In this document: positions 1 to 64,000 of the stretch, one piece after another | How positions within the stretch are numbered: position 1 is the stretch's first letter | How the letters are laid out: each line of letters opens with the position of its first letter | Assembly (NCBI RefSeq): GCF_003334355.1 | Contig: NZ_QOWP01000006.1 | Origin: Escherichia coli | Lineage (GTDB): Bacteria; Pseudomonadota; Gammaproteobacteria; Enterobacterales; Enterobacteriaceae | Direction: 5' to 3' (one strand) | Length of the DNA stretch: 64,000 bases | Notes under the pieces: model-generated | The model's input: only the letters and a program-made list of their open reading frames with translations | Database searches by the model: none | Told to the model about the DNA's origin: nothing | Made by a program: the position numbers and the translations under genes

Positions 1-1046
1 CGCCGATGTCGATTATTTCCGGCGTCGGGCGGGCGGCTGAGTTTGGCGTGCTGGTGCGGGACGCCGACGCGCTGCAACGCGCCAGTACACTCGATACCGT
101 CGTGTTCGATAAAACCGGGACGCTGACCGAAGGGAAGCCGCAGGTTGTCGCAGTGAAAACGTTTGCTGATGTTGATGAAGCGCAGGCATTGCGTCTGGCG
201 GCGGCACTGGAGCAAGGTTCCAGCCATCCGCTGGCACGGGCGATCCTCGATAAAGCAGGTGATATGCAGCTGCCGCAGGTCAACGGTTTCCGCACATTGC
301 GCGGGCTGGGCGTGAGCGGTGAAGCTGAAGGTCATGCGTTATTGCTGGGCAATCAGGCGTTGTTAAATGATCAGCAAGTCGATACTAAAGCGATTGAAGC
401 CGATATTTCAGCTCAGGCATCGCAAGGGGCAACGCCTGTGCTGCTGGCGGTTGACGGGAAAGCGGTAGCCCTGCTGGCAGTACGCGATCCGTTGCGTAGT
501 GATAGCGTGGCGGCGCTGCAACGCCTGCATAAAGCGGGATATCGTCTGGTGATGTTGACCGGGGATAACCCAACCACCGCCAATGCGATCGCCAAAGAAG
601 CCGGGATTGATGAGGTGATAGCCGGGGTGCTGCCGGACGGTAAAGCCGAAGCGATCAAACGTCTGCAAAGTGAAGGACGTCAGGTGGCAATGGTGGGCGA
701 CGGCATTAACGATGCGCCAGCGCTGGCCCAGGCAGATGTCGGCATTGCAATGGGCGGCGGCAGTGATGTTGCCATTGAAACCGCGGCGATTACCCTGATG
801 CGCCATAGCCTGATGGGCGTTGCGGATGCGCTCGCTATTTCCCGCGCAACGCTGCGCAACATGAAGCAGAACCTGCTCGGTGCCTTTATCTACAACAGCA
901 TCGGTATTCCGGTCGCCGCCGGTATTTTGTGGCCGTTTACTGGAACACTGCTTAACCCGGTAGTTGCCGGAGCGGCAATGGCGCTCTCGTCGATTACCGT
1001 AGTGAGTAACGCCAACCGGTTGCTGCGGTTTAAACCGAAGGAATAA
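1..1046 (+). CDS. copA: Copper-exporting P-type ATPase CopA, C-terminal part (5' end lies outside window)
   Basis: Frame is open to the window start; translation carries P-type ATPase hallmarks (DKTGTLT phosphorylation motif, [14 protein letters not shown] hinge); stop TAA at 1044..1046. Confidence 0.93.
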
Positions 1047-1099
1047 GTACGTCATTGCGGATGCGCTGCTTTAGGGCGGCGCATTTGGCATCGACGCAT

Positions 1100-1240
1100 G
1101 ACTGCCGGATGCGGCGTGAACGCCTTATCCGGCCTACGGTTCAGGCACAAGTTTGTAGGCCTGATAAGACGGGTAAGCGTCGCATCAGGCAATGGTGCTC
1201 GGATGCCGGATGCGGCGTGAACGCCTTATCCGGCCTACGA
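1100..1240. repeat. REP/BIME cluster: three REP palindromes (two near-identical direct copies GCCGGATGCGGCGTGAACGCCTTATCCGGCCTAC flanking an inverted copy)
   Basis: Direct inspection: the same ~35 nt GC-rich palindromic unit occurs at about 1104..1138 and 1205..1239 with an inverted variant at about 1155..1190, in the gap between convergent copA and ybaQ. Confidence 0.85.
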
Positions 1241-1260
1241 GATGAAGCGATGTTTTGGCC

Positions 1261-1602
1261 TTACGCGACCTTTTTTGCACGCTCTTCACGGCGTGCCAAA
1301 TATTCAGCCACTGTTTCAATCCGTCCCAATTCTTCCTGGGTGCGCAGGTTGTTTTCAACTTCCCAAAGATCAACCGCCGCCTGGAGGTTTAGCCAAAAAT
1401 CGACTGTGGTATCAAAAACTTTCGCCAGACGAAATGCCATCTCAGTAGTGAGTTTACGATTGTTATTGATCAGTGCACTGACGCTATTACGATGAACATG
1501 CAGCAACTCTGCTAACTCATTGATTTTCAAATCGAGCGGTTCCAGATATTCATAGAGAAGAATATCTCCGGGTGTCGTCGGTTTTCTTGTTGCCTGTTTC
1601 AT
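1261..1602 (-). CDS. ybaQ: HTH-type regulator YbaQ (XRE/HigA antitoxin-like, no adjacent toxin gene)
   Basis: ORF 1261..1656(-); start placed at internal Met (MKQATRKPTT...) giving 113 aa; helix-turn-helix region LKINELAELLHVHRNSVSALINN typical of the XRE/HigA family. Confidence 0.8.
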   Translation of the reverse strand: MKQATRKPTTPGDILLYEYLEPLDLKINELAELLHVHRNSVSALINNNRKLTTEMAFRLAKVFDTTVDFWLNLQAAVDLWEVENNLRTQEELGRIETVAEYLARREERAKKVA

Positions 1603-1739
1603 GGTTTTTAACTGTTGCTTCCTTGTGAATAGCGATGCAAGAACATACTGAATCATACAAACACATTAAACAAGTCTCCAACTCCATTTGCGCCATCCCT
1701 CACCGCGCGCTAGCATGATATTTCACAAAGGGAGGTCGT

Positions 1740-2534
1740 ATGGATCTGTTGTACCGGGTAAAAACGCTTTGGGCCGCGCTGCGCGGTAATCATTACACCT
1801 GGCCTGCCATCGATATCACCCTCCCCGGCAATCGCCATTTTCATCTGATTGGCAGTATTCATATGGGTAGCCACGATATGGCTCCCCTGCCCACCCGTTT
1901 GCTCAAAAAGCTCAAAAACGCCGATGCGCTGATCGTCGAGGCGGATGTTTCCACCAGCGATACGCCTTTTGCTAATTTGCCTGCCTGCGAGGCGCTGGAA
2001 GAGCGCATTAGCGAGGAGCAACTCCAAAACCTGCAGCACATTAGCCAGGAGATGGGCATTTCTCCCTCACTCTTTTCTACCCAACCGCTGTGGCAAATCG
2101 CGATGGTTCTTCAGGCGACGCAGGCACAAAAACTGGGGCTGCGGGCAGAATACGGTATCGATTACCAGCTATTGCAGGCGGCGAAGCAACAACATAAACC
2201 CGTGATTGAACTGGAAGGGGCTGAAAACCAGATTGCCATGTTGCTCCAGCTCCCTGACAAAGGACTGGCGCTGCTGGACGATACGCTGACCCACTGGCAT
2301 ACCAACGCACGGTTGCTGCAACAAATGATGAGCTGGTGGCTGAATGCACCGCCGCAAAATAATGATATAACGCTGCCCAATACGTTCAGTCAGTCGCTGT
2401 ACGATGTGCTGATGCATCAGCGAAATCTCGCCTGGCGGGATAAATTACGCGCCATGCCGCCGGGGCGATATGTGGTCGCGGTCGGTGCACTACACCTGTA
2501 TGGAGAAGGGAATTTGCCGCAAATGTTGCGCTAA
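1740..2534 (+). CDS. ybaP: TraB/GumN-family protein YbaP
   Basis: ORF 1740..2534(+), 264 aa; preceded by GGAGG SD (aagggaggtcgtATG); protein recognised as E. coli YbaP. Confidence 0.85.
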   Translation: MDLLYRVKTLWAALRGNHYTWPAIDITLPGNRHFHLIGSIHMGSHDMAPLPTRLLKKLKNADALIVEADVSTSDTPFANLPACEALEERISEEQLQNLQHISQEMGISPSLFSTQPLWQIAMVLQATQAQKLGLRAEYGIDYQLLQAAKQQHKPVIELEGAENQIAMLLQLPDKGLALLDDTLTHWHTNARLLQQMMSWWLNAPPQNNDITLPNTFSQSLYDVLMHQRNLAWRDKLRAMPPGRYVVAVGALHLYGEGNLPQMLR

Positions 2535-2617
2535 AAAAATGGCCAATATCGCTATTGGCCCGTCAAAGAGGAATTTCATTTTTTTATTATTATGCCGTCA
2601 CTTTAAGCGACGGTGTA
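2535..2617 (-). ncRNA. chiX: Hfq-dependent small RNA ChiX (MicM/SroB)
   Basis: Minus-strand sequence ACACCGTCGCTTAAAGTGACGGCATAATAATAAAAAAATGAAATTCCTCTTTGACGGGCCAATAGCGATATTGGCCATTTTTTT: 5' stem-loop, AU-rich single-stranded stretch, then GC hairpin plus U-run terminator; lies in the ybaP-ybaK gap; not in the ORF track. Confidence 0.85.
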
Positions 2618-2722
2618 ACTCGATTGTCGCTCAATCTCACCATCCTGCCAATACTCTTAGGCAAGATGACTCTTTTTTTTGGACCGCCATCAGGCGTATG
2701 CTTGCTTCGTTTTTTTGTTTAA

Positions 2723-3217
<495 letters not shown>

Positions 3218-3222
3218 GCATT

Positions 3223-3249
3223 GTGCCGGATGCAAACATCCGGCACTTT
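3223..3249. terminator. Bidirectional hairpin terminator between convergent ybaK and ushA
   Basis: Perfect inverted repeat GTGCCGGATG-CAAA-CATCCGGCAC followed by TTT, between the ybaK stop (3217) and ushA stop (3254). Confidence 0.7.
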
Positions 3250-3253
3250 CGGA

Positions 3254-4906
3254 TTACTGCCAGCTCACCTCACCTTTCGGTTCATAAACACTCACATCCA
3301 GCGGCGAGCTTTTCTGGATATACGCTTTCAGCACTTCGGCATCAATAAAGCCGGTATTCACATAGCCCGGTTTGTTATCAAGGCGCGGATATCCATCACC
3401 GCCGGTGGCATTGAAGTTTAATGTCGCCATACGGTAAGTTTTCGCCGGATCGACCGGTTCGCCTTTGATTTTAAGGTCGTTCAGTTTGCCGTCTTTCGCC
3501 ACAAAGCTAACGTTGGCAAATTGCGGGTAGGCACCTGAATCTGGCTTCATCTGCGCGACGGCGGTCAGGTAATCAATCACCTCTTTACCGGTCATGTCGG
3601 CATACACCACCACATTGCCGAATGGCTGCACTTTCAGCACGTTTTTATAGCTGATATCGCCTGCTTCGATAGAATCACGAATTCCGCCTCCGCTCATCAC
3701 CGCAAAGTCGGCACCAGTGCGATCCATTTGGGCTGCCAGAATCAACCGCCCCATATTGGTCTGTACAAAACGCACTTTGTCACGATCGCCTTCCAGACGA
3801 CCATTGGTTTCGCCTATTTTCACTTCCAGCTGCGCTTTGCCTTTGTTCTGGAACGGTGATAACAGCGAGATCATTTGCTGGTTTTCAGCGATTTCAGGAG
3901 TGTAAAGCACGCGCTCGCTTTTCCCGTCTTCCCAGGTCACTTTCTTCTTCAGGTTCACCGGAATCAGCTGGTAGTTAACCATTTTCATTTCGCCATTACG
4001 AAACTCAAAATCAGCCCGTCCCACGTATTTGCCCCACTCATGCGCCTGCACAATCCAGATGCCGTTTTGTTGATCTGGTTTGCATGGCGTACCCGGCACG
4101 TAATCGACCTGTTTTTTGTTTTCTGCCGCCATGCAGACCGGATCTTGCGAGTGACCACCGACGATCATCGCCAGCGATCCGGCAGGCAGCGCGCGTGCCA
4201 TCTCCACATCGCCCGGTGCGTTAGAGCCGTGCTCACCATTATCGTAATGCCCCATATGGGTCGCCGCGATAATAATGTCTGGCTTTTCTGTCTGTTGCAG
4301 CTCCTGAATCACCAGCTTCGCTTCATCGGCGGGCTTACGAAATTCGATATCAGTGAAGTATTCCGGGTTACCAATTTTTGCTGTGTCATCGGTTGTCAGC
4401 CCAATAACGGCAATTTTCAGATCCTGACGCTTAAACAGCGCCCACGGTTTAAACAGGCGCTCGCCAGTACTTTTCTGGTAGATATTCGCGGAAAGCAACG
4501 GGAACTTGGCCCACTTTTCCTGCTGGCGTAATACGGTGAGCGGATTATCAAATTCATGATTACCGATCGCCATCGCGTCATAGCCCACCAGATTCATACC
4601 GCGAAAATCAGGTTCGGCATCCTGTAAGTCAGACTCGGGCACGCCAGTGTTAATGTCGCCACCGGAAAGTAGCAGCACGCTACCGCCTTCAGCCGCAACC
4701 TCTTTGCGGATACCATCCACCAGCGTTTTTTGCGCCGCCAGACCATATTCGCCATATTCATTGCGCCAAAAATGCCCATGATGATCATTGGTATGCAGAA
4801 CTGTAATTTTGTAGGTTTTATCCTGCTCATACGCCAGAGCAGTTTCACTCGCCAGTGTAAATGTGGTTAACAGCGCTAACGCCACGCCCCGCTGCAATAA
4901 TTTCAT
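3254..4906 (-). CDS. ushA: Periplasmic 5'-nucleotidase / UDP-sugar hydrolase UshA
   Basis: ORF 3254..4906(-), 550 aa; N-terminal signal peptide (MKLLQRGVALALLTTFTLASETALA); calcineurin-like metallophosphatase motifs (DHHGH, GNHEFD). Confidence 0.93.
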   Translation of the reverse strand: MKLLQRGVALALLTTFTLASETALAYEQDKTYKITVLHTNDHHGHFWRNEYGEYGLAAQKTLVDGIRKEVAAEGGSVLLLSGGDINTGVPESDLQDAEPDFRGMNLVGYDAMAIGNHEFDNPLTVLRQQEKWAKFPLLSANIYQKSTGERLFKPWALFKRQDLKIAVIGLTTDDTAKIGNPEYFTDIEFRKPADEAKLVIQELQQTEKPDIIIAATHMGHYDNGEHGSNAPGDVEMARALPAGSLAMIVGGHSQDPVCMAAENKKQVDYVPGTPCKPDQQNGIWIVQAHEWGKYVGRADFEFRNGEMKMVNYQLIPVNLKKKVTWEDGKSERVLYTPEIAENQQMISLLSPFQNKGKAQLEVKIGETNGRLEGDRDKVRFVQTNMGRLILAAQMDRTGADFAVMSGGGIRDSIEAGDISYKNVLKVQPFGNVVVYADMTGKEVIDYLTAVAQMKPDSGAYPQFANVSFVAKDGKLNDLKIKGEPVDPAKTYRMATLNFNATGGDGYPRLDNKPGYVNTGFIDAEVLKAYIQKSSPLDVSVYEPKGEVSWQ

Positions 4907-5123
4907 ACTTCTCTCCCTGACCTGATTTCAACGTGTTGAAAAATAGTATGACGCGACATCATAGACAAGTCTGCGTCCGGTGAAGATAAATCTGCATCCA
5001 GATTAGAAATTCTGTATTCGGCGTTGAGACTTCCTTCAGACGACGCATACAGGTATGTTAGTCTGGTAATAATCACAAATAAGATCATTCTTTACATCGC
5101 AACCCTGAAAAAGTGACTTTCCT

Positions 5124-6344
5124 ATGGCAATGAGTGAACAACCCCAGCCTGTGGCGGGCGCGGCTGCGTCAACGACCAAGGCCCGAACATCGTTTGGTAT
5201 TTTAGGTGCTATCAGCCTCTCACATCTGCTGAACGACATGATCCAATCGCTGATTCTGGCGATTTATCCGCTGCTTCAGTCAGAATTTTCTCTGACATTT
5301 ATGCAGATTGGCATGATAACCCTCACCTTCCAGCTCGCCTCTTCGCTACTGCAACCAGTGGTCGGCTACTGGACCGATAAATATCCGATGCCATGGTCGT
5401 TGCCAATTGGCATGTGCTTTACCTTAAGCGGTCTGGTGCTGCTTGCGCTGGCGGGCAGTTTTGGCGCAGTTCTGCTGGCGGCGGCGCTGGTCGGTACCGG
5501 TTCATCGGTCTTTCATCCGGAATCTTCTCGCGTGGCCCGTATGGCTTCCGGCGGGCGGCATGGCCTGGCGCAATCTATCTTTCAGGTCGGCGGCAACTTT
5601 GGCAGTTCCCTGGGACCCTTGCTGGCGGCGGTGATTATCGCGCCTTATGGCAAAGGCAACGTTGCCTGGTTTGTGCTTGCGGCACTGCTGGCGATCGTGG
5701 TGTTGGCGCAAATCAGCCGTTGGTACTCGGCACAGCACCGAATGAATAAAGGAAAACCCAAAGCGACGATTATCAATCCACTGCCGCGCAATAAAGTTGT
5801 ACTGGCGGTCAGCATTCTGTTAATCCTCATTTTCTCGAAATATTTCTATATGGCGAGCATCAGCAGCTATTACACCTTTTATCTGATGCAAAAATTCGGA
5901 TTATCTATCCAGAATGCTCAGCTTCATCTGTTTGCCTTCCTGTTTGCCGTTGCGGCAGGTACGGTGATCGGCGGGCCTGTAGGGGATAAAATTGGGCGGA
6001 AATATGTGATTTGGGGCTCTATCCTCGGCGTTGCGCCGTTTACGCTGATTTTACCCTACGCCAGCCTGCACTGGACGGGGGTTTTAACGGTGATTATTGG
6101 ATTTATCCTCGCTTCGGCATTCTCTGCCATTCTGGTCTACGCTCAGGAGCTGCTTCCAGGACGTATCGGTATGGTTTCTGGACTCTTTTTCGGTTTTGCT
6201 TTTGGCATGGGAGGTCTGGGAGCGGCAGTTCTGGGGCTTATCGCCGATCACACCAGCATCGAGTTAGTCTATAAAATCTGTGCTTTCCTGCCACTATTGG
6301 GGATGTTGACCATATTCCTGCCTGATAACCGGCATAAAGACTGA
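5124..6344 (+). CDS. fsr: Fosmidomycin-resistance MFS transporter Fsr
   Basis: ORF 5124..6344(+), 406 aa; hydrophobic multi-span MFS-like profile; recognised as Fsr. Confidence 0.88.
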   Translation: MAMSEQPQPVAGAAASTTKARTSFGILGAISLSHLLNDMIQSLILAIYPLLQSEFSLTFMQIGMITLTFQLASSLLQPVVGYWTDKYPMPWSLPIGMCFTLSGLVLLALAGSFGAVLLAAALVGTGSSVFHPESSRVARMASGGRHGLAQSIFQVGGNFGSSLGPLLAAVIIAPYGKGNVAWFVLAALLAIVVLAQISRWYSAQHRMNKGKPKATIINPLPRNKVVLAVSILLILIFSKYFYMASISSYYTFYLMQKFGLSIQNAQLHLFAFLFAVAAGTVIGGPVGDKIGRKYVIWGSILGVAPFTLILPYASLHWTGVLTVIIGFILASAFSAILVYAQELLPGRIGMVSGLFFGFAFGMGGLGAAVLGLIADHTSIELVYKICAFLPLLGMLTIFLPDNRHKD

Positions 6345-6581
6345 TTTCATTGCAGCCAAAGGCAAACTTTGGCTGCATCGTTTTACAGTCGCCATAAGCC
6401 TTTCCTCTGTTAAACCGCCTTCTGTTTTCCGATCCGTGCTTTTTTTGCAGCTAATTCCATTTTTCTGCAAAATTCAATAATTATTCATGAACATCATCAA
6501 TGAAATTGTCATAAACTATTACCTGTAATTTTGGTTTTCCCGGCCAAAAATGGACAATAACCACCAGGAAAAGGAGACGGA

Positions 6582-8258
6582 ATGCATCACGCCACCCCGC
6601 TTATCACCACCATTGTTGGCGGCCTTGTGCTCGCCTTTATCCTCGGCATGCTGGCCAATAAACTACGTATTTCTCCTCTGGTGGGATATCTGTTAGCGGG
6701 TGTGCTGGCAGGACCATTCACTCCGGGCTTTGTTGCCGATACCAAGCTTGCCCCGGAACTGGCTGAACTGGGCGTCATTCTGTTGATGTTTGGCGTCGGT
6801 TTGCACTTTTCGCTGAAGGATTTGATGGCGGTAAAGGCCATCGCCATTCCCGGTGCGATCGCCCAGATAGCCGTGGCGACGCTGCTGGGTATGGCGCTCT
6901 CTGCCGTGCTGGGCTGGTCGTTAATGACCGGTATCGTGTTCGGTTTATGTCTTTCCACCGCCAGTACCGTGGTGTTACTGCGCGCACTTGAAGAACGGCA
7001 ATTAATTGACAGTCAGCGTGGGCAAATCGCCATCGGTTGGTTGATTGTGGAAGACCTGGTAATGGTTCTGACGCTGGTGTTGCTGCCCGCAGTGGCAGGA
7101 ATGATGGAACAGGGCGATGTGGGCTTTGCCACTCTTGCAGTCGATATGGGGATCACCATCGGCAAAGTGATCGCATTTATCGCCATTATGATGCTGGTAG
7201 GTCGCCGTCTGGTGCCGTGGATTATGGCACGCAGCGCGGCAACCGGTTCTCGCGAGCTGTTTACCCTGTCGGTGCTGGCGCTGGCGTTAGGGGTTGCCTT
7301 TGGTGCGGTAGAGCTGTTTGATGTCTCCTTTGCACTCGGTGCGTTCTTTGCCGGGATGGTACTGAACGAGTCTGAACTGAGTCACCGTGCCGCCCACGAT
7401 ACGCTGCCATTGCGCGACGCGTTTGCGGTGCTGTTTTTTGTCTCCGTCGGGATGTTGTTTGATCCGTTAATTCTGATTCAGCAACCGCTGGCAGTGCTGG
7501 CGACGCTGGCGATTATTCTGTTTGGTAAGTCGTTAGCCGCATTTTTCCTGGTGCGACTGTTTGGTCACTCCCAACGTACGGCATTAACCATCGCCGCCAG
7601 CCTGGCGCAGATTGGTGAGTTCGCGTTTATCCTGGCGGGACTGGGAATGGCATTGAATTTACTGCCGCAGGCCGGACAAAACCTGGTACTGGCAGGGGCG
7701 ATCCTGTCGATTATGCTCAACCCGGTACTGTTCGCACTACTGGAGAAATATCTGGCGAAGACCGAAACGCTGGAAGAGCAGACGCTGGAAGAGGCAATCG
7801 AAGAAGAGAAGCAGATCCCAGTGGATATTTGCAACCATGCGCTACTGGTGGGTTACGGTCGTGTAGGCAGCCTGCTGGGGGAGAAATTGCTCGCCTCTGA
7901 TATTCCGCTGGTGGTGATTGAGACGTCACGAACCCGTGTTGATGAGCTGCGAGAGCGCGGGGTCCGCGCAGTATTGGGCAATGCGGCGAACGAAGAAATT
8001 ATGCAACTGGCGCATCTGGAATGTGCAAAATGGCTGATCCTGACGATTCCCAACGGTTATGAAGCGGGTGAGATTGTGGCATCTGCCCGCGCGAAAAATC
8101 CGGATATTGAGATTATTGCCCGCGCCCATTATGACGATGAAGTGGCGTATATCACCGAACGTGGTGCGAATCAGGTAGTGATGGGCGAGCGTGAAATCGC
8201 CCGTACCATGCTGGAACTGCTGGAAACGCCACCGGCGGGTGAGGTGGTGACGGGGTAA
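6582..8258 (+). CDS. ybaL: CPA2-family cation:proton antiporter YbaL (Kef-type with C-terminal RCK/TrkA-N domain)
   Basis: ORF 6582..8258(+), 558 aa; membrane domain followed by Rossmann motif LLVGYGRVGSLLG typical of Kef/RCK. Confidence 0.9.
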   Translation: MHHATPLITTIVGGLVLAFILGMLANKLRISPLVGYLLAGVLAGPFTPGFVADTKLAPELAELGVILLMFGVGLHFSLKDLMAVKAIAIPGAIAQIAVATLLGMALSAVLGWSLMTGIVFGLCLSTASTVVLLRALEERQLIDSQRGQIAIGWLIVEDLVMVLTLVLLPAVAGMMEQGDVGFATLAVDMGITIGKVIAFIAIMMLVGRRLVPWIMARSAATGSRELFTLSVLALALGVAFGAVELFDVSFALGAFFAGMVLNESELSHRAAHDTLPLRDAFAVLFFVSVGMLFDPLILIQQPLAVLATLAIILFGKSLAAFFLVRLFGHSQRTALTIAASLAQIGEFAFILAGLGMALNLLPQAGQNLVLAGAILSIMLNPVLFALLEKYLAKTETLEEQTLEEAIEEEKQIPVDICNHALLVGYGRVGSLLGEKLLASDIPLVVIETSRTRVDELRERGVRAVLGNAANEEIMQLAHLECAKWLILTIPNGYEAGEIVASARAKNPDIEIIARAHYDDEVAYITERGANQVVMGEREIARTMLELLETPPAGEVVTG

Positions 8259-8289
8259 ACGGTGGTTGCCGGATGTAAAATATGAAAAA

Positions 8290-8380
8290 TATGTAGGCAT
8301 GATAAGACGCGCCAGCGTCGCATCAGGCATCGAGAGCCAAATGCCAGATGCGGCGTGAACGCCTTATCTGGCCTACGAAC
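8290..8380. repeat. REP/BIME cluster (two inverted REP units)
   Basis: GTAGGCATGATAAGACGCGCCAGCGTCGCATCAGGCA and TGCCAGATGCGGCGTGAACGCCTTATCTGGCCTAC between convergent ybaL and gsk. Confidence 0.85.
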
Positions 8381-8390
8381 CGACGATAAC

Positions 8391-9695
8391 TTAACGATCC
8401 CAGTAAGACTCTTCCAGGCTGTCTTCACGCTCCGGCAAGCCGCGCGTTAAACGAGGTGAATGCTGGTTCAGTACCTGATAGCTCACACGGTTAGCATATT
8501 TACACACCTGCGCTAACGATGAATAAGTTAACCAGGTGAATTTATGTTTGCTGGAGTTTGGTACGTTGCTACGATGGTAGCTGTTGGCGGTAATGTCATG
8601 CAGCAACGCTGCCAATGCGCCATCCCCCGCTCCATTAGTGTTCATGATTTTTTCCGGCCCGCCCATGTACGGCGCAATGTGCGAATATACACGCAGCGGA
8701 TTCTGGCAATCCTTGTGGCGCATGGCGCGGCTAAACTCATACTGGTTGAATTCCGCTATAGCGCCCGGCAGCAGCGGATGCTGGGTTTTACGTTTCGCTT
8801 CGTCTTCGGTAAAGCCCGCCATATACAAGCCGATTGGCCCGGCGGTGCACAGCACCAGATCTACCCAGTCCAGCGCCTTGTCAGATGCCAACAACGGATC
8901 GCTTTCTCCGGTCAACGCTTCGGCTTCATCTTCGTTCATCGCAAGGATAGAGACGTGGTCTTTGAGGAATTGCTGCCACCACTGCGGATTCTCGGCAATG
9001 ACAAACTTAGTTCCCAGCGTCAGCACCACCGGTACGTTATATTTCTTCGCGTACTCAATGGCTTTCATGGTTGCTTCCGGCATGGGTTCACCCGGCTTGC
9101 AACGCACCAGATAAGAGGTGAGAACCAGTGCCGAGGCTCCGGCAATCACATCTTCCGGAATACTTTCAGCCCGCAGCTGGTTCATGTGGCCAGGGCTGAT
9201 AGCAAAGGTACGTTCCCCGGACTCGCCAATCAGCGTAAAGCAACGACCAATCGGACCATCCACGCCTTGTAGATAGTTAAGATCGGTACGGCTGGAGGTG
9301 TTACACAGGTAACGATAGGCATAGCTGCCAATTTCAATATTGCTGCACATGACGCCCAGCAGCACCGAACGGTCGTCCGCGAGCACCGAGTAGTTGTGCA
9401 TGGTGTTACCAATAGTGCCACCCGCAAACTGATGGGTAATCAGGTTTTTCTGTTTTAGTTCCTGATAAAGCGCTTCGGCTACGTCATCCTCAATCACCAG
9501 TGAATGCCCGACGCTTAATCCATAACGCTCAATGAATTCGTCATCCACTTTCGCTTCAATATCGACCAGCGTTTGATCGATACCCACTACCCAGGCGGCG
9601 CTGGTTTCGTTTTCTGGCTGGAACTGCTGAAGCAGCGGATCGCGTGCATTTACAGGGAAGTAATGTTTGGATTTACGTTTACCGGGAAATTTCAT
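8391..9695 (-). CDS. gsk: Inosine-guanosine kinase
   Basis: ORF 8391..9695(-), 434 aa; pfkB-family sugar/nucleoside kinase features; recognised as Gsk. Confidence 0.92.
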   Translation of the reverse strand: MKFPGKRKSKHYFPVNARDPLLQQFQPENETSAAWVVGIDQTLVDIEAKVDDEFIERYGLSVGHSLVIEDDVAEALYQELKQKNLITHQFAGGTIGNTMHNYSVLADDRSVLLGVMCSNIEIGSYAYRYLCNTSSRTDLNYLQGVDGPIGRCFTLIGESGERTFAISPGHMNQLRAESIPEDVIAGASALVLTSYLVRCKPGEPMPEATMKAIEYAKKYNVPVVLTLGTKFVIAENPQWWQQFLKDHVSILAMNEDEAEALTGESDPLLASDKALDWVDLVLCTAGPIGLYMAGFTEDEAKRKTQHPLLPGAIAEFNQYEFSRAMRHKDCQNPLRVYSHIAPYMGGPEKIMNTNGAGDGALAALLHDITANSYHRSNVPNSSKHKFTWLTYSSLAQVCKYANRVSYQVLNQHSPRLTRGLPEREDSLEESYWDR

Positions 9696-9846
9696 GGTTG
9701 TTTTTACGGGTGGTTAACTGAGCGGCGAATGTTAACACAATCTGACGGGAGCGCGCGAGACGCAGCCAGTTTCAATATCAGCAGGCGGGATCGCATTTTC
9801 ATGGCAGTGGTTCCTTACAATGACGTAATTTGAAAGGAGTTTTTGT

Positions 9847-22800: not shown

Positions 22801-23180
22801 GTGCTCAGAATTTTGCGCGTTTCTTCGTCGTTATCGACATCGCTAAGTGCTGTTAACGCCGCGGTCGCCTGGCGCATTTTTTCCGGCGCTTCAGCGACTT
22901 TTTGCCGTAGCTGAACTGTCTCTTCTTTTATGCGATCGATTTTATCGAGGGTGGCTAATGTATCTGTCAGATCCTGCTGCACCAGTTTGTCCTGAGCAGA
23001 AAGATCTTTTTGTTTATTTAGTGAGTCAAGTTGCGCCTGCAGGTCCGCTTTTGTCGGCAGATCACCATTCGATGACGCCCGCGCAAACGCCGTGTTCTGG
23101 CATAACAAGACAAAAACAAAAGCAATAAATGCTGAAAAAACAAAATGCCGTGATCGTTTGTAATACTGGAACATAGTCAT
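19818..23180 (-). CDS. mscK: Potassium-dependent mechanosensitive channel MscK (KefA), MscS family
   Basis: ORF 19818..23180(-), 1120 aa; signal peptide, long coiled-coil periplasmic domain, multi-TM region and C-terminal MscS-like domain. Confidence 0.93.
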   Translation of the reverse strand: MTMFQYYKRSRHFVFSAFIAFVFVLLCQNTAFARASSNGDLPTKADLQAQLDSLNKQKDLSAQDKLVQQDLTDTLATLDKIDRIKEETVQLRQKVAEAPEKMRQATAALTALSDVDNDEETRKILSTLSLRQLETRVAQALDDLQNAQNDLASYNSQLVSLQTQPERVQNAMYNASQQLQQIRSRLDGTDVGETALRPSQKVLMQAQQALLNAEIDQQRKSLEGNTVLQDTLQKQRDYVTANSARLEHQLQLLQEAVNSKRLTLTEKTAQEAVSPDEAARIQANPLVKQELEINQQLSQRLITATENGNQLMQQNIKVKNWLERALQSERNIKEQIAVLKGSLLLSRILYQQQQTLPSADELENMTNRIADLRLEQFEVNQQRDALFQSDAFVNKLEEGHTNEVNSEVHDALLQVVDMRRELLDQLNKQLGNQLMMAINLQINQQQLMSVSKNLKSILTQQIFWVNSNRPMDWDWIKAFPQSLKDEFKSMKITVNWQKAWPAVFIAFLAGLPLLLIAGLIHWRLGWLKAYQQKLASAVGSLRNDSQLNTPKAILIDLIRALPVCLIILAVGLILLTMQLNISELLWSFSKKLAIFWLVFGLCWKVLEKNGVAVRHFGMPEQQTSHWRRQIVRISLALLPIHFWSVVAELSPLHLMDDVLGQAMIFFNLLLIAFLVWPMCRESWRDKESHTMRLVTITVLSIIPIALMVLTATGYFYTTLRLAGRWIETVYLVIIWNLLYQTVLRGLSVAARRIAWRRALARRQNLVKEGAEGAEPPEEPTIALEQVNQQTLRITMLLMFALFGVMFWAIWSDLITVFSYLDSITLWHYNGTEAGAAVVKNVTMGSLLFAIIASMVAWALIRNLPGLLEVLVLSRLNMRQGASYAITTILNYIIIAVGAMTVFGSLGVSWDKLQWLAAALSVGLGFGLQEIFGNFVSGLIILFERPVRIGDTVTIGSFSGTVSKIRIRATTITDFDRKEVIIPNKAFVTERLINWSLTDTTTRLVIRLGVAYGSDLEKVRKVLLKAATEHPRVMHEPMPEVFFTAFGASTLDHELRLYVRELRDRSRTVDELNRTIDQLCRENDINIAFNQLEVHLHNEKGDEVTEVKRDYKGDDPTPAVG

Positions 23181-23307
23181 GATGAATGAAGGTTTCTGAA
23201 CCTGAAGAACGACCTGAAAAAGTCAAACCGCAAGAATATCACGACGCAGTGAACCAGAATAGCAACGACGAAAATGTCCAGGAAAAATCCTGGAGTCAGA
23301 TTCAGGG

Positions 23308-23955
23308 TTATTCGTTAGTGGCAGGATTACGAAGCGTGGGGCACAGGAGATACATCTCCAGTAAGATGGCAACGTAATCGCGGGCTTCTTTTTTAAGATC
23401 AAAAGATTGCGGGGCAAAGAGCCAGTTTTCCATCAGGCCGGAAATATAGCCGCGCATAATAATTGCTGCGCGACGCGTCATTAAATCCGCAGGCAACATT
23501 TTCGCTTCAATACAATGTTTTAACGTTTGTTCTATACGGTCATAACTTTCCAGACAGAGATTACGTTGTGCCTGTTGCACAACAGCCATTTCTCCGACAA
23601 ATTCGCATTTGTGGAATATAATCTCCATCAATAATCGACGCCGTTCTTCTGTCACCGTGGATTCAAGAACATGAATTAATATCTCTCTTAATACTGAGAG
23701 TGGATCGCCAGGGAATTTTGCCTGATACTCAAGCTCTAGTTCACCAATATTGGATTCTGACAGTTCCCAGATCTCACTGAACAAATCCGACTTGTCTTTA
23801 AAATGCCAGTAGATTGCACCGCGCGTAACGCCAGCTGCTTTTGCAATCTCGCCCAGCGAGGTGGATGATACCCCCTGCTGTGAGAAAAGACGTAGAGCCA
23901 CATCGAGGATGTGTTGGCGCGTTTCTTGCGCTTCTTGTTTGGTTTTTCGTGCCAT
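23308..23955 (-). CDS. acrR: TetR-family repressor AcrR
   Basis: ORF 23308..23955(-), 215 aa; N-terminal TetR HTH ([25 protein letters not shown]); divergent from acrAB. Confidence 0.95.
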
Positions 23956-23983
23956 ATGTTCGTGAATTTACAGGCGTTAGATT

Positions 23984-24007
23984 TACATACATTTGTGAAT
24001 GTATGTA
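23984..24007. promoter_or_regulatory. AcrR operator: 24 bp perfect inverted repeat in the acrR-acrA divergent promoter region
   Basis: TACATACATTTGTGAATGTATGTA read directly; perfectly palindromic apart from the central bases. Confidence 0.85.
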
Positions 24008-24096
24008 CCATAGCACGACGATAATATAAACGCAGCAATGGGTTTATTAACTTTTGACCATTGACCAATTTGAAATCGGACACTCGAGGTTTACAT

Positions 24097-25290
24097 ATGA
24101 ACAAAAACAGAGGGTTTACGCCTCTGGCGGTCGTTCTGATGCTCTCAGGCAGCTTAGCCCTAACAGGATGTGACGACAAACAGGCCCAACAAGGTGGCCA
24201 GCAGATGCCCGCCGTTGGCGTAGTAACAGTCAAAACTGAACCTCTGCAGATCACAACCGAGCTTCCGGGTCGCACCAGTGCCTACCGGATCGCAGAAGTT
24301 CGTCCTCAAGTTAGCGGGATTATCCTGAAGCGTAATTTCAAAGAAGGTAGCGACATCGAAGCAGGTGTCTCTCTCTATCAGATTGATCCTGCGACCTATC
24401 AGGCGACATACGACAGTGCGAAAGGTGATCTGGCGAAAGCCCAGGCTGCAGCCAATATCGCGCAATTGACGGTGAATCGTTATCAGAAACTGCTCGGTAC
24501 TCAGTACATCAGTAAGCAAGAGTACGATCAGGCTCTGGCTGATGCGCAACAGGCGAATGCTGCGGTAACTGCGGCGAAAGCTGCCGTTGAAACTGCGCGG
24601 ATCAATCTGGCTTACACCAAAGTCACCTCTCCGATTAGCGGTCGCATTGGTAAGTCGAACGTGACGGAAGGCGCATTGGTACAGAACGGTCAGGCGACTG
24701 CGCTGGCAACCGTGCAGCAACTTGATCCGATCTACGTTGATGTGACCCAGTCCAGCAACGACTTCCTGCGCCTGAAACAGGAACTGGCGAATGGCACGCT
24801 GAAACAAGAGAACGGCAAAGCCAAAGTGTCACTGATCACCAGTGACGGCATTAAGTTCCCGCAGGACGGTACGCTGGAATTCTCTGACGTTACCGTTGAT
24901 CAGACCACTGGGTCTATCACCCTACGCGCTATCTTCCCGAACCCGGATCACACTCTGCTGCCGGGTATGTTCGTGCGCGCACGTCTGGAAGAAGGGCTTA
25001 ATCCAAACGCTATTTTAGTCCCGCAACAGGGCGTAACCCGTACGCCGCGTGGCGATGCCACCGTACTGGTAGTTGGCGCGGATGACAAAGTGGAAACCCG
25101 TCCGATCGTTGCAAGCCAGGCTATTGGCGATAAGTGGCTGGTGACAGAAGGTCTGAAAGCAGGCGATCGCGTAGTAATAAGTGGGCTGCAGAAAGTGCGT
25201 CCTGGTGTCCAGGTAAAAGCACAAGAAGTTACCGCTGATAATAACCAGCAAGCCGCAAGCGGTGCTCAGCCTGAACAGTCCAAGTCTTAA
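24097..25290 (+). CDS. acrA: Multidrug efflux periplasmic adaptor AcrA (lipoprotein)
   Basis: ORF 24061..25290(+); start at MNKNRGF giving 397 aa; lipobox LTGC; membrane-fusion-protein family. Confidence 0.95.
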   Translation: MNKNRGFTPLAVVLMLSGSLALTGCDDKQAQQGGQQMPAVGVVTVKTEPLQITTELPGRTSAYRIAEVRPQVSGIILKRNFKEGSDIEAGVSLYQIDPATYQATYDSAKGDLAKAQAAANIAQLTVNRYQKLLGTQYISKQEYDQALADAQQANAAVTAAKAAVETARINLAYTKVTSPISGRIGKSNVTEGALVQNGQATALATVQQLDPIYVDVTQSSNDFLRLKQELANGTLKQENGKAKVSLITSDGIKFPQDGTLEFSDVTVDQTTGSITLRAIFPNPDHTLLPGMFVRARLEEGLNPNAILVPQQGVTRTPRGDATVLVVGADDKVETRPIVASQAIGDKWLVTEGLKAGDRVVISGLQKVRPGVQVKAQEVTADNNQQAASGAQPEQSKS

Positions 25291-25309
25291 CTTAAACAGG
25301 AGCCGTTAA

Positions 25310-28462
<3,153 letters not shown>

Positions 28463-28480
28463 TACAACGTGTAATCACTA

Positions 28481-28504
28481 AGGCCGCGTAAGCGGCCTTT
28501 TTTA
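28481..28504 (+). terminator. Rho-independent terminator of acrAB
   Basis: AGGCCGC-GTAA-GCGGCCT hairpin followed by TTTTTTAT immediately after the acrB stop. Confidence 0.8.
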
Positions 28505-29007
28505 TGCATAACCTACGAACATTAAGGAGTAATTGAACCACCAACTCAGGATCTCATACGAAAACCAGTATTAACCACGGATAAAATTCATAAAAAATAC
28601 TGATTGTTAGTTAATTTATATTAAGTAGCGCTAATAGATTTAATAATCCATAATCATTTAGAGGCTATTCTTAATTATTTGCGGTAATTCTTTATTCATT
28701 CCTCGGTTATTACGTCATATTCAGAGCAATCCTGGTATTAGTGTCACCAATTTCATCTGGCGATAATCCTGAAATGTTATGAATAGTTCGAGCAAACTGC
28801 TTTTACCTGCTGCGGGTTAGTGCTAGTATGAAAAAGTGAGTCCTGTCCCGCTTCCTTCCTAATTGTAATTTTTCGTAATAATGCGATGAAAACCTGCAAA
28901 GAGTGGCTTATAGTTAAGCTAACAAACGAGAGGGCAAGTCCAGGTCAGTAAGTTTTTTCCATCCCGAAAGGTGTCCGTTAGTTCAACCGCTAAGAAGGGG
29001 ACGCGTT

Positions 29008-29382
29008 ATGGATGAATACTCACCCAAAAGACATGATATCGCACAGCTTAAGTTTCTCTGTGAAACCCTGTATCATGACTGCCTTGCAAACCTTGAAGAA
29101 AGCAATCATGGCTGGGTAAACGACCCAACCTCGGCGATCAACCTCCAGTTGAATGAACTGATTGAGCATATTGCGACCTTCGCACTTAATTACAAAATTA
29201 AGTATAATGAAGACAATAAGCTCATTGAGCAGATCGACGAATATCTGGATGACACCTTTATGTTGTTCAGTAGTTATGGTATTAATATGCAGGATCTTCA
29301 GAAATGGCGGAAGTCAGGTAATCGACTATTCCGTTGTTTTGTCAATGCGACGAAAGAGAATCCTGCGAGTTTATCTTGTTAG
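29008..29382 (+). CDS. tomB: Hha toxicity modulator TomB (YbaJ)
   Basis: ORF 29008..29382(+), 124 aa; SD AAGAAGGGG upstream; directly precedes hha. Confidence 0.9.
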
Positions 29383-29407
29383 AATTATTACAACCATGGG
29401 TAGAAGT

Positions 29408-29626
29408 ATGTCCGAAAAACCTTTAACGAAAACCGATTATTTAATGCGTTTACGTCGTTGCCAGACAATTGACACGCTGGAGCGTGTTATCGAGAAAAAT
29501 AAATACGAATTATCAGATAATGAACTGGCGGTATTTTACTCAGCCGCAGATCACCGCCTCGCCGAATTGACCATGAATAAACTGTACGACAAGATCCCTT
29601 CCTCAGTTTGGAAATTTATTCGCTAA
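29408..29626 (+). CDS. hha: Haemolysin expression modulator Hha (H-NS co-regulator)
   Basis: Start ATG 29408 inside ORF 29162..29626 gives 72 aa [35 protein letters not shown]...; Hha/YmoA family. Confidence 0.93.
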
Positions 29627-29797
29627 TAAATAATTCGCTTTCGGAGCTATAACCGGCTGTTTATTAAGAATTTTATACTTTTTCGCCATGAAGACATACC
29701 CTATGTGATCTTTATCACACAGATGTAATGGGAACGTTCTCTTCACTGACTTTTCGTCTTACTGTGTTGCCGCATTTTCAGCAACCGGAGGTCAGTA

Positions 29798-30349
29798 ATG
29801 AGCACAGAAAAAGAAAAGATGATTGCTGGTGAGTTGTATCGCTCGGCAGATGAGACGTTATCTCGCGATCGCCTGCGCGCTCGTCAGCTTATTCACCGAT
29901 ACAATCATTCCCTGGCGGAAGAGCACACATTACGCCAGCAAATTCTCGCTGATCTATTCGGTCAGGTGACAGAGGCTTATATTGAGCCAACGTTTCGCTG
30001 TGACTATGGCTATAACATTTTTCTCGGTAATAATTTTTTCGCCAACTTCGATTGCGTGATGCTTGATGTCTGCCCTATTCGCATCGGTGATAACTGTATG
30101 TTGGCACCAGGCGTTCATATCTACACGGCAACACATCCCATCGACCCTGTAGCACGTAATAGCGGTGCTGAACTGGGGAAACCCGTCACCATCGGTAATA
30201 ACGTCTGGATTGGCGGACGCGCGGTCATTAACCCTGGTGTGACCATTGGTGATAACGTCGTGGTAGCCTCAGGTGCAGTTGTCACAAAAGATGTCCCGGA
30301 CAACGTTGTCGTGGGCGGTAATCCAGCCAGAATAATTAAAAAATTGTAA
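29798..30349 (+). CDS. maa: Maltose O-acetyltransferase (hexapeptide-repeat acyltransferase)
   Basis: ORF 29798..30349(+), 183 aa; left-handed beta-helix hexapeptide repeats ([39 protein letters not shown]). Confidence 0.93.
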
Positions 30350-30464
30350 TCGGTTTTTCGCAACTGTTATGCAAAATTGTGGTAGATCTGTTACTTCCCC
30401 TCTACTATTCCCACGTTAAAATAGGGTGTTCCCTGGAAAGTTGCAGATACCACGAAGGCAAACG

Positions 30465-30935
30465 ATGACCGAAATACAACGCCTGCTGACCGAAACGATT
30501 GAGTCTCTGAATACCCGCGAAAAACGCGACAACAAACCCCGCTTTAGTATCAGTTTTATCCGTAAACATCCGGGGCTGTTTATCGGTATGTACGTTGCTT
30601 TTTTTGCCACCCTGGCGGTGATGTTGCAGTCCGAAACGCTGTCAGGCTCTGTCTGGCTACTGGTTGTATTATTTATCCTGCTTAATGGTTTCTTCTTTTT
30701 CGATGTCTACCCACGCTACCGCTATGAAGATATCGACGTGCTGGATTTCCGCGTTTGCTATAACGGCGAATGGTACAACACGCGCTTTGTACCTGCCGCG
30801 CTGGTTGAAGCCATCTTGAACTCTCCGCGTGTCGCGGATGTTCATAAGGAACAACTGCAAAAAATGATCGTCCGTAAAGGTGAACTGTCTTTTTACGATA
30901 TTTTTACCCTCGCTCGCGCCGAATCAACATCTTAA
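30465..30935 (+). CDS. ylaC: Inner-membrane protein YlaC (DUF1449)
   Basis: ORF 30426..30935(+); start at MTEIQRLL giving 156 aa; two predicted TM helices. Confidence 0.82.
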
Positions 30936-31092
30936 GTTAGGGTTACATACCAGGCGTAAAGCTCTGCGCCTGGTCAAATGACAATGATCGTTTCCACCCA
31001 TCACTTCATGAAATACCAGCTCTACCTCCTTATCTCCAGCCAGCCTTTTTCCACAATCAGATATACTTTCCCTACACTGTGTTAATAAGGAT

Positions 31093-32649
31093 ATGCTGGT
31101 GAGAACACGACATCTGGTCGGCCTTATTTCGGGAGTACTGATTCTTTCAGTATTGCTGCCTGTCGGCTTAAGCATCTGGCTGGCCCATCAGCAGGTAGAA
31201 ACATCGTTTATTGAAGAGCTGGATACCTATTCCTCCCGCGTCGCTATTCGAGCCAATAAGGTGGCGACACAAGGGAAAGATGCGCTGCAGGAGCTGGAAA
31301 GATGGCAAGGCGCTGCCTGTAGCGAAGCCCATCTCATGGAAATGCGTCGGGTATCTTACAGTTATCGCTATATTCAGGAAGTGGCTTATATCGATAACAA
31401 CGTTCCCCAGTGTTCGTCTCTGGAGCATGAAAGTCCGCCCGATACCTTCCCCGAGCCAGGTAAAATTTCGAAAGATGGTTATCGTGTCTGGTTAACATCG
31501 CATAACGATTTAGGCATTATCCGTTACATGGTCGCCATGGGAACGGCACATTATGTCGTCATGATCGACCCCGCTTCCTTTATTGATGTCATTCCCTATA
31601 GCTCATGGCAAATTGATGCCGCCATTATTGGCAATGCCCATAACGTTGTCATAACCAGCAGCGATGAAATTGCTCAGGGAATTATTACCAGGCTACAAAA
31701 AACACCCGGTGAGCATATCGAAAATAATGGAATCATTTACGATATCCTGCCCTTACCGGAGATGAATATTTCGATCATCACATGGGCTTCAACGAAAATG
31801 TTGCAGAAAGGCTGGCATCGGCAAGTCTTTATTTGGTTACCGCTCGGGTTGGTGATTGGCCTGCTGGCAGCGATGTTTGTGCTGCGTATTTTGCGCCGTA
31901 TTCAGTCACCGCATCATCGGCTGCAGGATGCTATCGAAAATCGTGATATTTGCGTGCACTATCAGCCGATTGTCTCCTTAGCCAATGGCAAAATTGTCGG
32001 TGCTGAGGCACTGGCGCGCTGGCCGCAGACAGACGGTAGTTGGTTGTCACCAGATAGTTTTATTCCGCTGGCACAGCAAACGGGCCTTTCTGAGCCATTG
32101 ACGCTACTGATTATAAGAAGCGTCTTTGAAGATATGGGCGACTGGCTGCGTCAGCATCCACAGCAGCATATTTCGATCAATCTTGAATCCCCCGTGCTCA
32201 CCTCGGAAAAAATCCCGCAATTGCTGCGTGACATGATCAATCACTATCAGGTTAATCCCAGACAGATCGCGCTTGAACTCACTGAACGCGAGTTTGCCGA
32301 TCCGAAAACCAGCGCCCCGATAATTTCTCGCTACCGGGAGGCGGGCCATGAAATTTATCTTGATGATTTTGGTACGGGGTATTCAAGTTTAAGTTATTTA
32401 CAGGATCTGGATGTCGACATTCTGAAGATCGATAAATCTTTCGTTGATGCGCTGGAATATAAAAATGTCACGCCGCATATCATCGAAATGGCAAAAACAC
32501 TGAAACTGAAAATGGTAGCGGAGGGAATCGAAACCAGTAAACAAGAAGAGTGGTTACGCCAGCATGGCGTGCACTACGGTCAGGGCTGGCTCTACAGCAA
32601 GGCATTACCGAAAGAAGATTTCTTACGCTGGGCCGAGCAACATTTGTGA
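31093..32649 (+). CDS. pdeB: c-di-GMP phosphodiesterase PdeB (YlaB), CSS-motif sensor + EAL domain
   Basis: ORF 31093..32649(+), 518 aa; two TM segments flanking a periplasmic domain, C-terminal EAL motifs (EALARW, DDFGTGYSSL); start may be the GTG two codons downstream. Confidence 0.88.
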   Translation: MLVRTRHLVGLISGVLILSVLLPVGLSIWLAHQQVETSFIEELDTYSSRVAIRANKVATQGKDALQELERWQGAACSEAHLMEMRRVSYSYRYIQEVAYIDNNVPQCSSLEHESPPDTFPEPGKISKDGYRVWLTSHNDLGIIRYMVAMGTAHYVVMIDPASFIDVIPYSSWQIDAAIIGNAHNVVITSSDEIAQGIITRLQKTPGEHIENNGIIYDILPLPEMNISIITWASTKMLQKGWHRQVFIWLPLGLVIGLLAAMFVLRILRRIQSPHHRLQDAIENRDICVHYQPIVSLANGKIVGAEALARWPQTDGSWLSPDSFIPLAQQTGLSEPLTLLIIRSVFEDMGDWLRQHPQQHISINLESPVLTSEKIPQLLRDMINHYQVNPRQIALELTEREFADPKTSAPIISRYREAGHEIYLDDFGTGYSSLSYLQDLDVDILKIDKSFVDALEYKNVTPHIIEMAKTLKLKMVAEGIETSKQEEWLRQHGVHYGQGWLYSKALPKEDFLRWAEQHL

Positions 32650-32690
32650 ATTTTTGGGCTGACGGCACGCCGCACAGCCCGTCACGCTAC

Positions 32691-33044
32691 CTATTCGTCG
32701 ATGATTGACTCGAATCCGCCATAGATCATTCGCTTGCCGTCAAACGGCATGGACTCGCCGAACTCTTTCATCCGTGGGTCCGACATCATCTTTTGATTAG
32801 CAGCGTCGCGGACCTCTTTTGAAGGGTATTCAATCCAGCTAAAGACAACCTCTTCATTCTCTTCCGCTTTCACCGCCATACGAAAATCGGTCACTTTGCC
32901 ATCCGGTACATCGCTGGCCCAGCATTCGACAATACGAAGCGCGCCAAACTCTTTAAACAATGGCGCAGCCTTAGCGGCCATTTCCCGATAGGCATCCTTT
33001 TTATCGGCAGGAACGGCAACCACAAAACCATCAACATACTTCAT
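32691..33044 (-). CDS. ybaA: DUF1428-family protein YbaA
   Basis: ORF 32691..33044(-), 117 aa; recognised YbaA sequence. Confidence 0.85.
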   Translation of the reverse strand: MKYVDGFVVAVPADKKDAYREMAAKAAPLFKEFGALRIVECWASDVPDGKVTDFRMAVKAEENEEVVFSWIEYPSKEVRDAANQKMMSDPRMKEFGESMPFDGKRMIYGGFESIIDE

Positions 33045-33154
33045 CAGACATACCTCCGAAGCGTACTGCGCAGCCAGACAATTCTTGCGACGTCAGTTGT
33101 GGTTAAAGTTTAGCCATGTTGGGATTTTTTGACGAAACGGTGGGAGGCAGAAAT

Positions 33155-33268
33155 GGGTGGGGGCCCTGCCAGCTACATCCCGGCACACGCGTCATCTGCC
33201 TTGGCTGCTTCCTTCCGGACCTGACCTGGTAAACAGAGTAGCGTTGCGGGAGAACCAACAGAGCCCCC
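33155..33268 (-). ncRNA. ffs: 4.5S RNA (signal recognition particle RNA)
   Basis: Minus strand reads GGGGGCTCTGTTGGTTCTCCCGCAACGCTACTCTGTTTACCAGGTCAGGTCCGGAAGGAAGCAGCCAAGGCAGATGACGCGTGTGCCGGGATGTAGCTGGCAGGGCCCCCACCC, the canonical 114 nt E. coli ffs, including the conserved domain IV GGAA tetraloop region. Confidence 0.95.
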
Positions 33269-33344
33269 ATTGAGAGCGTTGAGAACCAACGCGCAGGCGC
33301 ATTATCACTGCTGCCCCGGCTAATTGCAACCCATCGCGTGCCAG

Positions 33345-33734
33345 ATGCTGGTTTCTTGCGCAATGCGACTTCACTCGGGCGTTTTTCCAGATTATGCTGA
33401 AAAATTACCTCAGGAAGAAAAGATGGAAAAAGAAGATTCATTTCCCCAACGCGTCTGGCAAATCGTCGCCGCTATTCCCGAAGGCTATGTCACCACTTAC
33501 GGTGATGTGGCGAAACTGGCGGGATCGCCCCGCGCCGCGCGCCAGGTGGGCGGTGTGTTAAAGCGTCTCCCTGAAGGCAGCACCTTACCCTGGCACCGGG
33601 TGGTTAATCGCCACGGCACAATTTCGCTAACCGGACCGGATTTACAGCGTCAGCGACAGGCATTACTGGCAGAAGGTGTGATGGTATCGGGAAGCGGGCA
33701 AATCGACTTGCAGCGTTATCGCTGGAACTACTAA
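33345..33734 (+). CDS. atl: Alkyltransferase-like DNA damage sensor Atl (YbaZ)
   Basis: ORF 33324..33734(+); start at MLVSCAMRL giving 129 aa; AGT-like fold but PWHRV replaces the PCHRV active-site motif (Trp for catalytic Cys). Confidence 0.88.
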   Translation: MLVSCAMRLHSGVFPDYAEKLPQEEKMEKEDSFPQRVWQIVAAIPEGYVTTYGDVAKLAGSPRAARQVGGVLKRLPEGSTLPWHRVVNRHGTISLTGPDLQRQRQALLAEGVMVSGSGQIDLQRYRWNY

Positions 33735-33764
33735 CCCTCTCCGGGCGGAGAGGGTTAACGTCGC

Positions 33765-34337
33765 TTAATATTGCGTAGGAGCTGGAACTGCCGAAGACGG
33801 ATTCACCTGAGTTGGTGAAGTCGAAGGTACGGTAGTCGTTGCGCCACCGCTGGCCTGAACCGGCACGGCGGTTTGCTGTACCGGCACCAATGTCAGGTCG
33901 GCTTTAGTTCCGCCCTGGTTGATCACCGGCTGAACGGTATCGGTGATAAATACCAGTTTGTCATTCACGGTAATCGCCGCACTCAACAGAATACGCGCGT
34001 TCGGCTGAACATCTGCCGGGTTAAATGGCAGAACAAAGCTGAATGGTGACTGTTTACCTTCAGTACGCACCGCTTTCTGCGCCAGCACTTTTGACGGTGC
34101 ATCGGCTAACGACGCGTCAGAAAGTGTCACGGTCAGCACAGCATCAGGCGGCAGTGCGACTTTCTGACGGATCCAGACGGTACCGGAGACATTCGGTTGC
34201 TGGATAGCTGGTTGTTGTGTTGCTGAAATAGACGTATTTGCAGCCGGTGCTGGCGTCTGAATATCCGCGCTTTTATCTGCGCAAGCCGCCAACGCAATCG
34301 CAACCGCTAAACCACTGGCCATGTGCACGAGTTTCAT
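33765..34337 (-). CDS. ybaY: Lipoprotein YbaY
   Basis: ORF 33765..34337(-), 190 aa; signal peptide with lipobox (LAACADK); Ala/Pro/Thr-rich linkers. Confidence 0.85.
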   Translation of the reverse strand: MKLVHMASGLAVAIALAACADKSADIQTPAPAANTSISATQQPAIQQPNVSGTVWIRQKVALPPDAVLTVTLSDASLADAPSKVLAQKAVRTEGKQSPFSFVLPFNPADVQPNARILLSAAITVNDKLVFITDTVQPVINQGGTKADLTLVPVQQTAVPVQASGGATTTVPSTSPTQVNPSSAVPAPTQY

Positions 34338-34554
34338 TCATTTCTCCTTATTATCAATGCACCAGCGGGCTAACTTTCCTCGCCGGAAGAGTGGTTAACA
34401 AAATAGTAACGTCAACAAGTGTGGCACACATCACGCATTTCTGCCTGTAATTAGCCCATAATTCAGACCATTGCACCCATCGGACCAGTAGCAAATTTGC
34501 GTTATACTCAACTCACTTTGGCTTGCTGCGGCAGCTTTGTTACTGGAGAGTTAT

Positions 34555-35415
34555 ATGAGTCAGGCGCTAAAAAATTTACTGACATTGTTAAATCTGGAAA
34601 AAATTGAGGAAGGACTCTTTCGCGGCCAGAGTGAAGATTTAGGTTTACGCCAGGTGTTTGGCGGCCAGGTCGTGGGTCAGGCCTTGTATGCTGCAAAAGA
34701 GACCGTCCCTGAAGAGCGGCTGGTACATTCGTTTCACAGCTACTTTCTTCGCCCTGGCGATAGTAAGAAGCCGATTATTTATGATGTCGAAACGCTGCGT
34801 GACGGTAACAGCTTCAGCGCCCGCCGGGTTGCTGCTATTCAAAACGGCAAACCGATTTTTTATATGACTGCCTCTTTCCAGGCACCAGAAGCGGGTTTCG
34901 AACATCAAAAAACAATGCCGTCCGCGCCAGCGCCTGATGGCCTACCTTCGGAAACGCAAATCGCCCAATCGCTGGCGCACCTGCTGCCGCCAGTGCTGAA
35001 AGATAAATTCATCTGCGATCGTCCGCTGGAAGTCCGTCCGGTGGAGTTTCATAACCCACTGAAAGGTCACGTCGCAGAACCACATCGTCAGGTGTGGATC
35101 CGCGCAAATGGTAGCGTGCCGGATGACCTGCGCGTTCATCAGTATCTGCTCGGTTACGCTTCTGATCTTAACTTCCTGCCGGTAGCTCTACAGCCGCACG
35201 GCATCGGTTTTCTCGAACCGGGGATTCAGATTGCCACCATTGACCATTCCATGTGGTTCCATCGCCCGTTTAATTTGAATGAATGGCTGCTGTATAGCGT
35301 GGAGAGCACCTCGGCGTCCAGCGCACGTGGCTTTGTGCGCGGTGAGTTTTATACCCAAGACGGCGTACTGGTTGCCTCGACCGTTCAGGAAGGGGTGATG
35401 CGTAATCACAATTAA
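34555..35415 (+). CDS. tesB: Acyl-CoA thioesterase II
   Basis: ORF 34537..35415(+); start at MSQALKNLL giving 286 aa; double hot-dog thioesterase. Confidence 0.94.
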
Positions 35416-35421
35416 AAAAAT

Positions 35422-35453
35422 AGCCGGAGGTGAAAACCGTCCGGCTGTTTTTT
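35422..35453. terminator. Bidirectional terminator between convergent tesB and amtB
   Basis: A-run, hairpin AGCCGG...CCGGCT, then TTTTTT, between the tesB stop (35415) and amtB stop (35464). Confidence 0.7.
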
Positions 35454-35463
35454 GCAGTGCTTG

Positions 35464-36750
35464 TTACGCGTTATAGGCATTCTCGCCGTGGCTGTTGACA
35501 TCCAGCCCTTCTCGCTCCTGCTCTTCCGGTACACGCAGACCAACCGTCAGATCCGCCAATTTGTAGCCGATAAATGCCACAACACCGGACCAGACGATCG
35601 TAATGGCGATGCTTTCCAGCTGTACCAGCAACTGATGGCCCATCGTCACACCTTCAGCGAAGCCCACGCCGCCCAGCGAGCTGGCGGCAAAAATCCCGGT
35701 CATGATACAGCCGACAATGCCACAAACGCCGTGCACACCGAAGACATCGCAGGGATCATCCACCCGCAGCAAGCGTTTGAGCATGGTAACGCCCCACAAG
35801 CCCGCCAGACCAGCTACCACGCCGATAATCAACGCGCCGCCAACCCCAATGTAGCCGCAGGCTGGCGTCACGCCGACCAGACCGGCAATCGCGCCAGAAC
35901 ACGCCCCCAGCAGTGAAGGCTTACCACGCAGCGCCCATTCACCGAAGATCCAGCCAAGAATTGCCGCCGCCGTTGCGACCACAGTATTCACAAATGCCAG
36001 TGCCGCGATTTCATTCGCCGTGCCCGCTGACCCGGCGTTAAAGCCAAACCAACCGATATAGAGAATGGCAGTCCCGGTGAAGACCATCGGCAGGTTGTGC
36101 GGTTTAAACGCCTCTTTACCGAAGCCCACGCGTTTTCCTATCAGATACGCGCCCACCAGACCGGCGATTGCGGCGTTAATGTGCACCACGGTGCCACCCG
36201 CGAAATCCAGCGCACCGTGAGAAGCCAGCAAACCACCGCCCCACACCATATGCGCAATCGGAATGTAAGAGAGCGTCAGCCATACCACCACGAAAATCAA
36301 CACAGCTGAGAAGCGGATTCGTTCCGCCAGCGCCCCAACTATCAAGCCGACGGTAATGCAGGCAAACGATCCCTGAAACGCCACGTGGATATACTGATAA
36401 ATGCTGCCCATCACCGCCGTCAGTTCGATGTTTTTCAGCATCAACCAGTTAATGTTGCCGAAGAAGTTGTTGCCCTCACCAAACGCCAGCGAGTAACCGT
36501 AAACCACCCAGAGAATACAGACCAGTGCAAATGTCACCGTCACCTGCGTCAGCATCGACAGCACGTTTTTGCCGCGAATCAACCCACCGTAAAACAGGGC
36601 AATCCCCGGAATAGTCATAAACAGCACCAGCGCAGTACAAATCATCATAAACGCATTGTCGGCTTTATCGGCCACCGCAGGTGCAGCCATTACCAGTCCC
36701 GGAAGCATCGCCAGTGAAGCAAGCCCAGTTTTTATCGTCGCTATCTTCAT
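35464..36750 (-). CDS. amtB: Ammonium channel AmtB
   Basis: ORF 35464..36750(-), 428 aa; signal peptide then 11-TM Amt/MEP fold; translationally adjacent to glnK. Confidence 0.96.
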   Translation of the reverse strand: MKIATIKTGLASLAMLPGLVMAAPAVADKADNAFMMICTALVLFMTIPGIALFYGGLIRGKNVLSMLTQVTVTFALVCILWVVYGYSLAFGEGNNFFGNINWLMLKNIELTAVMGSIYQYIHVAFQGSFACITVGLIVGALAERIRFSAVLIFVVVWLTLSYIPIAHMVWGGGLLASHGALDFAGGTVVHINAAIAGLVGAYLIGKRVGFGKEAFKPHNLPMVFTGTAILYIGWFGFNAGSAGTANEIAALAFVNTVVATAAAILGWIFGEWALRGKPSLLGACSGAIAGLVGVTPACGYIGVGGALIIGVVAGLAGLWGVTMLKRLLRVDDPCDVFGVHGVCGIVGCIMTGIFAASSLGGVGFAEGVTMGHQLLVQLESIAITIVWSGVVAFIGYKLADLTVGLRVPEEQEREGLDVNSHGENAYNA

Positions 36751-36779
36751 TTTTCGTTCCTGTTGCTGTGTGCCAGAGA

Positions 36780-37118
36780 TTACAGCGCCGCTTCGTCGGC
36801 TTCGCCGGTACGAATACGAATGACGCGTTGCAATTCAGCGACGAAGATTTTGCCGTCGCCAATTTTTCCGGTGTAAGCCGCCTTACTGACGATATCGATC
36901 ACTTCATCGAGTTGGTCATCAGCAATCGCCACATCAATTTTTACTTTTGGCAGGAAATTGACGCTGTATTCCGCCCCCCGGTACAGCTCGGCATGCCCTT
37001 TCTGACGCCCGAAACCTTTCACTTCGGTGACGGTCAGGCCCTGAATACCAATGGAAGATAACGCTTCACGAACGTCTTCCAGCTTGAATGGTTTGATTAT
37101 CACGGTCACCAGCTTCAT
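36780..37118 (-). CDS. glnK: Nitrogen regulatory protein PII-2 GlnK
   Basis: Start at MKLVTVIIKPFKL inside ORF 36780..37256(-) gives 112 aa; PII T-loop with Tyr51 (RGAEY). Confidence 0.95.
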   Translation of the reverse strand: MKLVTVIIKPFKLEDVREALSSIGIQGLTVTEVKGFGRQKGHAELYRGAEYSVNFLPKVKIDVAIADDQLDEVIDIVSKAAYTGKIGDGKIFVAELQRVIRIRTGEADEAAL

Positions 37119-37159
37119 AGATCCCCTCCGGTCAGAATTCGGTAATGGTTCTGCTACAC

Positions 37160-37176
37160 GAAGAAGGTATTGCAAG
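37160..37176 (-). promoter_or_regulatory. sigma54 (-24/-12) promoter of glnK-amtB
   Basis: Minus strand reads TGGCACACCGCTTGCAA, an exact match to the TGGCAC-N5-TTGCA sigma54 consensus, about 40 nt upstream of the glnK ATG. Confidence 0.85.
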
Positions 37177-37239
37177 CGGTGTGCCAGAAATGAAAAACGA
37201 GAAAGAGAGCAGGAAGTTAAGAAGTTTGAAAATGAAAAC

Positions 37240-37254
37240 GCACTATGACAGTGC
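37240..37254. promoter_or_regulatory. Candidate NtrC enhancer half-site pair (GCAC-N7-GTGC) upstream of the glnK sigma54 promoter
   Basis: GCACTATGACAGTGC dyad located about 70-90 bp upstream of the -24/-12 element, the usual enhancer position. Confidence 0.5.
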
Positions 37255-37298
37255 ACAGTGCGTTACATTTTTGCACCAACGATGAAATATTGCGCTAT

Positions 37299-40845
<3,547 letters not shown>

Positions 40846-40874
40846 GCGTTGTGTCCTGACCTGATTCTGGATAT

Positions 40875-41333
40875 TTATTCGATGGGTAAAGAAGTGGTGT
40901 ATTTAATCTGTTCCATCGCGAAGCTGGAAGTGACGTCCGACAGCCCCGGCACGCTGTTTACCAGACGCTTATAAAACTCGTCGTAGCGTTTCATGTCGGC
41001 AACCTGGACGCGCATCAGATAATCGTATTCACCGGCCATGCGCCAGAACCCCAGCACTTCTGGCATTTCGGTAACCACCGTGACAAAGCGGCAATACCAT
41101 TCGCTGCTGTGATGTTGCGTTTTTATCAGCACAAAAGCGGTCAGGCCGAGGCCTATTTTTTCCGGATCCAGCAGGGCGACTTTGCCGATAAGGATACCGT
41201 CGTCCTCCAGCCGTTTCAGGCGCTTCCAGCAAGGGGTGGTTGTCAGATTAACGGCTTCAGCCAGTGCCTGCAAAGAGAGGGTGCAATCCTGCTGCAGTAA
41301 GGCCAGCAGCTTACGGTCAATTTTATCTAACAT
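40875..41333 (-). CDS. decR: Lrp/AsnC-family transcriptional regulator DecR (YbaO)
   Basis: Start at [16 protein letters not shown] inside ORF 40875..41459(-) gives 152 aa; N-terminal HTH and C-terminal RAM domain typical of the Lrp/AsnC family. Confidence 0.9.
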
Positions 41334-41484
41334 AGCCCTTCCACAGAGAATTTTTTTCTCTTTTAATTCTATTTTAAAGGTGAAATCACGACAATTTATT
41401 CTGTGCGGTTTAAACACCACGGCACAAAATGACAAATTCAACGCAAAAAAACCGGGCAATTGCCCGGTGCTGGAAGGGATCTCA

Positions 41485-42303
41485 TTATTCGGGGGAATAA
41501 GGTAGATGTGGATAGTCCAGCCAGTGCGTCAAATAGTGAGAGACAGCCTGATTTCGGCAATGTCCAATCACCGGTAAATGCGGGAGCTCCGCGCGCAGTT
41601 GCGGCATCGCATTGCCCATAATAAACCCGCTACCGACGCTGCCTAACATTTCGCGATCGTTCATCGCATCACCAAAGGCCATGCAATCGCGCAACGATAA
41701 ACCTAAATGTTGGGTCAGCACCGTCAATGCAGCGCCTTTATTGCAGCCCACCGGCAGCACTTCGAGGCAATCCGTGGCGGAAAAACACAAATGTGCACGC
41801 TCGCCTAATGCTTCGTATAGCTGGATCTGCAAGCGTGTAAGATCGTCGTGATCGCCACAGAAGCAGATCTTGGTGACACTGCCGAGTGGCATTTTTTTGA
41901 CATCGATTATCTGATAACGAAAACCGCTATAGACAAATGCCTGCAACAACGCAGGGATCTCTTTCCCGGTAAACCAACCGTCGTCATTGAAGATATGCAT
42001 GCTGGCTCGGGTATCCCATTGCTGATACAGCACCAGCTCCGCGACATCCGCAGGTAAATCATCACGATGTAAAAGTTCACCTTCCAGAGAATGCACGCGC
42101 GTTCCGTTGCCGGTAATCAAATATGCATCCAGCGATAGCGCCCCGAGAATATGCTGCATCTCCAGCGCATGACGCCCCGTGGCAAAAGTGAGGGTAATGT
42201 CGCGTTCACGCAGTCGCGCCAAAGTAGAGAGGGTTTTCTCACCTAAATGATGGTCAGGCATCAATAAAGTGCCATCCATATCAAATGCTGCCAGACGAGC
42301 CAT
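41485..42303 (-). CDS. cof: HAD-family HMP-PP phosphatase Cof
   Basis: Start at [14 protein letters not shown] inside ORF 41485..42315(-) gives 272 aa; HAD motif I DMDGTLL. Confidence 0.92.
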
Positions 42304-42402
42304 TTCTTTCTCCACTCTGTGACACGGTTAATGGTGATTGAGTATCACCTGATATATACGGAAGTAATAGTGAATAGTGAAATAATATTGTTCCGGGTTT
42401 AT

Positions 42403-44103
42403 ATGCGATTGCTCAACCGTCTTAACCAGTATCAACGTCTGTGGCAACCTTCAGCCGGAAAGCCGCAAACCGTCACCGTCAGCGAACTGGCCGAACGCTG
42501 TTTTTGCAGCGAACGCCATGTTCGTACGCTGTTGCGTCAGGCACAGGAGGCGGGATGGCTGGAGTGGCAGGCGCAGTCAGGACGCGGAAAGCGCGGACAA
42601 TTACGCTTTCTGGTCACGCCGGAATCGCTACGCAATGCGATGATGGAACAGGCACTGGAAACCGGAAAGCAGCAAGATGTGCTGGAGCTGGCGCAACTGG
42701 CCCCAGGTGAGCTGCGCACTCTGTTACAGCCGTTTATGGGCGGACAATGGCAAAACGATACACCCACGTTGCGTATTCCCTACTATCGCCCGCTCGAACC
42801 GCTACAACCAGGCTTTTTGCCCGGCCGTGCCGAGCAGCATCTCGCCGGGCAGATATTTTCCGGCCTGACCCGCTTCGATAATAATACTCAGCGCCCGATT
42901 GGCGATTTAGCGCATCACTGGGAAACCTCTACTGACGGGTTACGCTGGGACTTTTATCTTCGTTCAACCCTACACTGGCATAACGGCGATGCAGTAAAAG
43001 CCTCACACTTACACCAGCGATTATTGATGCTGTTACAACTGCCAGCACTGGATCAATTATTTATTAGCGTGAAGCGTATTGAAGTCACCCATCCGCAGTG
43101 TCTGACCTTCTTTTTACATCGCCCCGATTACTGGCTTGCGCACCGGCTGGCGAGCTATTGCAGCCATCTGGTGCATCCGCAATTCCCACTGATCGGCACT
43201 GGTCCTTTTCGCTTAACACAATTCACAGCGGAGCTGGTGCGCCTGGAGAGCCATGATTATTACCATTTGCGTCATCCGCTGCTTAAAGCGGTTGAGTACT
43301 GGATAACTCCGCCGCTTTTCGAAAAAGATTTGGGAACCAGTTGTCGGCATCCCGTGCAAATCACCATCGGCAAACCGGAGGAGCTGCAACGGGTCAGCCA
43401 GGTCAGTAGTGGCATCAGTTTAGGTTTTTGCTATTTAACGTTGCGCAAAAGTCCCCGACTCTCCCTCTGGCAGGCGCGAAAAGTGATCTCCATTATTCAT
43501 CAATCCGGTTTATTACAAACGTTAGAAGTCGGAGAAAACCTGATCACCGCCAGTCATGCATTACTGCCAGGCTGGACTATTCCGCACTGGCAAGTACCGG
43601 ATGAAGTCAAACTACCGAAAACCTTGACGCTGGTTTATCACCTACCGATAGAACTTCATACCATGGCAGAACGCCTACAGGCGACACTGTCAGCGGAAGG
43701 CTGTGAACTCACAATTATTTTTCATAACGCAAAAAACTGGGACGACACGACCCTACTGGCACACGCAGACCTCATGATGGGCGACAGATTAATTGGCGAA
43801 GCACCGGAATATACTCTGGAGCAATGGCTACGTTGCGATCCACTGTGGCCACATGTTTTCGACGCTCCAGCATATGCACATCTGCAATCGACGCTGGACG
43901 CGGTGCAAGTAATGCCTGATGAGGAAAACCGATTTAATGCCCTGAAAGCGGTTTTTAGCCAGTTAATGGCAGACGCGACGCTGACGCCGCTGTTCAACTA
44001 TCACTATCGCATTAGTGCCCCTCCCGGCGTGAACGGTGTGCGACTGACACCGCGCGGCTGGTTTGAATTTACCGAAGCCTGGCTTCCCGCGCCGTCGCAA
44101 TGA
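42403..44103 (+). CDS. ybaE: Uncharacterised protein YbaE (SgrR-like N-terminal domain fused to solute-binding-protein family 5 domain)
   Basis: Start at MRLLNRLNQYQRLWQ inside ORF 42319..44103(+) gives 566 aa; recognised as YbaE; domain assignment from memory of the family. Confidence 0.8.
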   Translation: MRLLNRLNQYQRLWQPSAGKPQTVTVSELAERCFCSERHVRTLLRQAQEAGWLEWQAQSGRGKRGQLRFLVTPESLRNAMMEQALETGKQQDVLELAQLAPGELRTLLQPFMGGQWQNDTPTLRIPYYRPLEPLQPGFLPGRAEQHLAGQIFSGLTRFDNNTQRPIGDLAHHWETSTDGLRWDFYLRSTLHWHNGDAVKASHLHQRLLMLLQLPALDQLFISVKRIEVTHPQCLTFFLHRPDYWLAHRLASYCSHLVHPQFPLIGTGPFRLTQFTAELVRLESHDYYHLRHPLLKAVEYWITPPLFEKDLGTSCRHPVQITIGKPEELQRVSQVSSGISLGFCYLTLRKSPRLSLWQARKVISIIHQSGLLQTLEVGENLITASHALLPGWTIPHWQVPDEVKLPKTLTLVYHLPIELHTMAERLQATLSAEGCELTIIFHNAKNWDDTTLLAHADLMMGDRLIGEAPEYTLEQWLRCDPLWPHVFDAPAYAHLQSTLDAVQVMPDEENRFNALKAVFSQLMADATLTPLFNYHYRISAPPGVNGVRLTPRGWFEFTEAWLPAPSQ

Positions 44104-44167
44104 ATAGCTGGTCCGGGTTAATCGCAGGCGTTACCATAACGCTTTTATTGTTCAAGCAGGATTATCT

Positions 44168-44863
44168 ATGAAACGTGCTGTCGTTGTGTTCAGTGGAGGC
44201 CAGGATTCCACCACCTGTCTGGTGCAGGCATTACAACAATATGATGAAGTCCATTGCGTGACGTTCGATTACGGTCAGCGACATCGCGCAGAAATCGACG
44301 TGGCACGCGAACTGGCGCTGAAACTGGGAGCACGCGCGCATAAGGTTCTTGATGTAACGCTGCTCAACGAGCTGGCGGTCAGCAGCCTGACGCGTGACAG
44401 CATTCCGGTGCCTGATTATGAACCTGAAGCCGATGGCATCCCGAATACGTTTGTCCCAGGGCGTAATATTTTGTTCCTGACGCTGGCGGCAATATATGCG
44501 TATCAGGTAAAAGCAGAAGCCGTAATTACTGGCGTCTGCGAAACGGATTTCTCCGGCTACCCGGATTGCCGCGATGAGTTTGTGAAAGCACTAAACCATG
44601 CCGTCAGTTTGGGCATGGCGAAAGATATTCGTTTTGAAACGCCGCTGATGTGGATTGATAAAGCGGAAACCTGGGCGCTGGCAGATTATTACGGCAAACT
44701 GGATTTAGTCCGTAACGAAACGTTGACCTGCTATAACGGCATTAAAGGCAACGGTTGCGGTCATTGTGCGGCATGTAATTTACGCGCCAACGGTTTGAAT
44801 CATTATCTGGCCGATAAACCGACGGTGATGGCAGCGATGAAGCAGAAAACCGGGTTGAGGTAA
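44168..44863 (+). CDS. queC: 7-cyano-7-deazaguanine synthase QueC
   Basis: ORF 44168..44863(+), 231 aa; PP-loop ATP pyrophosphatase motif [11 protein letters not shown] and C-terminal Cys cluster (CGHCAAC). Confidence 0.94.
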
Positions 44864-44877
44864 TTATTCCGGGTGTC

Positions 44878-44903
44878 GCCGGATGCGGCTTGAGCATCCG
44901 GCA
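44878..44903. repeat. Single REP-like palindrome acting as bidirectional terminator between queC and fadM
   Basis: GCCGGATGC-GGCTTGA-GCATCCGGC perfect inverted repeat between convergent stops. Confidence 0.75.
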
Positions 44904-44914
44904 CCACAAAACGT

Positions 44915-45313
44915 TTACTTAACCATCTGCTCCAGCTTTTCGCGCAATTCCCCTTCCAGAGCTAATGCTTTCTGCGTTTTAAGATCAATACAAACAAACG
45001 TAATAAGCGCATCCGCTACCACCTGCCCTTCCGGCTCCAGTGTAATGACCTGGCTTAAGATGCCGCTTTTACCGTTTAATTGCTGCAACTGACTGGTAAT
45101 AGTTAACAGGTCACTTAATACCGCTGGGCGACGATAGTTAATATTGATATTGACCACGACGAAGGCGATGTTATGGGCCGTCATCCACTGAAAACTGTCG
45201 CTATTTTCCAACCCATCCCAGCGGGCTTCTTCGAGAAATTCAAGGTAGCGGGCGTTGTTGACGTGCTGGTAAACGTCGAGATGATATCCACGAACTTTGA
45301 TTTGTGTTTGCAT
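44915..45313 (-). CDS. fadM: Long-chain acyl-CoA thioesterase III FadM (YbaW)
   Basis: ORF 44915..45313(-), 132 aa; hot-dog fold thioesterase (4HBT family). Confidence 0.9.
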   Translation of the reverse strand: MQTQIKVRGYHLDVYQHVNNARYLEFLEEARWDGLENSDSFQWMTAHNIAFVVVNININYRRPAVLSDLLTITSQLQQLNGKSGILSQVITLEPEGQVVADALITFVCIDLKTQKALALEGELREKLEQMVK

Positions 45314-45354
45314 AGCGCAATAACCTTACGTTGTTGTTATAAGTACAGAGGTCA

Positions 45355-47800
<2,446 letters not shown>

Positions 47801-47991
47801 GGTGTAACAACACTCCGCTGTAGATGACTGTGTACCTCACGCAACGTATCGATGCGCGCAAAGGCCTATTGTGACAAGAAACGGGGGCAATTGTCAGCCC
47901 ACAAGACGCAGAAAGTCACCGAATACAAATAAAAAAGGCACATCAGTAGATGCGCCCTTGAACTTCGTCACATCCCCACTGGGGACAACGC

Positions 47992-48264
47992 TTAGTTTAC
48001 CGCGTCTTTCAGTGCTTTACCTGCACGGAAGCTCGGTACTTTAGCAGCAGCGATGGTGATCTCTTTACCGGTCTGCGGGTTGCGGCCAGTACGGGCAGCA
48101 CGCTCTTTAACGGCAAAAGTACCAAAACCTACCAGTGCTACATCATCCCCTTCTTTCAGAGATTCAGTTACGGAAGCAATAATAGCATCTAACGCACGGC
48201 CAGCCGCAGCTTTAGAGATATCAGCCCCTGCAGCAATCTTGTCGATCAATTGAGATTTATTCAC
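47992..48264 (-). CDS. hupB: DNA-binding protein HU-beta
   Basis: ORF 47992..48264(-), 90 aa; canonical HU sequence ([26 protein letters not shown]...). Confidence 0.97.
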
Positions 48265-48472
48265 TCTTCTCTTCCTCTTTATAATTTATATCGCACTTGA
48301 ATCCTTCAAGGTACGAACGCGCAGCAGTTATATCAGGCCAGCCATCCCCTTACAACACCCCTTAATAAGGGCAAGCCCGATCCGCCATCTAACTTAGCGA
48401 GACAAAAAAAGGCTGGCAAGCCCGAATTAGCCTGCCAGCCCTGTTTTTATTAGTGCATTTTGCGCGAGGTCA

Positions 48473-50827
48473 CTATTTTGCAGTCACAACCTGCATGCCA
48501 GACGGTTCATTTTGCAGCGCCAGAGTCAGAACTTCCTCAATGCGCTTCACAGGATGAATGTCCAGATCGGCAATTACGTTGTCAGGAATCTCTTCCAGAT
48601 CGCGTTTATTTTCGAACGGAATTAACACTGTTTTAATCCCGCCGCGATGCGCTGCCAGGAGTTTTTCTTTCAAACCACCGATCGGCAGTACCTGACCACG
48701 CAGAGTGATCTCACCGGTCATTGCCACATCGGCACGAACCGGGTTACCGGTCAGGCAAGAAACCAGCGCGGTGCACATAGCAATACCGGCACTCGGACCA
48801 TCTTTCGGCGTCGCACCTTCCGGTACGTGGACGTGGATGTCGCGTTTTTCGTAAAAATCAGGGTTGATCCCCAGTTTTTCCGCACGCGCACGAACCACCG
48901 TTAACGCCGCCTGAATGGACTCCTGCATCACTTCGCCGAGCGAACCGGTATAGGTCAGTTTGCCTTTACCCGGAACACATGCGGTTTCAATGGTCAGCAA
49001 GTCACCGCCCACTTCCGTCCACGCCAGACCGGTTACCTGACCGACACGGTTTTCGTTATCCGCGCGACCATAGTCGAAACGCTGAACACCGAGATAGTCA
49101 TGCAGGTTATCGCCGTTAATTTCGATATGTTTTAATGACTTATCGAGCAGTAACTGCTTAACCGCTTTGCGACACAGTTTGGAGATTTCACGCTCCAGAC
49201 CACGCACGCCCGCCTCACGGGTGTAGTAACGAATAATGCCGATAATGGCGCTATCGTCGACGGTCAGCTCACCTTTTTTCAGTGCATTACGTTCAATCTG
49301 CTTCGGCAGCAGGTGACGTTTGGCGATGTTCAGTTTTTCATCTTCGGTATAACCGGAGAGGCGAATCACTTCCATACGATCCAGCAGCGGTGCCGGAATG
49401 TTCATGGAGTTCGACGTCGCGACAAACATCACGTCGCTGAGATCGTAATCCACTTCCAGGTAGTGGTCGCTGAACGCTACGTTCTGCTCTGGATCCAGCA
49501 CTTCAAGCAGTGCAGAGGCCGGATCGCCACGCATGTCAGAAGACATTTTGTCGATCTCATCGAGCAGGAACAGCGGGTTTTTCACGCCCACTTTCGCCAT
49601 TTTCTGGATCAGTTTACCCGGCATAGAACCGATGTAAGTACGGCGGTGACCACGGATTTCCGCTTCATCACGCACGCCGCCCAGCGCCATACGGACATAT
49701 TTACGCCCGGTGGCTTTGGCAATGGACTGACCAAGAGAGGTTTTACCTACCCCCGGCGGCCCTACCAGGCAGAGGATCGGTCCCTTGATTTTGTTGACAC
49801 GGCTTTGAACCGCAAGATACTCAAGGATTCGATCTTTCACGCGCTCCAGACCATAATGGTCGGTATCAAGGATTTCCTGCGCCTGACGCAGGTCTTTTTT
49901 GACCTTGCTACGCGCATTCCACGGCACCTGTACCATCCAGTCGATATAACCACGCACTACGGTCGCTTCTGCCGACATCGGAGACATCATTTTCAGCTTC
50001 TGCAACTCTGCTTCCGCTTTCTCTTTTGCTTCTTTCGGCATCTTCGCCGCGTCGATTTTGCGCTTCAGGGCTTCGTTTTCGTCCGGCGCGTCGTCCATTT
50101 CACCGAGTTCTTTCTGAATAGCTTTCATTTGCTCGTTCAGATAGTACTCACGCTGGGATTTCTCCATCTGCTTTTTAACGCGGTTGCGAATGCGTTTCTC
50201 AACCTGCAGCAGATCGATTTCCGATTCCATCATTGCCATCAGATATTCCAGACGTTCGTTAACGTCGGACATCTCCAGAACGGACTGTTTGTCAGCCAGT
50301 TTCAGCGGCATATGTGCAGCAATGGTATCCGCCAGACGCGCCGGATCGTCGATGCTATTCAACGACGTCAGCACTTCTGGTGGGATTTTTTTGTTCAGCT
50401 TGATGTAGCCTTCGAACTGGCTGATTGCAGTACGCACCAGCACTTCCTGTTCTCGCTCATCAATGGTCGGCGACTCCAGATACTCCGCCTTCGCAGAAAA
50501 GTGTTCGCCATTGTCAGAGAGCGCAGAAATACGCGCGCGCTGTAACCCCTCGACCAGCACTTTGACGGTGCCGTCAGGCAGCTTCAGCATCTGCAATATA
50601 GAGGCCACGGTCCCGACGGTGAAAAGATCGTTTACACCCGGCTCATCCGTTGAAGCTTCTTTCTGCGCGACCAGCATAATTTTTTTATCATGGTCCATCG
50701 CCGCTTCCAGACAACGGATAGATTTTTCCCGCCCGACAAATAAGGGGATGACCATGTGCGGATAAACCACCACATCGCGCAGCGGCAATACGGGGATTTC
50801 AATGCGTTCAGAACGCTCAGGATTCAT
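48473..50827 (-). CDS. lon: ATP-dependent protease Lon
   Basis: Start at [18 protein letters not shown] inside ORF 48473..50872(-) gives 784 aa; Walker [10 protein letters not shown]; protease Ser-Lys dyad region PKDGPSAG. Confidence 0.97.
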
Positions 50828-50930
50828 AGAGCTCTCTCTTAGTTTAATTTCCGCCAGGTAATCAGATGACACGACTGTGCTTCACGCCATCTATTAACAT
50901 GTACGTCAGTATATGGGGATGTTTCCCCCA

Positions 50931-50958
50931 CATTCAACGCCGAGAATAGAGGAAAAAT
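50931..50958 (-). promoter_or_regulatory. sigma32 heat-shock promoter of lon
   Basis: Minus strand reads GTTGAATGTGGGGGAAACATCCCCATATACT: -35 TTGAA and -10 CCCCATAT upstream of the lon start. Confidence 0.75.
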
Positions 50959-51014
50959 TAAAGGGGAGATAAAATCCCCCCTTTTTGGTTAACTAATTGT
51001 ATGGGAATGGTTAA

Positions 51015-52289
51015 TTATTCACCAGATGCCTGTTGCGCTTCCGGCTTGCCATAAATCAGCAACGGTTTGCTTTGACCATCAATTACCGACTCGTCGATAA
51101 CCACTTTTTCGACGTCTTCCATGGACGGCAGATCGTACATGGTATCGAGCAGTGCGGCTTCTACGATGGAACGCAGGCCACGGGCACCGGTTTTACGCGC
51201 CATCGCTTTCTTAGCGATAGCATCCAGCGCCTCGTCACGGAATTCCAGATCCACGCCTTCCAGATTAAACAGCGCCTGATACTGCTTGGTCAGGGCGTTT
51301 TTCGGCTCTTTGAGGATCTGAATCAGAGCTTCTTCGCTCAGTTCATTCAACGTTGCGACAACCGGCAGACGACCAATGAACTCAGGGATCAGACCAAACT
51401 TGATCAGATCTTCCGGTTCAACCTGCGCCAGCAGCTCGCCTTCGCTTGCTTTGTCGGACTTCGCTTTTACCGTCGCGCCAAAACCAATGCCGGAGCCGGT
51501 TTCTACACGATGGGAAATCACTTTATCCAGACCGGCAAACGCACCGCCACAAATAAACAGGATCTTAGAGGTATCAACCTGCAAGAATTCCTGCTGCGGA
51601 TGTTTACGCCCACCTTGCGGTGGAACAGCAGCTACCGTACCTTCGATCAGTTTCAACAGTGCCTGCTGTACGCCTTCACCGGAAACGTCTCGGGTAATGG
51701 ACGGGTTGTCTGACTTACGAGAAATCTTGTCGATTTCATCGATGTAGACAATACCACGCTGTGCTTTCTGGACATCGTAGTCGCATTTCTGCAACAGCTT
51801 CTGAATGATGTTTTCAACGTCTTCACCCACATAACCGGCTTCGGTCAGTGTAGTCGCGTCGGCCATGGTGAACGGAACATCCAGCAGGCGCGCCAGCGTT
51901 TCAGCCAGCAGCGTTTTACCGGAACCGGTCGGACCGATCAGCAGAATGTTACTTTTGCCCAACTCGACGCCATTGCTGGTATCGCCGTTGCGCAGACGTT
52001 TGTAATGGTTGTATACCGCGACCGCCAGCACTTTTTTCGCCTGTTCCTGGCCGATAACGTAATCGTCCAGGTGGTTGCGAATTTCATGCGGCGTCGGTAG
52101 CGCACTGCGTTCACGATGCGGTGCAACTTCTTTAATCTCTTCGCGAATGATGTCGTTACATAAATCAACACATTCGTCGCAGATATACACGGATGGACCG
52201 GCAATCAGCTTGCGCACTTCATGCTGGCTTTTGCCGCAAAAAGAGCAATACAGCAATTTGCCTGAGCCATCTTTGCGTTTATCTGTCAT
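51015..52289 (-). CDS. clpX: ATP-dependent Clp protease ATP-binding subunit ClpX
   Basis: ORF 51015..52289(-), 424 aa; N-terminal C4 zinc finger (CSFCGKS...CDEC) and Walker A GPTGSGKT. Confidence 0.97.
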
Positions 52290-52414
52290 GGGTCAAAACC
52301 TCTTCTTTGTTCTTTGTGCCGCACACGACGACGCAAATGCCATTCTCAGGCGCAAGCCGCTTACAGCGTTGTGCCGCCCTGGATAAGTATAGCGGCACAG
52401 TTGCGCCTCTGGCA

Positions 52415-53038
52415 TCAATTACGATGGGTCAGAATCGAATCGACCAGACCGTATTCCACCGCTTCAGGGGCGGAAAGGAAGCGATCGCGCTCGGTATCAC
52501 GTTCAATCTGTTCTAATGATTGACCCGTATGAAGCGCCATAAGTTCATTCATGCGCCCTTTAACTTTCAGAATTTCACGGGCATGAATTTCGATATCGGT
52601 CGCCTGGCCCTGGTAGCCGCCCAACGGTTGGTGAATCATCACGCGCGAATTCGGCAGGCAAAAACGTTTACCTTTTGCCCCTGCGGTCAGCAAGAAAGCG
52701 CCCATCGAGGCCGCCTGGCCCATACAGATGGTGCTGACATCAGGCTTGATAAACTGCATGGTGTCATAGATAGACATCCCGGCAGTGATCACCCCGCCTG
52801 GGGAGTTAATGTACAGATAGATATCTTTTTCTGGGTTTTCCGCTTCCAGGAACAGCATCTGCGCCACAATCAGGTTAGCCATGTGGTCTTCAACCTGGCC
52901 AGTCAGAAAAATGACGCGTTCCTTAAGTAGACGAGAATAGATATCAAAAGAGCGCTCACCGCGTGAGGTCTGTTCAATGACCATCGGCACCAGCGCCATA
53001 TGGGGTGCAAAGTTATCTCGTTCGCCGCTGTATGACAT
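52415..53038 (-). CDS. clpP: ATP-dependent Clp protease proteolytic subunit ClpP
   Basis: ORF 52415..53038(-), 207 aa; catalytic Ser context GQAASMGA; His/Asp downstream. Confidence 0.97.
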
Positions 53039-53118
53039 TTCCGTCTCCTGGATAAAATTGAAAAAACCTGCTGTACCGATTGTAACCTTATGGACGGATT
53101 ATCAGCTAGTCCCTGTGT

Positions 53119-53146
53119 TATGGGTACGGCATCACCATATTTCAAG
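53119..53146 (-). promoter_or_regulatory. Candidate sigma32 promoter of clpP-clpX
   Basis: Minus strand reads CTTGAAATATGGTGATGCCGTACCCATAAC: -35 CTTGAAA and a -10-like CCCATAAC upstream of clpP. Confidence 0.6.
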
Positions 53147-53217
53147 CATAACAATCTTTTGTTGTTACGCTAACACCGAAAGAGGCTTTTCGCACGGTTC
53201 CATGCAAAATTCATGAC

Positions 53218-53249
53218 AAAAAAAAGCCCACCACCTGGCGGTGACGGGC
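53218..53249 (-). terminator. Rho-independent terminator downstream of tig
   Basis: Minus strand GGCCCGTCACCGCCAGGTGGTGGGC followed by TTTTTTTT, directly after the tig stop. Confidence 0.65.

Positions 53250-64000: not shown

Follow-up and report, generated by a model that had tools for sequence, protein, structure and literature searches.

REP and BIME arrays are textbook features of E. coli. The REP, or PU, is defined as an imperfect palindrome of 30–40 nt whose foot bears the conserved tetranucleotide GTAG/CTAC (PMC3333891). According to the same source, BIME-1 is a single pair of Y and Z1 whose long L linker bears an IHF site, BIME-2 is a tandem of Y and Z2 with a short linker, and atypical BIMEs combine BIME-1 with BIME-2 as chimeras (PMC3333891). 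The naming of Z1 and Z2 is inconsistent across papers; for example, in the MG1655 REPtron, the REP paired with Y is z1 in a figure legend of PMC3479197 and z2 in PMC3333891 and PMC2817692. The Rfam family naRNA4 was built from units of REP325, which its authors define as Y-l-Z2 (PMC4550694). Studies have also reported that mRNA half-life is shorter after REP removal (PMC12306157).

In this study, the REP array between copA and ybaQ was analyzed in a stretch of E. coli DNA of 64,000 nucleotides (hereafter, the window). The array is real, ordinary and already known, and its K-12 version stands in a published list of BIME-2 elements. What is notable about it is limited to the variation of its 101-bp unit, such that E. 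coli strains carry anywhere from no Y copy to four.

Layout and class of the array

The genes copA and ybaQ converge on a gap of 214 bp (1047–1260), and their names were taken from RefSeq, as annotated at the identical locus of strain EC5 and at near-identical loci, including that of K-12. The features of the gap, two other REP pairs of the window, and the alleles of the gap in other genomes are collected in Table 1.

Table 1. Features of the window and alleles of the copA–ybaQ gap
Feature	Position in the window, or genomes	Strand	Evidence and details
copA, 3′ part (Cu+-exporting P-type ATPase)	1–1046	+	ORF 6–1046; RefSeq annotation in EC5 and K-12
copA stop codon TAA	1044–1046	+	
Non-REP hairpin	1056–1090	+	9 nt past the copA stop; predicted fold −21.5 kcal/mol, z −3.75
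Y-type REP no. 1 (TGCCGGATGCGGCGTGAACGCCTTATCCGGCCTAC)	1103–1137	+	Sequence, repeat finder; predicted hairpin −21.3 kcal/mol
One full 101-bp unit of the probable BIME-2 (Y, linker, Z2, linker)	1103–1203		Copy number differs among strains
Tail-to-tail linker, 17 nt (GGTTCAGGCACAAGTTT)	1138–1154		Short S-type, without IHF consensus
Z2-type REP, inverted (minus strand: TGCCTGATGCGACGCTTACCCGTCTTATCAGGCCTAC)	1155–1191	−	36-nt unit at 1155–1190; repeat finder; naRNA4 alignment and published naming
Rfam RF02564 (naRNA4) match, head-to-head Z2/Y pair	1158–1235	−	79.9 bits (−), 64 bits (+)
Head-to-head linker, 12 nt (ATGGTGCTCGGA)	1192–1203		Partial alignment only to the naRNA4 'l' linker
Y-type REP no. 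2	1204–1238	+	Same as no. 1
ybaQ (HigA-family antitoxin-like regulator)	1261–1602	−	ORF, RefSeq annotation, translation; stop 1261–1263
Second head-to-head Z2/Y REP pair	8293–8376		naRNA4, 74.3 bits
Canonical BIME-1	19660–19757		29-nt Z1, 35-nt linker and inverted Y, 98 bp
Gap of 57 bp	CT30		No REP
Gap of 113 bp	IAI1		One Y
Gap of 214 bp	Window, EC5, O157:H7		Y-Z2-Y
Gap of 315 bp	K-12		Three Y, two Z2
Gap of 416 bp	INSC1002, GF4, ECCNB20-2		Four Y, three Z2

The three REP palindromes that the initial annotation placed in the gap at 1100–1240 are present on re-inspection, and their coordinates were accurate. All three are 34–36 nt long, end with GGCCTAC or begin with GTAGGCC, and fold with predicted energies of −17.5 to −21.3 kcal/mol, as the definition of a REP describes. 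They are extragenic and highly repeated, lying in the gap and, as a query, matching a median of at least 34 places per genome. The outer two had been described as almost identical and about 100 bp apart; in fact, 1103–1138 and 1204–1239 are exactly the same over 36 nt (Y plus one base on each side) at an offset of exactly 101 bp, and a weaker extension of this direct repeat covers 63 nt at 83% identity by the repeat finder. The 34-nt Y consensus, with at most three mismatches allowed, occurred 4 times in the 64-kb window and 0 times in 100 dinucleotide shuffles. The census of the whole window gave seven REPs in three clusters, which is the normal density of E. coli.

Tandem Repeats Finder returned nothing for the window, since the array there amounts to only about 1.35 units; the same program finds the K-12 array. 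The RefSeq feature tables of MG1655 and W3110 hold no repeat features at the copA–ybaQ gap, and a literature search for ybaQ or copA plus REP returned nothing specific to the copA–ybaQ locus. Two chance ORFs, 1055–1495 and 1098–1220, run across the array in the window.

We believe, on the sequence features described here, that the copA–ybaQ array is very probably a BIME-2, in which Y and Z2 alternate with short linkers in a tandem unit of 101 bp, present here in 1.5 units (Y-Z2-Y). The name BIME-type REP cluster, given in the initial annotation, was correct and is sharpened by this assignment. Two Y units (1104–1137 and 1205–1238) enclose an inverted unit that aligns over its full length to the Z2 half of naRNA4. 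A 37-nt unit of the same kind was named Z2 by Nunvar et al. (PMC2817692). Table DS3 of PMC6379681 has the K-12 array under the entry 'BIMEs2 507807-508042', an interval that falls within the copA–ybaQ gap of W3110 (507,784–508,098). The typing as Z2 therefore rests on indirect sources, namely the naRNA4 alignment, the published naming and the listing in table DS3, and not on the original consensus figures. The tail-to-tail linker has 17 nt here versus 35 nt (19689–19723) in the BIME-1 of the same window. The tandem of BIME-2 is variable, and here the K-12 array has a period of 101 with 2.4 copies, and genomes carry from zero to four Y.

Some BIMEs as a class bind IHF (PMC3333891), and the array could on that ground be read as a BIME-1 (RIB/RIP) that works as an IHF binding site. 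We give this reading next to no credence. The partner of Y is the 36-nt Z2 type and not the 29-nt type of the window's BIME-1, the unit is tandem, and the linkers have only 17 and 12 nt. No WATCAANNNNTTR was found in 1047–1260, the nearest such site to the gap being at 1513–1525, inside ybaQ. The genuine BIME-1 at 19660–19757 looks different: its linker carries an IHF-like core, CAATATATTGAAT, which by eye differs from WATCAANNNNTTR, read on the reverse strand, by a single mismatch, and its 98 bp is the typical size of BIME-1 in table DS3 (PMC6379681). The inverted unit was also considered as a Z1, and the array as an atypical BIME; both were ruled out by the naRNA4 alignment, the published naming and the window's own BIME-1.

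RNA structure and gyrase cleavage at the gap

The initial annotation had called such arrays stabilizers of mRNA and had proposed to fold the transcript 3′ end. Stable hairpins were predicted on both strands. The predicted folds of the whole gap on the plus and minus strands had energies of −112.5 and −101 kcal/mol, with z scores of −5.2 and −6.8 versus shuffles, respectively. Single REPs were predicted to fold at −17.5 to −21.3 kcal/mol, and adjacent inverted pairs, each as one long hairpin, at −43 to −50 kcal/mol. Read-through transcripts of copA on the plus strand and of ybaQ on the minus strand would thus end in very stable hairpins, which should impede 3′-exonucleases, so that the upstream mRNA would be stabilized. 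Judged by these modeled folds, the stabilization of mRNA by the array is plausible.

Stable GC-rich stem-loops 3′ of both stop codons could also be intrinsic (Rho-independent) terminators of copA and ybaQ, and the literature ties REP and BIME elements to transcription attenuation (PMC3333891, PMC2817692, PMC12306157). However, the combination that makes an intrinsic terminator, a GC-rich stem-loop followed by a U tract, was found on neither strand of the gap; no U tract follows any REP stem, and a terminator scan of both strands gave no site in the gap. In REP-free alleles, the conserved hairpin 1056–1090 alone remains, and at the same place Pseudocitrobacter instead has a classic hairpin followed by Ts. 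We therefore consider it quite unlikely that the REP hairpins are terminators.

Translation offers another reading, in which the REPs regulate copA or ybaQ by making ribosomes stall at termination (the Liang/Deutscher mechanism). REPs are known to lower translation when fewer than 16 nt separate them from a stop codon (PMC12306157), but the distance from the copA stop to the stem of Y no. 1 is 57 nt, and that from the ybaQ stop to Y no. 2 is 22–26 nt, both beyond this limit. The sole structure near a stop codon, at 9 nt, is the hairpin 1056–1090, which is not a REP. This reading has scarcely any chance of being right.

The hairpin 1056–1090 is common to all alleles, those that lack REPs among them, and also occurs in E. 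albertii and E. whittamii. On its 3′ side, the arm is like a REP head, and together with Y no. 1 the hairpin gives a sub-threshold naRNA4 match of 34 bits. It may be the original 3′ structure of copA or an old degenerate REP. Its distance from the copA stop lies inside the 15-nt range in which REPs reportedly stall ribosomes (PMC12306157).

The head-to-head Z2/Y pair of the gap matched RF02564 above the gathering score of 59.5 on both strands, and the naRNA4 model aligned to 1158–1235 over its full 77 positions. Transcription has been reported for many REP elements, as has the joint action of two-hairpin REP RNAs and HU (PMC4550694). On these grounds, the array could be a dedicated noncoding-RNA gene of the naRNA4 type, whose two-hairpin RNA would join HU in bridging DNA cruciforms and condensing the nucleoid. 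Nevertheless, the model also matched the unrelated REP pair at 8296–8373 (74.3 bits), which indicates that it detects Y/Z2 pairs generically and not a specific RNA gene. Moreover, naRNA4 derives from a different locus, REP325 (yjdM-yjdN), no promoter-like site was found in the gap, and approximately one quarter of E. coli genomes are without the array. A dedicated RNA gene is thus unlikely, and the match is better taken as a mark of a Y/Z2 pair.

Such arrays had also been described in the initial annotation as gyrase and IHF binding sites. The gyrase part of this statement is supported for the K-12 allele by published Topo-Seq; the IHF part does not apply, as the array has neither an L linker nor an IHF consensus. 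In a derivative of K-12 W3110, two ciprofloxacin gyrase cleavage sites were reported in the array with three Y (PMC6379681); by position, 507927 falls within the middle Y, in its loop, and 507996 within a tail-to-tail linker. The signal was weak, with N3E of about 6–8, and no cleavage sites were reported in the K-12 array with rifampicin plus ciprofloxacin, microcin or oxolinic acid (PMC6379681). Two further sites, 508673 and 508674, were rejected as array sites because W3110 coordinates put both inside copA. By extension from K-12, gyrase would find weak cleavage sites in the Y units, which lie where positive supercoils accumulate between convergent genes.

Copy number, age and surroundings across genomes

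A comparison of REP copy number at this locus across E. coli genomes, which had been proposed in the initial annotation, showed that the locus varies from zero to four Y. A query made of the unique flanks only was used to rank 5,422 genomes, and 60 were taken at even steps, which gives a systematic sample and not a full census. No Y was present in 14 of the 60 genomes (approximately 23%), one Y in 13, two Y, as in the window, in 12, three Y, as in K-12, in 11, and four Y in 3; in the remaining 7 the ybaQ side was unmatched (no ybaQ). The share with two Y agrees with a search of 5,426 complete E. coli genomes, 1,152 of which covered at least 80% of the two-Y query. Tandem Repeats Finder resolved the K-12 array as a period of 101 in 2.4 copies with 97% matches.

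Three variable sites were used to define unit haplotypes: G/A in the Y loop, A/G in the tail-to-tail linker, and G/C in Z2. Alleles with two Y had at least three haplotypes, (G,A,G) in the window, (A,G,C) in O157:H7, XJ6.2 and ET670, and (A,G,G) in ECONIH4. Alleles with three Y had two haplotype forms, and the allele with four Y is the K-12 allele with unit 1 duplicated. A single class of flank haplotypes includes alleles with two, three and four Y. The presence of several haplotypes per copy number, together with two to four Y in one flank class, indicates that the copy number changes recurrently between lineages. All three genomes labelled O157:H7 have two Y, which indicates that it is stable within a clone.

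Variation in copy number between strains is typical of BIME-2 (PMC3333891). The allelic series directly supports the view, put forward in the initial annotation, that the array is a target of recombination, as far as the change of copy number is concerned. Copy number would shift when the 101-bp direct repeats undergo unequal homologous recombination or when replication slips between them, and strand transfer mediated by TnpA-REP (RayT) is a possible contributor.

The array was also followed outside E. coli. In E. albertii, copA is followed by the conserved hairpin and then by a Y, the linker and part of a Z2, and in E. whittamii by the hairpin, a Y, the linker, a Z2 and a truncated Y head; in both, ybaP follows directly and there is no ybaQ. 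In Pseudocitrobacter, copA is followed only by a simple hairpin and then Ts, with no array. The Y-Z2 in E. albertii and E. whittamii indicates that the array predates E. coli and is at least as old as the genus Escherichia. The REP-free allele of E. coli is likely the derived state, and of the array and the ybaQ antitoxin module that now lies beside it, the array is the older.

Related arrays are dispersed in the genome. The 42-mer across the junction of Y, linker and Z2 was found in a median of 2 places per genome (maximum, 12; in K-12, 7). Paralogous arrays at yjjW-yjjV and, in LF82, beside rayT have near-identical REPs, and their linkers are related but diverged. At the LF82 locus (287–631), a CDS annotated as 'hypothetical protein' spans the BIME array next to rayT; this annotation over REPs is probably spurious.

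The genes around the array also vary. In the window, ybaQ stands alone and is annotated as a HigA-family antitoxin. Each of the three REP-free alleles examined (CT30, EcPF14, where it is frameshifted, and SWHEFF_69) has a gene of a RelE/ParE-family toxin just upstream of ybaQ, and none of the three annotated REP-bearing alleles does, so that in this small set the toxin gene is present where the REPs are absent; in the window, 1609–1678 (about 70 bp) replaces the approximately 400 bp that bear the toxin gene. Approximately 12% of E. coli genomes lack ybaQ, as 633 of 5,422 had no coverage of the ybaQ half of the flank query. AST85 retains a 3′ remnant of ybaQ and a truncated third Y with a triplication of GCCGGAT, which indicates that the loss of ybaQ there was a secondary deletion. 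In ECO_2_R, the allele is REP-free and ybaQ is deleted.

A different, GC-rich spacer of approximately 430 bp follows copA in 347 genomes and replaces both the BIME and ybaQ (R32_14_1F locus, 2700–3070). Parts of this spacer are a dispersed repeat that was found in every E. coli genome, in a median of 3 places at 90–95% identity, and an Rfam scan of the spacer gave no match. In the window, Rfam matches at gathering level were also obtained for the sroB sRNA (2533–2616, minus strand), the DnaX frameshift element (16296–16360, minus strand), SRP RNA (33164–33260, minus strand) and sraA (50899–50994, plus strand), all of which are expected for this region of E. coli.

Meaning of the array and comparison with known systems

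Approximately one quarter of the genomes are without the array and its copy number is free to change, which indicates that any local function is dispensable. We regard the element as largely a tolerated selfish or neutral repeat of the REP/RayT family, whose local effects would be structural by-products. It could also be supposed that the number of 101-bp units is a heritable, recurrently changing dial on the 3′-end stability of copA and/or ybaQ mRNA or on the local relaxation of supercoils in the gap where the two genes converge. This supposition is very improbable; if it were true, the expression of copper efflux would differ between lineages owing to the array.

The locus provides a clean 101-bp copy-number marker across E. 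coli, and the natural allelic series could serve for tests of BIME-2 dosage on flanking mRNA 3′ ends and on gyrase activity. The practical value is modest, in that the element is typed as a BIME-2 and not as an IHF-binding BIME-1.

Several known systems resemble the array in part. Bacterial minisatellites (VNTR) likewise change recurrently, as does the 101-bp unit here with its zero to four Y copies, but this unit belongs to a dispersed palindromic family and is not a locus-specific repeat. The REPINs of Pseudomonas, which are REP doublets mobilized by RAYT, likewise have adjacent inverted REPs predicted to form one long hairpin, and a paralogue of the copA–ybaQ array adjoins rayT; however, the copA–ybaQ element is a tandem array and not an isolated doublet. 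With naRNA4 (RF02564), it shares the two-hairpin architecture, whereas the locus differs and the model matches REP pairs generically. BIME-1 (RIB/RIP) elements also contain REP units, including a Y, and also lie at the 3′ ends of transcription units, but only they have a 29-nt Z1, an IHF site within a conserved L linker of about 35 nt, and a single copy of about 97 bp.

The closest likeness is with other BIME-2 elements of E. coli, such as REP325 (yjdM-yjdN), sucC-sucB and tldD-yhdP. Compared with REP325, the copA–ybaQ array is small, with 1.5 units here versus 6, and its head-to-head linker is unlike REP325's 'l' linker. Compared with the strongly cut BIME-2 elements of PMC6379681, the gyrase signal of the K-12 copA–ybaQ array is weak. 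These elements have in common with the copA–ybaQ array the same alternation of Y and Z2 with short linkers in tandem units, the same strain-variable copy number, and, going by K-12, gyrase cleavage preferentially in the Y units.

Follow-up and report, generated by a model that had tools for sequence, protein, structure and literature searches.

How a gene for an antitoxin comes to persist in a chromosome that has no toxin gene beside it is the question raised by ybaQ in the stretch of Escherichia coli DNA analyzed here (64,000 nucleotides in full, hereafter the window). YbaQ was classified as a solitary antitoxin in 2007 (RASTA-Bacteria; PMC2374986), and the literature already covers its orphan status as well as what the missing toxin is and where it lies. 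In strains of phylogroups B2 and F, the toxin gene higB-1 lies directly upstream of ybaQ, which is essential in those strains (Rousset et al., 2020; bioRxiv 10.1101/2020.05.25.114553). Knockdown of ybaQ results in de-repression of higB-1, and higB-1 is absent from K-12 and from most phylogroups, with both genes having been lost in phylogroup D; ybaQ is dispensable where the toxin is missing, as in the K-12-like strains that have lost higB-1 (bioRxiv 10.1101/2020.05.25.114553).

The overall account given below is that a higB-1/ybaQ pair was inserted in Escherichia and that its toxin was then lost, leaving an orphan YbaQ; this account is very probably correct. What was lost with the toxin, in which order the losses took place, and why the antitoxin is retained are considered in turn.

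ybaQ and Its Chromosomal Neighborhood

The part of the window that concerns ybaQ contains the following features (coordinates of the window, strand, and nature of the feature, with its basis in parentheses).

6-1046, plus strand: 3′ end of copA (gene order in the window).
1047-1260, no strand assigned: REP/BIME cluster between the convergent copA and ybaQ (two 63-nt direct copies; Rfam naRNA4).
1261-1602, minus strand: ybaQ coding sequence, 113 amino acids plus stop codon (ORF list, TIGR02607, HTH_3, PDB 2EBY, RefSeq annotation).
1264-1281, minus strand: RAKKVA, the last six ybaQ codons, corresponding to the ClpXP recognition tail (C-motif-2) (sequence and PMC9775585).
1393-1557, minus strand: helix-turn-helix (HTH) DNA-binding domain, YbaQ residues 16-70 (Pfam HTH_3, E 1.6e-10).
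1603-1739, no strand assigned: spacer of 137 bp between the divergent ybaQ and ybaP, with no toxin ORF (six-frame translation, tblastn and HMM).
1609-1677, no strand assigned: filler of 69 nt in place of 408 nt of toxin-bearing strains (alignment of the three locus states).
1652-1680, minus strand: predicted sigma-70 promoter for ybaQ (consensus scan).
1678-1739, plus strand: ybaP-proximal segment, native upstream DNA of ybaP (common to all E. coli alleles and in part to Citrobacter).
1740-2534, plus strand: ybaP, TraB/GumN family, the native divergent neighbor (annotation; adjoins copA in Citrobacter).
2533-2616, minus strand: sroB/ChiX sRNA (Rfam).
2738-3217, plus strand: ybaK (gene order in the window).
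3254-4906, minus strand: ushA (gene order in the window).

Positions 1000-2000 of the window are 100% identical to the corresponding DNA of E. coli strain PSS-12. Within the REP cluster, an Rfam naRNA4 match of 80 bits lies at 1158-1235. This cluster is missing from the fetched B2/F-type and ybaQ-less alleles, in which the alignment has a gap, and among toxin-less alleles copA and ybaQ are separated by anything from about 60 to 210 nt, which indicates that the REP cluster is a variable insertion. The small RNA sroB (ChiX/MicM) is found in the ybaP–ybaK spacer, its expected place in E. coli, with an Rfam score of 82 bits (gathering score, 44).

YbaQ as a HigA-Family Antitoxin

The ORF at 1261-1602 on the minus strand is translated into a protein of 113 amino acids (MKQATRKPTT...RAKKVA), to which a preliminary description of this DNA had ascribed the HTH architecture of HigA-type antitoxins. 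Profile searches bear this out. YbaQ scores 105.3 bits against NCBIfam TIGR02607 (“HigA family addiction module antitoxin”), an equivalog model with a curated cutoff of 47.7 bits, and HTH_3 is matched at residues 16-70; the profiles matched are those of antitoxin families, with no match outside them. A score above the curated cutoff in combination with an XRE-type HTH places YbaQ in the HigA family, and the RefSeq name of the locus is the same (“ybaQ: HigA family addiction module antitoxin”). The crystal structure deposited as “putative HTH-type transcriptional regulator YbaQ” (PDB 2EBY) is identical to YbaQ of the window at 112 of 113 residues, and the next-best PDB relatives are the HigA, VapI, and GraA antitoxins, the GraA chains 6F8S_A and 6F8H_A being matched with E ~5e-10. 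In an alignment of toxin-partnered YbaQ homologues, the HTH region is the most conserved stretch. Judged from these matches, YbaQ of the window is a HigA-family type II antitoxin and a predicted XRE-type HTH repressor. As no HigB-type toxin lies upstream of it in the window, the family assignment rests on orthology and not on a local gene pair.

An extended form of YbaQ (131 amino acids) beginning at the first in-frame ATG, at 1656, was rejected: the annotation and the crystal construct both start at 1602, and the ATG at 1656 sits within the predicted −10 hexamer.

The C-terminal RAKKVA of YbaQ is on the list of ClpXP C-motif-2 substrates (PMC9775585), and the tail is in use as a transplantable degradation tag (PMC2907309; PMC6195910). 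Most of the toxin-partnered homologues have similar C-termini of the K/N-V/A-A type in the alignment, so the lability of YbaQ looks like an inherited antitoxin trait.

Absence of a Partner Toxin from the Window

The preliminary description had found no toxin-sized ORF in the 137 bp upstream of ybaQ (1603-1739) and only REP elements downstream (1047-1260), and had called YbaQ an orphan antitoxin; for the window, all of this holds. The upstream spacer has a coding capacity of 45 residues at most, with all frames interrupted, and the six frames of 1603-1739 and 1047-1260 are either broken by stop codons or yield REP translations. A tblastn search with HigB-1 gave no match in 1047-1260, in 1603-1739, or elsewhere in the 64-kb window, the best hit lying at an unrelated site with an E value of 0.11. 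When positions 1000-1800 were searched with an HMM derived from 11 HigB homologues, noise alone was returned (E ~2, negative bit scores), and six-frame translations of the whole window yielded nothing at E <= 100. As positive controls, the same HMM recovered the toxin genes of ATCC 25922 and Enterobacter sp. Bisph1 (L016), both frameshifted pseudogenes, with E values of 5e-48 and 2e-24. On these grounds, the possibility that what is left of a decayed higB lies in the spacer or the REP cluster was rejected, tblastn and the HMM being empty there though frameshifted controls were recovered. Rfam searches near ybaQ gave nothing beyond the REP-derived naRNA4 matches and sroB. Thus, no HigB-like ORF or coding sequence adjoins ybaQ, and the toxin-first arrangement, with a HigB-type (PF05015) toxin directly upstream, is absent from the window.

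That an unrecognized partner is present all the same, whether as a small ORF, a toxin of another family, or ybaP, is extremely unlikely: the spacer does hold small ORFs of 27, 33, and 48 amino acids, yet nothing positive speaks for them and no RelE/HigB-like signal appears in any frame, the ATG of the 27-residue ORF (at 1635) reading ATA in three other toxin-less loci (L007, L008, and L012, described below), the other ORFs overlapping ybaQ or ybaP out of frame, and ybaP being the native neighbor of copA in Citrobacter, which has no ybaQ.

The Missing Toxin HigB-1 and Three States of the Locus

The statement that ybaQ has no partner, correct for this strain, does not extend to the gene: in 1,267 of 5,426 complete E. 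coli genomes, the toxin gene occupies precisely this site. A survey of these genomes with positions 1000-2000 of the window as the query shows the locus in three states. The toxin segment (higB-1) occurs as one copy in each of the 1,267 genomes, is chromosomal, and lies at this locus every time. The layout of the window, with ybaQ and without the toxin, is found with at least 80% query coverage in 3,561 of the 5,426 genomes, and ybaQ as such is present in 4,834. In the third state, represented by about 590 genomes (~11%), neither gene is present and copA and ybaP remain with no ybaQ.

In toxin-bearing alleles, a “type II toxin-antitoxin system RelE/ParE family toxin” is annotated between ybaQ and ybaP. 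The toxin of strain CT30 (L004:1982-2284) consists of 100 amino acids, is encoded on the same strand as ybaQ 35 bp upstream of it, and matches the Pfam family HigB-like_toxin (PF05015) with E 3e-32; the solved structure that it matches best is GraT of Pseudomonas putida (6F8S_B, E 2.8e-15). The ybaQ partner of higB-1 in B2 and F strains is the same gene at the same chromosomal locus as ybaQ of the window, and in the strains examined the sole difference between the two YbaQ proteins is M86L. Whereas the B2/F alleles have the gene for the 100-residue HigB-1, its operator and promoter, and a Shine-Dalgarno (SD) sequence for ybaQ, the window has none of these and carries 69 nt of unrelated filler instead.

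The GraT–GraA pair of P. putida (PDB 6F8S, 6F8H) provides the best solved relatives of HigB-1 and YbaQ, respectively, and resembles the Escherichia pair in its toxin-first order and its fully folded HTH antitoxin. However, it is distant in sequence and belongs to another genus, and GraA has its toxin whereas YbaQ of the window has none. In the proposed account, ybaQ of the window would be the antitoxin half that has survived from a chromosomal higB-1/ybaQ type II module of the HigBA kind, closest to GraTA.

In some toxin-bearing strains, higB-1 itself is decaying. In ATCC 25922 (L001:1982-2283), it is frameshifted by shortening of an A7 run to A6, and the toxin segment spans 383 instead of 384 nt in 3 of 29 evenly sampled toxin-bearing genomes, including that of strain SYNB1934. 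In CFT073, higB-1 contains a stop codon (Rousset et al.; bioRxiv 10.1101/2020.05.25.114553).

Loss of the Operator and the Shine-Dalgarno Sequence

Thirteen toxin-bearing loci, which represent several genera, each have one exact copy of the palindromic motif GCAC-N4-GCAC-N-GTGC-N4-GTGC upstream of higB. In the B2 allele, this operator overlaps a promoter that can be read from the sequence (−35 TTGCGC, 17 nt, −10 TACAAT), and the geometry of the two, as predicted, is that of a repressor occluding its own promoter. The operator has no match in the 64-kb window at up to three mismatches, and the arrangement characteristic of autorepression, a palindromic operator overlapping the operon promoter, is absent from ybaQ of the window.

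Alignment of the locus states accounts for this absence. Positions 1609-1677 of the window (69 nt) stand in place of 408 nt that comprise the higB-1/ybaQ spacer, higB-1, and the promoter and operator. The filler has no significant similarity to the 408 nt that it replaces (score 15, against 16 ± 2.3 for shuffles), and it matches neither the Citrobacter spacers, nor the other fetched loci, nor the rest of the window. As the filler is without an identifiable source, a clean deletion does not describe the event. Upstream of the ybaQ start codon, the junction is reached after 6-9 nt (B2, GAAAGGTAAAACTATG; window, CAGTTAAAAACCATG), which means that the SD sequence of ybaQ was lost as well.

Two candidate origins of the filler were rejected. 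A degraded operator had been suggested by eye, with 8 of 16 operator bases aligned, and was dropped when neither local nor global alignment, whether to the 408 nt or to the 70-nt promoter segment, scored better than shuffles. As for a native copA–ybaP spacer, Citrobacter shares only about 55-60 nt next to ybaP.

A replacement promoter is predicted for ybaQ by a consensus scan alone, with a −35 element TGGAGA, a spacer of 17 nt, and a −10 element TATGAT (9 of 12 consensus matches). Because this promoter is a consensus match only and no good SD sequence precedes the start codon, the expression level of ybaQ is uncertain.

Order of Events between copA and ybaP

A scan for YbaQ in one genome per bacterial species yielded 17 loci. 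All 14 homologues outside copA–ybaP have a HigB-1 homologue immediately upstream (39-79% identity); their sources are Trabulsiella, two Citrobacter, four Enterobacter, two Kluyvera, Sodalis, Erwinia, E. albertii, two other Escherichia, and a Caldilineaceae MAG. Toxin-less copies are limited to three of the 17 loci, all of them at copA–ybaP: one in another E. coli (L007) and two in non-coli Escherichia genomospecies (L008 and L012). In the Citrobacter freundii complex and in C. rodentium, copA is followed directly by ybaP with a spacer of 145-153 nt and no ybaQ. This adjacency in Citrobacter, taken together with the toxin beside 14 of 14 homologues, indicates that the pair was inserted as a unit in Escherichia and that the toxin-less state is derived. 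We infer the direction of change, deletion of the toxin and not its later gain, by parsimony and not from a dated tree.

In the proposed sequence of events, a two-gene cassette would have entered the copA–ybaP interval in the Escherichia lineage, and a later rearrangement would have replaced 408 bp by 69 bp of unrelated sequence. The DNA lost in this step would have been the toxin gene, the toxin/antitoxin spacer with the ribosome-binding site of ybaQ, and the promoter with its palindromic operator.

The occurrence of the toxin-less allele in the two non-coli genomospecies (L008, L012) as well as in E. coli means that the polymorphism is either old or was spread by recombination. The 137-bp spacer is present with 92-95% identity in L007, L008, and L012, and its being common to all three points to one old allele rather than to recurrent deletions.

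The ybaQ-less allele preserves a trace of its own origin. In E. coli RM14516 (L002:1560-1731), the last six ybaQ codons (RAKKVA) and the stop codon are kept, and this remnant is joined directly to the 24 nt at the distal end of the toxin-less filler, with a 7-nt duplication (ATTTGCG ATTTGCG). Fusion of the remnant to the filler indicates that the antitoxin was lost after the toxin in this allele, by a second deletion.

Among the homologues at other loci, the HigB genes of Citrobacter portucalensis (L010:3628-3978), C. koseri (L015:2382-2684), and Enterobacter sp. Bisph1 (L016:3653-3939) have an apparent stop codon or frameshift. Inactivation of the toxin with retention of the antitoxin thus seems to be recurrent among HigB/YbaQ homologues.

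Retention of ybaQ without Its Toxin

Among the toxin-less ybaQ alleles, the pN/pS ratios are 0.11-0.18, and only 5 of the 18 differences between ybaQ of L007 and of L008 are nonsynonymous, as compared with about 77% expected under neutrality (binomial P = 1e-5). One toxin-less copy, that of L012, is frameshifted after residue ~93. In the window, ybaQ is an intact ORF that has no toxin in cis and is maintained by selection, as expected of a solitary antitoxin. On the evidence of these substitution patterns, toxin-less ybaQ is under purifying selection and is not a decaying pseudogene.

In this strain, YbaQ would be expressed at a low level from the replacement promoter, with no autoregulation at its own locus, and would be turned over (quickly) by ClpXP, with no cognate partner in cis, be it toxin or operator. 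As YbaQ of the window is identical to the working B2 antitoxin apart from M86L, it should still be capable of binding in trans, both to the operator and to toxins of the HigB-1 type. This capacity for binding in trans, or a few secondary DNA sites, is most likely what selection maintains.

Potential partners in trans are found on mobile elements. HigB-1 homologues of 80-81% identity are encoded by 92 enterobacterial plasmids, mostly of E. coli and Salmonella and ~85-90 kb in size, and by phage D6 itself. The antitoxin adjoining the D6-type HigB is 77% identical to YbaQ, and the higBA promoter of D6-like plasmids carries the same operator as that of higB-1 (GCACTTGCGCACAGTGCAACGGTGC). By these similarities, the nearest mobile relatives of higB-1/ybaQ are the higBA modules of D6-like phage-plasmids, which share with it, in addition to the 80% identical toxin and 77% identical antitoxin, the operator architecture and a C-terminus of the KK(V/A)A type. 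They differ from ybaQ of the window in being extrachromosomal, in forming a complete pair, and in being regarded as a plasmid-maintenance system; specifically, the D6 higBA pair is regarded as a system for post-segregational killing (PMC6799933). The second YbaQ copies of E. albertii (L022) and Escherichia sp. E1V33 (L013) are located on D6-like DNA. In E1V33, the chromosomal ybaQ (L012:4001-4342) is the copy with the frameshift after residue ~93, by which RAKKVA is lost, and the strain also carries a complete D6-like higBA (L013:3627-4340) on a contig of 94.6 kb, a single anecdote.

A homologous toxin-antitoxin pair thus circulates on plasmids and phages of the same hosts, in the form of D6 and D6-like plasmids, as anti-addiction would presuppose. 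The orphan YbaQ could accordingly be kept for anti-addiction or trans-immunity, neutralizing the HigB and repressing the higBA promoter of incoming elements, for which D6-like phage-plasmids of the P1 type are the main candidates; a host with YbaQ could then be cured of such a plasmid and escape post-segregational killing. This explanation is possible but rather unlikely. The 80-81% identical HigB-1 homologues on 92 plasmids and D6, associated with the same operator, are consistent with it, as are the purifying selection on ybaQ in the absence of a toxin in cis and the anecdote of E1V33, in which a D6-like copy coexists with a frameshifted chromosomal ybaQ. However, cross-neutralization at the identities of 77-80% seen here is hypothetical, and type II antitoxins often act on their own toxin alone; the missing SD sequence suggests low levels of YbaQ. 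D6-like plasmids also have phd-doc, so that neutralizing HigB alone would not free the host (PMC6799933).

By the route envisaged, YbaQ would bind the shared GCAC-N4-GCAC-N-GTGC-N4-GTGC operator and neutralize the 80% identical toxin. The classic example of anti-addiction is the chromosomal ccd of Erwinia, acting against the ccd of the F plasmid. The likeness would lie in a chromosomal antitoxin that is homologous to a plasmid-borne one circulating in the same hosts; the Erwinia ccd, however, keeps its own toxin, whereas YbaQ of the window has none. The more inclusive proposition that the toxin-less ybaQ allele, carried by about two-thirds of E. coli, would be maintained as trans-immunity both against D6-like higBA and against re-acquisition of higB-1 is to be regarded as doubtful.

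Likewise possible but rather unlikely is the explanation that YbaQ has become an autonomous transcription factor, which after loss of the toxin regulates host genes through secondary sites. Using ChIP-exo in K-12, Gao et al. (2018) obtained peaks and a motif for YbaQ and validated its binding to DNA. Such peaks in K-12, which has no operator at ybaQ, imply that YbaQ binds somewhere in genomes of this type. These peaks and the motif favor a regulatory role, as do the purifying selection on toxin-less ybaQ and its conservation without the toxin, which “suggests other functions” (Rousset et al.; bioRxiv 10.1101/2020.05.25.114553). Against such a role, ybaQ is dispensable in toxin-less strains and absent from ~590 genomes, the window has no operator-like site at three or fewer mismatches, and the literature consulted names no YbaQ target gene or phenotype.

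That ybaQ is a neutral relic, a leftover that has yet to decay, is highly improbable. Its dispensability in toxin-less strains, its disappearance from ~11% of genomes by a second deletion from the toxin-less allele, the frameshift in L012, and the loss of the SD sequence and operator would all fit such a relic. They are opposed by the pN/pS of 0.11-0.18 among alleles of E. coli and two other Escherichia genomospecies (P = 1e-5), and by the integrity of the gene, which has at least 80% query coverage in 4,831 of its 4,834 carriers.

Probable Decay of a Chromosomal Toxin–Antitoxin Module

Read as the remainder of an inserted higB-1/ybaQ pair, the locus is a natural example of the decay of a chromosomal toxin-antitoxin system, in which the toxin and the control region go first, selection keeps the antitoxin in place, and some lineages subsequently lose the antitoxin too. 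This explains how a “core” gene is essential in only some lineages of E. coli. The decay itself has already been published; what is added here is the loss of the operator and the SD sequence, the 69-nt filler, the order of loss (toxin, then ybaQ), the purifying selection on ybaQ, and the homology to D6-like modules. If trans-immunity were true, an orphan antitoxin of the core genome would shape which strains can be “addicted” by widespread plasmid prophages.

Follow-up and report, generated by a model that had tools for sequence, protein, structure and literature searches.

Positions 2533..2616 on the minus strand of the 64,000-nt stretch of Escherichia coli DNA analyzed here (the window) represent, with a probability of about 97%, the gene chiX (also MicM, RybC or SroB; b4585), which specifies an 84-nt, Hfq-dependent and constitutively made small RNA (sRNA). 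The assignment draws on a match to the Rfam family RF00368, on identity to b4585 and on published Term-seq data. In sequence, strand, flanking genes, promoter, seed, terminator and mapped 3' end the gene in the window is the same as ChiX/MicM/RybC/SroB (b4585), from which it differs in no respect; chiX is thus an already known, ordinary gene here, and no evidence contradicting its identification was encountered. Sequence identity, structure, seed complementarity, terminator geometry and conservation were assessed in the present analysis; expression, the 3' end, Hfq binding and target regulation are taken from published experiments with K-12, in which the sequence is identical.

Identity and genomic context of chiX

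An Rfam scan of window positions 1..8000 found a match to sroB (RF00368) at 2533..2616 on the minus strand (82.1 bits versus a gathering score of 44; E = 2.2e-11), which covered the full length of the model (positions 1-83 of 83); the same sroB match was obtained when the whole window was scanned at gathering thresholds. Alignment to the annotated MG1655 chiX gene (b4585, NC_000913.3 507204..507287) showed that 84 of 84 bases are identical to the minus strand of this interval, so that near chiX a window coordinate equals 509820 minus the MG1655 coordinate. The original prediction had placed ChiX on the minus strand in the gap between ybaP and ybaK, at 2535..2617; both the Rfam score and the exact alignment bear out the strand and the locus, and the ends need to be corrected, as the predicted interval misses 2 nt at the 3' end and includes 1 nt too many at the 5' end.

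Among 5426 complete E. coli genomes, a 401-nt query around chiX was found in 5423, with 100% identity in many of these, and chiX alone was present as a single copy in 5423, with at least 99% identity in 5012. As had been predicted, the gene is invisible to the open reading frame (ORF) track, and the PGAP annotation misses it too: PGAP-annotated RefSeq records list only ybaP and ybaK here and contain no chiX feature, unlike the curated K-12 record, which carries the gene. The missing feature in the PGAP records is a gap in the annotation pipeline and is no evidence against the gene.

The segment shows the gene order ushA-ybaK-chiX-ybaP-ybaQ-copA, in reversed orientation relative to MG1655. ybaP (1740..2534, plus strand; ORF list, RefSeq and MG1655 annotation), which encodes a TraB/GumN family protein, is convergent with ChiX, and ybaK (2738..3217, plus strand; ORF list and annotation), which encodes a Cys-tRNA(Pro)/Cys-tRNA(Cys) deacylase, is divergent and starts 121 nt from the ChiX 5' end. 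ChiX is hence located between ybaK and ybaP in an orientation opposite to both, a position also stated in PMC3384567 and PMC4355480. The gene order is identical in non-Proteus Enterobacterales, with ybaK-ChiX-ybaP synteny at all non-Proteus loci for which both neighbours could be located.

Two other explanations for the interval were rejected. A chance resemblance or an unexpressed, degenerate pseudo-copy is extremely improbable given the E value of 2e-11, the full coverage of the model and the 100% identity to a characterised gene; the pseudo-copy reading is further opposed by an intact, conserved promoter and terminator and by the conservation of a single copy in nearly every E. coli genome. 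A small protein encoded by the plus-strand ORFs at 2470..2754 or 2555..2722 is without support; ChiX and its promoter account for the whole interval.

Promoter and structure of the ChiX RNA

A consensus scan identified a promoter on the minus strand at 2623..2651, with a -35 element TTGGCA (2646..2651), a spacer of 17 nt and a -10 element GACAAT (2623..2628) whose end precedes the annotated 5' end (2616) by 6 nt. This was the sole sigma-70-like site in 2300..2900, and ChiX is transcribed from it (TTGGCA-17-GACAAT) as from a promoter of its own. Across Enterobacteriaceae genera, conservation extends over TTGGCA, TTGAGCGACAAT and an upstream A-rich block.

The minimum-free-energy fold of the 84-nt RNA (z = -3.9) comprises a 5' hairpin, a single-stranded seed and a terminator hairpin. 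In this fold the 5' stem-loop is formed by nt 4-22 (CCGUCGCUUAAAGUGACGG; 2595..2613, minus strand). A MAFFT/RNAalifold alignment of 101 distinct homologues failed to align the divergent 5' hairpin and thus yielded no covariation for it; because of this, the hairpin was assessed by folding individual sequences in comparison with shuffles, and the 33 nt across it reached -5 kcal/mol or lower in 91% of 94 distinct homologues as compared to 43% of shuffles. The terminator hairpin, which the terminator scan called on the minus strand only, has an 8-bp stem and a 4-nt loop (2541..2560) and is followed by a run of 7 U (2533..2539, minus strand), the ChiX strand reading AUUUUUUU after the stem. In the alignment, all six of the 6 consensus pairs of this stem form in every one of the 101 distinct homologues, AU-to-GC double changes were observed at two positions, and the terminal U-run is 6-9 nt long in 101 of 101 homologues. 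ChiX ends at a canonical intrinsic terminator, i.e., the 8-bp hairpin followed by 7 U, and its published 3' end coincides with the last U.

Class II sRNAs bind the proximal face of Hfq with the long 3' U-tail of a Rho-independent terminator and its distal face with A-R-N motifs. The first of these features is present in ChiX as the 8-bp hairpin with U7. An A-rich linker (AAUAAUAAAAAA; 2580..2591, minus strand), counted from the sequence, contains four consecutive A-R-N triplets; as a run of at least four was also found in 61 of 2000 shuffles, and as most homologues have 2-3, this run stands out to a modest degree only. The Hfq-binding modules of ChiX would be its U-tail and this A-R-N-rich linker.

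Seed pairing and the chitosugar circuit

The seed (UCCUCUUUGACG; 2561..2572, minus strand) is single-stranded in the fold and matches, over 12 nt and without mismatch, the complement of CGUCAAAGAGGA in the MG1655 chiP leader, a sequence that contains the Shine-Dalgarno shortly before the AUG. Likewise, CUCUUUGACGGG, which overlaps the seed, shows perfect 12-nt complementarity to CCCGUCAAAGAG in the chbB-chbC spacer of MG1655. Both pairings were checked on MG1655 sequences because the chiP and chb loci of this strain are located outside the 64 kb of the window. A full-length ChiX-chiP duplex prediction was over-extended and of weak significance (31 of 500 shuffles), and the argument for pairing is thus based on the perfect 12-nt core.

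According to those parts of PMC7815308 that cite Figueroa-Bossi 2009, Overgaard 2009 and Bossi 2012, ChiX acts on chiP as a constitutive silencer and increases Rho-dependent termination in chiPQ, and it is sponged by the chitobiose-induced chbBC spacer RNA and by ChiZ, a fragment of the chiP leader. The circuit has also been shown in Proteus, in which MicM levels drop in an hfq mutant (PMC4355480). In published RIL-seq data, ChiX forms chimeras with chbC.chbB.IGT, chiZ and proQ, and in one library ChiX as second RNA accounted for approx. 5.3 of approx. 8.1 million Hfq-bound fragments.

Carried over to the strain represented by the window, this circuit would operate through the seed UCCUCUUUGACG, which is predicted to pair with the Shine-Dalgarno region of the mRNA of the chitoporin gene chiP (ybfM), with translation block and Rho-dependent termination within chiPQ as the likely outcome. 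Upon induction of the chb operon by chitosugars, the chbB-chbC spacer RNA would pair with the ChiX seed and lead to ChiX decay; ChiZ would pair with the same seed, and both RNAs would thereby relieve repression.

Overlap of the ChiX 3' end with the ybaP stop codon

The ybaP stop codon (TAA) occupies 2532..2534 and the plus-strand A-run 2533..2539, so that ChiX and the ybaP coding sequence overlap by 2 nt, the last two U of the ChiX U-run being complementary to the AA of the TAA. The MG1655 annotation contains the same overlap (chiX ends at 507287, the ybaP coding sequence at 507286). The complementarity between the terminator U-run and the A-run at the ybaP stop had been recognized correctly in the original prediction, which described the terminator as abutting the stop codon and the A-run as following immediately after it; the two are adjacent as described, and more precisely they overlap, as the A-run includes the last two bases of the TAA.

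Published Term-seq data place the ChiX 3' end at MG1655 507287 (plus strand), i.e., at window position 2533, with scores of 445279, 552306 and 955394 in three conditions, and classify this end as "primary chiX, antisense ybaP" (PMC7815308, Supplementary file 1). An independent method (TRS) places it at 507287/507288 (PMC10687069). Inspection of mapped 3' ends on both strands thus supported the predicted end on the ChiX strand and found none listed on the ybaP strand: no ybaP-strand 3' ends in the interval are reported in either the Term-seq (PMC7815308) or the TRS (PMC10687069) data, an absence that carries little weight, as ybaP may be weakly expressed. The Term-seq tables included 3' ends within 200 nt upstream of ORFs and hence covered the ybaK leader.

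The relative position of the ybaP stop codon was further investigated among 120 ChiX loci, which were retrieved from contigs of one genome per species with a search pattern consisting of the seed and the first four bases of the terminator stem; 115 of these loci, all from Enterobacterales, could be evaluated. The stop codon overlaps the ChiX U-run in 93 of the 115, either as a TAA overlapping by 2 nt (89 loci) or, in Pantoea, as a TGA overlapping by 1 nt (4 loci). At 4 loci the ybaP ORF extends across the U-run to a stop within ChiX, at 7 the stop is located no more than 10 nt beyond the U-run and at 9 it is further away; in Proteus (2 loci) ybaP is present and ChiX is not adjacent to it. From these counts, the tail-to-tail overlap is therefore old and widespread. 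We read the conserved ybaP/ChiX overlap as genome compaction under joint constraint rather than as a demonstrated shared terminator.

The TAA in the U-run was lost (TTTTTTTG) at loci from Phytobacter (L022), Enterobacter sp. ENT03 (L033), an Enterobacteriaceae metagenome-assembled genome (L108) and Kosakonia (L111), in which the ybaP stop falls inside the ChiX hairpin or body. The overlap between coding sequence and sRNA is approx. 20 nt or more in L033, L108 and L111 and approx. 90 nt in L022.

The ChiX hairpin and termination of ybaP transcripts

It had also been proposed that the hairpin is a shared, bidirectional terminator, in which case ybaP transcripts would end at approx. 2560-2570, either intrinsically or through head-on collision with the dense polymerase traffic on chiX. 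ybaP and ChiX are convergent with a 2-nt overlap that is conserved in 93 of 115 species, and the same hairpin is transcribed in both directions. As in symmetric bidirectional intrinsic terminators, a single G+C-rich hairpin is located between convergent genes, with an A-tract on the ybaP-proximal side; the ChiX/ybaP junction differs from such terminators in that it is without a ybaP-sense U-tract and in that the sole documented 3' end belongs to the ChiX strand. The ybaP-sense strand reads CGUCAAAG after the hairpin, with 1 U in 8 bases, and the next ybaP-sense U-run (2579..2585) is 18 nt away; hence, in contrast to a bidirectional intrinsic terminator, a U-tract directly follows the stem on the ChiX strand only. 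The same 1 U in 8 was found at 115 of 115 loci, a uniformity that arises partly by construction, since the seed was part of the search pattern. The scan, moreover, called a terminator on the minus strand only, and the plus-strand fold was no better than shuffles (z = +0.3). A U-tract is lacking on the ybaP strand because this position is the complement of the ChiX seed, which is under selection; judged from the sequence, the seed would thus rule out a canonical terminator in the ybaP direction.

Termination driven by collision requires a hairpin but no intrinsic-terminator sequence and is stronger with strong promoters (bioRxiv 10.1101/2022.10.23.513370). The ChiX/ybaP junction resembles the collision-driven bidirectional terminators (Ju et al. 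2019; Wang et al. 2022) in that the two genes converge over a shared hairpin and chiX is very strongly transcribed. The signature of that class, i.e., overlapping 3' ends on both strands, is reported at the nearby ybaK/ushA junction, for which the consensus scan calls no terminator, but not at ChiX/ybaP; neither Term-seq nor TRS lists a 3' end on the ybaP strand, even though TRS detects the ybaK 3' end. As ybaP expression may be weak and collision needs no U-tract, termination of both ChiX and ybaP transcripts by the hairpin is rated as unproven, and overall we consider this explanation possible but doubtful.

The convergent ybaK/ushA junction (window 3218..3255) contains a hairpin with a 10-bp stem at approx. 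3225..3248 (GTGCCGGATG-CAAA-CATCCGGCAC), which is without a canonical U-tract and was missed by the consensus scan. Published 3' ends are located approx. 7 nt past this hairpin on both strands (MG1655 506602, plus, and 506565, minus). In contrast to the ChiX/ybaP junction, this hairpin looks like a genuine bidirectional terminator.

Rho-dependent termination on either strand

ybaP transcripts could alternatively be ended by Rho in the untranslated spacer past the stop codon, and not at the hairpin, an explanation that we regard as unlikely. The RNA is untranslated after the ybaP stop, and the plus strand contains a stretch at approx. 2595..2694 in which C exceeds G (18-20 C versus 9-10 G per 60 nt), a composition characteristic of sites at which Rho loads. 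On the opposite strand of this locus, Rho is known to act. However, the data with and without bicyclomycin list no such site on the ybaP strand, the sole ybaP entry being on the ChiX strand, even if low expression could hide one.

That sole entry is a Rho-termination region at MG1655 507468 (plus strand), i.e., at approx. window position 2352 and antisense to ybaP (score 3.7, P = 4e-10; PMC7815308, Supplementary file 2), at which coverage upstream and downstream was 1492 and 22 without bicyclomycin and 2100 and 115 with bicyclomycin (PMC7815308). The region is located on the ChiX strand approx. 180 nt downstream of the ChiX terminator and is antisense to ybaP; therefore, transcription on the ChiX strand continues past the terminator in a small proportion of cases, until Rho ends it. 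The documented direction of read-through is thus opposite to that considered in the original prediction, according to which ybaP read-through would be antisense to ChiX.

The arrangement is similar to excludon-like and other cis-antisense arrangements in that the low-level, Rho-terminated read-through on the ChiX strand is antisense to ybaP and in that an RNA reading through from ybaP, if made, would be complementary to all of ChiX. It differs from them in that the constitutive overlap between ChiX and ybaP is just 2 nt and that a regulatory effect on ybaP or ybaK is only hypothetical.

Read-through from ybaP across chiX

Read-through from ybaP is plausible, given the operon-like ybaP-ybaK junction of Proteus, and if it occurs, the geometry of the locus makes it antisense to ChiX. 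Under a further explanation, ybaP transcripts would cross the whole of chiX into ybaK, as a remnant of an ancestral ybaP-ybaK operon, and would carry a segment fully complementary to ChiX; such a read-through RNA might titrate ChiX, or the two might form a duplex that is cleaved. Part of the argument is comparative. Only 12 nt, with a Shine-Dalgarno between, separate the ybaP stop from the ybaK ATG in Proteus, in which ChiX is located elsewhere, i.e., between copA and another gene (PMC4355480). The spacer of other genera (median approx. 205 nt) holds ChiX in the opposite orientation. We observed the ybaP-ybaK junction TAAGTAGGAATAACTATG in Proteus cibi and P. columbae (L110 9150..9205 and L115 3660..3715) and also at L106 and L112. 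The Proteus junction suggests that an ancestral ybaP-ybaK operon was interrupted by chiX in other Enterobacterales.

In the window, 2300..2900 contains neither a canonical terminator on the ybaP strand nor a consensus sigma-70 promoter for ybaK. A block at approx. 2690..2705, between the ChiX promoter and the ybaK start, is conserved across Enterobacteriaceae genera (GGCGTATGCT on the plus strand, AGCATACGCC on the ChiX strand). This block may be a promoter of ybaK's own, which would speak against read-through; from its sequence, it might hold a ybaK -10 element (TATGCT) or a regulatory site. It also overlaps a weak, terminator-like plus-strand hairpin at 2691..2704.

Published RIL-seq data contain Hfq-associated fragments from the ybaP strand (MG1655 507215..507289) that are exactly antisense to ChiX. 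These fragments, which are labelled ybaP.EST3UTR, correspond to approx. 2531..2605 on the plus strand of the window, are chimeric with ArcZ and SdsR and could represent an anti-ChiX read-through RNA. However, these minus-strand fragments (in MG1655 coordinates) amount to approx. 0.2% of the ChiX fragments, coincide with the span of ChiX and were treated as ChiX by the authors, and it is no less probable that they are a strand artefact caused by the very high abundance of ChiX. The long-read operon supplement, furthermore, lists no ybaP-ybaK transcript; the SMRT-Cappable-seq supplements contain no entries for ybaP, ybaK or chiX. Taken together, read-through from ybaP into ybaK is tentative and, in our judgment, rather improbable. 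The full combination, i.e., an ancestral ybaP-ybaK operon in which chiX became lodged and whose residual read-through in E. coli is an Hfq-associated anti-ChiX RNA that acts as a cis sponge or as a substrate of RNase III, we consider very unlikely. If it were true, an anti-ChiX RNA from ybaP would couple the expression of ybaP and ybaK to ChiX activity.

Other elements in the window

REP-type palindromic repeats were observed at 1056..1235 and 8296..8373, with Rfam naRNA4 matches on both strands. The repeats between copA and ybaQ occupy a gap of approx. 214 nt here as compared to approx. 315 nt in MG1655, a difference that points to one repeat unit less in this strain; published Term-seq data report "orphan" 3' ends within the copA-ybaQ repeats of MG1655 (PMC7815308). 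Above the Rfam gathering thresholds, the window also contains the sRNA sraA (50899..50994, plus strand), the 4.5S/SRP RNA (ffs; 33164..33260, minus strand) and the dnaX frameshift element (16296..16360, minus strand).

Biological significance

ChiX confirms that a non-coding gene that is invisible to the ORF track can be recognized by reading the sequence alone. Characterisation of the sRNA itself and of its silencing of the chitoporin ChiP, which is controlled by decoys, dates back to 2009, and the present analysis makes two modest additions. The 2-nt overlap between the ybaP stop codon and the ChiX terminator has been kept across several Enterobacterales families, and the ChiX seed would preclude a canonical terminator in the ybaP direction.

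Follow-up and report, generated by a model that had tools for sequence, protein, structure and literature searches.

Does the DNA between the divergently transcribed acrR and acrA genes of this Escherichia coli genome hold a wild-type binding site for the AcrR repressor, or does the inverted repeat found there have another origin and another role? The stretch analyzed (the window) is 64,000 nucleotides long, and the original prediction, made from the letters alone, placed the repressor site of the efflux pump operon within positions 23956 to 24096. We are highly confident that the repeat at 23984-24007 is the AcrR operator overlapping the acrA promoter, with a marbox as positive input, and that all of these elements are wild type.

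The assignment of 23956-24096 to the acrR-acrA divergent control region was exact, as these positions are precisely the 141-bp gap between the two ATG codons (Table 1). All four surrounding genes pass the NCBIfam equivalog cut-offs for their products (MscK, AcrR, AcrA and AcrB), with AcrR scoring 419 bits against a cut-off of 271 (NF007949). Alignment of acrR and the operator to a reference, which had been proposed as a check, gave zero differences from E. coli K-12 MG1655, and the intergenic region, acrA and acrB are likewise free of nucleotide differences. The expectation of a full-length acrR was also correct: its 215 codons form an unbroken reading frame without IS element, frameshift, premature stop or substitution relative to K-12. 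Compared with the acrR-acrAB system of E. coli K-12 (Ma et al. 1996; Su, Rutherford & Yu 2007, as cited in PMC9769551 and PMC10597343), the operator, intergenic region, acrR, acrA and acrB are nucleotide-identical here, and the sole difference is the genomic background. Positions 22716-25716 of the window are the reverse complement of MG1655 484000-487000 with a single difference, which falls within mscK. It should be noted that the window is not K-12 itself, an identification rejected because BLAST places the whole window at ~99.5% identity to MG1655, with REP-type indels. Of two indels relative to MG1655, one at ~1103-1239 in the copA-ybaQ gap adds about 101 bp among REP/BIME-type copies (GCCGGATGCGGCGTGAACGCCTTATCCGGCCTAC), and the other, at ~11842-11896 in the adk-hemH gap, removes about 104 bp. 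A 6.6-kb stretch (22798-29397, comprising part of mscK, acrR, acrA, acrB and sequence beyond) has zero differences from MG1655, whereas about 50 SNPs lie in the flank between 15.5 and 20.2 kb of the window; mscK has 8 nucleotide differences, every one synonymous. The contrast between the difference-free stretch and the SNP-rich flank suggests a mosaic or recombinant segment.

Table 1. Features of the acrR-acrAB locus, in window coordinates.
Feature	Positions	Strand	Basis and remarks
mscK	19818-23180	-	NCBIfam equivalog cut-off for MscK passed
acrR, TetR-family repressor gene	23308-23955	-	ORF list; 215 codons + stop, intact
marbox (MarA/SoxS/Rob site) ATGGCACGAAAAACCAAACA	23936-23955	-	first 20 nt of acrR coding sequence
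acrR-acrA divergent control region, 141 bp	23956-24096		acrR ATG at 23955 (-), acrA ATG at 24097
acrA promoter -35, TTTACA	23982-23987	+	consensus scan; shares first 4 nt of operator
AcrR operator TACATACATTTGTGAATGTATGTA	23984-24007		inverted repeat 10+4+10
operator left arm TACATACATT	23984-23993		
operator core TGTG	23994-23997		asymmetric
operator right arm AATGTATGTA	23998-24007		
acrA promoter -10, TACCAT	24006-24011	+	consensus scan; shares last 2 nt of operator; 18-bp spacer
acrA transcription start (predicted), G24017 or A24018	24017-24018	+	6-7 nt past -10; GAC at 24017-24019
acrA mRNA leader	24019-24096	+	TCGGAC 24076-24081; Shine-Dalgarno GAGG 24086-24089
acrA, periplasmic adaptor	24097-25290	+	397 codons + stop; NCBIfam NF011604, 885 bits vs cut-off 765
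acrB, RND permease	25313-28462	+	1049 codons + stop; NCBIfam NF011706, 2422 bits vs cut-off 2150

The repeat matches, at 24 of 24 positions, the AcrR binding site of the acrAB promoter quoted in passages of PMC9769551 and PMC10597343 that cite Su et al. 2007, and it is identical to that of MG1655, which bears out the claim of a wild-type repressor site. Its symmetry had been overstated. The site had been described as a perfect 24-bp palindrome, but only its 10-nt arms are perfect (100% complementary, 4 nt apart); the TGTG core is asymmetric and 20 of the 24 positions are symmetric. The AcrR site is described in PMC10597343 in the same terms, as two 10-bp inverted repeats with 4 bp between them. 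The reverse complement reads TACATACATTCACAAATGTATGTA, with CACA opposite the central TGTG, and because of this asymmetry the operator pattern search matched one strand only. TACATACATTTGTGAATGTATGTA has a single exact occurrence in the 64 kb (23984-24007, + strand), and no other match with up to 3 mismatches was found in the window or in 100 shuffles of it. Gel shifts (EMSA) have shown that AcrR binds the acrAB promoter fragment (PMC9769551, PMC10597343), and a dimer of dimers, with two AcrR dimers per site, has been suggested (PMC10597343).

Apart from the AT-richness of the intergenic region, nothing speaks for the palindrome being a chance feature. A perfect inverted repeat with 10-nt arms and a spacer of 0-10 nt arose in 12 of 5000 dinucleotide-preserving shuffles of the 141-bp region, the shuffled windows were empty of matches, and the arms are invariant across about 30 named genera and unclassified Enterobacterales; the probability that we assign to chance is negligible. 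Further AcrR sites in the window were considered and rejected, as the next-best matches to the 24-bp operator have 8 mismatches and occur at chance frequency. At a threshold of 11 or fewer mismatches, 171 sites were counted on both strands of the 64-kb window compared with about 231 in shuffles, so that the predicted AcrR sites with 9-12 mismatches in recent papers (PMC9769551, PMC10597343) are at chance frequency, and their weight comes only from the accompanying gel shifts. Two other inverted repeats were noted. A 9-nt repeat, TCGTGCCAT (23947-23955) and ATAGCACGA (24010-24018), is complementary at 8 of 9 positions and flanks the operator on both sides; in it, the marbox core GCAC is paired with another GCAC just past the -10 hexamer. 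The other has perfect 10-nt arms (AGAGGTCATAACTGGTATGACCTCT, 45347-45371) and lies in the ybaV-fadM gap, where it appears similar to a FadR box upstream of fadM.

The operator had also been predicted to be centered between the acrR and acrA starts. It does lie between them, but off-center, separated from the acrR ATG by 28 bp and from the acrA ATG by 89 bp, with the center of the repeat at 23995.5 and that of the intergenic region at 24026. Its position coincides with the acrA core promoter, since the TTTACA-TACCAT pair is the only sigma-70-like site on the + strand in 23800-24250 and the operator fills the interval from -35 to -10, overlapping both hexamers. Counted from the predicted +1 at G24017, the operator extends over about -33 to -10, and bound AcrR should for this reason block RNA polymerase. 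Given this predicted start, repression by promoter occlusion is the natural reading of the geometry. The start lies 6-7 nt past the -10 hexamer and agrees with cryo-EM work on RamA bound at the acrA promoter of Klebsiella (PMC8811837), where start site and hexamers were taken from the EcoCyc E. coli annotation, the activator site is centered at about -71.5 (class I) and initiation was primed with GpA and CTP, since GAC stands at 24017-24019 here. In Yersinia enterocolitica, the AcrR motif spans -52 to -29 relative to the start codon of acrR and also overlaps the acrAB -35 (PMC4403819), an offset from the acrR ATG equal to that found here.

To investigate the conservation of this arrangement, loci were collected from bacterial assemblies, one genome per species, with the AcrR protein alone as the query, so that the search was blind to the repeat. 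Of the 80 loci recovered, 79 were used (AcrR 60-99% identical), the 80th being without the acrR N-terminus, and they span Escherichia, Citrobacter, Enterobacter, Klebsiella, Kosakonia, Serratia, Erwinia, Winslowiella and others. A divergent acrA across a gap of 139-149 bp is present at all 79 loci. The closest match to the operator, with 0-3 mismatches, is placed 27-29 bp away from the acrR ATG and retains 9-10 of 10 arm pairs, and the first 20 nt of acrR form a marbox with 0-1 mismatch at every locus. The divergent gap of this length, the operator at this offset, the marbox in acrR codons 1-7 and the leader with its Shine-Dalgarno sequence are thus shared with other Enterobacterales, including Klebsiella (PMC8811837), Salmonella (PMC5727465) and Yersinia enterocolitica (PMC4403819). 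Differences include the core, which reads TATG, TTTG, CGCG, TGCG or CGGG in window orientation where TGTG is found here, and in some genera one uncompensated change in the acrA-proximal arm. Among the 73 distinct sequences, mean conservation per position is 1.00 in the left arm, 0.98 in the right arm and 0.82 in the core, where position 23995 falls to 0.49; the average is 0.78 over the 28 bp that separate the operator from the acrR ATG and 0.87 over the rest of the gap. It should be noted that the mean column identity of the 141-bp region is also 0.87, and the arms appear only moderately above background in a region that is well conserved as a whole. Taken together, these alignments show purifying selection on the arms, the spacing and the marbox.

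Conservation of this kind could in principle reflect the core acrA promoter alone, with the dyad symmetry incidental. The interval from -35 to -10 and the repeat are almost coextensive, and promoter positions are among the invariant columns: in the 73 sequences, the -35 hexamer is conserved at 0.90-1.00 per position and T1, A2, A5 and T6 of the -10 hexamer are invariant. Promoter spacers, however, are normally unconserved in sequence, and this one shows little or no variation across genera at positions 23988-23993 and 23999-24005 but varies in its central 4 bp, which is the pattern of two symmetric half-sites rather than of a promoter. The same arms also stand beside a regulator gene on plasmid pKTa005_1 in otherwise different flanking sequence. 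With the gel shifts cited above added, we consider it very improbable that the 24 bp are conserved as promoter only.

The repeat could also act not as a protein site but as a nucleic-acid hairpin, in the form of a DNA cruciform or of a stem-loop in the RNA of the acrR leader. Folding of either strand as RNA gives a stem of 10 bp with -9.1 or -9.2 kcal/mol (z about -3.1), and the repeat would lie in the acrR leader if acrR transcription started to the right of 24007, where promoter-like hexamers occur on the - strand at 24050-24021. Such stability, however, is given by any 10-bp inverted repeat. In the 50 distinct sequences that were compared as a hairpin, 8 of the 10 pairs are constant and no pair has both partners changed; at the other two pairs, pairing is lost in 8 cells and replaced by G-U in 2. 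All of the arm substitutions are in the acrA-proximal arm and none is compensated, so that arm variants have 9 rather than 10 pairs. There is no T run after the stem, no terminator call on the repeat and no Rfam match, and the predicted acrA start at 24017/18 is downstream of the repeat, which would place it outside the acrA mRNA. The sequence is conserved and the pairing is not, which favors a protein site, and a hairpin role is to our judgment extremely improbable.

Several further observations concern the presumed acrA leader, downstream of the operator. The block 24068-24096 is close to invariant across genera. In Salmonella, CsrA binds the acrAB leader at AAGGA (primary) and TCGGA (secondary) (PMC5727465); AAGGA is absent from the E. 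coli leader (24019-24096), in which only TCGGAC is present. A second block, AAACGCAGCAATGGGTTT at about 24028-24045, is nearly invariant from Escherichia to Erwinia, and a literature search found no known site that explains it. Within 24026-24047, ATAAACGCA and TGGGTTTAT can pair to form a stem, in which 2 pairs have double changes, a number indistinguishable from controls, and the fold of the leader is no better than that of shuffles (z -0.6). On the opposite strand, candidate acrR promoters consist of TTAATA (24050-24045) with TATATT or TATTAT at 24028-24021, of which the -10-like part is conserved and the -35 is not; the AAACGCAGCAATGGGTTT block could be this acrR promoter region. At 24054-24067, the leader contains a tandem direct repeat, TTGACCA TTGACCA, which is replaced in most other genera by TGATCCATTGATCAA, with two GATC (Dam) sites that are missing in Escherichia. 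A second promoter arising from the TTGACCA repeats was rejected on inspection, as no -10-like hexamer lies at the right spacing. A terminator-like call on the minus strand within acrA itself (24108-24126, codons 4-10) corresponds to a CAGAGG-N7-CCTCTG stem that is close to invariant across genera, which may simply reflect the coding sequence of the lipoprotein signal peptide.

The search for a MarA/SoxS/Rob marbox upstream of acrA that accompanied the original prediction was successful, with the site located inside acrR, just outside 23956-24096. It has 0 mismatches to AYNGCACNNWNNRYYAAAYN and is the only perfect match in the 64 kb. The site is in reverse orientation relative to acrA, with the consensus on the opposite strand, and its center at 23945.5 corresponds to -71.5 or -72.5 for a predicted start at 24017 or 24018, respectively, the former agreeing with the class I activator position on the acrA promoter in PMC8811837. 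Class I sites are defined by reverse orientation and a center between -56 and -85 (PMC12052159), and given the predicted start, the marbox falls into this class. Published work agrees with this location: MarA binds acrAB marbox fragments (PMC11633057), and a 2024 preprint (PMC11642870) assigns the marbox to the initial 20 nt of acrR, reports that it is needed for full acrAB activation and shows that complete deletion of acrR loses the marbox, while keeping the first 21 nt of acrR restores activation. An acrR deletion is therefore not equivalent to an acrR point mutant, because deletion of the whole ORF also takes the marbox, a warning that is already in the literature. The comparison of the 80 loci (about 30 named genera and unclassified Enterobacterales) adds that synonymous sites in acrR codons 2-6 are frozen, with GCA in 80/80, CGA in 80/80, ACC in 77/80 and AAA conserved too, whereas at four-fold sites from codon 9 onward the reference codon is kept in 18-66% of loci. 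These frozen sites point to selection at the DNA level beyond the protein code, to which selection on translation initiation could contribute, and the constraint on the N-terminal MARKTK of AcrR (23938-23955) looks to come from the marbox DNA that overlaps it and not from the protein. The possibility of a second marbox at ATAGCACGA was considered and rejected; it has about 7 mismatches by hand count and was not reported in a scan of 23800-24200 at 3 or fewer mismatches.

The repressor encoded next to the operator is AcrR. All 215 residues are identical to the E. coli AcrR of PDB entries 2QOP and 3BCG, and the Pfam domains TetR_N (residues 16-62, E 1.9e-19) and TetR_C_2 (84-202, E 3e-53) are present, in line with a TetR-type helix-turn-helix at the N-terminus and a C-terminal ligand domain of the AcrR/MAATS type. 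The recognition-helix segment is invariant in 80/80 proteins, and the C-terminal domain averages 0.75 identity. Among the PDB sequence matches listed, none is named as an AcrR-DNA complex, and the exact AcrR sequence occurs only in 2QOP and 3BCG.

A related question is whether the operator is shared with, or even mainly used by, another TetR-family protein such as EnvR/AcrS or a relative on a mobile element. For instance, plasmid pKTa005_1 (NZ_CP147085.1, 162 kb) carries at 4329-9466 a divergent TetR-family regulator that is 38% identical to AcrR, together with genes for an RND permease 68% identical to AcrB and for an RND adaptor that contains a frameshift. The operator of this cassette, TACATACATTTATGAATGTATGTA, has arms identical to those of the AcrR site, the regulator shares the AcrR recognition-helix motif TRGAIYWHF, and no marbox was found in the cassette. 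From these similarities, cross-regulation between the pKTa005_1 regulator and chromosomal acrAB is conceivable. The second-best NCBIfam match for AcrR is the model of the acrEF/envCD regulator (179 bits), and EnvR/AcrS reportedly represses acrAB (Hirakawa et al. 2008). Sharing of this kind would nevertheless add to the AcrR explanation rather than replace it, since the AcrR gene adjoins the site in 79/79 loci and AcrR binds the fragment in vitro, and no envR gene lies in the window. We regard a predominant or shared use of the site by another repressor as unlikely.

The acrR-acrAB control region can also be compared with related repressor systems. QacR of Staphylococcus aureus, a sequence relative of AcrR through the helix-turn-helix (E about 4e-8), is likewise a TetR-family multidrug-binding repressor that acts at a long inverted repeat (IR1) over an efflux-gene promoter, with two dimers proposed as for AcrR. 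On IR1, two QacR dimers occupy one long inverted repeat, but this site is 28 bp long and unrelated in sequence to the AcrR operator, and qacR-qacA differs from acrR-acrA in having no marbox-type activator input. TetR, the founding member of the family, is only a weak match to AcrR (NF010319, 27.9 bits), and TetR-tetO resembles the present system in its divergent regulator and efflux genes, an operator in overlapping promoters and ligand-triggered release. In the tet system, a single dimer binds each 15-bp palindromic tetO and the region contains two such operators, in contrast to the single 24-bp site with 10-bp arms here. After the Salmonella orthologue, the relatives of known structure closest to AcrR are TtgR (E about 2e-44) and MtrR (about 2e-32). 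Both TtgR-ttgABC of Pseudomonas putida and MtrR-mtrCDE of Neisseria are, like AcrR, local repressors of RND pumps, but their operators differ and no marbox lies inside the regulator gene. The half-site of the TtgR operator presumably resembles AATGTATGTA.

Within E. coli, the region is present in 5424 of 5426 complete genomes. The operator with 3 bp on each side is identical in 5383 of these 5424; 41 differ at one position, including 21 with the core variant TATG, and 1 differs at two. At least 40 of the 5424 genomes are without a contiguous acrR and control region. Two examples of interruption were examined. In strain Z1323CEC0008, a chicken isolate (NZ_CP148461.1, 1379-2620), an IS481-family element lies in the acrR-acrA gap at a position equivalent to about 23976/77 of the window, between marbox and operator, which puts about 1.1 kb between the activator site and the acrA promoter. 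In strain 98202, a human blood isolate (NZ_CP173557.1), acrR is truncated by one of two IS1A copies, and the other lies between acrR and acrA.

The AcrR operator is thus a real, functional and already known feature, and the locus as a whole is a canonical wild-type acrR-acrAB control region in which nothing is new. No observation contradicted this identification. By the mechanism that we favor, each 10-bp arm would be read by the helix-turn-helix of one AcrR subunit, possibly with two AcrR dimers per site, a stoichiometry that follows the published dimer-of-dimers proposal, and AcrR bound over about -33 to -10 would keep RNA polymerase from the promoter. Pump substrates such as ethidium, rhodamine 6G and proflavin, which according to the literature bind the C-terminal domain of AcrR, would release it from the DNA, and MarA, SoxS or Rob bound in reverse orientation to the marbox (acrR codons 1-7, about -71.5) would activate acrAB as class I activators. 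Since all parts are wild type, normal basal and inducible expression of acrAB is predicted. More speculatively, inputs beyond the three known ones (AcrR operator, marbox and CsrA site) may be present in the control region, with AAACGCAGCAATGGGTTT acting as an unrecognised regulator site, an acrR promoter or a 5' stabilising stem, and with repressors of mobile elements cross-regulating acrAB and AcrR regulating them in turn; we would give this extended picture a small, though not trivial, probability.

For the original prediction, the analysis brings three corrections: the palindrome is of the form 10+4+10, it is placed off-center on the acrA core promoter, and the marbox lies within acrR. The relevance to multidrug resistance that had been claimed for the intact acrR holds in part, as derepression mediated by acrR is excluded, but marR, soxR, rob and other loci that set acrAB expression lie outside the window. 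AcrAB overproduction and reduced susceptibility to many drugs arise recurrently by way of loss-of-function alleles of acrR, IS insertions and operator changes. None of these routes is present in the window and, therefore, efflux-based resistance in this strain would need another source, such as marR, soxR, rob or other pumps. More generally, the comparison across genera provides a template for scoring this locus, in which the arms are invariant, the core is free, the operator lies 27-29 bp from the acrR ATG and the marbox occupies acrR codons 1-7.

Follow-up and report, generated by a model that had tools for sequence, protein, structure and literature searches.

The AT-rich acrB-tomB spacer of Escherichia coli as the probable regulatory region of the tomB-hha operon

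Introduction

Hha is a co-repressor that aids H-NS in the silencing of virulence genes and horizontally acquired genes, and because of this role the control of its level bears on biofilm, persistence, and the regulation of virulence. The closest described system to the one treated here is the E. coli K-12 ybaJ(tomB)-hha promoter (PMC2408971, PMC3946193, PMC3415461); it is the same locus and differs from ours in nothing essential. In K-12, ybaJ(tomB) was induced in every microarray of an hha deletion, and a GFP fusion carrying the ybaJ region from -198 to -1 was up in an hha mutant and down upon Hha overexpression, in agreement with RT-PCR (Garcia-Contreras et al., 2008; PMC2408971). Ni-enrichment arrays from the same study placed Hha at its own promoter in vivo.

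The orthologous operon of Yersinia pseudotuberculosis, ymoB-ymoA, resembles this locus in its published descriptions. Negative autoregulation by YmoA is strong, the ymoB mRNA rising 81-fold in a strain without YmoA (PMC8369931), and a CpxR motif precedes a transcription start site (TSS) located about 106 nt before the start codon. This motif is placed 56 bp upstream of TSS2 of ymoBA; CpxR~P shifts the ymoBA promoter in EMSA and activates a reporter, and the YmoA protein level is unchanged on CpxR activation (PMC13353760). Transcription of the Yersinia operon starts at two sites (188 and 106 nt upstream), whereas a single TSS has been mapped in E. coli and in Klebsiella.

More distant parallels are found in hns and stpA, which encode nucleoid proteins and are themselves silenced by H-NS, and in proU and bgl, classical H-NS-silenced promoters with long AT-rich regulatory DNA; in all of them, a sigma-70 promoter is surrounded by AT-rich DNA, as it is here, where part of that DNA is predicted to be curved. 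Both hns and stpA are under negative feedback by the nucleoid-associated factor that they encode, as is the case for Hha, and the stpA spacer is flagged for H-NS in the same SELEX table as the spacer studied here (PMC3946193). In contrast to these systems, Hha shows no specific DNA binding alone and acts via H-NS (PMC2408971). Moreover, unlike these four loci, tomB-hha has an activator box (CpxR) that abuts the -35 element, and we found no high-affinity H-NS nucleation motif in it.

Here, we describe the non-coding DNA between acrB and tomB in one E. coli genome. The main facts, namely the promoter, the TSS, the negative feedback by Hha, H-NS binding, and the Cpx input, are already published. 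To these we add a coordinate map, evidence that, of the non-coding elements, the CpxR-type box is under the strongest constraint in the family, and evidence that the length and AT-richness of the spacer are kept when its sequence is not. These additions are all modest and leave the current understanding unchanged.

The Locus and the Comparison Set

The window, by which we mean the whole stretch of 64,000 nucleotides that was analyzed, is 99.5% identical to K-12 MG1655 in reverse orientation; for its tomB part, the MG1655 (NC_000913.3) coordinate equals 509716 minus the window position. Three genes on the plus strand frame the region: acrB (25313-28462), tomB (29008-29382), and hha (29409-29627), the last two identified from the ORF list, the MG1655 annotation, and composition. 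They are followed by maa (29798-30349), 3' of hha. The acrB-tomB spacer covers 28463-29007 (545 bp), and tomB and hha form an operon under its control whose GC content is also low (~40%). A first-pass annotation of this DNA had singled out 28505-29007 as AT-rich and untranslated, a region whose start coincides exactly with the end of the T-run of the acrB terminator. All but two of 5,426 complete E. coli genomes (5,424) carry the 545-bp spacer, and RefSeq annotates no feature within it in MG1655 or the other E. coli, IS1 in a few strains excepted.

For comparison, we retrieved 80 orthologous loci, with each species represented by a single genome, from Escherichia, Salmonella, Citrobacter, Enterobacter, Klebsiella, Raoultella, Kluyvera, Kosakonia, and other genera. 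TomB identity in these loci ranges from 89 to 100%.

Composition and Conservation of the Spacer

The GC content of 28505-29007 is 37.2% and that of the full spacer 37.8%. Windows of 503 bp have a mean GC of 51.7% (sd 4.0%), and just 0.45% of them are as low as 28505-29007; the AT-richness first noticed by eye is thus confirmed by windowed computation, the region lying well below the local average. The composition follows a gradient, from 26% GC at 28560-28720 through 40% at 28720-28885 to 46% at 28886-29007. The segment 28562-28721, with 25.6% GC, is the minimum among all 160-bp stretches of the 64 kb, and we refer to it as the AT-rich core (no strand assigned). The many A/T tracts that had been reported were also recovered: the quoted example lies at 28614-28663, and A/T runs of at least 8 occur at 12.8 per kb in the spacer vs. 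2.3 per kb window-wide, a 5.6-fold enrichment. The spacer is less extreme when set against other intergenic DNA. The corresponding MG1655 stretch has 43 intergenic regions with a pooled GC of 44.4%; the spacer is the longest of them (545 bp against a median of 150 bp) and has the sixth lowest GC. Low GC is also not confined to the spacer, since the island runs on through tomB, hha, and the hha-maa spacer (39-41% GC, 39% for the hha-maa spacer) to about 29800.

Two other AT-rich spacers were seen in the window. A second low-GC trough at about 57647-58105 (459 bp, 35.9% GC, with a 160-bp minimum of 27.5%) coincides with the spacer between cyoA and ampG, which lies upstream of cyoABCDE. The divergent promoter spacer between acrA and acrR (23956-24096) is AT-rich too, with 35.5% GC; in a ChAP-seq table, acrR is listed as H-NS-bound and acrA is not (PMC4720273).

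The upstream end of the spacer is marked by the intrinsic terminator of acrB (28480-28505, plus strand), the sole terminator that a scan of the spacer returned. It is composed of a GC-rich hairpin at 28480-28499 (AAGGCCGCG-TAAG-CGGCCTT) and a T-run, together conserved at 0.87-0.89 identity across 77 Enterobacteriaceae sequences. Matches to Trp_leader and isrK that fall over this terminator in Rfam were sub-threshold, and we set them aside as chance. Immediately downstream is a fast-evolving segment of about 70 bp (28506-28580, no strand assigned) confined to Escherichia loci. It is gapped in 81-98% of the 77 aligned sequences and strongly divergent among Escherichia species, and Salmonella, Citrobacter, Enterobacter, Klebsiella, and others have nothing at this position.

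The view that this region holds no convincing ORF stands, as the spacer contains only ORFs of 21-44 aa. On the plus strand there is a single one of 21 aa (28886-28951), which begins upstream of the mapped TSS; those on the minus strand (24, 40, and 44 aa) lie in indel-rich, poorly conserved DNA. We rejected all four as genes on these grounds. A 13-aa ORF with a TTG start, following AAGGAG in the Escherichia-only segment, was likewise rejected: its Shine-Dalgarno spacing is 3 nt, and it is not conserved even within Escherichia.

Across the Enterobacteriaceae, the dimensions of the spacer are kept and the sequence of its core is not. All 76 loci that contain both genes have an acrB-tomB spacer of 435-560 bp with 35-40% GC. 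A 160-bp core of 22-34% GC is present in every one of the 69 full-length loci, where it begins on average about 417 bp upstream of tomB, and the 3' end of acrB in the same loci has 52-59% GC. In the 77-sequence alignment, identity within the core is 0.4-0.7, compared with 0.51 at the four-fold degenerate sites of tomB, and the core sequence thus appears to evolve roughly neutrally. Identity is high at the -35, the -10, and the terminator, and roughly neutral elsewhere in the spacer. The functionally constrained DNA is the 60 bp that contain the CpxR-type box and the core promoter.

The tomB-hha Promoter and Its Leader

A promoter scan detected a sigma-70 promoter at 28886-28914 (plus strand), with the -35 ATGAAA at 28886-28891, a 17-bp spacer, and the -10 TATAGT at 28909-28914. 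It is conserved and lies at the correct distance from the mapped TSS, and the RpoD genomic SELEX gives identical hexamers for tomB-hha (Shimada et al., 2014; PMC3946193). The tomB TSS was published at position 480019 of NC_000913.2, minus strand, with 53 reads and a UTR of 87 nt (Kim et al., 2012; PMC3415461). As the published 51-mer that ends at this TSS, TTTCGTAATAATGCGATGAAAACCTGCAAAGAGTGGCTTATAGTTAAGCTA, matches 28871-28921 of the window, the TSS is 28921. The published map places no further TSS between tomB and acrA (PMC3415461), and the orthologous TSS of Klebsiella pneumoniae, at 97 nt from ybaJ on the upstream side, uses the same -35 and -10 (PMC3415461 supplement). In Salmonella, the proximal predicted promoter, p922, drives GFP, and the upstream p622 and p201 are inactive (PMC5133643).

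The tomB 5' UTR corresponds to 28921-29007 on the plus strand (87 nt) and contains the Shine-Dalgarno sequence GAAGGGGA at 28993-29000. The MFE of the leader, -22.9, does not stand out from those of its shuffles (mean -22.4, z = -0.15). Covariation in a 26-species alignment is essentially nil, with 8 consensus pairs and 1 compensatory change, and an Rfam scan of 28000-30000 with E up to 10 returned no match. Besides the promoter described above, scanning the spacer gave neither a second promoter-like site nor a promoter-terminator pair. The first-pass annotation had offered a long structured 5' UTR or an sRNA as possible contents of the region, and both readings are refuted: the mapped TSS leaves a leader of 87 nt that is unstructured by the measures above, and for an sRNA we found no Rfam match, no second promoter or terminator, and no listed TSS, in DNA that is poorly conserved upstream of 28860.

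Three further features of this part of the operon were observed. The motif CCAUCCC (28959-28965), conserved in the tomB leader, has its complement in the Shine-Dalgarno region, GGGGAU(G) at 28996-29002; in most genera all six pairs are perfect, and E. coli has a single mismatch. Judged by this complementarity, it may be an anti-Shine-Dalgarno element; both sides are nearly invariant, and for this reason covariation cannot test the pairing. A strong promoter-like site, TTCGCA-18-TATAAT, is located inside tomB at 29179-29208. Two published hha TSSs also fall within tomB, one 115 nt upstream of hha (about 29293) and the other 16 nt upstream (about 29392), so that hha transcription is possible independently of tomB.

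A CpxR-Type Box Upstream of the -35

A direct repeat of the CpxR type, GTAATTTTTCGTAAT (28865-28879, plus strand), was identified by conservation and pattern match. It reads GTAAT-TTTTC-GTAAT, ends 7 bp upstream of the -35, and is centered about 49 bp upstream of the TSS. This GTAAT-N5-GTAAT arrangement fits GTAAA-N5-GTAAA, the established direct-repeat consensus of CpxR. The surrounding block, TAATTGTAATTTTTCGTAAT (28860-28879), shows 97-98% identity over 77 sequences; it is the most conserved non-coding block and is conserved above much of the coding sequence. The pattern GTAA-N6-GTAA has its only match in the window here, with about 1 expected by chance per 64 kb, and it recurs in 57 of 69 loci at 137-157 bp upstream of the tomB ATG.

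Published data connect the operon to the Cpx response. The CpxR regulon of RegulonDB includes tomB and hha, and the CpxR iModulon includes tomB; in E. coli ChIP-exo, tomB is not among the direct CpxR targets (PMC7657598). A LolCDE inhibitor, which is Cpx-inducing, raised tomB 6-11-fold. Our literature search for ybaJ together with CpxR retrieved nothing specific. CpxR may act here partly by countering silencing.

H-NS, Hha, and the AT-Rich Core

Such AT-rich DNA had been proposed as an H-NS substrate, and the proposal agrees with published data. Genomic SELEX found an H-NS site in the tomB-acrB spacer (PMC3946193), and ChAP-seq detected H-NS in vivo at hha, maa, and the maa-hha spacer (PMC4720273, S2/S3). 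The acrB-tomB spacer is absent from the H-NS ChAP-seq entries of Higashi (2016), which contain those three. Hha reaches the chromosome solely via H-NS/StpA (PMC3686432).

The suggestion of autoregulation by Hha is equally backed by the published induction of ybaJ(tomB) in hha mutants, the Hha-repressed fusion, and the presence of Hha at its own promoter. From the primers of that study (28810-28829 and 28989-29007; PMC2408971), the Hha-repressible promoter fragment from -198 to -1 corresponds to 28810-29007 on the plus strand. The K-12 hexamers, TSS, Hha autorepression, and SELEX H-NS site all map to this fragment and the spacer. Since the Hha-responsive fragment does not include the AT-rich core, the published autoregulation can operate without it.

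A prediction of curvature with wedge parameters, which is indicative only, gave two bends above the 99th percentile, at 28560-28610 and 28860-28885. The mean predicted curvature is moderately raised, at 23.9 degrees against 18.6, and stronger bends occur elsewhere in the window. The high-affinity H-NS motif TCGATAAATT is not enriched in the spacer: at up to 2 mismatches there is one match, located inside the CpxR box, and 48% of equal-sized windows do as well.

Taken as a whole, the first-pass annotation was right about the H-NS substrate and Hha autoregulation and wrong about the long UTR or sRNA, and it missed the most conserved element, the CpxR-type box.

Proposed Regulation of tomB-hha and Alternative Explanations

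We consider it likely that 28505-29007 serves as the intergenic DNA from which the tomB-hha operon is regulated, with the following anatomy and mechanism. Transcription of acrB would end at the conserved intrinsic terminator at 28480-28505, and that of tomB-hha would begin at 28921 from a moderately weak sigma-70 promoter, giving the unstructured 87-nt leader. Under envelope stress, CpxR~P would occupy the box just upstream of the -35 and increase transcription. The 300-400 bp farther upstream would be untranscribed and strongly AT-rich; together with the AT-rich promoter-proximal block and the tomB-hha genes, this DNA would form a low-GC island of about 1.3 kb bound by H-NS. Hha would join the H-NS filaments and so close a negative feedback loop on tomB-hha. 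In this scheme, the TSS, the Hha repression of the -198 to -1 fragment, the binding of H-NS (to the spacer in vitro, at hha/maa in vivo), and the binding of CpxR~P in Yersinia come from published experiments; the composition, the anatomy, the conservation of the box and promoter, and the constancy of spacer length and AT-richness come from the present analysis.

As to the distal core (28562-28721), which lies upstream of the promoter and is not known to be transcribed, we lean slightly toward a contribution to silencing, for which it may serve as a nucleation or extension platform for H-NS. This candidate role is suggested by its conserved length, position, and composition, by its being the most AT-rich DNA in 64 kb, by the SELEX site, and by the two predicted bends; the near-neutral divergence of its sequence and the unenriched TCGATAAATT-type motif argue against it. 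The same two observations favor another explanation, in which the core has no regulatory role and is slack spacer, all regulation residing in the ~150 bp next to the promoter, and the AT-richness arises from mutational bias with weak selection or from an ancient foreign origin of the tomB-hha island. Also consistent with this explanation are the Hha-responsive reporter, which does without the core, the GC content of the spacer, only the sixth lowest of 43 local intergenic regions, and the ~70-bp Escherichia-only segment, a sign that insertions are tolerated. Against slack DNA speaks the constancy of the spacer: in 69-76 genomes, drawn from many genera and with a flanking acrB of 52-59% GC, its length stays within 435-560 bp and an AT core of 22-34% GC is found about equally far from tomB. 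The AT-richness of the core, unmatched by any other 160 bp of the window, and the SELEX H-NS site in the spacer also count against it, and on balance we find this explanation rather unlikely. More doubtful still is the most elaborate version of the silencing model, according to which the core would be a dedicated H-NS/Hha loading platform that sets the gain of Hha autoregulation, with CpxR counter-silencing at the invariant box, and the AT-rich bent DNA would also make the locus a recurrent IS1 target, so that isolates repeatedly rewire or lose the control of tomB-hha.

Two other explanations concern the spacer as a whole. TomB has been viewed as an antitoxin, and the promoter could be a type II toxin-antitoxin operator in which TomB binds palindromes between the -10 and the start site, silencing by H-NS and Hha being secondary. 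Salmonella TomB does shift the p922 fragment in EMSA, and two palindromes between the -10 and the TSS were reported (PMC5133643); in E. coli, Ni-enrichment arrays suggested binding of YbaJ at the ybaJ gene (PMC2408971). In the Salmonella tomB mutant, however, the reporter fell rather than rose (PMC5133643), which is inconsistent with simple repression by TomB. In addition, YmoB of Yersinia is not antitoxin-like, and TomB is described as promoting Hha oxidation with no stable complex (PMC5155140); an operator of this type seems improbable. A still smaller probability attaches to an unannotated transcript in the spacer, whether an extended leader of tomB with structure, an sRNA, or the message of a small protein. 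The gap of 545 bp is the longest locally and includes small ORFs of 21-44 aa, and AT-rich DNA often has spurious promoters; Yersinia ymoBA, moreover, has its second TSS 188 nt upstream (PMC13353760). Against such a transcript stand the single TSS mapped in E. coli (28921), the use of the same promoter in Klebsiella, the inactive p622 and p201 fusions of Salmonella, and the scans, which gave no Rfam match at E = 10, no terminator other than that of acrB, and no second promoter-like site. The leader (z = -0.15) lacks covariation, the ORF stretches are indel-rich and poorly conserved, and the start of the 21-aa ORF precedes the TSS. We therefore regard this last explanation as very improbable and retain the H-NS/Hha-controlled, CpxR-responsive spacer as the preferred reading.

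PdhR Site and IS1 Insertions

A PdhR genomic-SELEX peak has been assigned to "tomB" (PMC7660256), and we considered the peak and its box as a feature of the spacer. The predicted box AACGGAATCGACCAGCT is located at 27992-28008 and the peak at about 28170, both inside the 3' part of acrB, and the candidate was rejected. The paper used older K-12 coordinates, with an offset of 776.

The low-GC tomB-hha island, from 28622 to 29442, is a recurrent target of IS1 in natural E. coli isolates. We mapped eight independent insertions, each with a distinct target duplication of 8-10 bp. One falls in the AT-rich core (28622-28630, strain SEV1), one in the second CpxR half-site (28876-28883, GF4), and one between the -35 and the -10 (28900-28908, FAM21845). 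Inside tomB there are four, in SY033 (29172-29180), COL60J (29177-29185), FCI23 (29207-29215), and Ec-RL2-1X (29227-29236), and the last is at the 5' end of hha (29433-29442, UID2309220009). Such recurrence may mean either that IS1 prefers AT-rich or bent target DNA or that changes in tomB-hha expression have been selected. An intact promoter segment (28830-28970) is missing in 21 of 5,423 complete E. coli genomes.

Follow-up and report, generated by a model that had tools for sequence, protein, structure and literature searches.

The tomB-hha pair between acrAB and ffs in Escherichia coli: inheritance, base composition and the toxin-antitoxin reading

The closest described systems are the Hha/TomB (YmoA/YmoB) pairs of E. 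coli, Salmonella and Yersinia. Hha binds H-NS and helps to silence horizontally acquired AT-rich genes, and Hha-like proteins are limited to enterobacteria (PMC2686267). Binding of Hha-family proteins to H-NS is seen in the structures of the complexes 2MW2 and 4ICG, and Asp48 of Hha was reported to be essential for this interaction (PMC4519777). An excess of Hha is toxic, TomB (YbaJ) attenuates this toxicity, and Hha represses the ybaJ-hha promoter (PMC2408971); this 2008 paper already argued from the organisation in one operon, the 25-bp gap and the small size of the two proteins. TomB was also reported to be labile (PMC2408971, PMC5133643). Another study found that TomB and YmoB need oxygen to act, that they contact Hha transiently and promote the oxidation of its single conserved cysteine, and that this oxidation destabilises Hha (PMC5155140). 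In current reviews, hha-tomB is the founding type VII system (PMC8610362).

According to the published mechanism, Hha would bind the N-terminal domain of H-NS, leading to stronger silencing of AT-rich DNA by H-NS, and over-produced Hha may cause slower growth or cell lysis. TomB, encoded on the same transcript as hha, would transiently contact Hha and lead to air oxidation of Cys18. The resulting sulfenic, sulfinic or sulfonic acid would destabilise Hha, and TomB would thus be an oxygen-dependent 'antitoxin' of type VII. The toxin-antitoxin label for tomB-hha is soft and contested in the literature. In Salmonella grown in ordinary media, neither deletion of tomB nor over-expression of hha caused toxicity (PMC5133643). 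The same report described a stable Hha-TomB complex, whereas only transient contact was seen in the NMR study (PMC5155140).

The DNA analysed here, referred to as the window, is a stretch of 64,000 nucleotides of the E. coli chromosome that reaches from copA to cyoE, and its gene annotation was mapped over the whole length from strain MLI023K1. The following features are of relevance:

28463-29007, plus strand: intergenic region between acrB and tomB, regulatory region of the tomB-hha operon (545 bp, GC 0.378)
28480-28507, plus strand: intrinsic terminator of acrB, a GC hairpin with a T run (terminator scan)
28860-28916, plus strand: promoter block, AATTGTAATTTTTCGTAAT, followed by a -35-like ATGAAA at 28886-28891 and a -10-like TATAGT at 28909-28914
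29008-29382, plus strand: tomB (ybaJ), Hha toxicity modulator of 124 aa (NCBIfam NF007948)
29383-29407, plus strand: tomB-hha spacer of 25 bp, holding the ribosome-binding region of hha
29408-29626, plus strand: hha, H-NS-binding co-repressor ('toxin') of 72 aa (NCBIfam NF008191)
29705-29720, no strand assigned: perfect CRP-type palindrome, TGTGATCTTTATCACA, about 90 bp upstream of maa
29798-30349, plus strand: maa, maltose O-acetyltransferase (NCBIfam NF007499, 396 bits)
30465-30935, plus strand: ylaC, membrane protein (annotation)
31099-32649, plus strand: pdeB (ylaB), c-di-GMP phosphodiesterase (annotation and EAL-family matches)
32691-33044, minus strand: ybaA, downstream neighbour
33164-33260, minus strand: ffs, 4.5S/SRP RNA (Rfam RF00169, 68 bits)

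Proteins of the TomB family share a four-helix-bundle fold with a channel leading to a buried cysteine. The best explanation of the locus, which we regard as very probable, is that it represents the chromosomal tomB-hha operon of E. coli, already well studied. A previous reading of the window, made from its letters and open reading frames (the sequence-only reading), had described a TomB of 124 aa followed 25 bp later by an Hha of 72 aa, and its coordinates, sizes and spacing were exact. TomB matched NF007948 over the full length (234 bits at a cut-off of 108; residues 1-121, profile of 122 positions) and showed sequence similarity to the YmoB structure 2MN2 over residues 1-112 (E = 2e-50), and all TomB homologues had a precomputed PF10757 assignment. 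Among 13 genera compared, Cys18 of TomB was invariant and a stretch of 19 residues in the N-terminal helix was nearly so. Hha was likewise matched at full length by NF008191 (169 bits, cut-off 90; residues 1-72 of 72) and by PDB entry 1JW2 (E = 1e-44, residues 1-72), with 2MW2 and 4ICG as other solved homologues, and its translation reads Cys at residue 18 and Asp at residue 48.

No sequence difference from the published Hha/TomB system was seen, with the 25-bp spacing, Cys18 of Hha and Cys18 of TomB all present, and the pair in the window is that system. Of the traits of a type VII pair, adjacency and co-transcription of the two genes are found here (25-bp gap, no terminator-like site between them in the terminator scan, operon according to PMC2408971), and Hha carries the cysteine that would be modified, Cys18. 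The earlier description of a toxin-antitoxin-like pair is correct but not new, as it matches what was published before (PMC2408971, PMC5155140, PMC5133643, PMC8610362). A caveat to co-transcription is a promoter-like site within tomB (29179-29208, promoter scan), a candidate internal hha promoter; genomic SELEX with sigma-S holoenzyme gave peaks in the acrB-tomB spacer and inside tomB (PMC5493296). Within the Hha/YmoA family (PF05321), which includes Cnu/YdgT and the Hha proteins of conjugative plasmids, the fold is common and Asp48 is kept in the Hha of the window. Unlike hha in the window, Cnu and the plasmid-borne Hha copies have no TomB partner. As the genes, the structures, the connection with H-NS silencing and the toxin-antitoxin interpretation have all been published, little is left for discovery. 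From 28400 to 32750 (tomB-hha-pdeB), the window is 100% identical to E. coli ATCC 8739, which is another strain: there is an offset of 104 bp before 11.8 kb, and the window is without the IS1-flanked polysaccharide cluster.

Together with maa, ylaC and pdeB, the pair had been proposed to form a compositionally distinct block within a low-GC segment. The segment itself is real and no chance fluctuation within the window: between acrB and ybaA (28463-32690), GC is 0.450 versus 0.516 ± 0.020 for 4.2-kb windows, the lowest of all such stretches, with no non-overlapping window as low. tomB (0.405) and hha (0.406) have the two lowest GC contents of 55 complete annotated CDSs analysed (z about -4). 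GC3, which had been suggested as a check, also differed, being 0.45-0.535 for the five genes (tomB 0.46, hha 0.45) compared with 0.575 ± 0.065 for the others (Mann-Whitney p = 0.0009). A compositional difference, the absence of which would have spoken against the sequence-only reading, thus exists. The distinctness of the block held for raw GC and GC3 but not at four-fold sites, where tomB and hha together reached 0.515 versus 0.656 in the rest of the window (Fisher p = 0.02), whereas pooled maa, ylaC and pdeB (0.616) did not differ from it (p = 0.12) and ylaC and pdeB lay at the window mean (z about 0.07). The codon-usage comparison, also suggested before, was run with a synonymous codon 'typicality' score derived from the window and did not separate the five-gene block (p = 0.067). 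Over the 1.3 kb that comprise the acrB-tomB spacer, tomB, hha and the hha-maa spacer, GC is 0.391, against 0.475 from maa to pdeB. Much of the deficit of tomB and hha sits at codon positions 1 and 2 (GC1 0.44-0.46, GC2 0.29-0.33) and hence in the amino-acid composition.

A similar picture was obtained across species. GC of tomB and hha was 0.38-0.46 in nearly all of 88 loci, the GC of which ranged from 0.33 to 0.59, and fell to 0.28-0.37 only in the lineages with lowest GC (Proteus, Providencia and one unplaced 1.5-kb contig). At four-fold sites, the two genes had a lower GC than acrAB, taken as background, in 73 of 73 loci (mean difference -0.154, slope 0.66 against background). The phylogenetic relatedness of the loci weakens this count, but since dS is saturated between genera, their synonymous compositions are largely independent of each other. 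By contrast, maa (+0.014), ylaC (+0.062) and pdeB (+0.041) were at or above background and followed host GC, the slopes being 1.1-1.25. In the 400 bp preceding tomB, GC was 0.35-0.42 throughout the Enterobacteriaceae, in which locus GC is 0.43-0.58. Thus only tomB, hha and about 0.5 kb upstream are persistently AT-rich, whatever the GC of the genome. With dN/dS values of 0.00-0.03, both genes are among the most constrained in the neighbourhood; between genera, their synonymous sites have reached saturation, and their dS is no smaller than that of the neighbouring genes. As AT-richness persists in every lineage despite this saturation, it looks like a maintained property rather than an unameliorated relic of acquisition. 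This persistent synonymous AT-richness of tomB-hha across Enterobacterales is mildly new, and it implies that island callers based on composition would wrongly flag a core locus.

Why AT-richness should be maintained can be read in two ways. We infer that it may be kept so that the locus stays a target of H-NS and Hha, giving negative feedback, which would fit the published auto-repression by Hha and the resemblance to the hns and stpA loci. In E. coli K-12, hns and stpA have upstream regions of 604 and 668 bp with a GC of 0.40 and 0.34 and GC3 values of 0.40 and 0.46, respectively, and share with tomB-hha a long AT-rich upstream region and low GC3. They differ from it in encoding unrelated proteins and in being single genes without a modulator partner. 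The hha paralogue cnu, in turn, is not AT-rich at synonymous sites and does not have the architecture of hns and stpA, which counts against feedback. In the literature searched, no report of H-NS binding at the tomB-hha locus and no description of such a feedback was found. It is therefore only tentatively suggested that tomB, hha and the leader of about 0.5 kb might be actively kept AT-rich, even at four-fold sites, so that the locus permanently 'looks foreign' and is throttled by the H-NS/Hha complex to which it contributes Hha, a feedback encoded in base composition.

The other reading, possible but doubtful in our view, sees AT-richness as a by-product of proteins rich in Asn, Lys, Ile, Tyr, Asp and Glu, combined with weak codon selection in small, weakly expressed genes, and gives it no regulatory meaning. 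The low GC1 and GC2 of tomB and hha agree with it, as does the codon typicality score, which was not significantly different, and the unreduced dS means that no extra constraint at the nucleotide level is visible. The small regulator gene acrR was also below background at four-fold sites in nearly all loci. However, the deficit of acrR is only about half that of tomB-hha, for which the slope against host GC is damped (0.66 versus about 1.0), and the four-fold sites at which tomB-hha is deficient in all 73 loci are independent of amino-acid choice. The genes maa, ylaC and pdeB, presumably weakly expressed as well, are at or above background, and the low GC of the upstream 400 bp concerns DNA that is non-coding.

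Returning to the tomB-hha operon as a core locus, its distribution bears on whether the pair could be a classical selfish addiction-type toxin-antitoxin cassette, mobile in nature and chromosomal by chance. Of 5426 complete E. coli genomes, 5425 contain the 4.35-kb region, nearly always as one copy. The TomB family is narrow: 5.8 billion proteins clustered at 90% identity gave 297 TomB clusters, and 1.84 billion proteins reduced at 50% identity gave 43 representatives, many of which are fragments. A TomB relative with the N-terminal motif is encoded in 303 of 100,044 species genomes. Named members are almost all from Enterobacterales; two are labelled otherwise (Pseudomonas cerasi and Martelella alba). 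The most divergent TomB proteins, with 37-45% identity, occur in Proteus, Morganella and Providencia, and a homologue search started from Proteus TomB gave matches in Proteus only. Every locus examined had an Hha-family gene directly downstream of tomB, with a gap of 23-30 bp across Enterobacteriaceae.

An origin as a mobile cassette would account for the two small, adjacent and co-oriented genes 25 bp apart, and it fits the published observations that excess Hha is toxic and relieved by TomB, that TomB is labile and that the promoter is auto-repressed (PMC2408971, PMC5133643). It is nevertheless highly improbable, since nearly every E. coli genome has the pair, in a single copy, and since the pair holds a fixed position across Enterobacterales and is subject to purifying selection that ranks among the strongest in this neighbourhood. 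PADLOC gave no match for it, and deletion of tomB is tolerated (PMC5133643). TomB was found on 14 of 72,556 'plasmid' records, most of which are Mb-sized or mislabelled chromosomes, whereas relatives of Hha occur without TomB on at least 5000 plasmids (3882 of them conjugative). The distribution of tomB-hha is thus not the patchy, multi-copy or mobile-element one of addiction modules, and Hha, as its plasmid copies show, is not always accompanied by the cognate antitoxin. That TomB is confined to chromosomes while Hha is on thousands of plasmids argues against a typical addiction module; the absence of TomB from plasmids carrying Hha is another mildly new point.

Classical type II toxin-antitoxin systems (MazEF, RelBE and HigBA) resemble tomB-hha as small auto-repressed two-gene operons that are toxic if over-expressed. 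Unlike type II toxins, Hha is not an enzyme toxin, and the NMR study saw no stable complex that would neutralise it; unlike the patchy and mobile type II cassettes, tomB-hha is distributed vertically and order-wide. A gene of the HigA family, ybaQ, is present elsewhere in the window (1261-1602).

The surroundings of the pair were compared across families. The order acrR-acrA-acrB-tomB-hha-(maa)-ylaC was found in all of the best 80 Enterobacteriaceae loci with enough flanking sequence. Five families of Enterobacterales have tomB-hha beside acrAB. Proteus and Morganella share the order mscK-acrR-acrAB-tomB-hha-tesB-amtB-glnK-mdlBA, and a relative with a reduced genome has dnaX-apt-priC-acrRAB-tomB-hha-ybaY-tesB. 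Erwinia, Yersinia, Serratia and Dickeya carry rpmE2-rpmJ2, with or without a znu-like transporter, between acrAB and tomB-hha, and in Erwinia, Yersinia and Dickeya, but not Serratia, atl-ybaY-tesB-amtB follow after hha. In Providencia, mltD instead of acrAB lies upstream of the pair, while ffs, ybaY, tesB, amtB, glnK and mdlBA are still downstream. All seven loci scanned outside Enterobacteriaceae had ffs downstream of hha and on the opposite strand, at a distance of only 51 bp in Erwinia. It follows hha directly in Erwinia, Dickeya, Proteus, Morganella, Providencia and the reduced-genome relative; in Yersinia, an unrelated amidohydrolase gene lies between the two. The position of ffs beside hha outside Enterobacteriaceae points to acrB, tomB, hha, ffs (on the opposite strand), atl, ybaY, tesB as the ancestral order. 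tomB-hha is thus a single-copy core locus that has been passed on vertically in Enterobacterales and has kept its site between acrAB and ffs/tesB.

The downstream genes have a different history. None of maa, ylaC and pdeB was found in the loci of Morganellaceae, Erwiniaceae, Yersiniaceae and Pectobacteriaceae or in the reduced-genome relative. Among the loci compared, ylaC was restricted to Enterobacteriaceae, and among the best 80 Enterobacteriaceae loci, maa was missing in Trabulsiella, Leclercia and two Citrobacter species. pdeB was present in Escherichia, Citrobacter, Salmonella, Enterobacter and Lelliottia, whereas Klebsiella, Raoultella, Kosakonia, Kluyvera and Phytobacter had no pdeB within 10 kb. 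The genes maa, ylaC, (pdeB) and ybaA were inserted later into the hha-ffs gap of Enterobacteriaceae and vary with the lineage, and maa, ylaC and pdeB do not belong to the tomB-hha pair. The view of the hha-ffs gap as a recurrent insertion site is again mildly new. The insertion point adjoins a small RNA gene, ffs. The cyo genes had wrongly been taken for the other flank of the block; they are at 58105-62900, 25 kb away, and the downstream neighbours are ybaA and ffs.

The CRP-type site upstream of maa (TGTGA-N6-TCACA) has kept its half-sites, with the central six bases varying, in 40 of 71 species. Judged from its sequence, it would mark maa as a separate transcription unit with its own promoter.

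That tomB, hha, maa, ylaC and pdeB were acquired horizontally as one island, with low GC as the relic of a foreign origin, is hardly tenable: the stretch does have the lowest raw GC of its size and each of the five genes has a GC and a GC3 lower than the window mean, but the genes do not travel together (four families have tomB-hha without maa, ylaC and pdeB, and pdeB and maa come and go within Enterobacteriaceae), the atypical composition is not common to the whole block at four-fold sites, where maa, ylaC and pdeB track host GC, a search around the block for integrase, transposase and tRNA genes and for bounding repeats returned only short repeats at chance level, and maa has its own conserved CRP-type site. 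The phylogenetic distribution, proposed before as a check, showed that the five genes are not present or absent as a unit, and the suggestion of a single ancient acquisition has to be replaced, as tomB-hha is ancestral to Enterobacterales at this site whereas maa, ylaC and pdeB are later and variable. Low GC is therefore no sign of a five-gene island here; the region is made up of a regulatory pair ancestral to the whole order and of genes inserted later between hha and ffs.

The leader upstream of tomB is long. acrB ends at 28462, and its terminator hairpin is kept in 15 genera. Between acrB and tomB lie 435-560 bp in each of the Enterobacteriaceae examined, while Proteus and Morganella have 582-660 bp there. 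The promoter block was nearly invariant in an alignment of 15 genera, and its -35/-10 pair, 17 bp apart, was also found by the promoter scan. A direct repeat in this block, GTAAT-N5-GTAAT, was considered as a CpxR box and rejected, as it occurs once in the window where chance alone predicts 0.96 matches; no paper supporting CpxR at this block was found, and the repeat is retained as a conserved element. A possible anti-Shine-Dalgarno helix would pair CAUCCC (28960-28965) with GGGAUG at the ribosome-binding site, but the helix is partly broken in E. coli. The pairs of this leader helix are invariant, so there is no covariation, and the fold energy was not better than that of shuffled sequences (z = 0.17). 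No Rfam family matched in the tomB leader.

An open reading frame of 154 aa (29162-29626), in the frame of hha and extending over the 3' half of tomB, was considered as an overlapping gene or programmed fusion and rejected as a product of chance. An open stretch of 82 codons in this frame is limited to the window and two close Escherichia relatives; in most genera the frame stays open over just three codons. Together with single-base deletions, this open frame explains the TomB-Hha fusion proteins of 205 aa found in databases.

The intergenic and coding sequence around tomB and hha holds the following features between acrB and maa.

28861-28879: 19-bp element AATTGTAATTTTTCGTAAT, immediately 5' of the tomB -35 hexamer, invariant in an alignment across 15 genera
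29008-29382, + strand: tomB
29179-29208: promoter-like site inside tomB (TTCGCA, 18 bp, TATAAT; 10 of 12 matches)
29408-29626, + strand: hha
29705-29720: TGTGATCTTTATCACA, a perfect palindrome of the CRP consensus type, some 90 bp ahead of maa, seen in the sequence

CRP-type half-sites upstream of maa were kept in 40 of 71 Enterobacteriaceae species, with six variable bases in the centre. Conserved half-sites around a variable centre are the signature of a functional CRP site, here a predicted one, before maa.

A peak for sigma-S was mapped within tomB by SELEX (PMC5493296). As the promoter-like site also lies inside this gene, hha is possibly transcribed apart from tomB as well, and the candidate internal promoter may be the origin of such independent transcription. 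The reading frame of hha additionally extends upstream, with 82 open codons preceding its start and overlapping tomB (29162-29626); conservation of this open upstream frame was not seen outside Escherichia. Because the hha frame is open through the overlap, single-base deletions in tomB give 205-aa TomB-Hha fusions, and proteins of this kind were found as rare database entries with differing deletion points in tomB.

Upstream of tomB, the invariant 19-bp element includes a GTAAT-N5-GTAAT direct repeat, which resembles a CpxR box in appearance. Matches to the CpxR-box-like motif within the window were no more frequent than expected by chance, and a literature search for CpxR control at this element found no supporting paper. 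In the tomB leader, a candidate anti-Shine-Dalgarno pairing was identified between CAUCCC (28960-28965) and GGGAUG (28998-29003). The candidate pairs are conserved, covariation is absent, and E. coli has one mismatch; the stability of the leader fold with this pairing was not above that of shuffled sequences.

Comparison of E. coli with E. albertii (window 29408-32649 versus the E. albertii comparison locus L007) gave dS values of 0.7-1.3 for hha, maa, ylaC, pdeB, ybaA, and tesB, and of 0.35-0.46 for acrRAB, tomB, atl, ybaY, and amtB. The higher dS of the first group could come from a stretch that evolves faster locally, from recombinational exchange of that stretch, or just from weaker codon bias. 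The cargo found between hha and the 4.5S RNA gene ffs differs by family, namely maa-ylaC-pdeB-ybaA in Enterobacteriaceae and an amidohydrolase gene in Yersinia (L090 10463-11824). In Erwinia, Yersinia, and Serratia, the gap between acrB and tomB holds rpmE2-rpmJ2 and a znu-like transporter (loci L088-L092).

Farther from tomB-hha, an antitoxin gene was annotated for which the window annotation lists no adjoining toxin gene.

1261-1602: ybaQ, HigA-family antitoxin by annotation, GC 0.450 and GC3 0.43, both low

Between copA and ybaQ (1103-1239), the window has one copy of a 101-bp unit and lacks the tandem array of about seven copies present in strain ATCC 8739 (L001 393-1034). At the cof-ybaE junction (42303-42403), the window strain is without the IS1-flanked polysaccharide synthesis gene cluster of about 17 kb that ATCC 8739 carries there (L002 8084-26118). 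In two very large database proteins, P0154 with 1178 aa and P0161 with 1632 aa, a segment weakly matching TomB residues 39-90 recurs four to five times in each, with E-values of 3e-6 and 2e-4, respectively.

Follow-up and report, generated by a model that had tools for sequence, protein, structure and literature searches.

Genomic context of atl

The DNA analysed here is a 64,000-nucleotide stretch of Escherichia coli sequence (the window), in which positions 33345-33734 of the plus strand hold an open reading frame that begins with ATG and runs for 129 codons plus a stop. A 701-base query around this frame was 100% identical to the atl/ybaZ region of E. coli K-12 MG1655, and the order of the neighbouring genes, pdeB(+), ybaA(-), ffs 4.5S RNA(-), atl(+), ybaY(-), tesB(+), amtB(-) and glnK(-), is that of the K-12 atl/ybaZ neighbourhood. 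The encoded protein has the same sequence as UniProt ATL_ECOLI (b0454; Atl, eATL or YbaZ) and represents the same gene, differing from that entry at most in its start, which is annotated for 129 aa but probably lies at the 103-aa position. The exact 103-aa version is named "O(6)-alkylguanine repair protein YbaZ" in a database record. We are highly confident that the locus is E. coli atl (formerly ybaZ), encoding an ATL protein of lesion binding and nucleotide excision repair (NER) recruitment, most likely of 103 aa and starting at ATG 33423 (Table 1).

Overall, the window is about 99.5% identical to K-12, with no differences in the atl region, and therefore comes from another E. coli strain. 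The first 1239 positions, at the 3' end of copA, are 96.9% identical to K-12, compared with about 99.5% elsewhere. Relative to K-12, the length differs at two intergenic sites, one near 1103-1239, where there is a REP/naRNA4 element, and one near 11842-11896. The other Rfam matches in the window (sraA, the DnaX element, sroB and naRNA4) are all expected in such an E. coli region.

Of 5426 complete E. coli genomes, 5425 contain the atl region, in nearly every case as a single chromosomal copy. One complete genome in this collection lacks it, and two of the roughly 5500 matches fall on records labelled as plasmids.

Table 1. Positions of atl, its key codons and other elements in the window. Alignment columns are given in the order Atl / Ada / Ogt / vpAtl / Atl1.
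Feature	Position	Strand	Basis or remark
naRNA4 (REP-derived) element	1158-1235		Rfam
sroB sRNA	2533-2616	-	Rfam
naRNA4 (REP-derived) element	8296-8373	-	Rfam
DnaX programmed-frameshift element	16296-16360	-	Rfam
ffs, 4.5S / SRP RNA	33164-33260	-	Rfam RF00169, 68 bits; divergent from atl
Promoter-like -35/-10 site	33329-33301	-	Promoter scanner; fits ffs
26-codon in-frame extension	33345-33422	+	Part of the 129-aa GenBank/UniProt model; probably a 5' leader or promoter DNA
Shine-Dalgarno core AGGA	33412-33415	+	7 nt upstream of ATG 33423
atl CDS as most likely translated	33423-33734	+	103 aa + stop, MEKEDSF start; RefSeq/PGAP WP_000409911.1
Tyr52 codon	33498-33500	+	Y in 5/5 sequences; supports base flipping
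Arg66 codon, arginine finger of helix-turn-helix	33540-33542	+	R in 5/5 sequences; = Atl1 Arg39
Leu75 codon, Asn hinge position	33567-33569	+	Column L / N / N / L / L (Ada Asn313, Ogt Asn131)
PWHRV motif, residues 82-86	33588-33602	+	CCC TGG CAC CGG GTG
Trp83 codon (Trp57 in 103-aa numbering)	33591-33593	+	TGG; replaces alkyl-acceptor Cys by alignment column
Perfect 11-bp G+C-rich hairpin, includes atl stop codon	33732-33757	.	Between convergent atl and ybaY
sraA sRNA	50899-50994	+	Rfam

Active-site motif and conserved residues

The window protein was aligned with MAFFT to Ada and Ogt, both from the K-12 genome record to which the window had been matched, and to the Atl of Vibrio parahaemolyticus (vpAtl) and Atl1 of Schizosaccharomyces pombe. 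Trp83 (129-aa numbering, used throughout) lies in the column of Ada Cys321 and Ogt Cys139, the Cys of their PCHRV motifs, and this column reads W / C / C / W / W in the order of Table 1; a Cys is absent from it in the window protein. A phmmer alignment to Mycobacterium tuberculosis OGT sets 'lpWhrv' over 'vpChrv', in independent agreement on the Trp column, and a search of the translated 103-aa core found no cysteine. Among 120 close homologs, 117 carry Trp in the motif (100 PWHRV, 10 PWYRV and 7 PWFRV). The three that do not (P0063, P0081 and P0084) all come from read-assembly sources, two of them with local frameshift-like garbling, and are probably sequencing errors.

Tyr52, Arg66, His84 and Glu110 are conserved with Ada and Ogt. 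Tyr52 and Arg66 are assigned to base flipping and to the arginine finger, respectively, in the review PMC10779285. Glu110, part of the active-site network, is Glu in all five aligned sequences, and the His84 column reads H / H / H / F / H, with Phe only in vpAtl. Leu75, eight residues ahead of the acceptor position, stands where true alkyltransferases have their Asn hinge, which ATLs are stated to lack (PMC10779285). The change from Cys to Trp is not the sole difference from the enzymes, given Leu75 at the Asn hinge and the missing N-terminal AGT domain.

Family, predicted fold and selection

A Pfam search of Atl returned PF01035, the alkyltransferase DNA-binding/active-site domain, at residues 33-112 (E=5e-27) and no other domain, the N-terminal AGT domain being absent. 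The only NCBIfam model passed was the superfamily model TIGR00589 'ogt', with 53.2 bits against a cut-off of 46.4; the Ogt equivalog NF007626 (44.3 bits, cut-off 192) and the Ada equivalog NF011964 (37.1 bits, cut-off 345) were not reached. The best sequence matches in the PDB are Atl proteins (2kif/2kim, E=1.8e-28; 3gva, 1.7e-17), and true alkyltransferases rank after them, from 6e-10. A PADLOC search for anti-phage defence with the 103-aa protein gave no match.

From a 33-sequence alignment, AlphaFold2 produced a model in which residues 31-129 have pLDDT above 90 and helices span 52-58 and 65-73. In a Foldseek comparison with the PDB, 2kif came first (TM 0.89, rmsd 2.0 Å), followed by Atl1 (3gva/3gx4) and about 40 alkyltransferase chains, and every match at E <= 0.001 was an Atl or AGT chain. 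Atl is thus predicted to have the fold of the alkyltransferase C-terminal domain.

The core is 84-90% identical between enterobacterial genera. Between E. coli and Salmonella it shows 47 synonymous and 13 non-synonymous codon differences, and its base differences are distributed 11/6/53 over the three codon positions, with 53 of 70 at the third. This pattern indicates clear purifying selection on the core.

ATL proteins are single-domain proteins of about 100 aa in which the acceptor Cys is replaced, in most members by Trp. The window protein agrees with the ATL family in every feature that can be assessed from sequence and lacks the defining feature of true alkyltransferases, the acceptor Cys in PCHRV. 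A preliminary description of this DNA had proposed an alkyltransferase-like protein carrying PWHRV in place of PCHRV, with Trp where the catalytic Cys would be, and the motif, the alignment with Ada and Ogt and the structural matches all bear it out.

Published function and proposed mechanism

The biochemistry of E. coli Atl has been described previously. According to the summary in PMC10779285, which cites Pearson 2005, the protein shows none of the activities of an alkyltransferase, a glycosylase or an endonuclease, and a Cys put in place of the PWHRV Trp does not restore activity. The same review gives low- to sub-nanomolar affinities of ATLs for O6-alkylguanine and describes a DNA bend of about 45 degrees and an enlarged, hydrophobic pocket that receives the flipped base. 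Direct binding of E. coli ATL to UvrA (KD about 100 nM) and to UvrC, and its co-translocation with UvrA on DNA, are also reported (PMC10779285; PMC7835731). In vivo, ybaZ is reported to raise NER of O6-alkylguanine adducts (Mazon 2009, cited in PMC10779285 and PMC6449902). The papers that link ATLs to NER, as summarised in PMC10779285, PMC7835731 and PMC6449902, are Tubbs 2009, Mazon 2009 and Rill 2020.

These reports and our analyses are consistent with the following mechanism. Atl, which consists only of the C-terminal DNA- and lesion-binding domain of O6-alkylguanine-DNA alkyltransferases, would bind DNA via its helix-turn-helix. Arg66 and Tyr52 would flip O6-alkylguanine into the pocket, where Trp83 stands in the place of the acceptor Cys. 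Lacking any cysteine, the translated core could not accept the alkyl group; with no alkyl transfer, Atl would remain tightly bound, bend the DNA and recruit UvrA and UvrC, so that the lesion would be removed by NER. Bound Atl may also shield the lesion from futile mismatch repair. None of our results speaks against this mechanism. The gene identity, the Trp column, the conserved base-flipping residues, the fold and the purifying selection on the core are established here; the inactivity, the tight lesion binding, the interaction with UvrA and UvrC and the in vivo effect on NER are taken from the literature on E. coli Atl. The suggestion in the preliminary description of a damage-sensing, non-catalytic protein that hands lesions to NER agrees with this published function, as far as it is summarised in the three articles cited above.

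Alternatively, the main role in vivo might be to shield the lesion, by blocking mismatch repair or by competing with Ada and Ogt, with no active hand-off to NER. The first paper on the protein concerned inhibition of MGMT through lesion binding, to go by its title as cited, and eATL is reported to prevent mismatch-repair-mediated toxicity (Mazon 2010, cited in PMC6449902). We nevertheless consider this unlikely in view of the reported UvrA and UvrC binding, the co-translocation with UvrA and the enhanced NER in vivo (PMC10779285, PMC7835731, PMC6449902). Moreover, shielding and NER hand-off are compatible and do not exclude each other.

Atl proteins illustrate how the scaffold of an inactive enzyme can channel a small base lesion, usually a substrate for direct reversal, to nucleotide excision repair. 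For E. coli Atl, the founding bacterial example of the ATL family, this lesion-routing role has been settled since 2005-2010. The identity of the protein as a Trp-for-Cys Atl and its function in E. coli were already known, and the present finding adds nothing new to them.

Translation start

The preliminary description had assigned the gene to 33345-33734. The open reading frame stands, but initiation is probably at ATG 33423 (Met27), 78 bases later, giving a protein of 103 aa and leaving these 78 bases untranslated. We base this start on the RefSeq annotation, the extent of homology, the AGGA signal, codon statistics, predicted disorder and published N-terminal peptide and Ribo-RET data.

Homology of Atl to PDB chains and to the Pfam domain starts near residue 30, and Met27 is nearly invariant among homologs. 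The records of the 120 close homologs are 103 aa long in 47 cases and 129 aa in 22. Salmonella, Citrobacter, Raoultella and Klebsiella also have the AGGA core, a 6-7 nt spacer and the ATG, whereas no Shine-Dalgarno or purine-rich tract was seen in the sequence ahead of ATG 33345. This upstream ATG also lies only 16 nt past the -35 hexamer of the minus-strand promoter-like site that fits the divergent ffs. In Klebsiella and Raoultella, the DNA upstream of the AGGA-ATG is unrelated to the E. coli extension, and the protein has 103 aa. For the gene in the window, RefSeq/PGAP annotates this same length.

Codons 1-26 differ between E. coli and Salmonella by 2 synonymous and 13 non-synonymous changes, with a codon-position spread of 11/6/7. 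Among E. coli, Salmonella and Citrobacter the counts are 2 synonymous and 9-13 non-synonymous, evenly spread over codon positions. The substitution pattern of these codons is non-coding in type. Residues 1-30 of the AlphaFold2 model have pLDDT of 45-50 and no secondary structure, and are predicted to be disordered.

Published start-site data point the same way. For b0454 atl, Table S1 of the TRAINSPOTTER N-terminomics study (PMC13245402) gives MEKEDSFPQR (residues 27-36) as the N-terminal peptide, labelled "N-terminal truncation (26aa)" and supported by Ribo-RET and REPARATION. The start given there, NC_000913 476293, maps to window position 33423, and this table holds no entry for the annotated start Met1. 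The main text of the Meydan Ribo-RET preprint does not mention atl or ybaZ.

Could the full 129-aa frame from ATG 33345 nevertheless be the functional protein? The 129 codons are open in Escherichia, Salmonella and Citrobacter with similar first residues (MLVSCA), and 129-aa records occur among the homologs as counted above. Set against the ribosome-binding signal, the codon statistics, the disorder, the shorter protein of other genera and the peptide and Ribo-RET peak at Met27, this is very unlikely. Besides its MLVSCA start, the extension carries a conserved TTTCTTGCGCA block in the same three genera. That a rare long Atl isoform exists, as a frame open in three genera might suggest, is highly improbable in our judgement. 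We attach just as little weight to the extension being translated at a low level into such an isoform, or being a shared regulatory element that couples atl to the divergent ffs promoter.

With initiation at ATG 33423, the 129-aa GenBank/UniProt model is probably too long by 26 residues, with consequences for the design of constructs and for the numbering of residues (Trp83 becomes Trp57). This correction of the start is the only useful output of the analysis, and RefSeq and published start-site data already contain it.

Flanking DNA

The promoter scanner found no sigma-70 promoter for atl above its threshold on the plus strand, the only promoter-like site being the minus-strand one for ffs. 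By eye, TTCACT (33370-33375) and TATGCT (33393-33398), separated by a 17-nt spacer, match at 8 of 12 positions, with partial conservation in Citrobacter and Salmonella; to call TTCACT-N17-TATGCT the atl promoter would be a guess only. Two blocks of the extension region are conserved in E. coli, Salmonella and Citrobacter, GATGCTG.TTTCTTGCGCA at 33340-33362 and CCAGATTAT.CTGAA at 33387-33402, and these may be regulatory elements of atl or ffs.

In a Salmonella ChIP-seq study, a peak for MarA/RamA/SoxS with the motif GCCCTGCCAGCTACA is entered under 'ybaZ'. The exact GCCCTGCCAGCTACA string occurs at window positions 33163-33177, inside ffs. With the motif within ffs, assignment of a MarA/SoxS/RamA site to ybaZ regulation is doubtful, and we take it as no evidence on the regulation of atl.

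In E. coli M7424 (L010, NZ_CP063153.1), an IS3-family element at 1233-2446 lies between ffs and atl, at about window position 33382. It interrupts the 26-codon extension, and the 103-aa CDS is annotated as intact.

The hairpin at the 3' end of atl has a dG of -19.7 kcal/mol and a z of -4.13, and none of 200 shuffles folds as well. A T-run after it is absent on either strand. We infer that it likely serves as a shared terminator or as an RNA-stability element.

Alternative explanations for the missing cysteine

Two further explanations would attribute the loss of the acceptor Cys to something other than a lesion-binding role. Atl might act as a functional suicide alkyltransferase by way of a nucleophile other than the usual Cys, in keeping with the retention of two catalytic-network residues, His84 and Glu110, the passing of the 'ogt' superfamily model and the name methyltransferase that it bears in many database records. 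Against this stand the Trp in the Cys column, the cysteine-free core, scores far under every Ogt and Ada equivalog cut-off (for example, 44 versus 192 bits) and the published assays already described, including the Trp-to-Cys change; we give it almost no credence, and the literature has already refuted it. That Atl is a decaying, functionless alkyltransferase remnant, as the loss of the catalytic Cys and the N-terminal domain might suggest, is refuted by the conservation pattern, with the gene in all but one of the complete E. coli genomes, a core that changes mostly at third positions across genera and homologs with the same Trp as far as Vibrio and fission yeast, and phenotypes are also on record (as summarised in PMC10779285 and PMC6449902).

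Comparison with known systems

E. coli Atl shares PF01035 with the true alkyltransferases, namely the Ada C-terminal domain (1sfe), Ogt, human MGMT (1eh6) and M. tuberculosis OGT (4bhb), at 27-36% identity. The helix-turn-helix, the Arg finger, the Tyr and the active-site His and Glu are common to both. True alkyltransferases differ from Atl in having the PCHRV Cys, the Asn hinge, an N-terminal domain and stoichiometric transfer of the alkyl group to themselves. Atl, in contrast, has Trp83 and Leu75, no N-terminal domain, no cysteine in its core and, according to published work, no transferase activity.

Among ATL proteins, that of V. parahaemolyticus (2kif/2kim) is about 50-52% identical across the whole core, shares the Arg finger and the Tyr and likewise carries Trp at the position of the acceptor Cys, but its motif is PWFRV and not PWHRV. 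Its solved chain begins at the equivalent of Asp31 and has no extension. S. pombe Atl1 (3gva; 3gx4 with DNA) is about 40% identical and carries PWHRV, with Tyr25, Arg39 and Trp56 corresponding to Tyr52, Arg66 and Trp83. Although Atl1 is eukaryotic, has insertions near its C-terminus and partners with the eukaryotic NER machinery, the hand-off of lesions to NER is a role common to it and E. coli Atl.

Follow-up and report, generated by a model that had tools for sequence, protein, structure and literature searches.

The 180-nt spacer between the mdlB stop codon and the glnK ATG, within the 64,000-nt stretch of Escherichia coli DNA that we analysed (the window), contains both a sigma54 -24/-12 element and an upstream NtrC dyad. 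We identify this region, with a probability of about 0.93, as glnKp, the E. coli promoter that drives glnK-amtB and depends on both sigma54 and NtrC. This promoter was reportedly studied by van Heeswijk et al. in 1996 and by Atkinson et al. in 2002. It is curated in EcoCyc and RegulonDB at the same locus and with the same sequence, and we find no difference from those entries, the published coordinates being matched exactly. Because published data match both motifs, the interpretation is supported and is already in the databases, and the promoter finding as stated is already known, with nothing new in it. The coordinates of the motifs, the occupancy of the spacer by sigma54 and NtrC, and the NtrC-dependent induction of glnK by nitrogen starvation are matters of sequence or of published record. 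The initial annotation held that the nitrogen-starvation control logic of the operon could be read directly from the DNA, a proposal that published binding and induction data, together with footprinting, support. Three points were not found stated in the literature searched, namely the overlap of a terminator-like hairpin with the NtrC site, the conserved upstream half-site described below and the quantisation of the spacer by helical turns across species; the first and third are modest side observations.

The window is K-12-type DNA in which mdlA, mdlB, glnK and amtB are all co-oriented on the minus strand, as judged from the list of open reading frames and the sequence (Table 1). The 701 bases around the motifs are 100% identical to those of E. 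coli K-12 MG1655 and are present in single copy in 5424 of 5426 complete E. coli genomes, where the annotation reads mdlB, glnK, amtB. Published genome coordinates (U00096.2) were converted by subtracting them from 508940, with the glnK start at 471822 as anchor. The conversion agrees with two independent published positions, 471761 and 471693.

Table 1. Features of the mdlA-mdlB-glnK-amtB locus, in window coordinates
Feature	Position	Strand	Basis
mdlA	40845..39073	minus	ORF list
mdlB stop codon TGA	37301..37299	minus	ORF list; MdlB C-terminus alignment (15 Enterobacterales loci); annotation
Candidate second, weak NtrC site	37272..37288, centre 37280 (-120)		Conserved half-site; binding inferred
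Terminator-like hairpin overlapping the NtrC site	37227..37264	minus	Terminator scan; RNA fold; homologue pairing
Main NtrC (NRI) site, TGCACTGTCATAGTGCG, read on minus	37239..37255, centre 37247		Published site position; conservation
Sigma54 -24/-12 element of glnKp, CTGGCACACCGCTTGCA	37187..37171	minus	Pattern and weight-matrix scan; ChIP-seq motif identity
CT-rich CCTTCTT, published anti-Shine-Dalgarno "insulator" of glnKp	37167..37161 (-7..-1)	minus	bioRxiv 10.1101/086108
Predicted glnK transcription start, ~37160	37158..37161	minus	Rule of PMC4591121 Table 1; inferred
glnK Shine-Dalgarno GGAGGGG	37129..37123	minus	Read from sequence
glnK	ATG 37118..37116, stop 36780	minus	ORF translation MKLVTVIIKPFKL; RefSeq annotation glnK
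amtB	36750..35464	minus	ORF list

The promoter element is the stronger of the two motifs on sequence grounds, being statistically sound by itself as the dyad is not. Its core, TGGCACACCGCTTGCA, spans 37186..37171 on the minus strand and extends to 37170 with the trailing A, and its two conserved doublets, GG at 37185/37184 and GC at 37173/37172, lie 10 bp apart. The initial annotation described an element that matches the sigma54 consensus at every conserved position, and the scans confirm this. The exact pattern TGGCAC-N5-TTGCA occurs once on both strands of the window, against 0.05 occurrences expected, and at least one exact match appears in only 4 of 100 shuffles of the window. The sole departure from the extended consensus TGGCACG-N4-TTGCW is a weakly conserved G replaced by A. 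We also built a weight matrix from 41 other intergenic sense motifs defined by sigma54 ChIP-seq (Bonocora et al., PMC4591121). With this matrix, a scan of the kind proposed in the annotation gives the glnKp element 16.2 bits, compared with a training median of 16.0, and places it third among approximately 128,000 window positions. The first-ranked position is the published site upstream of clpP, which is itself in the training set, and the fourth is the published acrR site.

Occupancy of this element is documented in published data. The sigma54 ChIP-seq peak OS03, centred at 471768 and assigned to glnK as its downstream gene, carries the motif CTGGCACACCGCTTGCA centred at 471761 and is enriched 18-fold above threshold (PMC4591121). 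On conversion, 471761 falls at window position 37179, the exact centre of the element in Table 1. Moreover, genomic SELEX (Shimada et al. 2021, PMC8743547) recovers the mdlB/glnK spacer whether it is run with RpoN holoenzyme, with NtrC or with the two combined.

The transcription start is predicted at about 37160, 19 bp downstream from the motif centre, which gives a leader of 42 nt. The published table lists the glnK promoter at a "distance 42" from glnK, with the EcoCyc status "P" (predicted) as of 2015 (PMC4591121 Table 1), and our literature search found no mapped glnK start. That the start is only predicted leaves room for the idea that the sigma54 motif is non-productive and that glnK-amtB is driven by some other promoter or by read-through from mdlAB, particularly as most of the 135 E. 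coli sigma54 ChIP-seq sites are intragenic and of unknown output. The glnKp motif, however, is intergenic, lies on the same strand as glnK and has its predicted start 42 nt before the ATG; a promoter scan of 36600..37500 detected no sigma70-like promoter that could take its place. Expression data also argue against the idea. Nitrogen run-out raises the level of glnK mRNA, which in a strain deleted for glnG is hard to detect (PMC4066584), and the cloned orthologous promoter of Salmonella is sigma54-dependent and rises from 1.1 Miller units under nitrogen-replete conditions to 1778 under nitrogen limitation, an induction of roughly 1600-fold (PMC3844500). As for read-through, the terminator-like hairpin and the masking of the ribosome-binding site, both described below, appear to block it. 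We therefore give almost no credence to a non-productive motif and retain the sigma54 element as the promoter of glnK-amtB. Schumacher et al. 2013 (PMC3870243) describe glnKp as a "simpler" promoter that relies solely on phosphorylated NtrC (NtrC-P) and needs more of it; in starved cells, the NtrC activity that they report at this promoter is 400-fold higher.

The masking of the ribosome-binding site has a published counterpart. Levy et al. (bioRxiv 10.1101/086108) reported that glnKp silences a downstream gene that is transcribed by read-through, in a manner that is independent of rpoN and dependent on orientation, and traced the silencing to seven CT-rich nucleotides, centred at -4, that are able to pair with the Shine-Dalgarno sequence. 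Indeed, glnKp is the founding example of the CT-rich anti-Shine-Dalgarno insulators described for sigma54 promoters in that study. In our folds of the native sequence, the pairing probability of the glnK Shine-Dalgarno is 0.99 in read-through RNAs versus 0.52 in the transcript that starts at 37160, so that the native glnK fold reproduces the masking of Levy et al. 2017. Their observations were made on synthetic read-through constructs carrying a 50-bp promoter fragment, whereas the hairpin that we describe lies 70 bp upstream and outside that fragment. A further CT-rich stretch is found at approximately 37199..37223.

The second motif, the dyad GCACTATGACAGTGC (GCAC-N7-GTGC), is present exactly at 37240..37254, as the initial annotation had it, and its centre, 37247, is 68 bp upstream from that of the promoter and at -87 relative to the predicted start. 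The annotation placed it "about 80 bp" further upstream, which is a fair approximation because the true distances are 68 and 87 bp. Taken by itself, this pattern is at chance frequency, with two occurrences in the window against 2.04 expected. The 17-mer TGCACTGTCATAGTGCG agrees with the NtrC consensus TGCACCA-N3-TGGTGCA at 10 of 14 specified positions; in a scan of a single strand of the window, seven sites score better and 28 tie with it, making 35 that are as good or better. A consensus scan that allows up to three mismatches lists seven unrelated sites and misses the glnK dyad, because the dyad has four mismatches, and this enhancer would thus have escaped consensus scanning used alone. 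The significance of the dyad derives instead from its position, its conservation and the published binding data.

With regard to binding, Aquino et al. 2017 (PMC5217608 Additional file 1) place the NtrC site already known for glnK-amtB at 471693, which converts to 37247, the exact centre of the dyad. The NtrC ChIP-seq summit in that study is at 471706, 13 bp from the listed site and 116 bp from the gene start, with a coverage of 107 (PMC5217608). An NtrC ChIP-seq bin from starved cells, 471741-471821, is enriched 39.7-fold (Brown et al. 2014, PMC4066584), and corresponds to window positions 37199..37119. This bin covers the core promoter and the leader and not the dyad, an offset that is within ChIP-seq resolution, although the bin does not itself confirm the dyad. 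Direct binding of NtrC at the dyad is nonetheless supported, by way of secondary published tables.

A perfect consensus half-site, TGGTGCA (37278..37272), lies 33 bp, or three helical turns, upstream of the main NtrC site, and forms the promoter-proximal half of a candidate second site whose other half is unmatched in E. coli. The sequence TGGTGCAA is kept in eight of nine aligned Enterobacteriaceae spacers despite diverged flanks, and the corresponding 17-mer in Citrobacter has three mismatches at the identical 33-bp spacing. The half-site is absent from the known-site list of PMC5217608, in which glnK-amtB has one site. A one-and-a-half-site enhancer would fit the published finding that glnK requires more NtrC-P than glnA does (PMC3870243). 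In Enterobacter, Yersinia and Acerihabitans, a further NtrC-like site that E. coli does not have is found approximately 62 bp upstream of the main site, and in the Enterobacter loci it directly adjoins the mdlB stop codon. A third NtrC site in E. coli, TGCA-N9-CGCA centred at 37267, was considered and rejected, as it has five mismatches and is off the 33-bp register.

These observations bear on the possibility that NtrC acts mainly elsewhere in the spacer, either at the upstream TGGTGCA or within 37119..37199 under the bin of Brown et al., and that the dyad is secondary. That bin does lie 50-130 bp downstream of the dyad, and the upstream half-site is perfect and conserved while the dyad departs from the consensus at four positions. 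However, the sequence under the bin contains no GCAC-N7-GTGC and no match to the NtrC consensus with three or fewer mismatches, and the higher-resolution summit at 471706 is only 13 bp from the dyad. The upstream element is merely a half-site in E. coli, and it is the full dyad that is phased with the promoter across species, as shown below. A principal site of action other than the dyad is consequently very unlikely, and we take the dyad to be the main NtrC site of glnKp.

Conservation of the two motifs was assessed by scanning species-representative genomes for GlnK, which yielded 79 loci, and by examining 15 Enterobacterales loci. The mdlB gene is upstream of glnK in 14 of the 15, the exception being an Orbaceae genome. 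All 15 carry a sigma54 motif with zero to two mismatches, located 59-104 nt upstream of the glnK ATG, and dyad and promoter are both kept in every Enterobacterales locus examined. From Escherichia to Yersinia and Photorhabdus, the dyad that precedes glnK takes the form [TC]GCACY-N5-TGGTGCG. Orthologous dyads in other genera have one to three mismatches to the NtrC consensus and are therefore closer to it than that of E. coli; for example, the Superficieibacter dyad TGCACCAGCATGGTGCG has one mismatch and an Enterobacter dyad, TGCACCGTCATGGTGCG, has two. Alignment of nine Enterobacteriaceae spacers reveals four conserved islands amid divergent sequence, which read TGGTGCAAAA; AACGCA..TGCAC-N7-GTGCGTTTT; CTGGCAY-N5-TTGC; and, at the end of the leader, GAATTCTGACYGGAGGGGATCT. 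Among 45 Escherichia-type sequences, the positions that vary fall outside the GG/GC cores, which are invariant, and outside both the GCAC/GTGC arms and the half-site further upstream.

A broader sample came from a metagenome scan with an enhancer pattern spanning the first two islands, which returned 120 matches. A sigma54 motif and a glnK start are found downstream in 117 of these; one of the remaining three has an unrelated flank. An insertion is present in one locus (L189). In total, a dyad precedes a sigma54 promoter in 102 distinct orthologous upstream regions, at a spacing of 68-133 bp in nearly all of them.

Within this range the distances from the promoter to the nearest dyad are not spread evenly, but cluster at 68-69, 78-80, 89-92, 100-101, 110-112, 121-124 and 132-133 bp. 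The clusters form a lattice of 69, 79, 90, 101, 111, 123 and 133 bp, with a best period of 10.7 bp (R = 0.88). The observed periodicity is not matched by any of 20,000 random sets of distinct distances, and under a conservative null that uses one value per cluster, 274 of 20,000 random sets match it. The same lattice is seen in independent lineages, including Pseudomonas (91-92 bp) and Chitinibacter and Andreprevotia (110 bp). This comparison of sequences suggests that the spacer may have grown and shrunk during evolution only by whole helical turns of about 10.7 bp. Spacing by whole helical turns would be expected if an enhancer has to face its promoter across a short loop, and it provides functional evidence that the dyad is the enhancer of glnKp.

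The dyad also lies within a structure of a different kind. In the RNA sense, the 11-bp stem AACGCACTGTG / CATAGTGCGTT (37264..37254 with 37247..37237) encloses a 6-nt loop, CACTGT, and is followed by the tail TTTTCATTTTC; a terminator scan calls AACGCACTGTGCACTGTCATAGTGCGTT followed by TTCATTTTCA at 37264..37237 on the minus strand. The hairpin starts 35 nt past the mdlB TGA, in the orientation of the operon. Folding over 76 nt gives -23 kcal/mol (z = -3.2), a stability reached by none of 200 shuffles, and the hairpin alone accounts for -14.6 kcal/mol. The right half of the NtrC site supplies its 3' arm, and most of its 5' arm (AACGCAC) is outside the NtrC 17-mer.

The hairpin is retained among 57 distinct homologues. 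Standard pairs occupy 93.8% of their stem cells, a figure obtained with a search pattern that fixed several stem columns, and the median hairpin energy is -14.6 kcal/mol versus -5.1 kcal/mol for shuffles. Alignment columns 14 and 27 covary (C-G in 44, U-A in 10, U-G in one and unpaired in two), possibly through a single evolutionary event, and the 5' partner is outside the NtrC 17-mer. At least seven of the eight bases that follow GTGCG are T in 49 of the 57, mostly as a run of eight T, and the terminator called in a Klebsiella/Enterobacter-like contig consists of the NtrC 17-mer itself together with eight consecutive T. On the strength of these features, the hairpin and T-run probably terminate mdlAB transcripts. 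Both mdlB and glnK are absent from the 3'-end tables of PMC7815308, a text search for mdlB and terminator returned nothing relevant, and an RNA family at the glnK locus was not found in Rfam.

It might then be asked whether the dyad is only the intrinsic terminator of mdlAB, its likeness to an NtrC site being accidental and the real enhancer being elsewhere or absent. The position of the dyad inside an 11-bp hairpin with a T-rich tail, 35 nt past the mdlB stop, speaks for such an explanation, as do the stem pairing of the 57 homologues with its one covarying pair and the chance frequency of GCAC-N7-GTGC. However, the dyad is kept in Yersinia, Rahnella, Acerihabitans and Photorhabdus without a T-run or a terminator-like site in the spacer, and its sequence itself, [TC]GCAC...TGGTGCG, is conserved beyond what pairing demands. 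A terminator, moreover, would not need helical phasing to a sigma54 promoter, and the dyad coincides with the listed NtrC site and a ChIP-seq summit. A dyad that serves termination alone is thus highly improbable. Given that our scan of the Yersinia and Rahnella spacers detects the dyad, no T-run and no terminator-like site anywhere, the NtrC site appears to be ancestral and the terminator shape appears to be an overlay acquired within the Enterobacteriaceae. Whether the main NtrC site in this family doubles as the stem of the mdlAB terminator, so that one 28-bp element would act both as a DNA switch and as an RNA hairpin, is a question on which we consider the odds to be evenly balanced.

Other promoters of the nitrogen regulon provide a useful comparison. 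An architectural protein, IHF or ArgR, acts between enhancer and promoter at glnHp2 and astC, whereas the spacer of glnKp is short and T-rich. These two promoters and nac share both regulon and architecture with glnKp, and all appear in the sigma54 ChIP-seq and NtrC site tables. The archetypal NtrC enhancer, that of glnAp2 in E. coli and Salmonella, likewise combines a sigma54 -24/-12 element with upstream dyads bound by NtrC-P. Its sites at -140 and -108 are 32 bp, or about three turns, apart, compared with positions of about -120 and -87 for the two elements of glnKp. The glnAp2 enhancer comprises two strong and three low-affinity sites and overlaps a sigma70 promoter, glnAp1, whereas glnKp, which lacks a sigma70 promoter, has one site with a 10/14 match plus a half-site closer to the promoter. 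This sparser enhancer fits the published description of glnKp as "simpler" and in need of more NtrC-P.

The combined data are consistent with the following mechanism. Sigma54 RNA polymerase would form a closed complex on CTGGCACACCGCTTGCA that is unable to open the DNA by itself. On nitrogen run-out, NtrB would phosphorylate NtrC, and NtrC-P would then bind the dyad TGCACTGTCATAGTGCG centred at -87 and probably also use the conserved TGGTGCA half-site centred at -120. Oligomerised NtrC-P is expected to reach the polymerase by looping the T-rich spacer of approximately 70 bp and to open the promoter through ATP hydrolysis, so that transcription would proceed from about 37160 through the 42-nt leader and into glnK and amtB. 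A likely additional layer of control is that the hairpin and T-run end mdlAB transcripts, and that in any read-through RNA the ribosome-binding site of glnK is masked by the CT-rich segment at -7..-1. Hairpin and masking would jointly silence glnK-amtB unless NtrC fires the promoter.

As a known promoter, glnKp serves here as a positive control, since a reader working from sequence only located a real pair of enhancer and promoter. The wider interest lies in how the spacer is used. An enhancer folded into an upstream terminator would represent a tight reuse of intergenic sequence, and would matter wherever glnKp is employed as a synthetic part. If the dual role is true, the same element both switches glnK on and stops upstream transcription from leaking into it, and these functions would be coupled if bound NtrC, perhaps by acting as a roadblock, also changes how far mdlAB transcription terminates or reads through. 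Finally, spacer lengths that change by helical turns in approximately 100 natural variants offer a clean comparative demonstration of the face-of-the-helix constraint on short-range bacterial enhancers.

The main NtrC site of glnKp, the sigma54/NtrC promoter of glnK-amtB, is contained within a terminator-like hairpin that begins 35 nt after the stop codon of the upstream gene mdlB. This hairpin is kept across the Enterobacteriaceae, with one pair covarying, and is absent from Yersinia and Rahnella. Window position 37225 (minus strand) falls at a point of the spacer that no motif covers, and carries A in the K-12-type window (CAAACTT) versus T in 33 of 45 retrieved Escherichia-type sequences (CAATCTT).

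Spacing between the NtrC dyad and the sigma54 promoter was compared for window 37171..37255 together with loci L001-L199. Across ∼100 distinct orthologous regions, the two elements are separated by 69, 79, 90, 101, 111, 123 or 133 bp. These values correspond to whole turns of the helix, and the best-fitting period is 10.7 bp. In L189, a metagenome contig resembling E. coli, the dyad is directly followed by an insertion of ∼180 bp (minus strand, ∼8728..8910 of that contig) that is GC-rich and repeat-like and takes the place of the T-run, such that the enhancer-promoter distance becomes 248 bp. This locus is a natural variant in which enhancer and terminator are parted.

Enterobacter, Yersinia and Acerihabitans carry an additional NtrC-like site, placed ∼62 bp further upstream than the main site. 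In Enterobacter it directly adjoins the mdlB stop codon; E. coli lacks it. The candidate half-site TGGTGCA of the window is missing from the published list of known NtrC sites. The sole other copy of GCAC-N7-GTGC in the window is GCACTTTGACGGTGC (50557..50571).

When the window is scored with a weight matrix built from ChIP-defined sigma54 sites, CTGGCATTATTAATGCT (45576..45592, plus strand) reaches 16.5, which is above the score of glnKp. This match does not appear in the high-stringency sigma54 ChIP-seq tables, and could be a site of low stringency or one that sigma54 does not bind. Two other strong matches coincide with published ChIP-seq sites. Elements matched by Rfam above the gathering score are all known E. 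coli features, and no such match was found at the glnKp/NtrC-dyad site.

Features of the window, with coordinates and strand
Feature	Position	Strand	Remarks
Terminator-like hairpin	37227..37264	-	11-bp stem, -14.6 kcal/mol, T-rich tail
Candidate NtrC half-site TGGTGCA	37272..37288		33 bp upstream of main NtrC site; consensus half, conserved
CCTTCTT	37161..37167	-	-7..-1; predicted partner of glnK Shine-Dalgarno
glnK Shine-Dalgarno GGAGGGG	37123..37129	-	
Strong sigma54 matrix match	53203..53219	-	ChIP-seq site OS02, upstream of clpP
Strong sigma54 matrix match	23914..23930	+	ChIP-seq site IA05, within acrR, antisense
sraA	50899..50994		Rfam
dnaX frameshift element	16296..16360		Rfam
sroB	2533..2616		Rfam
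naRNA4 (two copies) and SRP RNA, in listing order	1158..1235, 8296..8373, 33164..33260		Rfam

Read-through RNAs are the only transcripts for which pairing of CCTTCTT with the glnK Shine-Dalgarno sequence is predicted (pairing probability 0.99 versus 0.52), and the published glnKp “insulator” agrees with this prediction. The final 22 nt of the leader, GAATTCTGACCGGAGGGGATCT (37119..37140, minus strand), are near-invariant across the Enterobacteriaceae, a degree of conservation that exceeds the need of a ribosome-binding site by itself.
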